Made by a program: the position numbers and the translations under genes | NCBI RefSeq assembly: GCF_014695375.1 | Contig: NZ_JACJOG010000004.1 | Span: 1-32,000, forward strand | Direction of reading: 5' to 3' | Length of the DNA: 32,000 bases | DNA from: Coleofasciculus sp. FACHB-T130 | Lineage (GTDB): Bacteria > Cyanobacteriota > Cyanobacteriia > Cyanobacteriales > FACHB-T130 | Shown here: piece after piece, positions 1 through 32,000 of the stretch | Layout: the number at the start of each line of letters is the position of its first letter | How positions within the stretch are numbered: the first letter of the stretch is position 1 | The notes under the pieces: model-generated | What the model was told of the DNA's origin: nothing | Seen by the model: the letters and a program-made list of their open reading frames with translations, nothing else | Database searches by the model: none

Positions 1-93
1 TGAGTTTCTCGGCTTAAATCTCTAATAAATCTCATAAGTCTCTTGTTTTCTTGACTTTTGTTTTAGCTTATTCTACTTTTTATTATGTGTAAT

Positions 94-1251
94 TTATTTT
101 ACATAAGCACTTATATAAATTAGTGCTTGGGTGCTGCTCTCTAAAATCACCGCCACCTGACCCCCAGGAGGCGTGTATTGAATTGCATTCACCACTAAGT
201 TAAAAATCAGGCGATACAGCTGTTCTTCGTCGCCGTTGACGTGCAAAGGTTCTGGCGTGCGAATATCTATAGAAAGCGTCAAATCGGCAGCGATCGCTAG
301 TGCTGACAATTCTTCTGCAACGTCGCTGACAAGATCGTTGAGACAGGCGGGACGATATTTAATTGACAAAGCCTGCCGATCCATACGGGAGAGTAGCAAT
401 AAATCCCGAACCAATTCAGATAGGCGGTAATTTTGCCGTTCAATGGTTTTTAGAGTATCCCGCGCCTCTAGTTCGCTGAGTTGATTCATTCTCAACGTCG
501 ATTCAACGGTTGCTTGGATTGCCGCTAAGGGCGTCCGCAACTCATGGGCGGCATCGGCTGTGAATTGTTGGATTTGCCCATAGGATTGGTAAATTGGTTG
601 CATTGCTAGCCCTGCCAACCACCAACTGGAACCAGCAACGACAATCATTGCCACGGGCAACCCCAGTAAGAGAATAAATTTCAGGGCAGTCAGATGATCG
701 TCCAATTCTTTGAGACTTCGCCCCACCTGAAGATATCCCCAAGGGCGATTGTCTTTGGTATGCAGCGATAGAGAAATTTGATGAAAACGGGTGCCCTGGC
801 GATTCTGGAGGATTTGCCACAATTGGGGTGTAGAAACGCGATCGCCTTTATCTGCCGCTAGCAATCCCACTGGCTGAAGTCCTGCCAAGGCAACTGGGCG
901 TCCCGAATTCTCTAGCAGCCGCACGTAGTAGTCGCCTTGGTGAATTGCCCCCAAAGTGTGCCGAGTCGGATTTTCTATCTGACTAACGCATTTTTCCCCA
1001 AGCAAACAAATATCCGGCAACAGTTGTTGGATAGCAGGTTCCAGGCGTCCCGGTTGCTGCAAAATCGGCTCAATACTGTCGTGAAGCGTACCGGCAACAG
1101 ATTCTAATTCTCGGTCGAGGGCAACCCAATTCGCACGAGCGATCGCTTCATAAACTGCAACTCCACACAAGCTTAAAATCACTCCCATGACGCCTGCATA
1201 CCAACCTGCCAGTCGCCAACGAGTTAGTTGAAAAAGTTTGTTTTCATTCAC
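94..1251 (-). CDS. Two-component sensor histidine kinase with truncated HATPase domain (possible pseudogene)
   Basis: 385-aa ORF with two hydrophobic TM segments (about res 14-35 and 190-215). It has the HisKA H-box FTADAAHELRTPLAAI and the N-box NLVVNAIQYTPPGG. The ORF stops about 20 aa after the N-box (...STQALIYISAYVK*), so the G1/F/G2 ATP-lid boxes are missing. Confidence 0.8.
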   Translation of the reverse strand: MNENKLFQLTRWRLAGWYAGVMGVILSLCGVAVYEAIARANWVALDRELESVAGTLHDSIEPILQQPGRLEPAIQQLLPDICLLGEKCVSQIENPTRHTLGAIHQGDYYVRLLENSGRPVALAGLQPVGLLAADKGDRVSTPQLWQILQNRQGTRFHQISLSLHTKDNRPWGYLQVGRSLKELDDHLTALKFILLLGLPVAMIVVAGSSWWLAGLAMQPIYQSYGQIQQFTADAAHELRTPLAAIQATVESTLRMNQLSELEARDTLKTIERQNYRLSELVRDLLLLSRMDRQALSIKYRPACLNDLVSDVAEELSALAIAADLTLSIDIRTPEPLHVNGDEEQLYRLIFNLVVNAIQYTPPGGQVAVILESSTQALIYISAYVK

Positions 1252-1256
1252 GTTAG

Positions 1257-1298
1257 TTGGTAATCGGGAATTGGTAATTGGGAATTAGTAATTGGTAA
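1257..1298. repeat. STRR-like heptamer tandem repeat (TTGGTAA consensus, 6 units)
   Basis: Read directly: ttggtaa tcgggaa ttggtaa ttgggaa ttagtaa ttggtaa, in the kinase/regulator intergenic spacer. Confidence 0.85.
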
Positions 1299-1323
1299 AC
1301 TCCATTAGCTATTATCTATTTGT

Positions 1324-1358
1324 TAATGACTAATAACTAATAACCAATGACTAATGAC
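1324..1358. repeat. STRR-like heptamer tandem repeat (TAATGAC consensus, 5 units)
   Basis: Read directly: taatgac taataac taataac caatgac taatgac. It overlaps the stop codon of the response-regulator gene. Confidence 0.85.
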
Positions 1359-2043
1359 TATTCAAACGATAGCCTATCCCATAGACAGTTTCGATAAAGC
1401 GATCGCACCCAAAAACCGCTAATTTACGCCGCAACAATCGCATCTGCGCGGCTACCACATTACTCATCGGTTCTGCGCTAAATTCCCAAAGCTGACTTAG
1501 CAACTGATCGCGGGTAAGAATTTGGTTAGGATGCTTCATAAAATATTCCAGCAATTGAAATTCCTTGCTAGTTAGAGGAATGATTTGTTTGTCATCCAAT
1601 GTATTCTGAGACCAAACCGTATGAGTACCGTAATCTAAAGTCAGGTTTCCTACTTGTAGGTGTTGGGGATGAAGCTGAGGCGATCGCCTTTGTAATGCGC
1701 GTAATCGTGCCAACAGTTCCGCCATACCAAACGGCTTCACCAAATAGTCATCTGCACCAGCATCCAATCCAGCCACCTTATCTTCCATGCGATCTTTAGC
1801 AGTTAACATCAAAACCGGCAGAGGATTGTTTTTCCCCCGCAGTCGCTGACATAACTCAATTCCTGATAATCCTGGCAGTAACCAGTCAAAAATAGCCAGC
1901 GTATATTGCGTCCACTGGGTTTCTAAAAACTCCCATGCCTGCGTGCCATCCAGAACCCAGTCAACCACATACGCTTCTTGACTGAGAGTTCGCTTAATTG
2001 CCGCCCCTAAATCTGGCTCATCTTCAACTAGGAGAACCCGCAT
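1351..2043 (-). CDS. OmpR/PhoB-family response regulator
   Basis: 230 aa. The receiver domain shows MRVLLVEDEPD, the acceptor context AIFDWLLPG, LTAKD and YLVKPF. The C-terminus is a winged helix (LTSKEFQLLEYF, ETVYGIGYRL). It lies directly upstream of the kinase and in the same orientation. Confidence 0.9.
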   Translation of the reverse strand: MRVLLVEDEPDLGAAIKRTLSQEAYVVDWVLDGTQAWEFLETQWTQYTLAIFDWLLPGLSGIELCQRLRGKNNPLPVLMLTAKDRMEDKVAGLDAGADDYLVKPFGMAELLARLRALQRRSPQLHPQHLQVGNLTLDYGTHTVWSQNTLDDKQIIPLTSKEFQLLEYFMKHPNQILTRDQLLSQLWEFSAEPMSNVVAAQMRLLRRKLAVFGCDRFIETVYGIGYRLNSH

Positions 2044-2217
2044 AATCCCCTTTTTTCTTCGATTTGCTACACATCAGCAAGGTAGCACTCTGTAGGGGCA
2101 AAGAAATTGCGCCTCTACAGCAGTATTTTAAGCACTTTGGTAGATGTAGATAAGAGTAAATATTGCTACAAGATTGGTAGCAAACCACAATTTCCCTGCT
2201 CCCACGCAGAAAAAAAA

Positions 2218-3048
2218 ATGCAGACTAGACCAAACCAACCGATGACACCAGACGATGCATCTACATGGGTGGAAAGACTGGCACGTTTGGGCTTTGGGGC
2301 GAGAGGGGTAGTTTACGCTACGGTGGGAGTGCTGGCAGCGCAGGCAGCCTTTGGTGCAGGCGGCAGAACCACCGATACAGAGGGTGCGCTGGTGACGATT
2401 GTGACACAGCCGTTTGGGAAATTCTTGCTGGCAATCGTTGCTTTGGGTTTGGTTGGGTACGTGTTGTGGCGTTTCGTAGAAGCGATCGCCGATCCGGAAA
2501 ACAAAGGCACCGATGCCAAAGGTCTTGCATCGCGCTTGGGAGCGGTTGGCAGCGGCTTAATCTATGCTGGTTTAGCCTGGAGTGCGATTAAGCTGATCAT
2601 GGGTTCGGGAGGCGGCGGTAATAGTAATTCGTCCCAAGACTGGACAGCACGCTTGTTAGCGCAGCCCTTCGGTCAATTTCTAGTTGGAATTGTGGGAGCT
2701 GCTGTCATCGGCATGGGCTTCTATCAATTTTACAGAGCCTATAAAGCGAAATTCCGCAAAAAGTGGAAAGTCAACCAGATGAGCGAAAAAGAGGAGAAAT
2801 GGGCGACCTTTGCGGGCAGATTTGGGATTGCTGCCCGTGGTGTCGTTTTTAGCATTACTGGTCTTTTTCTGCTCCAAGCGGCGCGGCAGTCTGATGCTAA
2901 CCAAGTTCAGGGGCTAGGTGGGGCGCTAGCTGCACTGGCACAACAACCTTTTGGCCCTTGGTTGTTAGGAACTGTGGCGCTTGGTTTAATCGCTTACGGT
3001 ATTTATAATTTCGTAGAAGCTCGATACCGCCATTTTGCTACCAGGTAG
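2218..3048 (+). CDS. DUF1206-like integral membrane protein
   Basis: Three repeats of a paired-TM unit begin with GARGVVYATVGVLAA, GAVGSGLIYAGLAWSA and AARGVVFSITGLFLL. The family name is from memory. I prefer the ATG at 2218 (MQTRPNQ) to the ORF-track start at 2107. Confidence 0.7.
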   Translation: MQTRPNQPMTPDDASTWVERLARLGFGARGVVYATVGVLAAQAAFGAGGRTTDTEGALVTIVTQPFGKFLLAIVALGLVGYVLWRFVEAIADPENKGTDAKGLASRLGAVGSGLIYAGLAWSAIKLIMGSGGGGNSNSSQDWTARLLAQPFGQFLVGIVGAAVIGMGFYQFYRAYKAKFRKKWKVNQMSEKEEKWATFAGRFGIAARGVVFSITGLFLLQAARQSDANQVQGLGGALAALAQQPFGPWLLGTVALGLIAYGIYNFVEARYRHFATR

Positions 3049-3143
3049 TCAATTTTTAATGCAGAGGTAATAGCAAAGATAGGCTTTACGGTGGTTGAAT
3101 AGATAGTTAGGTATGTTCCTAACTTCAGATATTTCTAAGTCCT

Positions 3144-3380
3144 ATGCTCAACAAGCATGATGAGTTGTTACTGAAGGATCTTAAGCTTCAACCACTTTGG
3201 CTGCTCCAGTTATATGTAGTTCTAGGAGTAGCGGCGGCAATTTCTGGATTCGTTCTTGAGAGCGGAAATCTCTCAAAAGCTGCTTGTCTTGGAGGGGGTT
3301 TCCTGATTGCTCTGGGAGCTGAAAAATTAGTAACGCACCGAATCAGAAAGGCTGCACTTTCTTTGATTAATAGAAACTAA
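3144..3380 (+). CDS. Hypothetical small membrane protein (78 aa)
   Basis: The only support is an ORF with two hydrophobic stretches. No recognisable motif. Confidence 0.3.
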   Translation: MLNKHDELLLKDLKLQPLWLLQLYVVLGVAAAISGFVLESGNLSKAACLGGGFLIALGAEKLVTHRIRKAALSLINRN

Positions 3381-3450
3381 CGCTATTTTTCAAGCTTATC
3401 CTCTCACTTCTCAACCATCGGTAAAATATCTGCACTGTAAAATTCAAAAT

Positions 3451-4092
3451 TCAAAACTTATCAAATGGTTTGACGGCAAAATCTCCCAGTGTCACCGTGA
3501 AACTTTCCCGATTACCAGTGGCGACAAAATTAATAATTACTTCACTCGCTACGGCAACAGCCAACATTACTAAATTTCGCGCTAACGGGTAGTCGCAAAC
3601 GTCATCGTTTACTGGTGAAGGAACGCGGTAAATTTCGTTCCAGATAATTTCAGCATAATCGGAAGCTAAGCCAACGTGCAGACAAGGAATATTTGCCGCT
3701 GTGCAATAATCTTTGACAGCTTGACGGCTGATGCTGTTATCAAAAGTATCAATAACAACACTGCTACCACTAAGCAACTGGGCAGCATTTGCCGATGTTA
3801 ATTCTTTCGGACGCCCATCAACAGCAACACCCAAAGCACGGTAGAGGGTATTGGTGAGAATTTTAGCTTTGTAAGCGCCAACATCTGAGCGGTAGTAAGG
3901 CTGAGTAGAAAGGTTGCGTTCCTCAATGCGATCGCGATCGATAACCACCAGCTTCCCAAAGCCAGAACGTGCAAGATTTTCAGTAATATTCGCCCCCAGC
4001 GCCCCCGCACCGCACACCGTCACCGGGAAGTCTTTTAGCTTCGCCATCAGTGCGGATGTTCTGTGGAGTTGTTCGTGAAAGAAGATAGACAT
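3451..4092 (-). CDS. Minimal E1-like adenylyltransferase (ThiF/MoeB/HesA superfamily)
   Basis: 213 aa. It has a Rossmann nucleotide loop (VTVCGAGALGANITENLARSGFGKLVVIDRDRIE) followed by RNLSTQ, where SNLxRQ is canonical. The VVIDTFDNSISR motif (vvDctDN..R type) is present. There are no CxxC zinc pairs, no catalytic-Cys domain and no rhodanese domain. Confidence 0.85.
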   Translation of the reverse strand: MSIFFHEQLHRTSALMAKLKDFPVTVCGAGALGANITENLARSGFGKLVVIDRDRIEERNLSTQPYYRSDVGAYKAKILTNTLYRALGVAVDGRPKELTSANAAQLLSGSSVVIDTFDNSISRQAVKDYCTAANIPCLHVGLASDYAEIIWNEIYRVPSPVNDDVCDYPLARNLVMLAVAVASEVIINFVATGNRESFTVTLGDFAVKPFDKF

Positions 4093-4096
4093 TTTT

Positions 4097-4117
4097 GCTA
4101 ATGGCTAATGACTAATT
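4097..4117. repeat. Heptamer repeat (GCTAATG x2 + ACTAATT) in 24-nt spacer
   Basis: Read directly between the stop of the 322-aa gene and the ATG of the E1-like gene. Confidence 0.7.
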
Positions 4118-5085
4118 CAAAAGTCCCAGTTATCTCGCGCTTCGATAACGCCAACGAGGGATTGCAAGTCAAAATCGCGATCGCGTCCGCTTAGGCAAAT
4201 GCCAGAACTAATCACTGTCAAATCGCGCTTGTCAATGGCAGAGATGTGACGTTCACCGCTGCGGGTTGTCCACTCGACTTGCCAAAAGTCACCGCGATCG
4301 CGCACATCTTCGAGTTCGCCACCACCCATCCCCAAGGCATCGCGCACGCGGCTTTCATCACCTGACATCGCCCGCCGATCCGGATCTTGCCGTACCTCTT
4401 GGTAGTGTCTGTATGGGCGTTGTGCTTGCTGCTGGCGTCTTGTATCCCGTCGCTGCTGGCGCAAGCGTTCTTCTTCAAGTTGTTGCTGCCTTCGGCGTTG
4501 ATATTCTTCTGTCTGCTGTAACGCCAAGTCATAGACGGTACGCATCTCTGGCGTCATCCCCGCAAAGCGAAGATTTTCCGTTTCCGTCCCATTCCTCAAT
4601 TGTTCTCTGAGTTGTTCCGCCACCAGCGGATCGGCACGTCGATCCAGTTCATCAAACCACCAAGCGCTGCCATCCCAACGCGCAATTATTGGCTCAAATG
4701 CTGCACCCTCAGTAACTAAATATACCGGCACTGGCTTAGCGGCACCCAAGCGCTGCTGCATATCAGATTCGTTAACAGGGTACGCAAGCCAAGTTTGTCC
4801 TTGCAACACATAAGCCAGACGCAAGCGCAACGGCTTCAGCAGTCGCAGATATTCCGCCACCTGCGGCAAGTTTGCTTCATCCACCATTTCAGCCTTTTTC
4901 TCATTTATCGGCTGAAAAATGCCCCATCCTTCAAAGTCTTGTGGCTGCGGTTTAAAGGTATAAACCATCCCCGCTACAGAAGCGCGTACTTTCCCCCCAC
5001 CTACGCATGGTGCGAGAAACTGAGTATCGCGCAATTGCACTTCCTGTGCAGCAATTTGGTTAAGGAGGTTGCGAATATCTGTCAT
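4117..5085 (-). CDS. Hypothetical protein with a central Arg/Gln-rich charged helix; no family recognised
   Basis: 322-aa ORF that is HIP1-rich like host genes. The central segment is EEYQRRRQQQLEEERLRQQRRDTRRQQQAQRPYRHYQEVRQDPDRR. Its stop lies 24 nt upstream of the E1-like gene on the same strand. Confidence 0.7.
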   Translation of the reverse strand: MTDIRNLLNQIAAQEVQLRDTQFLAPCVGGGKVRASVAGMVYTFKPQPQDFEGWGIFQPINEKKAEMVDEANLPQVAEYLRLLKPLRLRLAYVLQGQTWLAYPVNESDMQQRLGAAKPVPVYLVTEGAAFEPIIARWDGSAWWFDELDRRADPLVAEQLREQLRNGTETENLRFAGMTPEMRTVYDLALQQTEEYQRRRQQQLEEERLRQQRRDTRRQQQAQRPYRHYQEVRQDPDRRAMSGDESRVRDALGMGGGELEDVRDRGDFWQVEWTTRSGERHISAIDKRDLTVISSGICLSGRDRDFDLQSLVGVIEARDNWDF

Positions 5086-5159
5086 GATATTGCCTTGATT
5101 AAGATGTTTGGCTTAGTTAATTTTTTTTGTAAATAGTGATAAGGCTGACTGCGGGCAAC

Positions 5160-5234
5160 TGTAGGTTTGATTGAGCGGCGAAAACCGATATTCCCAGGAT
5201 GATGCTGAGTTTCGTTACCTCAATCCAGCCTACA
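5160..5234. repeat. MITE-like inverted-repeat element
   Basis: The arms are TGTAGGTTTGATTGAG (5160-5175) and CTCAATCCAGCCTACA (5219-5234), complementary at 14 of 16 positions. It belongs to the same TGTAGG..GGTTGAG motif family as the hairpin at 9031-9062. Confidence 0.6.
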
Positions 5235-5392
5235 AAATGGGTGTTTAAATTAACATAACACTATTGCCTTTTCCGTCTGCCGTTGTTCAGCAAAGCTTAT
5301 GCCGCCAGTTAAATAGAATACATATATGTCTCTTCTTCTTTCTTTGTTTATTTGTGGTTAAATAACAACCTTGTATCTTCATTTATCTAACC

Positions 5393-6673
5393 TTACACAA
5401 ATCGGTGAGCGAATTCATAGGTAAAATCAACTCTTCCCTTGCGTAAAACGGCTGGATCTAATCTTTCAGTTGTATTGCAAGTCATCAAAACCACTAACTT
5501 TTGCTTCGTATGAATTCCCGAATCATCAATTACGCTTTGATACAATGTTCCATCCAGTAAGCTCAAAATATGCTCCGTCTTATTATTATTTTGAGCAGCT
5601 TCAGAAGCGCGATTTTTGGCTAAATTATCCGCTTCGTTGATAATTAGACAAATTCGCTCTAAGTAACTTGGCGGCACAAAATTCTCAACCGCATCGTGAT
5701 CCAGAATAAAAATCACATATCCGAGAGGCGCGAGAATTTCTTGTGCTACAGCTTGCGTCCAAGCAGTTTTCCCCGTACCCGGATCTCCGTGGACGAGAAC
5801 CGCCAACTGGCTTTGGTCGAGAATTGCCTGCTGTACCGTATCGGTAAAGCTTTGAATATCGGCGGGAAACGACCGAATTGGAAATTCGCCGTGAATTTTT
5901 CCTACACGACTTTGGTAGCCACTCAGCATCACTGCAAGATTGAAAGTTGCTTTATTGATCAGTGGCGCTAGTTCCTTCGCCATTAGGGTATAGCGTCGTC
6001 GTCCCCGATCTAAATTTTCAATTTCTAGCCAAGCTTGCTGTTGAGGCCAATAGGCATAAACCGTGTTAATAATATCGAGACGTTCCCAGTTAACAAATCG
6101 ATCTACCGGAAAATAAAAATATCGATCTAGATAATACTGGGTAATCATATCTGGACGACCCAATAATTCCAGAATTTTGAAAATCGTTATTTCTTGTAGC
6201 CGGTTGAGGACGTGTTCAATGGGAATGCTGTTACGACTGACAAATTGAATCACAGGCGAATCAACACTTAAAACGTCTTGGAAGCGATAATCTGGAGTTG
6301 GAGGATCTGGGGTAATATAATTCCAGAATTCATCAACTTCATATCGCGTACTTTCAGAAAATACATTTAAAATATTTGCCCACCAAGTATATTCGTTGCG
6401 ACCCATTGCATCAGCAATGTCGCTTGCTAAACCCAAAGTTTTCTGGCTTAGCTCTTTGGAATCGTTAAATACTAAATGCCAAAGAAATCCCCAGTCTATC
6501 TGCCGAGTTAAGGGTCGCCAACCTGCACCTAATAAGCCTTTAGCTTGCGGGTTTTTGTTGCCTGGATTGCTTTCGTCGTTTCCGAAATATCCCGATCCCA
6601 TAGTTTCAGTTCTTCTTGCTTTGTGATGGAATGATGAGAAAGTAATGCGCTTAATTTTTTTCCAAGCTGCCAT
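5393..6673 (-). CDS. AAA+ ATPase (classical AAA clade) with a large unknown N-terminal domain and no C-terminal lid
   Basis: Walker A is VLVHGDPGTGKT and Walker B is ICLIINEADNL. The sensor-1 region is LMTCNT and the Arg-finger region is LDPAVLRKGRVD. The protein ends 12 aa later. The preferred start, ATG at 6671-6673 (MAAWKK), overlaps the kptA stop as TAATG. The ORF-track start at 6718 would overlap kptA by 46 nt. Confidence 0.85.
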   Translation of the reverse strand: MAAWKKIKRITFSSFHHKARRTETMGSGYFGNDESNPGNKNPQAKGLLGAGWRPLTRQIDWGFLWHLVFNDSKELSQKTLGLASDIADAMGRNEYTWWANILNVFSESTRYEVDEFWNYITPDPPTPDYRFQDVLSVDSPVIQFVSRNSIPIEHVLNRLQEITIFKILELLGRPDMITQYYLDRYFYFPVDRFVNWERLDIINTVYAYWPQQQAWLEIENLDRGRRRYTLMAKELAPLINKATFNLAVMLSGYQSRVGKIHGEFPIRSFPADIQSFTDTVQQAILDQSQLAVLVHGDPGTGKTAWTQAVAQEILAPLGYVIFILDHDAVENFVPPSYLERICLIINEADNLAKNRASEAAQNNNKTEHILSLLDGTLYQSVIDDSGIHTKQKLVVLMTCNTTERLDPAVLRKGRVDFTYEFAHRFV

Positions 6674-7218
6674 TAAATTTGTTGCAAGTATTCGGCTGGA
6701 ACGCAATCCACCAACCAAACCCCATTTTCAGAACAGTAAAATTCATATCCTGCTTTGTGCATCGCCGCCGCATCTACAGCAAAAACCACCGGAAGACCAT
6801 GCCGTGCGCCGACAGTTTTTGCGGTGGAAATATCCTTCGATAGATGAACGTGGTGTCGCGACATTTTACACAATCCCGTACTCAAAATTGATTCGACTGT
6901 ACCCTGTCCTGTACCGTGGTATAACACATCTGGAGGAACAACGGCTTCTAGCTGCAAATCAACTTCTGTACTATGTCCTTGATTCGCTCGAATTAAGGTG
7001 CCTGTTGAGTTAAAAGAAAAGCGTTTTTTGTCATTTTTAGCAACAACTTCATCAAGTTCAGCACGAGTAAGCATAAAAGAACGATCTACACACGCTTTTA
7101 GAAGTTCATCGACAGCAACCCAGCCACCAGGTGCAAGTTCAAGACCAATGGCTTCAGGAGTATGCCGAAGATGCTTGCTGAGATATTTGCTAATTTTAAC
7201 TAAGCGAGAATTATTCAT
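6673..7218 (-). CDS. kptA: RNA 2'-phosphotransferase Tpt1/KptA
   Basis: 181 aa and collinear with E. coli KptA as I recall it: SKxLSxxLRHxPEAIG, DKKRFSF, QGHS, LYHGT, RHHVHLS, GARHG, ENGVWL. The catalytic Arg-His-Arg-Arg tetrad positions are all present. Confidence 0.9.
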   Translation of the reverse strand: MNNSRLVKISKYLSKHLRHTPEAIGLELAPGGWVAVDELLKACVDRSFMLTRAELDEVVAKNDKKRFSFNSTGTLIRANQGHSTEVDLQLEAVVPPDVLYHGTGQGTVESILSTGLCKMSRHHVHLSKDISTAKTVGARHGLPVVFAVDAAAMHKAGYEFYCSENGVWLVDCVPAEYLQQI

Positions 7219-7236
7219 TAAGTCGCTCTTTTTAGC

Positions 7237-7788
7237 TTAACAATACCAGTCATCTTCTAAATATCGCTTGACCAATCCTGCGTGGGATAAAGGACTCGAT
7301 AAATCGTCTAAATCGCAGTTTGTTTCATAATCTAATAACAATACTGTTTGGTCTGCACTTAGCTGTTTGAGTTCCGCAAGTAGGTTCTGAAGGCGGTTCT
7401 CTAGTACCCATTTATACGATGGTAAGTAGATGGCACGACGCGCTTCTACATAGGACAATAATTTGTCTCCGGTTAAGCCTGCACGATGCCCTAGAACCTT
7501 GCCGAAAGTTCGTGTCGTGCGCTTGATCCCTTTCATATTAGCGATCGCTAGTTTGCCCGGATCTACATCCGCAGACTCAAAAACTTTTAATCCTTGCCAA
7601 ATTCCTTCAACGGTATAGCTGAAGTGTCCTGGGGAAAAAGGAACGGGAATTCCACCATGCGGATAAAAAGGGCTAAAGCGAACCCAAGATTCGGTACTGC
7701 GAGAAGTTACGTCGAGAATCGTTGCTGCATCATAGCGTTTATGCAAAGTATCTAGGGATGTGCGGCGACTTTTTACAAAAAGCGGCAT
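7237..7788 (-). CDS. Hypothetical protein with a possible divergent NADAR (YbiA/DUF1768)-like motif pattern
   Basis: 183-aa ORF lying 18 nt upstream of kptA. RFSPFYPHGGIPVPFSPGHFSYTVEGIWQGLKVF resembles the NADAR core pattern (SNF.p.P..dG..f.S.EhyFQa.Kf). This is a match by eye only, not a computed alignment. Confidence 0.65.
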   Translation of the reverse strand: MPLFVKSRRTSLDTLHKRYDAATILDVTSRSTESWVRFSPFYPHGGIPVPFSPGHFSYTVEGIWQGLKVFESADVDPGKLAIANMKGIKRTTRTFGKVLGHRAGLTGDKLLSYVEARRAIYLPSYKWVLENRLQNLLAELKQLSADQTVLLLDYETNCDLDDLSSPLSHAGLVKRYLEDDWYC

Positions 7789-7910
7789 TGAGGGCTAAAT
7801 GTGTAGAGACGCGATGAATCGCCTCTTGAGTCCTGAGTGGGAAAGAAGAAAGGGAAATTGAATATTTGTATTATAAGGTACTACAGGATGGTTGTGGCAG
7901 ATTCCCGATC

Positions 7911-8031
7911 GTTTCTATTTTCCCAATCATAGGGGCGCACAGGCGTGTGCCCCTACTGTATTACCGTGCAATGAGTTTGATATTTGGCTAATGCAACTCA
8001 GTACCGTCTTTGCCGAGGAGGTAGCGCTCGC
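7911..8031 (+). repeat. Dispersed repeat, copy R1 (about 120 nt)
   Basis: It aligns by eye with 9252-9373 in the same orientation. Shared blocks are gtttctatttt, aatcata, gcgcaca..cgtgtgcccctac, taatgcaactcagtaccgtc and gaggaggtagcg. It contains the hairpin aggggcgcac/gtgtgcccct. Confidence 0.75.
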
Positions 8032-8252
8032 TGCAAAAGAAGCAACGCGCAGAGAACAAAGGTTTAATAAAGAAGGAAATTAACACCGAGTTTGATGATG
8101 AACTTTGTGCTGAATACGACAGCGCTCAAATGCATGGGTATGTCAAGGGGAAGTATGTTGAACGTTACAAACAAAGCACTAACTTAGTATTGCTAGCACC
8201 CAATGTTGCTAAGGCTTTTCCAAGTGATGAAGCAGTGAATAAGGCACTATGA
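8025..8252 (+). pseudogene. Start-less remnant resembling the C-terminus of a small antitoxin-like protein
   Basis: The open frame (after TAG at 8022-8024) encodes ...EFDDELCAEYDSAQMHGYVKGKYVERYKQSTNLVLLAPNVAKAFPSDEAVNKAL*. The pattern (EYDFS...G.rGKYa.RY..gTNlV.L.PDVA..FP....VN.AL) recalls a common small TA-associated protein family. There is no ATG before codon 37, and the 5' end abuts repeat R1. Confidence 0.3.
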
Positions 8253-8511
8253 CTTTTAATTAGATTTTCTAAAACTCATCTGGAAAATCTTGAGTAAAAA
8301 ATAAATTTACCTTTGATTGAACTGAATGGCGGGCATTGCTTGCCAGGTAATTTTTGGCTCAAACTGGAAGCATCGATCTAAGTCAAGTGAAGTTAATATA
8401 AAAGCTTGGGTTGGTGGGCAATGCCATTCTACTCTGTGTAGGGATGTCGGGATTTTCGCGGGCAATGCCCACCCTACAAGAGATCGCGCTAAAAATGAAG
8501 CATTGGTACTG

Positions 8512-8946
8512 ATGAGCTATATGACAAATCCAAATTCCCGACCATCAAATCATCCTTTAGCTACGCTAAATTATCTGTCTGAATCATTTGTTGATGATGC
8601 AACACCCTTGACTGAATTTGATTCAGGCGAGCCTCCAAAACCTCCGCGACGCAGACCTCCTACTGGAGCAGAGTTTGAGCCAACCTATCTGGGGAAAAGG
8701 ATCGTCAACGTGATGGAAGAGTTGGTGCAAAAAGAGGCGCTCGCACAGTTGGCGGAAATTGAAGCCACAAGCGATTGCATCCAGAAGCTGAGAGATATTG
8801 TTGCCTATGTCTTGAATAGAGTGCCCCCTCTCTATGCCACCACAAAAGAAGGTGCCGAGTATCAGCAACAACGTGCCAGAGACGAACTCCAACAACTGAT
8901 TTCCCAGCAAGTCACAGAAGCGATCGCCTACATCAATAGACCATAA
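8512..8946 (+). CDS. ComFB-domain protein (cyanobacterial cyclic-dinucleotide-receptor family type)
   Basis: NVMEELVQKEA...DIVAYVLNRVPPLYATTKEG matches the ComFB core as I recall it (vmE.lV ... Di.a.aLN.lPP.Y). I prefer the ATG at 8512, because the ORF-track extension (8326-8511) runs through palindromic repeat DNA. Confidence 0.65.
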   Translation: MSYMTNPNSRPSNHPLATLNYLSESFVDDATPLTEFDSGEPPKPPRRRPPTGAEFEPTYLGKRIVNVMEELVQKEALAQLAEIEATSDCIQKLRDIVAYVLNRVPPLYATTKEGAEYQQQRARDELQQLISQQVTEAIAYINRP

Positions 8947-9030
8947 TTTTTACCATAACGACAAGCCAAGTCCCACTTTAAATTTAATTAGTAGGTTGGA
9001 TTAAGGTAACGAAATCTAATACCCCTTCTA

Positions 9031-9062
9031 TAGTTGGGTTGAGCTTACGCTCAACCCAACTA
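9031..9062. repeat. Perfect 13-bp stem hairpin between convergent ends
   Basis: tagttgggttgag-cttacg-ctcaacccaacta, between the ComFB-like stop (8946) and the rsr-fragment stop (9077). There is no U-tract. It may be a terminator or a dispersed palindromic element. Confidence 0.6.
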
Positions 9063-9076
9063 CATTCTTTGAGCAG

Positions 9077-9250
9077 TTACTTATCATCCCGTACTGGTAG
9101 CGGTGTCTCCAGAATTTCCATTAGCAACTCTAGACGCGAAGGACGAGACAAAAGCAGGATAAGATTCGGCAGCGAGTAGTAGTCACCCGCAAAGCTGAAA
9201 GTATCTACTTGCACCTGTTTTTCCTGTAACCGACGCTCCAGCCAATCGTA
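9077..9250 (-). pseudogene. 3'-terminal fragment of an rsr (Ro60-like) paralog
   Basis: The last 57 codons plus stop match the C-terminus of the intact gene at 10849-11022. 51 of 57 aa are identical by direct count ([55 protein letters not shown]). Similarity stops abruptly at 9251, where repeat R2 begins. Confidence 0.85.
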
Positions 9251-9251
9251 G

Positions 9252-9373
9252 GTTTCTATTTTTCTAATCATAAGAGCGCACACTCGTGTGCCCCTACACC
9301 TATATACCGTGCCATAAATTTGATACTGACTAATGCAACTCAGTACCGTCCTTGCGGAGGAGGTAGCGATCGC
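9252..9373 (+). repeat. Dispersed repeat, copy R2
   Basis: See R1 (7911-8031). It directly abuts the breakpoint of the rsr fragment. Confidence 0.75.
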
Positions 9374-9618
9374 AGTTTTGAACAGAGACAAGACGCGATC
9401 GCTCTTCTGTACCAATTTTGGCTCTAGCGATCGCGCAAAGGCTTATCCACCAAGCAATTTCTCTGTAAGATAGCTGCATCTGCTCCTAGAAGATAGATTT
9501 GTCATCCGCGATGAAATAGCTAAAAACAAGGCGGCTAAACTTATACTTGAGCTGAGACTTCTGCAATCTGCAATCCTCCATCCCAAGTCAGCGTGACTCC
9601 ATTTCAAAAATAGACACT

Positions 9619-10260
9619 ATGACACTCAGTAGAGAGCAAGCGCTAGAAACCCTACAAACATATCTGGTCGCTGGAGAACGGCTCAAAGCCACATCATTCC
9701 TGGCGGATGCCTTGATTAATAACGGATTTGTTCAAGCTGCTGCCTTGTTTAACGATGCTCAAGGGAAAGAAATTGCCCCTGATGTTTGGATGTCAGCAAT
9801 AACAACAATTGAAAATACCCCCGAAGGATCTGTAATCGATAATGTTTTGTACAGTCCACATAATTGCCACTTGATGGGCGTTTATCCAAATGAAGAAGAT
9901 GACGAACCAGAGTTCACATACTCAATTGGACTTTGGTATAACTTTCAACACCCAGAAATCTTATGTCTGGGGCTTCCTAATCGCGTTTCAGGGGGACTGA
10001 TTAACGAGTACGCTCAGGAAATTGCCGAGGGGAATGCCCCACCTCTGGATACTCCTTTGGATGGCGTACTTGCCGACGGTTATCAGCTCCAATTTAAACT
10101 TTGTAGTAACAAGGCAAAAACAGAATACACCTGCTGGGCTTCTTGGTTTAACGGAGGTCTCCACTATCCTGTTATCCAGATGATTTGGCAAGACAAAGAA
10201 TACCGCTGGCCTTGGGATGAAGGGTTCCGCCCAATTCAAGCTCAACCCTTGCTAACCTGA
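9619..10260 (+). CDS. DUF4262-like protein
   Basis: 213 aa. EFTYSIGLWYNFQHPEILCLGLP and VIQMIWQDKEYRWPWDEGF fit the DUF4262 pattern as I recall it (faYTiGL...PEl.v.GL ; Q.vw.D..grfPW). Confidence 0.6.
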   Translation: MTLSREQALETLQTYLVAGERLKATSFLADALINNGFVQAAALFNDAQGKEIAPDVWMSAITTIENTPEGSVIDNVLYSPHNCHLMGVYPNEEDDEPEFTYSIGLWYNFQHPEILCLGLPNRVSGGLINEYAQEIAEGNAPPLDTPLDGVLADGYQLQFKLCSNKAKTEYTCWASWFNGGLHYPVIQMIWQDKEYRWPWDEGFRPIQAQPLLT

Positions 10261-10521
10261 GTTGTAGGGTTTGCTTGGTATAGTTGTAACTGCCCGTAGT
10301 TTTTTAGAGTAATAAGGACGAATCCTCAATTCATCTAAAAACTTTTCGGAAATAATACTATCAATCGGAAAGTAGAACGCCAAATCCCCAGATTTGAAAT
10401 TACCCTTGGCGGTAATAACCTGATACGCCATCCCTTCAAACGTGCAAATGTCTAATCTGTCTGCATTTGGGTGAGGATTGGCGCTATTAATTTTGACTAT
10501 TTCTACTTTAAAAATGCTCAT
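10252..10521 (-). CDS. RNA-ligase-type N-terminal OB module, apparently truncated (89 aa)
   Basis: MSIFKVEIVKINSANPHPNADRLDICTFEGMAYQVITAKGNFKSGDLAFYFPIDSIISE follows the N-terminal pattern of bacterial/phage ATP-dependent RNA ligases (I..I.pI.gAD.i....v.GwqvV..KG.fk.GDl.vYfeiDS.lP). No nucleotidyltransferase KxxG domain follows. The 3' end overlaps the convergent DUF4262-like gene by 9 nt. Confidence 0.5.
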   Translation of the reverse strand: MSIFKVEIVKINSANPHPNADRLDICTFEGMAYQVITAKGNFKSGDLAFYFPIDSIISEKFLDELRIRPYYSKKLRAVTTIPSKPYNSG

Positions 10522-10531
10522 GACAAATTTA

Positions 10532-10762
10532 TTAAAATTTGAAATAAGTCTGAATTCTTTTTCCCTTTGCTTTAACGCGAAAAATTCGTTTTAATATTGC
10601 TAAATCATCGGGATGCTCTTCGCCAGCAATTTGCCATACGGCAAGGGCTACCACTTTGTACGCTGTCTGTATTTCGCTCATGGCATCTTTTTGGGATGAA
10701 TATATTTTTGGCAAGGATTTGCCACTAGCGGCAAATCTACATTTATCGTTGATATATTTCAC
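10532..10762 (-). CDS. Hypothetical small protein (76 aa or shorter)
   Basis: The only support is an ORF ending 10 nt upstream of the ligase-like ORF on the same strand. No motif recognised. Confidence 0.3.
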   Translation of the reverse strand: MKYINDKCRFAASGKSLPKIYSSQKDAMSEIQTAYKVVALAVWQIAGEEHPDDLAILKRIFRVKAKGKRIQTYFKF

Positions 10763-10788
10763 CGATAGCGAAACCTATGCAGTCCAGC

Positions 10789-10820
10789 GTAGGGTGGGCA
10801 GTGCCCACCCTACTTTTTTT
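10789..10820. repeat. Palindromic GGGTGGGCA/TGCCCACCC element with T7 tract
   Basis: gtagggtgggca-g-tgcccaccctac followed by ttttttt on the + strand. On the - strand (downstream of rsr) the A-tract comes before the stem, so it is not a classical terminator for rsr. Related motifs occur at 8405-8480 and 25990-26012. Confidence 0.6.
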
Positions 10821-10848
10821 GTCAGGGTAAGTTTTTTAAAACCTACCC

Positions 10849-12547
<1,699 letters not shown>

Positions 12548-12760
12548 AGAAAAATATAAGTGCCGTCTGCTCTTTGAGATAAAATCCCGTCGCCTAAAAG
12601 CGTCGGTTTCGCTTCCACGGCTACTGCCAGATGGCTTCAAAATCAGATACTTCTATATACTACAAAAGTAATACAATACCGTCAAGAGACTGGAAAAAAA
12701 TTTTTGCGCTTTAGAGACTGACGATAGAATACAAATTCTCTACCAAGTCAGAACACCTGT

Positions 12761-14200
12761 ATGGGGATGGTTCATTTCTATCGCCGTCCGGTTGCGGTCG
12801 ATTTATTTGCGGGTGCGGGTGGATTTTCTTTAGGGATTGAGCAGGCTGGGTTTGATGTAGCGGTGGCAGTTGAAGTTGACCCCGTTCACGCAGCCGTTCA
12901 CGCCTTTAACTTTCCCCATACCGAGGTTTTGTGTGCCGATGCGAGGACGCTATCCGCTGAAGCGATTAGAAAAGCGTTACAGAGATGGGCATTGCACAAG
13001 GGTAGCAGCGGGGTTTCCCCACCCGCACCCGCTTGGAATGGTGAAATCGATTTAGCAATTGGGGGACCCCCTTGCCAAGGGTTCTCTTTAATGGGCAAGC
13101 GGCGTCTCGACGATGAGCGCAACGATTTGGTATTGCATTTCTGTCGATTAGTCATTGAACTGCAACCCCGTTACTTTCTCATGGAGAACGTACCCGGCAT
13201 TGCTCAGAAAGAACACGCGATTTATCTCGAACAGCTCAAGAGCGCGTTTAAATCCGTTGAGTACCACATCACCGAACCCGTGCAGGTATTAAATGCGGCG
13301 GATTTTGGGGTGCCGCAGAATCGGAAAAGGCTATTTTTATTAGGAACTCGTGCCGGGGAGGTGCCTTTGTCTTATCCTGTTGTCGCAGGTTTTGTCGCAG
13401 GTAAAGGCGTTAAGACAACCTTCCCCGATACTTCATTCTCCGATACTTTATTCCCCGATATTTCCTTGCCAAAGACTTCCTTGCCAAAGAAAAGAGGCAA
13501 AAAGAAGAATCCTTTGAGCCTGCACTCTTTATCCTTTCGAGTGACCGTGAAGGATGCGATCGCCGATCTCCCCAACCTAGATGATTTTCCCGAACTCCTG
13601 ACAACTGATGAAGTCTTGCTACAGCAGCGACAACTAGAGCAGATGGAGACATTAGCCAGCATCTATGCACAGCACTTAATGGGGATTGCACCCGAACCGA
13701 ATAATTTCGCCTATCCTCGGCTAGTCAATCCTCATCTGTTGACTAGCTCTCTGCGAACCCAACACACGGTAGCTTCGATTGAACGGTTCGAGAAAACAGT
13801 GCCCGGACAGCTAGAATCGGTGAGTCGCTTTCGACGGTTGAATTGGGATACGCTGTCTCATACCTTACGCGCCGGTACGGGTTCTGGAGGCGGTCGCTAC
13901 ACCTCTCCCCGTCCGATTCATCCAACTTATCCCAGAGTGATTTCAGTCCGCGAGGCGGCGCGACTGCACTCTTTTCCGGACTGGTTCCGCTTCCACACAA
14001 CAAAATGGCACGGGTTTCGACAAATTGGAAACGCCGTGCCGCCAAAACTGGCAAGAGCCGTCGGGTATCAAGTTATTGCTGCCTTAGGGATCAGACCACC
14101 CATGCCACAACAGCCGATAAATTTGGGTGATATCGAGCTAGTGAGGTTTAACCCGTGGGACGCGGCTCACTATTGGATAAGCGTCAATCGTCATGGTTGA
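12761..14200 (+). CDS. DNA (cytosine-5)-methyltransferase, orphan
   Basis: Motif I is VDLFAGAGGFSLG, motif IV is GGPPCQGFS and motif VI is ENV. Motif VIII is QNRKRLF, motif IX is RVISVREAARLHSFPDWF and motif X is GNAVPP. No restriction endonuclease or Vsr candidate is adjacent. Confidence 0.92.
   Translation: MGMVHFYRRPVAVDLFAGAGGFSLGIEQAGFDVAVAVEVDPVHAAVHAFNFPHTEVLCADARTLSAEAIRKALQRWALHKGSSGVSPPAPAWNGEIDLAIGGPPCQGFSLMGKRRLDDERNDLVLHFCRLVIELQPRYFLMENVPGIAQKEHAIYLEQLKSAFKSVEYHITEPVQVLNAADFGVPQNRKRLFLLGTRAGEVPLSYPVVAGFVAGKGVKTTFPDTSFSDTLFPDISLPKTSLPKKRGKKKNPLSLHSLSFRVTVKDAIADLPNLDDFPELLTTDEVLLQQRQLEQMETLASIYAQHLMGIAPEPNNFAYPRLVNPHLLTSSLRTQHTVASIERFEKTVPGQLESVSRFRRLNWDTLSHTLRAGTGSGGGRYTSPRPIHPTYPRVISVREAARLHSFPDWFRFHTTKWHGFRQIGNAVPPKLARAVGYQVIAALGIRPPMPQQPINLGDIELVRFNPWDAAHYWISVNRHG
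13421..13495 (+). repeat. In-frame 15-nt tandem repeat (5 units) inside the methyltransferase variable region
   Basis: The units are ttccccgatacttca / ttctccgatacttta / ttccccgatatttcc / ttgccaaagacttcc / ttgccaaagaaaaga. They encode FPDTS FSDTL FPDIS LPKTS LPKKR. Unit 1 starts on a codon boundary (offset 660 from the ATG). Confidence 0.9.
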
Positions 14201-14244
14201 TTGCAACCCACTACTGAGAACTGACGACTGACAAACCGCTAAAT

Positions 14245-14778
14245 CTACTTTTGTACCTGACTCTTGGTTGCAGAGACAGGATTGTATCCCGGTGCTCCTG
14301 GAGGATTTTGGGATTCAGCAGCCCCTTCTGTAGGACCTGCGATCGCTTTCCATGCAGGAAAACCGCCTTTGAGTTCAGCCACGGACTGGAATCCAGCCGA
14401 GCGAAGTTCGGAAGCTGCGCGAGAGGTTTCGGTGTCGCTGTCGCCATAGACGTAGATATCGCGGGCGGGACGAAGGCTAGTTTTCGCACGCTCTACTAAT
14501 TCATCCATCGGCATGGACATGGCTCCCATGATGTGGCCTTCGTTGAAGGCACCGCGCTCGCGCACATCGAGAATTGTTAAAGCTGGCTCGCCCCATTCCA
14601 GACGGGATTTCAGGTCATTCACGCTGGACTGCGTTTTCATTCCCGGTGGGGTGGGAGTAATATCTGGAAGGGCTTCTTTTGCCTTAGAAATGGTGTCTTG
14701 AACCTTGGCACTAGCGCTTTCAACGCCACTTACGGCTTTGTCTTTAGCGCCTTCAATGTTGTTTTGAATGTCACTCAT
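14245..14778 (-). CDS. Rhodanese-homology-domain protein, cysteine-free
   Basis: TILDVRERGAFNEGHIMGAMSMP ... IYVYGDSDTETSRAASELRSAGF..V..LKGGFPAW has the rhodanese fold pattern. The active-site loop has G/D where Cys is expected, and the protein has no Cys at all. Confidence 0.8.
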   Translation of the reverse strand: MSDIQNNIEGAKDKAVSGVESASAKVQDTISKAKEALPDITPTPPGMKTQSSVNDLKSRLEWGEPALTILDVRERGAFNEGHIMGAMSMPMDELVERAKTSLRPARDIYVYGDSDTETSRAASELRSAGFQSVAELKGGFPAWKAIAGPTEGAAESQNPPGAPGYNPVSATKSQVQK

Positions 14779-14979
14779 AAAAAAACTCTAAGTAATTGAT
14801 CTCTTCAATGGAAATTTAATCAAAATTTGATATTTAACTTCTCTTTCTGGAGAAAGAACATTTAAATAATCCTTCTTTAGGCAGAGTAAAGTGTTAGAAT
14901 TCCTATCCCAATTGACAAATATTTTCGGCAAAATTGCGGCAAATAAACAGCAACTCTCGCCTAAACTAAACTGGATCTC

Positions 14980-16719
14980 ATGGTGTCTAGTATTCAAACT
15001 CTACCGGCAGAGGTAGTAAATTTAATCGCCGCTGGAGAAGTCATTGACTCTTTGGCTGCTGTAGTGCGGGAATTAGCGGAAAACGCCCTTGACGCCGGTG
15101 CAACCCGCATCAGCATCTCCCTATCGCCGGAACAGTGGCGGGTGCGAGTCGCAGATAATGGCTGCGGAATGGACTTGGTAGACCTGAAAGAAGCTGCAAC
15201 TGCCCACAGCACTAGCAAAATCCGCGACTTAGAAGACTTGTGGAAAATTAGCAGTCTGGGATTTCGGGGAGAGGCGTTGCACAGTTTGGCAGCGTTAGCA
15301 GAGTTGGAGATTTTTAGTCGTTCTGCGGGAAGTTGTGAAGGTTGGAGAGTGGTTTATAACTCAGTCGGGGAATTCGTGCAGGTGGAAACTGTAGCGATCG
15401 CGCCCGGTACTGTTGTCACCGTCTCTAATCTGTTTGGCAATTGGTTGGCGCGGCGTCAGGGAATGCCTTCCGTCGCCCAACAACTCAGATCAGTGCAAGC
15501 CACGATTCAGCAAATCGCCCTTTGTCATCCTCATGTCACCTGGCAGGTTCAGCAAAATGACCGCCAATGGTTCACCATTAGTCCTGGGAAAACCGCACAA
15601 CAGATTTTGCCTCAAATTCTCCGGGAAATCCGACCGAGTGATTTGCAGCATCTGACGGTGGAAGTGCCAACCGTTCCAGAAAAAGCAGGAACCGACGCGC
15701 CGGGGAGTCGGGGAGAATCCAATTCCCGTCAAAACTCAACCCTGACAGTGGTACTCGGCTTGCCAGATAGATGCCATCGCCGCCGTCCCGATTGGGTACG
15801 GGTGGCGATGAATGGAAGGCACGTAAAGTCGCCGGAACTGGAGCAAACGATCCTGGGGGCTTTAATGCGAACGCTACCGCGCGATCGCTACCCGATTTGT
15901 TTTCTCCATCTTTTCATTTGTGCCAGTCAAATAGACTGGAACCGCCATCCTGCCAAAGCAGAAATTTACTTGAACCAGCTCAATTACTGGCAAGAGCAGG
16001 TGACAGCAGCCATTGAGCAAGCTTTGCGTCTAAATGTGGGGACGATTCTGGAAAAAACTCCAGAGCGAGTCAGCCGCCTCATCAAAGCAGCGGAAGCGAA
16101 AAGTGCCTACAGCGTCAATCGTTCCCTGCAATCGCACCCAACCGATAGTCAGGCAAAGAAAACGGATGAGATCGGATTGATGGAACTCCGAGCCGTTGCC
16201 CAGGTTCACAACACCTACATTGTGGCAGAGCATCCGGCTGGGGTGTGGTTGGTGGAGCAGCACATAGCCCATGAACGGGTTTTATACGAGCAGTTGTGCC
16301 AAGCTTGGCAACTCGTCCCCCTAGAACCCCCCGTCATCTTGAATCATCTCTCTCCCGCCCAGATCCAGCAACTCGAACAGATCAACTTAGATATAGAACC
16401 TTTTGGAGAGCAACTGTGGGCGATTCGCACGGCACCCGCACCCTTACAAGAGCGAGAAGATCGTGCCGACGCCTTAGTGGAACTCAGCTTAGGTGGAGAT
16501 TTGCAAACCGCTCAAGTAGCGATCGCCTGCCGCACCGCCATCCGCAACGGGACTCCTCTCGGCTTGCCCCAGATGCAAACTCTCTTAGAGCAATGGCAGC
16601 GAACTCGTCATCCTCGCACTTGTCCCCACGGTCGTCCAATTTATTTGTCCCTAGAAGAATCAGCGCTTTCGCGTTTCTTCCGCCGTCATTGGGTAATTGG
16701 CAAAAGTCATGGGATTTAG
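14980..16719 (+). CDS. mutL: DNA mismatch repair protein MutL (endonuclease type)
   Basis: The N-terminal GHKL ATPase shows LPAEVVNLIAAGEVIDSLAAVVRELAENALDAG and DNGCGM. The C-terminus has an EQHIAHERVLYE variant of DQHA(x)2E(x)4E, plus CPHGRP. Confidence 0.95.
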   Translation: MVSSIQTLPAEVVNLIAAGEVIDSLAAVVRELAENALDAGATRISISLSPEQWRVRVADNGCGMDLVDLKEAATAHSTSKIRDLEDLWKISSLGFRGEALHSLAALAELEIFSRSAGSCEGWRVVYNSVGEFVQVETVAIAPGTVVTVSNLFGNWLARRQGMPSVAQQLRSVQATIQQIALCHPHVTWQVQQNDRQWFTISPGKTAQQILPQILREIRPSDLQHLTVEVPTVPEKAGTDAPGSRGESNSRQNSTLTVVLGLPDRCHRRRPDWVRVAMNGRHVKSPELEQTILGALMRTLPRDRYPICFLHLFICASQIDWNRHPAKAEIYLNQLNYWQEQVTAAIEQALRLNVGTILEKTPERVSRLIKAAEAKSAYSVNRSLQSHPTDSQAKKTDEIGLMELRAVAQVHNTYIVAEHPAGVWLVEQHIAHERVLYEQLCQAWQLVPLEPPVILNHLSPAQIQQLEQINLDIEPFGEQLWAIRTAPAPLQEREDRADALVELSLGGDLQTAQVAIACRTAIRNGTPLGLPQMQTLLEQWQRTRHPRTCPHGRPIYLSLEESALSRFFRRHWVIGKSHGI

Positions 16720-16723
16720 AAAT

Positions 16724-16764
16724 AATTCAGTAAGGACACGGCAATGCCGTGTCCTTACTGAATT
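16724..16764. terminator. 20-bp perfect hairpin between convergent mutL and the antiporter gene
   Basis: aattcagtaaggacacggca-a-tgccgtgtccttactgaatt lies between the two stop codons (16719 and 16766). It is a plausible bidirectional terminator, although it lacks a long U-tract. Confidence 0.6.
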
Positions 16765-16765
16765 A

Positions 16766-18046
16766 TCAAGAATCAGCAGTAACCTTTTGTTTCTTTTTCC
16801 TCCCTTCTCTCTTGATATTGTGTTCGTACCAATTCATCAAAGGAGTAGCACTAATCCCATGCAAAAATACAGAAATCACGATGACGATGTAAGTAATCCA
16901 GGCAATTTGTTCGCCCAAAGTATCTTTTAAACCTTCGCCAAAAGCATAGGAAAGATAATATAAAGAACCAACGCCACGAATACCAAACCAGCCAAACAAA
17001 AAGCGGGTTTCAGAGGGGTAGCGACGACCGAGAAAGCTAATCCAAACTCCCAGAGGTCGAATCAAAAAAATCAACAAGACTGCTACCAAGAGACCCTGAC
17101 CACCAAACTGGCGAATCGGCTCATACCGCAATAGCGTTCCTAAGATCAAAATTGTTGCAACTTCCAGTAATTTCTCAACTTGTTCGGTGAATTCAAATTG
17201 CGAAATTTTCTTTTCGGGATCGTGGTAACTCCGCTGAACGACGACTCCAGCCACAAAAACTGCCAAAAAGCCGTAGCCATTAACAATTTCTGTCAAAGCA
17301 TAGGTAATTAAAATCGTACTGAGAGCAACAAAATCCTCCATCAACTCATCGACCTGGCGGAAACGTTGCAGTTGCTGGTCAACCAAAACAACCATTTTTG
17401 CCGCGATAATTCCCATGACAATGCCAGCTGCGATCGCCCAAAGTAAATCAACCGCTACCCATTGTTTAAACCAGTTGTCCCAGTTGCTATCTTTTAAGGA
17501 GTGAATCCCGAAATAAACAAACGGAAAAGCGAGCGCATCGTTTAAACCCCCTTCCGAAGTTAAACCAAAGCGCAGCTCATCTTTATCTTTTAGATCTCCC
17601 ATCTGAACTTCTGAAGCCAAGACTGGATCGGTTGGCGCGAGAATTGCACCGAGTAAAATCGCTGGTCCCCAATCCATTTTTAAAAACCAATGACCAACCG
17701 CAGCGATCGCAAAAATTGAAATCGGCATCAGAAATCCAATCAACCGCACTGTTGTGTTCCACGACCTTAATCTGAGTGGGCGATTCATCTTTAGACCGCA
17801 GTTAAAGACGGAGACAATCACCACAAATTCCGTTAGTCGTTCCAGAAATTCGGCGTCTGGTCGTATCTGAATTAACTTAAGCCCGTATTGCCCTAATCCG
17901 ATACCCACGAGCAGGTAAATGATGGCATAGGAGAGGGGTAATCGTTTAATCCAGCCCGATCCCAAAGTAACCATCAGCAGGAGTAGACCAATCACCAACA
18001 GGTCAAGAATATAGATAGATACAGGAGGGAATAGGACTTGGAGCAT
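16766..18046 (-). CDS. Cation:proton antiporter (CPA1, NhaP-type Na+/H+ exchanger)
   Basis: 426 aa with about 11-12 hydrophobic helices. It carries the conserved GAILAPTDPVLA motif typical of NhaP/NHE exchangers. Confidence 0.85.
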   Translation of the reverse strand: MLQVLFPPVSIYILDLLVIGLLLLMVTLGSGWIKRLPLSYAIIYLLVGIGLGQYGLKLIQIRPDAEFLERLTEFVVIVSVFNCGLKMNRPLRLRSWNTTVRLIGFLMPISIFAIAAVGHWFLKMDWGPAILLGAILAPTDPVLASEVQMGDLKDKDELRFGLTSEGGLNDALAFPFVYFGIHSLKDSNWDNWFKQWVAVDLLWAIAAGIVMGIIAAKMVVLVDQQLQRFRQVDELMEDFVALSTILITYALTEIVNGYGFLAVFVAGVVVQRSYHDPEKKISQFEFTEQVEKLLEVATILILGTLLRYEPIRQFGGQGLLVAVLLIFLIRPLGVWISFLGRRYPSETRFLFGWFGIRGVGSLYYLSYAFGEGLKDTLGEQIAWITYIVIVISVFLHGISATPLMNWYEHNIKREGRKKKQKVTADS

Positions 18047-18222
18047 ACATTTAGCGATCGCATAGTTGAAAACAGTACCCTCTGAACTCTACTGACTTGC
18101 CGAAGACCCCAAATCATCACCGGGCTAGATTTTAGACAAAATGCGATCGATCCACTTTTACGACTGAAGGCTGAGGATCGCACTCCTGAAAAGCCTCTAA
18201 ACCCTGACGCCAAATTATCTTG

Positions 18223-18252
18223 TAGTGGAAGGTTTTCTAGTGGAAGGTTTTC
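18223..18252. repeat. Perfect 15-nt tandem duplication (tagtggaaggttttc x2)
   Basis: Read directly in the divergent intergenic region between the antiporter and P450 genes. Confidence 0.9.
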
Positions 18253-18336
18253 GCTCCAGATTACAGCGATCGCATCGCTGCCTCTGCTAGCTTAGTTTTG
18301 CGATCGATAAAAGGAAAAAATAAAAGGAAAAACGCT

Positions 18337-19719
18337 ATGACACTGCCTGATGGGCCGCAGACGCCGCAATTCCTGCAACTACTCCAATGGATTTCCCAGC
18401 CCGTGCAGTACCTAGAAACGTCTGTTAAAGCTTATGGTGACTGCTTCACAGCCCGCTGGGGTGGCTTTCCCCCGTATGTACTCATTAGCAATCCGCAAGG
18501 AATTCAGGAGCTGTTAACGGCAGATCCCAGACAATTTAACAGCGGTAGTGGGAATAAGATTTTACAACCTTTGCTGGGCGACCAATCTCTGATATTACTA
18601 GATGGCGATCGCCACCAGCGCCAGCGACAGCTATTGACTCCCCCCTTTCACGGGGAACGAATGCGAGCTTACGGCAAGTTGATTTGTGACATTACCGAGG
18701 AAGTCATGAATCGGCTAACGATTGGCAAACCCTTCCTAATTCGTGCCACCGCGCAAGAGATTTCTCTGGAAACCATCTTAGGCGCTGTCTTTGGCATCAA
18801 TGAGGGTCAGCGTTTCCAGGAACTCAAGGGACTCCTTACTTCGATGCTGGATGCTGTGAGTTCTCCCCTCTCATCCGCCGTCCTCTTTTTTCCATCACTC
18901 CAACGAGATTTGGGTTCTTGGAGTCCTTGGGGAAAATTTCTTCGCCAACGGCAGCAAGTTGACCGACTCATTTACGATGAGATTCAGCAACGCCGGGAGC
19001 AATTCGATCCAGATCGCACAGATATTCTCACGCTGCTGATGTCTGCGCGGGATACTGATGGGCAACCAATGACGGATGAAGAATTGCGCGATGAGTTAAT
19101 GACCCTCCTGTTGGCGGGTCACGAAACCACGGCTTCAGCGATCGCTTGGGCATTGTATTGGATACACCGTCAACCAGAGGTACATGACAAGCTTCTCCAG
19201 GAACTGAATAGTGTTGGGGATGTTTCAGATGTCAGCGCCATTTCTAAACTTCCCTACCTCAACGCTGTTTGCTCGGAGACACTGCGAATTTATCCAGTGG
19301 CGATATTTACTTTTGGTCGAATTACGCGATCGCCAGTGCAACTGATGGGCTATCAATTTGATGCCGGTACACCGCTTGCTGCCTGTATTTATCTGGTTCA
19401 TCACCGTGAGGATATTTACCCCCAAGCAAATTCTTTCAAGCCTGAGCGCTTTTTGGAACGGCAATTTTCTCCCTATGAATATTTGCCCTTTGGTGGCAGC
19501 AATCGTCGTTGTATCGGGATGGCATTTGCCTTGTTTGAAATGAAGCTGGTACTGGCGAAGATGCTTTCGCGTTATCAACTAGCTCTCACCGATCAACGTC
19601 CGGTTAAACCTGTCCGTCGTGGCGTTACCTTAGCACCCCCGGCAACGATGCAGATGCTTATCACCAGTCAGCGTCCCCAGAATACTCAAATACATCAGCC
19701 CCTTTCTACGTCTGCATAA
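18337..19719 (+). CDS. Cytochrome P450 (possibly CYP110-like)
   Basis: The I-helix is LLAGHETT and the ExxR motif is SETLRIYP. The heme-binding loop is FGGSNRRCIGMAFA. I prefer the ATG at 18337 (MTLPDGPQ), since the ORF-track start at 18298 is a TTG. Confidence 0.9.
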   Translation: MTLPDGPQTPQFLQLLQWISQPVQYLETSVKAYGDCFTARWGGFPPYVLISNPQGIQELLTADPRQFNSGSGNKILQPLLGDQSLILLDGDRHQRQRQLLTPPFHGERMRAYGKLICDITEEVMNRLTIGKPFLIRATAQEISLETILGAVFGINEGQRFQELKGLLTSMLDAVSSPLSSAVLFFPSLQRDLGSWSPWGKFLRQRQQVDRLIYDEIQQRREQFDPDRTDILTLLMSARDTDGQPMTDEELRDELMTLLLAGHETTASAIAWALYWIHRQPEVHDKLLQELNSVGDVSDVSAISKLPYLNAVCSETLRIYPVAIFTFGRITRSPVQLMGYQFDAGTPLAACIYLVHHREDIYPQANSFKPERFLERQFSPYEYLPFGGSNRRCIGMAFALFEMKLVLAKMLSRYQLALTDQRPVKPVRRGVTLAPPATMQMLITSQRPQNTQIHQPLSTSA

Positions 19720-20053
19720 ATAACTGTTCGCTCAATTGTCATTCAGTTTGAGCTTTAGCCAGTCCAATCAGGATTTACAAGAAACGCTTGGAAAACTAAC
19801 AGGTACGGCTGAAGATATGCAAAAGACTCTATACACTGCAAAAATGGCTTGTGAAAATCCCTAGTAAATTTGCACAGTTCTAACTCTTATTGATTCCTTC
19901 TGTCTTCAGTCCTATCTTCTAATGAAAAGGTCATGGGCTTAAAATATGCAAGTCTTGGTACCAAATCTTCTTTCCCATGTCCTCTTGCAATTCACAGCAG
20001 CGGCGGGAAAACCCCGCCTCTACAGGATTCAGCAATTTTTAAAGTCAGGACAT

Positions 20054-20091
20054 CCAGAGGCGATCGCTACCAAGATAGCGATCGCCTCTGG
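20054..20091. repeat. Perfect 16-bp-stem palindrome carrying two HIP1 sites
   Basis: ccagaggcgatcgcta-ccaaga-tagcgatcgcctctgg followed by ttt. It lies in an otherwise gene-poor, AT-rich spacer. Confidence 0.85.
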
Positions 20092-20260
20092 TTTAAGATT
20101 GAGAAAAACAACGATTTTGTAAATATGGTGAAGTAAATGCTCAATTTCTATGTATTTTTAGCTAAAGGCTGGTTAAAATCTGGAACTTTTAAGTGTTTTC
20201 TTCATTCTCAGATTTGTTGAAGCATAGTATCTTTAGTTAAGAACTAATCAGGGCAAAATA

Positions 20261-20623
20261 ATGATAATACTTAACATTATTCTAATTTGTGCAGGTTTAG
20301 GGATTAGTAGTTGGTTACTTTTAAGTTATGGAAATGAGTTAGTTAAAGCGATAAATGTCTTGTTTTCAGGATTAGAATCTATATTTATGGTGATTATCGT
20401 TATTGTTTTTAAAACTGTAAAATCCCTAATAATTGGAGGAATTATTGCTCTAGTCTGTGCTGGAATATTTAAAATAGCGGGTGCCCAGATAAGCCTTTTA
20501 AAAGCCGCTGCGATTGCAGTAGGAATTATATCTTTCGCTTTTCTCATGCTTAAAACCTTCGTAGAAGAGTGGAGTAACTTTTACTGGAGTATCCGCAATG
20601 TGATTCGCAACAAATATCGCTAA
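20261..20623 (+). CDS. Hypothetical membrane protein (120 aa)
   Basis: ORF with 3-4 hydrophobic helices. It is AT-rich and has no recognisable motif. Confidence 0.4.
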   Translation: MIILNIILICAGLGISSWLLLSYGNELVKAINVLFSGLESIFMVIIVIVFKTVKSLIIGGIIALVCAGIFKIAGAQISLLKAAAIAVGIISFAFLMLKTFVEEWSNFYWSIRNVIRNKYR

Positions 20624-20698
20624 CGGTGAAAACATCTAGTTTCTAAACAGAGCAAACTAAGCTAAGATTTTGAAGATTGTCATCTTCCAGTTTTTCTT

Positions 20699-21748
20699 AT
20701 GAGAATTGCCCAAATTGCACCGCTGTGGGAACGAGTGCCACCTTTTCGCTACGGCGGGATTGAACTCATTGTCAGTTTACTAACTGATGAATTAGTTCGG
20801 CGCGGTCATCAGGTAACATTATTCGCCTCTGGAGACTCGATTACAAAAGCTCAGATGAAGTCAGTGCATAACCAGGCGCTGCGCTTAGATTCAAAGATTA
20901 AAGAGCCTGGAGTTTATGAGCTAATGATGCTCTCTCAGGTCTATCAACAGGCGCATCACTTTGATATTATTCACTCCCACGTCGGCTATGCAGCTCTGCC
21001 CTATACGCCTTTTGTGAAGACGCCGACCGTACACACCACACACGGCATTTTCACGCCAGATAATGAGAAAATATTCCGGCAATTTGCATGGGAGCCTTAT
21101 ATCAGTATCAGTGAAGCTCAGAGAGAACCCCGACTCGGTTTAAATTACATCCATACGGTCTACAACGGCATCGACCCAGCAGTATATCCCTTTCAGGAAA
21201 AACCAATTGAACCGCCCTATCTAGCCTTTGTGGGGCGTATTTCCCCAGAAAAAGGTCCGGAAGGAGCAATAAAAGTTGCTCGTGCCAGCGGCTATCCTTT
21301 AAAAATGGCAGGTAAGGTTGACCCAGTAGACAAAGTTTATTTTCATGAACAGATAAAACCGCTGATTGATGGCGAACAAATCCAATATCTCGGTGAAGTT
21401 TCTCACGAAGAAAAGGCGCAGTTACTAGGAGGTGCCACCGTGACGCTATTCCCGATTACCTGGCGGGAACCATTTGGCTTGGTAATGATTGAATCGATGG
21501 CAACGGGGACGCCGGTGATTGGAATGGCGATGGGTTCGGTGCCAGAAGTCATCGCGCATAGCAAGAGTGGATTTGTTTGTCACTCTCTGCAAGAAATGAT
21601 TGACGCAATTCCACAAGCGATGACCTTAAACCGCCAGACGTGCCGAGACTACGTTTTGAATCGCTTTAGCGTCAAGACGATGGTGGATGAGTATGAACGA
21701 GCTTATCAAATGACGCTAATGGGGAATCCGGAAGGAGTAAAACACTAG
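20699..21748 (+). CDS. Glycosyltransferase family 4 (GT-B fold)
   Basis: The N-terminus MRIAQIAPLWERVPPFRYGGIELIV is GT4-like. The C-terminal sequence GRISPEKG and the E(x)7E region EPFGLVMIESMATGTPVIG are present. Confidence 0.85.
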   Translation: MRIAQIAPLWERVPPFRYGGIELIVSLLTDELVRRGHQVTLFASGDSITKAQMKSVHNQALRLDSKIKEPGVYELMMLSQVYQQAHHFDIIHSHVGYAALPYTPFVKTPTVHTTHGIFTPDNEKIFRQFAWEPYISISEAQREPRLGLNYIHTVYNGIDPAVYPFQEKPIEPPYLAFVGRISPEKGPEGAIKVARASGYPLKMAGKVDPVDKVYFHEQIKPLIDGEQIQYLGEVSHEEKAQLLGGATVTLFPITWREPFGLVMIESMATGTPVIGMAMGSVPEVIAHSKSGFVCHSLQEMIDAIPQAMTLNRQTCRDYVLNRFSVKTMVDEYERAYQMTLMGNPEGVKH

Positions 21749-21755
21749 CAAATTA

Positions 21756-23255
21756 CTAATTTTTGGCATAAGTTTTTTCCTTGAATTTGATTAATTCTAA
21801 GGGATCTAAACCAGAGGGCGTCATCAATTCTTTTGCTAATAAATACCCGGCACAAGTCCAGGTTTGATGCCTTCTGGCTTCTCGACCAATTAAGTGACCG
21901 CTTTTCCCGTCATAATATTCAGGCCAATCTTCTTTTTGCAAACGTTTTCCAGCTTTTTCAATTGCTGCTTTTGCAAACTGCATATATTCTTCTTCTTTTG
22001 CATCTTGACCCAATTTTCGAGCGGCCGCTGCCCACATCCACATCAAAACAGGCCAACTTCCCCCATTGTGATACGACCAAGGGCTATTTTTAGGATCGCA
22101 ACCCGTCAAAATTCTCCAATCTTCGTCTTCTATGGCTGGATAACAGATTTTAAACGGCATTTGTCCAAGTAGCTCTTTATCTCGTTTTTCGATGAGATTC
22201 ATGATTTTTTCGGACTGATCGTTGGTAACTAAGGAACAAACGATTGCCATCAAGTTACCAACCGAAAAGAATCGAAAATCCATCTGCGATGGGCCAATAT
22301 TTCCAACTAAATAACCCCCGTCTTCTGGCAGCCATTCGTCTAAATTAGCATAAGGAATAGATGCGGCATAGATATTGTATTTGTTGATAGCGGTTGCCCC
22401 ATATTCCTCAACATTGTACTGATAGGTTTGATTTAAACGATCCATATCCATCCAATACTCAGTCCGAATATGGTTAGCCAGAGAACCCAATCGTTTCTCT
22501 ATCGCTGAGAGAATATCTTTATTGTTGTGATTTTTGCGGTCGAGTAGCTCATCAGCAGCACGCAAGGCAGCGTAGAATAGGACTTGGATTTCTAGTGGGT
22601 ATCCATAGATGCCCATTCGACGGTCAATCATAAAAGCTCCATCGGGAACTAAGAGAGTAGGTTCTCGATCGAAGCGATCGCTAAAACAAAGTTCCAGAAT
22701 TAATCTGATTCCTTCTTGGAAGTCGGCTTGATGGACTAAAGAGGTGTCGCCCGTCGCTTTCCAATAAGCCCGCAACAGGATAATCCACCAGAGGCTAGAA
22801 TCAACTGGCGTGACTCTAGCGATCGCGTGCTGACCAAAATCGGGGTCTAAGTGTTCTTTGCCCTTCTTATTCTTAATAATTTTGAAGCTAGCTGGCATTA
22901 AAACTCGACCCGTATTCAAAAAAGTTTCGGATCTTTCTTGCTGGTGTAGTTCTAACGTTACTTCTAGAAAATTTTTGACAATTTCCTTGCCGTTGACTGT
23001 CACCTCTTTTTTGTTATCAAGTTGAACGGAAAATTCACCTTTAACTAAAAATAAAAGTGCTACTGGAACAAAATCACGAATAAAAACTTGGTCATAATTC
23101 AGCGTATCTCTACTAACTTTTTTGGGGATATTTATTTCATTTTTATCTTTTTTATAAGTATGAGCGGCTGGAGTTCCAACCAGCCGTCCTTTATAAGAGA
23201 TAAGCGAATCCACCAGTATTTGTAATGCTTCTATTTCCAGTGCCTCTACTCCCAT
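21756..23255 (-). CDS. Alkaline/neutral invertase (GH100)
   Basis: VFIRDFVPVALLFL, EPTLLVPDGAFMIDRRMGIYGYPLEIQ and NSPWSYHNGGSWPVLMW match GH100 A/N-invertase signatures known from plants and Anabaena InvA/InvB. Confidence 0.85.
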   Translation of the reverse strand: MGVEALEIEALQILVDSLISYKGRLVGTPAAHTYKKDKNEINIPKKVSRDTLNYDQVFIRDFVPVALLFLVKGEFSVQLDNKKEVTVNGKEIVKNFLEVTLELHQQERSETFLNTGRVLMPASFKIIKNKKGKEHLDPDFGQHAIARVTPVDSSLWWIILLRAYWKATGDTSLVHQADFQEGIRLILELCFSDRFDREPTLLVPDGAFMIDRRMGIYGYPLEIQVLFYAALRAADELLDRKNHNNKDILSAIEKRLGSLANHIRTEYWMDMDRLNQTYQYNVEEYGATAINKYNIYAASIPYANLDEWLPEDGGYLVGNIGPSQMDFRFFSVGNLMAIVCSLVTNDQSEKIMNLIEKRDKELLGQMPFKICYPAIEDEDWRILTGCDPKNSPWSYHNGGSWPVLMWMWAAAARKLGQDAKEEEYMQFAKAAIEKAGKRLQKEDWPEYYDGKSGHLIGREARRHQTWTCAGYLLAKELMTPSGLDPLELIKFKEKTYAKN

Positions 23256-23683
23256 CAGATACGAACCTCCTTAATTTCTAGAGCAATCTATTATACGAGA
23301 TGCTGCTTCATCACAGACACTTTTAAGCCAGAGAATTGTGCAACATAATCCCTTAAATAGAGCGTACTATAGAATGCAGGGTGTGGTGTATTGTTGAATT
23401 TCCATTTAACGCCGTCATCCCCGCAAAGGGCATGATTGACCAGGTTGAGCGAAGAAAAAATCCGTCCGCAGTAAGAGAGTTGGAAAAAAATTGGAAATTT
23501 TGTTCTCTCCGAACGATAGAGCGGATCGTTGATTAGATTTGTAGAAGTATAAAAAGGGCACATTTGTCGAAACCTCGATCCTCTACTGAATATCAGTAGC
23601 GATGGGTAAGGTTTTAAATTAGATCGTGTGACCCTGATTAAAGCCTCACAAAGACCCTGTATTCTTGAGCAGAAACCTGATTC

Positions 23684-25981
23684 ATGGCACCGGATATTCT
23701 TGAACTGGACGGAAAAACCTTTGTTCCCGCACAAGAGCTGCCCATTCCAGAGTGGCCTTGCGTTCTTGGCGATCGCCCCCAACCGACTCTTACTATTAAA
23801 GACAATGACCTGTTTTTAGTCACCGATACCCTGGGCAACATTGCCGGGTGTTTAGGCGATGACATGAATGCCAGCATGGGGCTTTTCTGCGCCGATACGC
23901 GGTTCCTTAGTCGCCTGGAACTGCAAATTAACGGACGCTCCCCCGTCTTGCTCAGTAGCACAGCTGACAAAGGATTTGCCCTTTCAGTTCTGTGTACCAA
24001 TCCCAGCATGGACGGAGGAGAGCGATTAGAGGGAGGGGATAAATTAGAGCCAAATGAGCAAATTGACGGCGGGGCAATTTTTGACTTTGCACCTCTTCGA
24101 GCCGACACCATCGGAATTAACCGAGAAATTGTCCTAAATGGAGCGCTGTTTGAAGAATTAACTGTTTCCAACTACAGCACCAGTTCCATTCGCTTTCAAC
24201 TGAGTCTCAGCTTTGATGCGGATTTTGTGGACTTATTTGTAGTCCGGGGGTACGGTCGAAAAAACAAGGGGCAGCTGTTACGAGCCGTGCCTAAAAGTCA
24301 AGCCGCAGAACCCGAAAAGCAAGAAATGACGCTCGCTTATCAAGGGTTGGATGGCTCTGTAATGGAATCGCACATCGAGTTTGTTCATCGCCAGCCAGAC
24401 ACTCTCAGTGGTTATACGGCAGTTTGGCAGCTGGAGATGGAGCCTCACGAAACCCAAAAACTGGGCTATCGGCTGCAAATGCGTACCAATAACCGTCCCA
24501 CTTCTAGGGTATCTGCCCCAGTCACGCTGGTACAGGCTAGAGCCGCAGAGTTATCGGAGCAGCAAGAGTGGCGTCAACACGTAACCGGGATTCGCTCAGA
24601 CAAAAACACGTTTAATCGAGCGATCGAGCGAGCCGAGCAGGATACTTATTTACTACGCCAGTCTTTCGGCAAAGGGAAGGTACTCTCGGCTGGGGTGCCT
24701 TGGTTTTCGACGTTGTTTGGGCGCGACTCGATTATTGCGGCGTCGCAAACGCTGATGCTCGATCCGACAATTGCCCGCGAAACCCTAACGATCTTGGCTG
24801 AATACCAAGGGAAGACGGATAATGAGTGGCGCGATGAGCAGCCAGGGAAGATTTTGCACGAGCTGCGTTTGGGTGAAATGGCGCGTTGTGAAGAAATTCC
24901 CCATACGCCTTATTACGGCACCGTAGATGCGACCCCGCTATGGTTAATGCTGTATGCGGAACACTTTGCCTGGACAGCCGATCGGGAAACCCTAGAGCTA
25001 CTGTGGCCGAATGCCTTGGCGGCAATGGATTGGATTGACCGCAACAGCAAGGAAACGGGTTATCTCATCTACCAACGTCAATCGAAGCGGGGTTTGGCGA
25101 ATCAGGGGTGGAAAGACTCTGGCGACTGTATTGTGAATCGCAAGGGGCAGATGGCGATGGGCGCGATCGCTCTTTGTGAAGTGCAAGCTTATGTCTATGC
25201 TGCCAAAATCCGTCTGGCAGAAATTGCCCGCATGAAGAAGCGCCTTGATTTAGTCGACAGGTGGCAAGATGAGGCGAGAGATTTGAAGAATCGCTTCAAT
25301 CGGGATTTTTGGATGCCAGAGGAAGATTTCTGCGCCTTGGCTTTGGATGGCGACGGCAATCAGGTTGATAGTATTACTTCTAACCCCGGTCACTGTCTGT
25401 ATTTGGGCATCTTGACACCAGAAAAAGCTTATAGCGTGGCGGAACGGCTACGGGCACCGGATATGTTCAACGGCTGGGGAATTCGCACCCTCAGTAGTTT
25501 GTCACCGGCTTATAATCCGATGGGCTATCATGTCGGTTCTGTGTGGCCTCACGACAATGCCATGATTGCGATGGGGGTGCGATCGCTCGGTCTAATCGAT
25601 CAAGCGCTGGAACTTGCCAAAGCTTTAATTGATATGACTTTACAGCAACCTTATCAACGACCGCCAGAACTTTTCTGCGGTTACGAACGCACAGAAGATA
25701 ACACTACGGTCAAATATCCCGTCGCTTGTTCTCCTCAAGCTTGGGCAACCGGCAGTATCTTCCAGTTGCTGCAAATGATGGTAAATTTAGTCCCCGATGC
25801 TCCCAATAACTGCTTGCGGATTATCGATCCTGCTTTGCCGGAGTCGATTAATCGTCTAGCGCTACAGAACTTGAGAGTGGGGCAGACTTTGCTGGATTTG
25901 GAATTTGAGCGTTCCGGCAATACCACTGCCTGTCGGGTTGCCAAAAAACGCGGTAATTTGCGGGTTGTGATTGAAGCTTGA
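23684..25981 (+). CDS. Amylo-alpha-1,6-glucosidase / glycogen-debranching-enzyme-like protein (GDE_N_bis + GDE_C)
   Basis: 765 aa. The motifs are FGRDSIIA, ILHELRLGEM, YYGTVDATPLWL, GWKDSGD, CEVQAYVY and GYHVGSVWPHDN, typical of the (alpha/alpha)6 GDE_C family. Confidence 0.85.
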   Translation: MAPDILELDGKTFVPAQELPIPEWPCVLGDRPQPTLTIKDNDLFLVTDTLGNIAGCLGDDMNASMGLFCADTRFLSRLELQINGRSPVLLSSTADKGFALSVLCTNPSMDGGERLEGGDKLEPNEQIDGGAIFDFAPLRADTIGINREIVLNGALFEELTVSNYSTSSIRFQLSLSFDADFVDLFVVRGYGRKNKGQLLRAVPKSQAAEPEKQEMTLAYQGLDGSVMESHIEFVHRQPDTLSGYTAVWQLEMEPHETQKLGYRLQMRTNNRPTSRVSAPVTLVQARAAELSEQQEWRQHVTGIRSDKNTFNRAIERAEQDTYLLRQSFGKGKVLSAGVPWFSTLFGRDSIIAASQTLMLDPTIARETLTILAEYQGKTDNEWRDEQPGKILHELRLGEMARCEEIPHTPYYGTVDATPLWLMLYAEHFAWTADRETLELLWPNALAAMDWIDRNSKETGYLIYQRQSKRGLANQGWKDSGDCIVNRKGQMAMGAIALCEVQAYVYAAKIRLAEIARMKKRLDLVDRWQDEARDLKNRFNRDFWMPEEDFCALALDGDGNQVDSITSNPGHCLYLGILTPEKAYSVAERLRAPDMFNGWGIRTLSSLSPAYNPMGYHVGSVWPHDNAMIAMGVRSLGLIDQALELAKALIDMTLQQPYQRPPELFCGYERTEDNTTVKYPVACSPQAWATGSIFQLLQMMVNLVPDAPNNCLRIIDPALPESINRLALQNLRVGQTLLDLEFERSGNTTACRVAKKRGNLRVVIEA

Positions 25982-26098
25982 TTTAGAAGCTGGGTGGGGA
26001 ATGCCCACCTAGCTCTATCAAGCTGATTGCCAGTCTCTAAAAAACCTTGCTAATTTTTCGGCTAAATTATCCAATTTTACTTTTGAAATAGCTCTGAT

Positions 26099-26413
26099 TC
26101 ATGCTTCCTCAGTGTCCCCATTGATACCGGGAGAAGATTTATAGAGGGCGTCCAATTGTTCGCGGGCGTCTTCTACGGTCATGGAACGCATCACGAGAAG
26201 CGGTTCATTAATCGGGTTCCCGGCATCATCTAATAGTTCCGGGTGTGGGATTGACCCATAAGGAGAGCGAGAATCTCTAAATTGGGACTGCATCCCTGGT
26301 GGGTAGCGCCGTTGAGAATCCATACTACTGATGGTTAACAAGTTGCGGAGCATATTCCCTATAGCAAGAAACGCCAGAACAGTAAAGGCAATTAAATAAA
26401 GCAGGTGTAACAT
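26099..26413 (-). CDS. Small cyanobacterial membrane protein (DUF2973-like, from memory)
   Basis: MLHLLYLIAFTVLAFLAIGNMLRNLL is an N-terminal TM helix. The ATG at 26413 is preceded by GGAGG 8 nt upstream, and the ORF-track start at 26428 is a TTG. Confidence 0.6.
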   Translation of the reverse strand: MLHLLYLIAFTVLAFLAIGNMLRNLLTISSMDSQRRYPPGMQSQFRDSRSPYGSIPHPELLDDAGNPINEPLLVMRSMTVEDAREQLDALYKSSPGINGDTEEA

Positions 26414-26532
26414 ACGATTTTCCTCCAAGCCGCACAGTCTAATGGGATGTTCGTCAATAGGGGCTTTCGCATTCGTGGCGAAACGGTAATGCTTGCCCCC
26501 GGATTTTCCGTAAAAATGTTTCGCCCTTAGAT

Positions 26533-26862
26533 TTACTTGTTCGTGGAAGTGGATTGCTCAGCGTGGAAGCGCATCGACACCTGCCAACACTCAGTAACCA
26601 ACTGGTGCCACGGCATCAGAACTGACGTTTCAATGCCAACTTGAGCATCAGTCGCTTGAAAGAGCATCTGAGCGGTGCTGACTTCCGCGTGAGCAAGCTT
26701 GACTCGATCCAGTAAGTCGGATTGCTGTTGGGCACTTAAAAAAGTAATTTCTTCAGTTTCTAAGAGAGCGCGCGATCGCGCAAACCAATACTGAAAATCT
26801 TCTAAGAGCGGTTGTAATACCGTTTTCAGCAATTCATTTTCAGGCAAGTTGGAAGCAGCCAT
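26533..26862 (-). CDS. Conserved cyanobacterial hypothetical protein (DUF2605-like, from memory)
   Basis: 109-aa ORF. LLKTVLQPLLEDFQYWFARSRALLE recalls the DUF2605 N-terminus. Confidence 0.55.
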   Translation of the reverse strand: MAASNLPENELLKTVLQPLLEDFQYWFARSRALLETEEITFLSAQQQSDLLDRVKLAHAEVSTAQMLFQATDAQVGIETSVLMPWHQLVTECWQVSMRFHAEQSTSTNK

Positions 26863-27023
26863 GAATCAAAAACCGAATACTATCTAAATTTAATCTTAAC
26901 GTAGTTTACAATTCGTAATAATATTTTTAGATTCTCTTAAACAACAACCACATCGCCAGGGAAAAACAACCTCGGTATGATAGAGGCAGTAACACCCGAT
27001 TAATTGCCCGTTTCTTCGTCCTT

Positions 27024-28862
27024 ATGGAACCGCCGATGAGCGTCTCAGAATCTCCAGCGTCTCAAGAACAGCCAGAAAAAATGTATTTGCCCCGTACCAG
27101 CGAATCTGAATCGTTGAAGAAAATCCGTCACACCGCTTCCCACGTTATGGCAATGGCGGTGCAAAAGCTGTTTCCCAAAGCGCAGGTGACTATCGGCCCT
27201 TGGATTGAGAACGGCTTTTACTATGACTTTGATAATCCAGAGCCATTTACCGAAAAAGATTTGAAGTCCATCCAGAAAGAGATGGTCAAAATCATCAATC
27301 GGAAATTGCCGGTGATTCGGGAAGAAGTCAGTCGCGAGGAAGCTGAAGGTCGGATCAAGACAATTAATGAGCCTTACAAGCTAGAAATATTAGAAGACAT
27401 TGAGGAACCAATTACCATCTACCACTTGGGGGATCAATGGTGGGATTTGTGTGCTGGCCCTCATTTGGAAAATACCAGTGAGTTAAATCCGAAGGCAATC
27501 GAACTCGAAAGTGTTGCCGGTGCTTATTGGCGGGGGGATGAAACGAAAGCTCAACTCCAGCGCATTTATGCCACCGCTTGGGAAACGCCAGAACAGCTGG
27601 CTGAATATAAGCGCCGCAAGGAAGAAGCGCTACGCCGAGATCACCGCAAACTCGGCAAAGAACTGGGACTCTTTATTTTCTCAGATCCGGTGGGGCCGGG
27701 ATTACCTCTGTGGACGCCGAAAGGAACGGTGTTGCGAAGTGTTCTGGAAGACTTCCTGAAGCAGGAACAGCTGAAACGCGGATACCAGCAGGTGGTGACG
27801 CCTCACATTGCCAGAGTCGATTTATTCAAAACTTCCGGACATTGGCAGAAATACAAAGAGGATATGTTCCCGCTGATGGCGGAAGATGAGCAGGCGGCGG
27901 CGATAGAACAGGGATTCGTCCTGAAGCCGATGAATTGCCCCTTCCACATCCAAATCTATAAGAGCGAGTTGCGTTCCTATCGGGAACTGCCGATGCGTCT
28001 GGCGGAATTTGGCACCGTCTACCGTTACGAGCAATCTGGGGAACTGGGCGGCTTAACGCGGGTGCGCGGTTTCACGGTGGATGATTCTCACTTATTTGTG
28101 ACGCCAGAACAGCTAGACAGCGAATTCCTGAAAGTGGTGGATTTGATTCTGTCGGTGTTCAAGAGTCTGCAACTGAAAAACTTCAAAGCGCGACTCAGTT
28201 TTCGCGATCCGGCTTCAGATAAGTACATCGGTTCCGATGAAGCTTGGGAGAAGTCTCAAGGAGCGATTCGCCGCGCCGTGGAAACCTTGGGCATGAACTA
28301 CTTTGAAGGCATTGGCGAAGCCGCATTTTATGGCCCGAAACTGGATTTTATCTTCAGCGATGCCTTAGACCGCGAGTGGCAGTTGGGGACTGTCCAAGTG
28401 GATTACAACCTGCCAGAACGGTTTGATTTGGAATATGTGGCGGAGGATGGTTCCCGGAAGCGTCCGGTGATGATTCACCGCGCTCCCTTTGGCTCCTTGG
28501 AACGGCTGATCGGGATCTTGATTGAAGAGTATGCGGGGGATTTCCCGCTGTGGTTAGCGCCAGTCCAAGCGCGATTGCTGACGGTGAGCGATGCCCAGTT
28601 GCCTTTCGCTCAGGAAGTGGCACAGAAGATGCGATCGCTCGGTATTCGCGTGGAAGTCGATACCAGCGGCGATCGCATGGGCAAAATGATTCGCAATGCC
28701 GAAAAGGACAAGATCCCTGTCATGGCGGTGGTAGGGGCGAAAGAGCTGGAATCAAATAGCCTGAGTATTCGCACCCGCGCGGCTGGCGATGTGGGGGTCA
28801 TTCCTGTAGAAGAAGTGTTGGAGAAGATGAAAAACGCGATCGCTAACTTCGACAATTTTTAA
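27024..28862 (+). CDS. thrS: Threonine--tRNA ligase
   Basis: It has the editing-domain motif HTASHVMAMAV, the class II core (MNCPFHIQIY, RVRGFTVDDSHLF, GTVQVDYNLPERF, IHRAPFGSLER) and a C-terminal anticodon-binding domain. Confidence 0.95.
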   Translation: MEPPMSVSESPASQEQPEKMYLPRTSESESLKKIRHTASHVMAMAVQKLFPKAQVTIGPWIENGFYYDFDNPEPFTEKDLKSIQKEMVKIINRKLPVIREEVSREEAEGRIKTINEPYKLEILEDIEEPITIYHLGDQWWDLCAGPHLENTSELNPKAIELESVAGAYWRGDETKAQLQRIYATAWETPEQLAEYKRRKEEALRRDHRKLGKELGLFIFSDPVGPGLPLWTPKGTVLRSVLEDFLKQEQLKRGYQQVVTPHIARVDLFKTSGHWQKYKEDMFPLMAEDEQAAAIEQGFVLKPMNCPFHIQIYKSELRSYRELPMRLAEFGTVYRYEQSGELGGLTRVRGFTVDDSHLFVTPEQLDSEFLKVVDLILSVFKSLQLKNFKARLSFRDPASDKYIGSDEAWEKSQGAIRRAVETLGMNYFEGIGEAAFYGPKLDFIFSDALDREWQLGTVQVDYNLPERFDLEYVAEDGSRKRPVMIHRAPFGSLERLIGILIEEYAGDFPLWLAPVQARLLTVSDAQLPFAQEVAQKMRSLGIRVEVDTSGDRMGKMIRNAEKDKIPVMAVVGAKELESNSLSIRTRAAGDVGVIPVEEVLEKMKNAIANFDNF

Positions 28863-28890
28863 GAAGTTGCCAGTTCATAGTTCATATAGG

Positions 28891-28916
28891 GGCACTCCAA
28901 AAGAGTGCCCTTTTTC
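28891..28916 (+). terminator. Rho-independent terminator of thrS
   Basis: gggcactc-caaaa-gagtgccc followed by ttttt, 29 nt after the thrS stop. Confidence 0.8.
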
Positions 28917-28950
28917 AATTGGGTGCATCTCAATAACAGCAAAAATGCTA

Positions 28951-29026
28951 CCCCAGCCCAGTCTCTCTTTGCTTGCAAAGAGGGGTTAAATCTTTCCCCC
29001 TCTCCGTCCACGGAGAGGGGCTGGGG
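28951..29026. repeat. Nested-hairpin element (outer 8-bp stem enclosing two hairpins)
   Basis: The outer stem pairs ccccagcc (28951-58) with ggctgggg (29019-26). The inner hairpins are ctctttgc-tt-gcaaagag and cccctctccg-tcca-cggagagggg. It looks like a small dispersed cyanobacterial repeat. Confidence 0.6.
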
Positions 29027-29114
29027 GTGAGGTTCCGCCTTTATATTGCACGCTATAAATCCGTTTAATATTGATATTTTTCAGCTTCCCAGTGCCTGCC
29101 GATTCCAACATTTT

Positions 29115-29702
29115 TTAGAGTGCTGGTTTGGGAAATCTAACAAATAGATTGCTAATCCCGATAACAAATACATACAGTACAACCGCACCCGCAAGCGTTA
29201 CCGCAGTGTAGGCAGTTGCTTTATTTTTCGGGCATTTCATCACAATCGGCAATCCCAGATATAGCAGATATACGCTATACAACCCAGCAAGAAATGCGAA
29301 AATCGTGAAACTTGGGATGATACGGAGGATACCGGCTAACCAGGCAGGTGTGTTGGCATAAGCAGCAACTTTAAGAGCTTGTAGCTGATTTTTCTCGGCT
29401 GAAAATTGAGGAGCGAAAGCATTAATAATCAACGACAAGAAAAATACGCTTAATAGTGTTAATAAAAAGCTAACACCTGCATATAAAATAGCTGGCACTA
29501 AGGGCAACCGAGACGTAACGATACTAGAAGTATTGATGCCGATAACTGCCCAACCAACAGCTGCGGCGATTGGAGCGATCGCTGCCAGAGGAGCAATATA
29601 GGTGTTATACAATCTAGCGCTAGAGGTTGTTTCTTTTGCGATCGCTCGCCACTCACTTTTGGGGTGCAACAGGATATTTGGAATGCGCTTAATTAAGTTC
29701 AT
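29115..29702 (-). CDS. Yip1/DUF1282-like integral membrane protein
   Basis: 195 aa with five hydrophobic helices. The N-terminal ILLHPKSEWRAI motif is as in Yip1-domain proteins (from memory). Confidence 0.65.
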   Translation of the reverse strand: MNLIKRIPNILLHPKSEWRAIAKETTSSARLYNTYIAPLAAIAPIAAAVGWAVIGINTSSIVTSRLPLVPAILYAGVSFLLTLLSVFFLSLIINAFAPQFSAEKNQLQALKVAAYANTPAWLAGILRIIPSFTIFAFLAGLYSVYLLYLGLPIVMKCPKNKATAYTAVTLAGAVVLYVFVIGISNLFVRFPKPAL

Positions 29703-30364
29703 TTTTCACTTTGTTTTATTGATTTGATGTAGCAGAACTGATTTTAAGCCCCAATCCAGCTAAACACTATATATCTTCCCAATTATTAGGATTTCACCCT
29801 TTTGTCAGATGCTGCCAGCACAGATATTAGTCAAATCAATATCCATTTAAATATTCCTTTAGTAAGAGGATTTAAGAGGTTGACAAAAGGTATACTCAAA
29901 AGGGTTTTGTCTTAACTCTCTGGCTAGGTAGGATCTAGCTAAGGTGGAGGTGGTAAAAAAGCGATCGCCCTGGTAAAACATCCGAATCATATGGGATTTC
30001 ACGGTTGCGGGGATGTTTTCCTGCTGTCATGAATTTGATGAATGAGGGCAAAAGCACGCGAAGCCTAGAGACGAATCAAAGATTTACCTTCCTGCACGCA
30101 AATAGGGCACGCAAATAGGGTGCCGGTAGTAGCGATTGGTGAATTTTGACTGTACCGCAAAAGGCGCGGCAACTTGTGTGAAGGCAATTTGTGTCAAATA
30201 AATCCCGTTGCGAGGCGGCGATGTGATACCGAATACAGTTCTGGCGGGAATCCTAAGTGAAGGAGCAACTGCTTTTCGCAAAATCTATTTGGTAATAGAG
30301 GAATTGCAAATGCAAGTATGCGATCGCCCACTGCAATACACCGCAATAATACACAGGTTGACCC

Positions 30365-32000
30365 ATGCCAACAAAGGGATTGCTTAGCTTAGAATCTGTC
30401 ATCGATCGTCGTCCTCTGACTGTATCGGCTGACACCCCACTGATGGACGCGATCGCCATGATGGGCAAAGCGAAAAGCAGTTGCGTACTTCCTAGTTTGA
30501 AGATACCCCCAGAAGCAGTGCTAATGAGCGAGGCACGAGCTAGCGCTGTCTTTGTAGTAGAAGGGTTGCAGTTAATCGGAGTGTTTACCCACACAGATGC
30601 TATCCAGGTAATCGCCTCAGGAATCAATTTAGCAGAAGTCAAGATTGCCTCGGTGATGACGCAGCCGAGCATCGCTCTGACTGAATCTGACACAGAGAAT
30701 ATTTTCACAGCATTGTCAATCCTGCGCCAGCATCAAATTCGCCACCTACCTGTTATAGACGCGCAAAGGCAAGTGGTGGGCACTATCACCCTCGAAAGTA
30801 TTCGCCAAGCACTGCCCCTCGATGAGCTAATCAAATCGCAGCCTTTGACAGAAGTGATGACTGCCCCAGTTATTCAAGCACCGGCGACGGCTTCGGCGCT
30901 GAGCTTAGCTCAATTAATGGCAGAACACCAGGTCAATTGTGTTGTGCTTACAGAAGAAAGTTCCGAGTCGAGTTCTATTGAAAACTCAAAACTTCAACCC
31001 GATCCCTTGAGCGAAGCAAAGGTTCAACACTCAAAACTTCCTACGCATCGCTACACTAACAAAACTCAAAACGTGCGACCTACCGCTACGCTAACAACCC
31101 TCCTGAAGCCAGTAGGGATTGTCACCGAACGGGACATCATCGATCTTCAGGCTCTCAGCCTGGATTTATCGCAGATACAGGCGTTTAGGGTAATGAGGGC
31201 ATCCGTGTTGTCTTTAAGCCCCTCAGATTCAGTGTTAGTTGCCCTTTGGGAAATGCAGCAGCACCAGGTGCAGCGAGTTGTGGTGTCGGAGAATCCCAGG
31301 GAGCTGTTAGGTATTGTTACCCAAACCAGTTTTTTGCAAACGCTCGATCTCACACAAATATCTACAGCAGTAGAGCAATTGCAGCAATCGATCGAGCAGT
31401 TTGAAGCCGAATCCTCTCTCCCCCCGCCCAATGAAACCCTAGAACCTCAAGGACAGGAAAGCCCAGCGGAACTCTTGGAACAGCTTGAGCGCAATCGCCT
31501 GTTAACCACAATTGCCCTTCGCATTCATCAATCACTCAATTTGGACGAAATTCTGAACACCGCCGTCGCTGAAGTGCGGCAATTTCTCCAAACTGACCGC
31601 GTGATTATCTACCGTTTTAATCCAGATATGAGTGGCACTGTCGTTGTCGAATCGGTTGCTGAGGGCTGGCAACCTGCTCTAAGTAGCACAATTCACGACA
31701 ATTGCTTTGGGAAGAATTATGCCCAAGCCTACAAAAAAGGGCGTATTCAAGTCACAGCAGATATTTATACCACCGGGTTAACCCAATGTCACATCGATAT
31801 CCTGGCTTTGTATGATATCCGAGCGAGTCTCGTGGTTCCGATTCTGCAAGGAGAACATTTGTGGGGTCTGCTGTGCGCCTATCACTGTTCGGGACCCAGG
31901 CGGTGGCGGGAGTTTGAGATTGATTTGCTCAAACAATTGTCAACGCAAGTAGCGATCGCAATTCAGCAGTCTGAACTTTATCAGCAGGTACAAGCTGAAC
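30365..32000 (+). CDS. Multidomain signalling protein, 5' part (two CBS pairs + GAF; continues beyond the window)
   Basis: I translated the frame from the ATG at 30365 to the window end by hand and found no stop codon. It is absent from the ORF track, presumably because it has no stop. The CBS motifs are LIGVFTHTDAI, VVGTITLESI, PVGIVTERDI and LLGIVTQTSFL. The GAF domain shows LLTTIALRIHQSLNLDEILNTAVAEVRQFLQTDRVIIYRF...ASLVVPIL...LWGLL. Confidence 0.85.
   Translation, partial: MPTKGLLSLESVIDRRPLTVSADTPLMDAIAMMGKAKSSCVLPSLKIPPEAVLMSEARASAVFVVEGLQLIGVFTHTDAIQVIASGINLAEVKIASVMTQPSIALTESDTENIFTALSILRQHQIRHLPVIDAQRQVVGTITLESIRQALPLDELIKSQPLTEVMTAPVIQAPATASALSLAQLMAEHQVNCVVLTEESSESSSIENSKLQPDPLSEAKVQHSKLPTHRYTNKTQNVRPTATLTTLLKPVGIVTERDIIDLQALSLDLSQIQAFRVMRASVLSLSPSDSVLVALWEMQQHQVQRVVVSENPRELLGIVTQTSFLQTLDLTQISTAVEQLQQSIEQFEAESSLPPPNETLEPQGQESPAELLEQLERNRLLTTIALRIHQSLNLDEILNTAVAEVRQFLQTDRVIIYRFNPDMSGTVVVESVAEGWQPALSSTIHDNCFGKNYAQAYKKGRIQVTADIYTTGLTQCHIDILALYDIRASLVVPILQGEHLWGLLCAYHCSGPRRWREFEIDLLKQLSTQVAIAIQQSELYQQVQAE

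Follow-up and report, generated by a model that had tools for sequence, protein, structure and literature searches.

Bacterial Tpt1/KptA is an enzyme whose biochemistry is well understood and whose physiological substrate is not known (PMC6097658, PMC8120803), so a kptA gene found among close neighbours raises the question of which of them, if any, works with it. We addressed this question for a kptA gene in a 32,000-nucleotide stretch of DNA from Coleofasciculus sp. FACHB-T130 (contig NZ_JACJOG010000004.1, positions 1 to 32,000; hereafter the window). A first-pass annotation had described three minus-strand genes packed as one unit, and reading of the open reading frames confirmed all three, at 7237-7788 (183 aa), 6673-7218 (181 aa) and 5393-6718. 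The 18-nt gap that it had placed between the stop of the 183-aa frame and the kptA ATG was also found in the sequence. A promoter and terminator scan gave no difference from shuffles, and it is from gene spacing only that we infer an operon structure here. The features discussed below, all on the minus strand, are as follows.

3451..4092, minus strand: ThiF/E1-like adenylyltransferase, 213 aa (PF00899, E 6.9e-28; MccB/Uba4-like)
4117..5085, minus strand: 322-aa protein (p322), no recognisable domain (no Pfam or PDB match)
5393..5806, minus strand: AAA+ ATPase core, classical-clade (PF00004, E 2e-13; Cdc48/FtsH alignment)
5807..6601, minus strand: AAA+ N-domain, aa 1-265 (no Pfam, PDB or Foldseek match)
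6602..6672, minus strand: 71-nt spacer from kptA to the AAA+ gene (homologue starts; indels and in-frame TGA in the relative L001)
6673..7218, minus strand: KptA/Tpt1 RNA 2'-phosphotransferase, 181 aa (PF01885, E 4.7e-54; NF002014)
7219..7236, minus strand: 18-nt spacer from the DUF6939 stop to the kptA ATG (sequence read)
7237..7788, minus strand: DUF6939 protein, 183 aa (PF22075, E 2.9e-79; PF22397, E 0.016)
10252..10521, minus strand: Rnl-type RNA ligase remnant, N-terminal OB part (84% identity to the start of the L001 ligase)
10849..12417, minus strand: VWA protein, 522 aa, Ro60/TROVE-like candidate (weak VWA match; TROVE PDB matches, E 0.39)

The KptA sequence is that of a canonical NAD+-dependent RNA 2'-phosphotransferase. 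It gave a full-length match above cutoff to PF01885 (183.6 bits, cutoff 26; residues 5-171) and scored 280.8 bits against the NCBIfam equivalog NF002014 (cutoff 239), and its top PDB match was 7kw8, the Runella Tpt1 (E 6e-57). A gapless alignment placed R18-H19-R66-R121 on R16-H17-R64-R119 of Runella Tpt1 (PMC6097658), which bears out the earlier claim of a full Arg-His-Arg-Arg tetrad; the third Arg sits in KKRF, not in IRANQGHS.

The start of the AAA+ gene differs from the one first proposed. The TAATG at 6671-6675 is present and its ATG (6671-6673) is in frame with the AAA+ reading frame; however, this upstream ATG is not conserved. The homologues are 400-409 aa long and align from MGSGYF, which corresponds to the ATG at 6601 (120 of 120 among the matches listed), and in L001, the nearest relative, the sequence that precedes this ATG is broken by two indels of 1 nt each and a TGA in frame. 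Because the homologue starts and the L001 TGA place the AAA+ start at 6601, the spacer behind kptA is 71 nt. Thus, the overlapping TAATG stands as sequence, whereas a start at that position does not, and stop/start coupling of the two genes is not supported.

The ATPase core carries a Walker A (GDPGTGKT), a Walker B (N-E-A-D), a sensor-1 N and Arg fingers (R-K-G-R). Its Walker A, sensor-1 N376 and R387/R390 of the second region of homology align with Cdc48/FtsH, and its likeness to Cdc48/p97, FtsH and the proteasomal ATPases extends to the catalytic Glu and the R-x-G-R motif. In contrast to these classical-clade proteins, it is a single ATPase module of about 400 aa with a unique N-domain, no helical lid and a Walker B that reads I-I-N-E-A-D in place of hhhhDE. 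This substitution is family-wide: Asn takes the Asp position in 12 of 13 divergent members and Gln in one, and the Glu is retained in 12 of the 13. The C-terminus lies 9 residues past the GRVD arginine-finger motif, as it does in all close and most distant homologues, and therefore the absence of a lid subdomain, which the first-pass annotation had noticed, is a family trait. With a Walker B Asn and no lid, the protein may not be an active unfoldase.

The N-domain gave no Pfam, PDB-sequence or Foldseek match. The novelty claimed for it thus holds, with a length of about 265 aa and not the 290 aa first given. Longin/roadblock-like folds and Bcs1 were considered as relatives and rejected, as the Foldseek matches were not significant and came from a low-confidence AF2 model (pLDDT 58.6 overall; 70-88 at residues 100-228). 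The domain is restricted to the roughly 400-aa architecture (45 clusters in 1.84 billion representatives) and was not found in 72,556 plasmids or 50,697 phages. Alignment of 16 homologues from several cyanobacterial genera gave 82% mean column identity. This very high conservation, together with the absence of the N-domain from plasmids and phages, fits a housekeeping role.

To see which genes accompany the AAA+ protein elsewhere, we used tblastn on the flanks of its loci. Of 87 AAA+ loci, 45 had KptA within the flanking sequence retrieved, on the same strand in every case and in permuted orders: directly upstream in 36, directly downstream in 3 (gaps 3-17 nt) and 4-6.6 kb downstream in 6. Among the 50 loci flanked by 3 kb or more on each side, 27 contained it, and about 45% of AAA+ loci had no KptA within 8 kb. 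No other specific neighbour of the AAA+ gene was as frequent as KptA, which clustered with it in 38 of 84 loci, all same-strand, at a median gap of ~72 nt. Nudix (11/87), RNA ligase (7/87) and VWA (10/87) genes were further neighbours, in orders such as ligase-AAA-KptA-Nudix (L160), ligase-AAA-AAA2-...-KptA (L094) and KptA-Nudix-AAA (L003, L086 and L091), and in L102 a canonical NADAR gene (52% identity to YbiA) directly follows the AAA+ gene. Since all AAA+ loci are cyanobacterial, the linkage partly reflects shared ancestry. Together, these results identify KptA and the truncated AAA+ protein as a conserved cyanobacterial gene pair and support a functional link between them. We found no description of the pair in a non-exhaustive literature search.

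Our tentative reading, to which we give a probability of roughly 45%, is that KptA and a dedicated lid-less AAA+ protein form a cyanobacterial two-gene unit set in an RNA-repair or RNA-quality-control neighbourhood. Through its N-domain, the AAA+ protein would recognise or remodel a substrate, either RNA or RNA-protein, and pass it on to KptA, which would take off a 2'-phosphate, or cap a 5'-phosphate, consuming NAD+. The slot beside the pair would be held by a Nudix protein in many genomes, by NADAR in one and by DUF6939 in the lineage of the window, a swap by which DUF6939 would have joined late, in this lineage only, and would stand outside the core. The conserved AAA+ partner offers an experimental handle on the substrate of bacterial Tpt1.

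The wider neighbourhood was compared with known RNA-repair clusters. The 522-aa VWA protein is a recurrent upstream neighbour of the pair. Its VWA match is weak (E 0.003) and it has no Pfam TROVE match; its sole PDB sequence matches, to two TROVE proteins, are weak (E 0.39) and extend as far as the point where the VWA region begins. It is probably a divergent Ro60/TROVE-like protein. A probable TROVE and VWA protein together with an RNA ligase near an RNA end-processing enzyme recall the Ro60 (Rsr)/Y RNA/RtcB operons (PMC4201824). Unlike in those operons, the TROVE assignment is weak, the ligase is of the ATP-dependent Rnl type and not RtcB, KptA and the AAA+ protein replace RtcA, and an Rfam scan of the window returned no RNA family, Y RNA included. 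The ligase gene is intact in relatives (330 aa in L001, with PF09414 and PF21189), and the window holds only a decayed remnant of it. Ligases of this OB plus PF09414 type are not known to produce 2'-phosphate junctions. The Runella slithyformis Tpt1 gene lies in a four-gene cluster proposed to serve RNA repair, with a ligase and HD-Pnk (PMC6097658). The locus described here resembles that cluster in its canonical Tpt1 with an R-H-R-R tetrad and in the grouping of Tpt1 with an ATP-dependent RNA ligase, the substrate being not known in either. It differs in lacking HD-Pnk, in having as conserved partner a lid-less AAA+ protein whose N-domain is novel, in its ligase, which is of the OB plus PF09414 type and decayed in the window, and in the facultative presence of Nudix and Ro-like VWA proteins nearby.

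On the other side of the pair, p322 follows the AAA+ gene in L001-L003, and a ThiF gene follows p322 in the same subset of genomes. The AAA+ protein, p322 and the ThiF/E1-like protein could form a protein or RNA adenylation or conjugation system to which KptA is accessory, a reading that we regard as most improbable. The three genes do keep their order and strand in the window, L001-L003, L082-L084, L091 and L102, and the ThiF protein resembles the E1-like domains of CBASS/6A-MBL Cap2 proteins. However, only 10 of 87 AAA+ loci have p322 and 5 of 87 have ThiF, and in the window the AAA+ gene and p322 lie 307 nt apart. No domain could be recognised in p322, and E2, JAB and ubiquitin-like partners were not found.

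We then examined the 183-aa protein, in which a divergent NADAR core had been proposed. It belongs to DUF6939, matching PF22075 with 265 bits (cutoff 27) over residues 7-173 and all 167 model positions. Against PF22397 (NADAR-DarT1) it scored 15.2 bits, below the cutoff of 27 (E 0.016; residues 7-73 only), the same weak match being seen in 14 of 25 family members, and PF08719 gave no match at E <= 1. Profile comparison by hhalign gave a 62-82% probability over residues 24-70, about 45 N-terminal residues, with a score reached by 1 of 150 column shuffles. The informative comparison needed a 10-sequence NADAR profile built from phage genes, as neither YbiA alone nor a NADAR alignment of 2 sequences gave a significant hhalign result. 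Between the full profiles the match spans only 41 columns, and the C-terminal halves, which in NADAR hold an acidic catalytic residue and the WG region, gave 0.3% compared with 82% for the N-terminal parts. Within the matched region E61 and K68, invariant in DUF6939 and its phage homologues, are paired by hhalign with the NADAR SEHxxQxxK helix; the first-helix Glu and Lys are conserved superfamily-wide in NADAR (E88/K95 in the E. coli C7 NADAR) with the spacing E-x6-K (PMC11543638). The AF2 model of the protein (pLDDT 84.8) found no NADAR, and no match at all, in a Foldseek search of the PDB, and only uncharacterised giant-virus proteins in BFVD; hmmsearch of PDB sequences with the DUF6939 profile returned noise only. 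Thus, a local N-terminal similarity with the E-x6-K signature survives from the original proposal, and family membership is not supported by the Pfam score, the C-terminal half or Foldseek. Given an N-terminal helix that resembles the catalytic helix of NADAR, DUF6939 may plausibly act as an N-glycosidase or in ADP-ribose processing, and for a large, highly conserved family without an assigned function this match provides the first testable hypothesis.

Synteny separates DUF6939 from the pair. DUF6939 adjoins KptA in 3 of 80 DUF6939 loci, all from close relatives, and in none of 69 AAA+ loci, which leaves no conserved three-gene unit. It is possible, if somewhat doubtful, that DUF6939 is a stand-alone enzyme that incidentally lies upstream of kptA in one lineage, with only KptA and the AAA+ protein functional together and not necessarily in RNA repair. 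The family comprises at least 7959 clusters, its 80 genome loci come from many phyla (54-93% identity to the query) with no conserved neighbour in 77 of them, and a rearrangement is visible upstream of DUF6939 in the window. Nevertheless, the arrangement and its short spacer (18 nt in L001, about 20 nt in L002, 70 nt in L003) persist in relatives even where protein identity has fallen to 58-88%. Elsewhere, moreover, ADP-ribose-processing Nudix or NADAR proteins fill positions around the pair, and the jumbo phage AD1 of Dickeya, with a DUF6939 homologue 5 kb from its KptA gene, is a second, independent co-localisation. These observations suggest that DUF6939 is a lineage-specific and possibly NADAR-like accessory. 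The fuller scheme, in which the AAA+ protein would be the specificity factor of bacterial Tpt1, choosing a damaged or processed RNA or RNP for KptA in a cyanobacterial ligase/Nudix/Ro-like repair pathway, and DUF6939 a diverged NADAR branch clearing the ADP-ribose product or adduct, we consider unlikely.

The first-pass annotation had gone further, with KptA as writer of ADP-ribose on 5'-phosphate ends of RNA or DNA, DUF6939 as eraser and the AAA+ protein as remodeller of the target in a new module for reversible nucleic-acid ADP-ribosylation, toxin-antitoxin action or defence. KptA-type enzymes do cap 5'-phosphorylated RNA in vitro (PMC8120803), and the 18-nt spacer shared by the window and L001, the E-x6-K motif, the co-localisation in phage AD1 and the true NADAR next to the pair in L102 would all suit such a scheme. 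The locus also resembles DarT1-NADAR pairs (PMC11543638) in placing an ART-superfamily enzyme beside a small protein with an E-x6-K helix, the weak Pfam match being to the DarT1-associated NADAR model itself. However, KptA is not DarT, the pairing with DUF6939 is not conserved and there is no sign of toxicity. NADAR targets guanine-N2-ADP-ribose and not the phosphate-linked ADP-ribose of KptA-type enzymes, and the NADARs assayed were inactive on RNA with 5'- or 3'-phosphate-linked ADP-ribose, on which PARG, macro and ARH enzymes were active (PMC11833690); the chemistry of the proposed cycle is therefore doubtful. The adjacency counts given above weigh against it too, and the three-gene writer/eraser/motor set is not a recurrent unit. 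A defence system was rejected because neither PADLOC nor plasmids or phages gave a signal for one: PADLOC-DB gave no match for DUF6939 or KptA and only generic TRIP13/IetA P-loop regions for the AAA+ protein, the N-domain is missing from plasmids and phages, and the proteins of the module are much more conserved than typical defence genes. We therefore consider the writer/eraser module quite unlikely. One part of its composition also has a precedent, as KptA has been reported in NAD+/ADP-ribose metabolism operons that also carry genes for sirtuins, macrodomains, ARHs and NADAR (PMC8120803; PMC9503650). Here, likewise, KptA lies beside a putative ADP-ribose hydrolase (Nudix, NADAR or the NADAR-like DUF6939), with the differences that DUF6939 is outside the recognised NADAR families and that its association is confined to one lineage. 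No AAA+ partner of KptA was found in accounts of these operons in a non-exhaustive literature search.

Horizontal acquisition of the three-gene block had been suggested from its AT-richness and paucity of HIP1 sites. Both deviations have the stated direction, although neither makes the block an outlier: GC is 0.427 for 5393-7788 compared with 0.466 for the window (8.8th percentile among segments of equal size), and the single HIP1 site compares with a mean of 3.3, at most one site being present in 11.6% of such segments. Horizontal acquisition was rejected, as GC and HIP1 are inside the window's own spread, the flanks of the block are the same in L001, and KptA with the AAA+ protein is widespread among cyanobacteria; the KptA-centred module is best read as vertically inherited, with a role in RNA repair or NAD/ADP-ribose metabolism.

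The three minus-strand ORFs that the first-pass annotation treated as one coupled ADP-ribosylation module are all present in the window:

7237-7788, minus strand: DUF6939 ORF, 183 aa
6673-7218, minus strand: KptA/Tpt1 ORF, 181 aa
5393-6718, minus strand: AAA+ ORF, longest reading, 426 aa from the upstream ATG
5393-6601, minus strand: AAA+ gene as corrected, 402 aa, start ATG 6601 (MGSGYF)

Because of the synteny seen from both the DUF6939 side and the AAA+ side, this trio is not a unit, and its core is KptA plus AAA+. A genome scan found DUF6939 relatives in 426 species-level genomes, and the best 80 loci of these were examined, covering Cyanobacteria, Chloroflexota, Actinomycetota, Planctomycetota, Myxococcota, Bacteroidota and others. 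KptA adjoined DUF6939 in only 3 of these 80, the three closest relatives (L001, Coleofasciculus; L002, a MAG of an uncultured bacterium; L003, Aerosakkonema), which share a block of DUF6939, KptA, a Nudix gene in L003, AAA+, a 322-aa protein and ThiF. Clustering of all neighbouring ORFs revealed no recurrent partner in the other 77. From the AAA+ side, we compiled 87 loci from a metagenome scan and contig look-ups, and DUF6939 was found near AAA+ in none of the 69 eligible loci. The most frequent specific neighbour was KptA, always on the same strand (38/84 loci by ORF clustering). By tblastn, KptA was detected in 45 of the 87 loci: 36 had it immediately upstream of AAA+ at gaps of 19-545 nt, 3 immediately downstream at 3-17 nt, and 6 further downstream, at 4-6.6 kb. 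Of the 50 loci with 3 kb or more of sequence on each side, 27 had it.

Around this core, the set of enzymes that act on ADP-ribose derivatives varies from locus to locus. Nudix occurred in 11/87 AAA+ loci, an RNA ligase of the Rnl type (PF09414 with a PHA02142 OB domain) in 7, the 522-aa VWA protein in 10 (upstream of KptA-AAA+), the 322-aa protein in 10 and ThiF in 5. The order KptA-AAA was seen in the majority of loci, KptA-Nudix-AAA in L003, L086, L091 and L136, ligase-AAA-KptA-Nudix in L160, and ligase-AAA-second AAA-...-KptA in L094. In an Aphanothece locus, the gene directly downstream of KptA-AAA+ (L102, 9656-10117), between AAA+ and the 322-aa gene, encodes a canonical NADAR that shares 52% identity with E. 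coli YbiA. The Nudix gene sits between KptA and AAA+ or just past both in L003 (7173-7625), L086, L088, L089, L091, L136 and L160. Directly after the lid-less protein, 12 loci encode another classical AAA protein, full-length at ~408 aa, that has both a lid and a DE Walker B (for example L094, 9317-10543).

The second ORF is, as predicted from its sequence, a canonical KptA/Tpt1. It matches PF01885 (E 4.7e-54) and scores 281 bits against the NCBIfam equivalog NF002014 (cutoff 239), and a gap-free alignment to its closest solved relative, Runella slithyformis Tpt1 (7kw8, E 6e-57), places the catalytic tetrad, as defined previously (PMC6097658), at R18, H19, R66 and R121. The claim of a complete tetrad is thus upheld.

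The AAA+ protein also bears out its description as lid-less with an unrecognised N-domain. Its classical-clade AAA module is confined to the last ~135 residues (PF00004 at 292-421 of the 426-aa reading), and a domain search of that reading found nothing recognisable ahead of it. Aligned to Cdc48 and FtsH, the protein shares the Walker A (GDPGTGKT), the sensor-1 Asn and the R-K-G-R arginine pair, but differs in its Walker B (I-I-N-E-A-D), in which Asn replaces the canonical Asp, and in its C terminus. The chain ends nine residues past GRVD and therefore the helical lid is missing; both departures are kept in family members as distant as 26% identity. The N-domain had no match in Pfam, PDB sequences or Foldseek. 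Its AF2 model was weak (pLDDT 58.6; residues 100-228 at 70-88). Exhaustive searching of 1.84 billion representative proteins placed it in only 45 clusters, in which every full-length member has about 400 aa. This is a small family; homologues that have a source name come from cyanobacteria or Sericytochromatia.

The first-pass annotation correctly gave an 18-nt spacer between the DUF6939 ORF and kptA, and it also had the kptA stop overlapping the AAA+ start. The sequence read confirms a TAATG at 6671-6675 with its ATG in frame with the AAA+ ORF, but the true start is ATG 6601. All 120 homologues listed are 400-409 aa long, spanning 93-96% of the 426-aa reading, and those aligned start at MGSGYF. 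In L001, the nearest relative (protein identity 93-96%), two single-base indels relative to the window lie between the kptA stop and ATG 6601, an in-frame TGA occurs seven codons past the upstream ATG, and the sequence surrounding ATG 6601 is identical. These comparisons indicate that the overlap is not real and that the AAA+ protein is therefore 402 aa, starting 71 nt from kptA, a spacer close to the median gap in other genomes.

The 183-aa protein, proposed to carry a divergent NADAR core, belongs to Pfam DUF6939, which it matches over the full length (PF22075, E 2.9e-79). Against the DarT1-associated NADAR model PF22397 it scored below threshold (15.2 bits, cutoff 27, E 0.016), a weak match seen again in 14 of 25 family members. 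We compared a DUF6939 profile of 81 sequences with a NADAR profile of 10 (YbiA, the L102 NADAR and eight phage genes) using hhalign, which gave 61.6% probability (P 7.8e-5) over DUF6939 residues 24-68 and NADAR residues 2-42. The observed score of 34.3 was reached by 1 of 150 column-shuffled controls (mean 13.4, sd 2.9), and the probability was 75.7% once three divergent jumbo-phage DUF6939 proteins were added and 82% with the N-terminal parts alone. The aligned stretch comprises a strand, an FSxF motif, two strands and a helix with E61 and K68; these two residues are invariant in DUF6939 and correspond in the alignment to the E-x6-K pair conserved across the NADAR superfamily (PMC11543638). 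The local N-terminal similarity thus stands, but the C-terminal halves showed none (hhalign 0.3% probability), and Foldseek with a confident AF2 model (pLDDT 84.8) retrieved no NADAR structure from a PDB copy that includes 2b3w and 8bau. We therefore do not file DUF6939 as a NADAR member; we give slightly better than even odds that it derives from NADAR or shares a catalytic module with it. This similarity is the first functional lead for DUF6939.

Across the best 80 loci, from many bacterial phyla, DUF6939 proteins are 54-93% identical to the window protein, with about 60 alignment columns invariant, a conservation unusual for an uncharacterised protein. Giant-virus proteins gave structural matches (BFVD, E 3e-6), and Erwinia and Dickeya jumbo phages encode divergent members (PF22075, 28.8 bits). 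In Dickeya phage vB_DsoM_AD1 (L177; 6001-6573, 11671-12204) the DUF6939 gene precedes an annotated RNA 2'-phosphotransferase matching PF01885 (E 9e-45) by 5 kb, with both genes on one strand.

NADARs cut N-glycosidic links. A NADAR-type protein had been cast as the eraser of marks written by KptA, and in vitro, enzymes of the KptA type do attach ADP-ribose to 5'-phosphorylated RNA (PMC8120803). A 2025 study assayed NADARs on 5'-phosphate ADP-ribosylated RNA made with the Streptomyces KptA-like SCO3953; they failed to remove the mark and PARG, macrodomain and ARH enzymes succeeded (PMC11833690), which speaks against this pairing. An accessory hydrolase could instead handle the small-molecule product of Tpt1, a role that would fit better than that of an RNA-cap eraser. 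Nudix, NADAR and DUF6939 appear to replace one another beside the KptA-AAA+ pair. NAD+/ADP-ribose operons combining KptA with NADAR, macro, ARH and sirtuin genes have been described (PMC8120803; PMC9503650), so that the NADAR-KptA association itself was already known, and the pair belongs with these KptA-centred RNA repair/NAD-ADP-ribose neighbourhoods as a variant. What is new here is a conserved cyanobacterial pair of KptA and a lid-less AAA+ protein with RNA ligase, Nudix and Ro-like neighbours; no description of the pair was found in the searchable literature, whose reach stops short of key comparative surveys. Overall, the earlier observation is partly confirmed and its interpretation partly supported.

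Horizontal acquisition had been suggested by an AT-rich, HIP1-poor block. The trio block does have a GC of 0.427, below the window mean of 0.466, and one HIP1 site where the mean is 3.3, but these values fall within the window's spread (8.8th percentile of equal-sized windows for GC; at most one site in 11.6% of them), and other parts are equally AT-rich or more so. Its flanks are the same in L001, and KptA-AAA+ is spread across cyanobacteria. A defence-like role fared no better, with PADLOC returning generic P-loop similarity and nothing more and the N-domain absent from plasmid and phage collections. Together with the high conservation of AAA+ (82% mean column identity over 16 homologues from several cyanobacterial genera), these results argue for a vertically inherited housekeeping function and against a mobile defence island.

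The neighbourhood upstream of the trio contains:

10849-12417, minus strand: 522-aa VWA protein, upstream of the trio on the same strand
10252-10521: Rnl-type RNA ligase remnant, the first ~230 nt of the gene left in the window
8326-8946, plus strand: ComFB, inside a ~2.26-kb insert
9619-10260, plus strand: DUF4262, inside the insert
9078-9252: 175-nt copy of the VWA-gene 3' end, matching 10850-11024 at 86%, inside the insert
9252-9373: copies of 7911-8031, inside the insert

The only PDB sequence matches of the 522-aa protein were two TROVE-domain proteins (E 0.39), with the alignment extending to the point where the VWA domain begins, and it is probably a divergent Ro60-like protein. No Rfam family, Y RNA included, was found in the window. 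Between the VWA gene and DUF6939, relatives have an intact 330-aa RNA ligase (L001, L003); in the window ~720 nt of that gene are replaced by ~2.26 kb (8033-10521 region).

Downstream, positions 3451-5085 of the window (minus strand) encode the 322-aa protein, with no detectable domain, and then a short ThiF/E1-like adenylyltransferase. A minority of cyanobacterial loci also have these two genes after AAA+, ordered as here, and no E2, JAB or ubiquitin-like partner turned up. A repeated 46-nt element with a GC-rich hairpin (GGGGCGCACA...TGTGCCCC) occurs upstream of DUF6939 (7911-7956) and in the rearranged segment (9252-9297).
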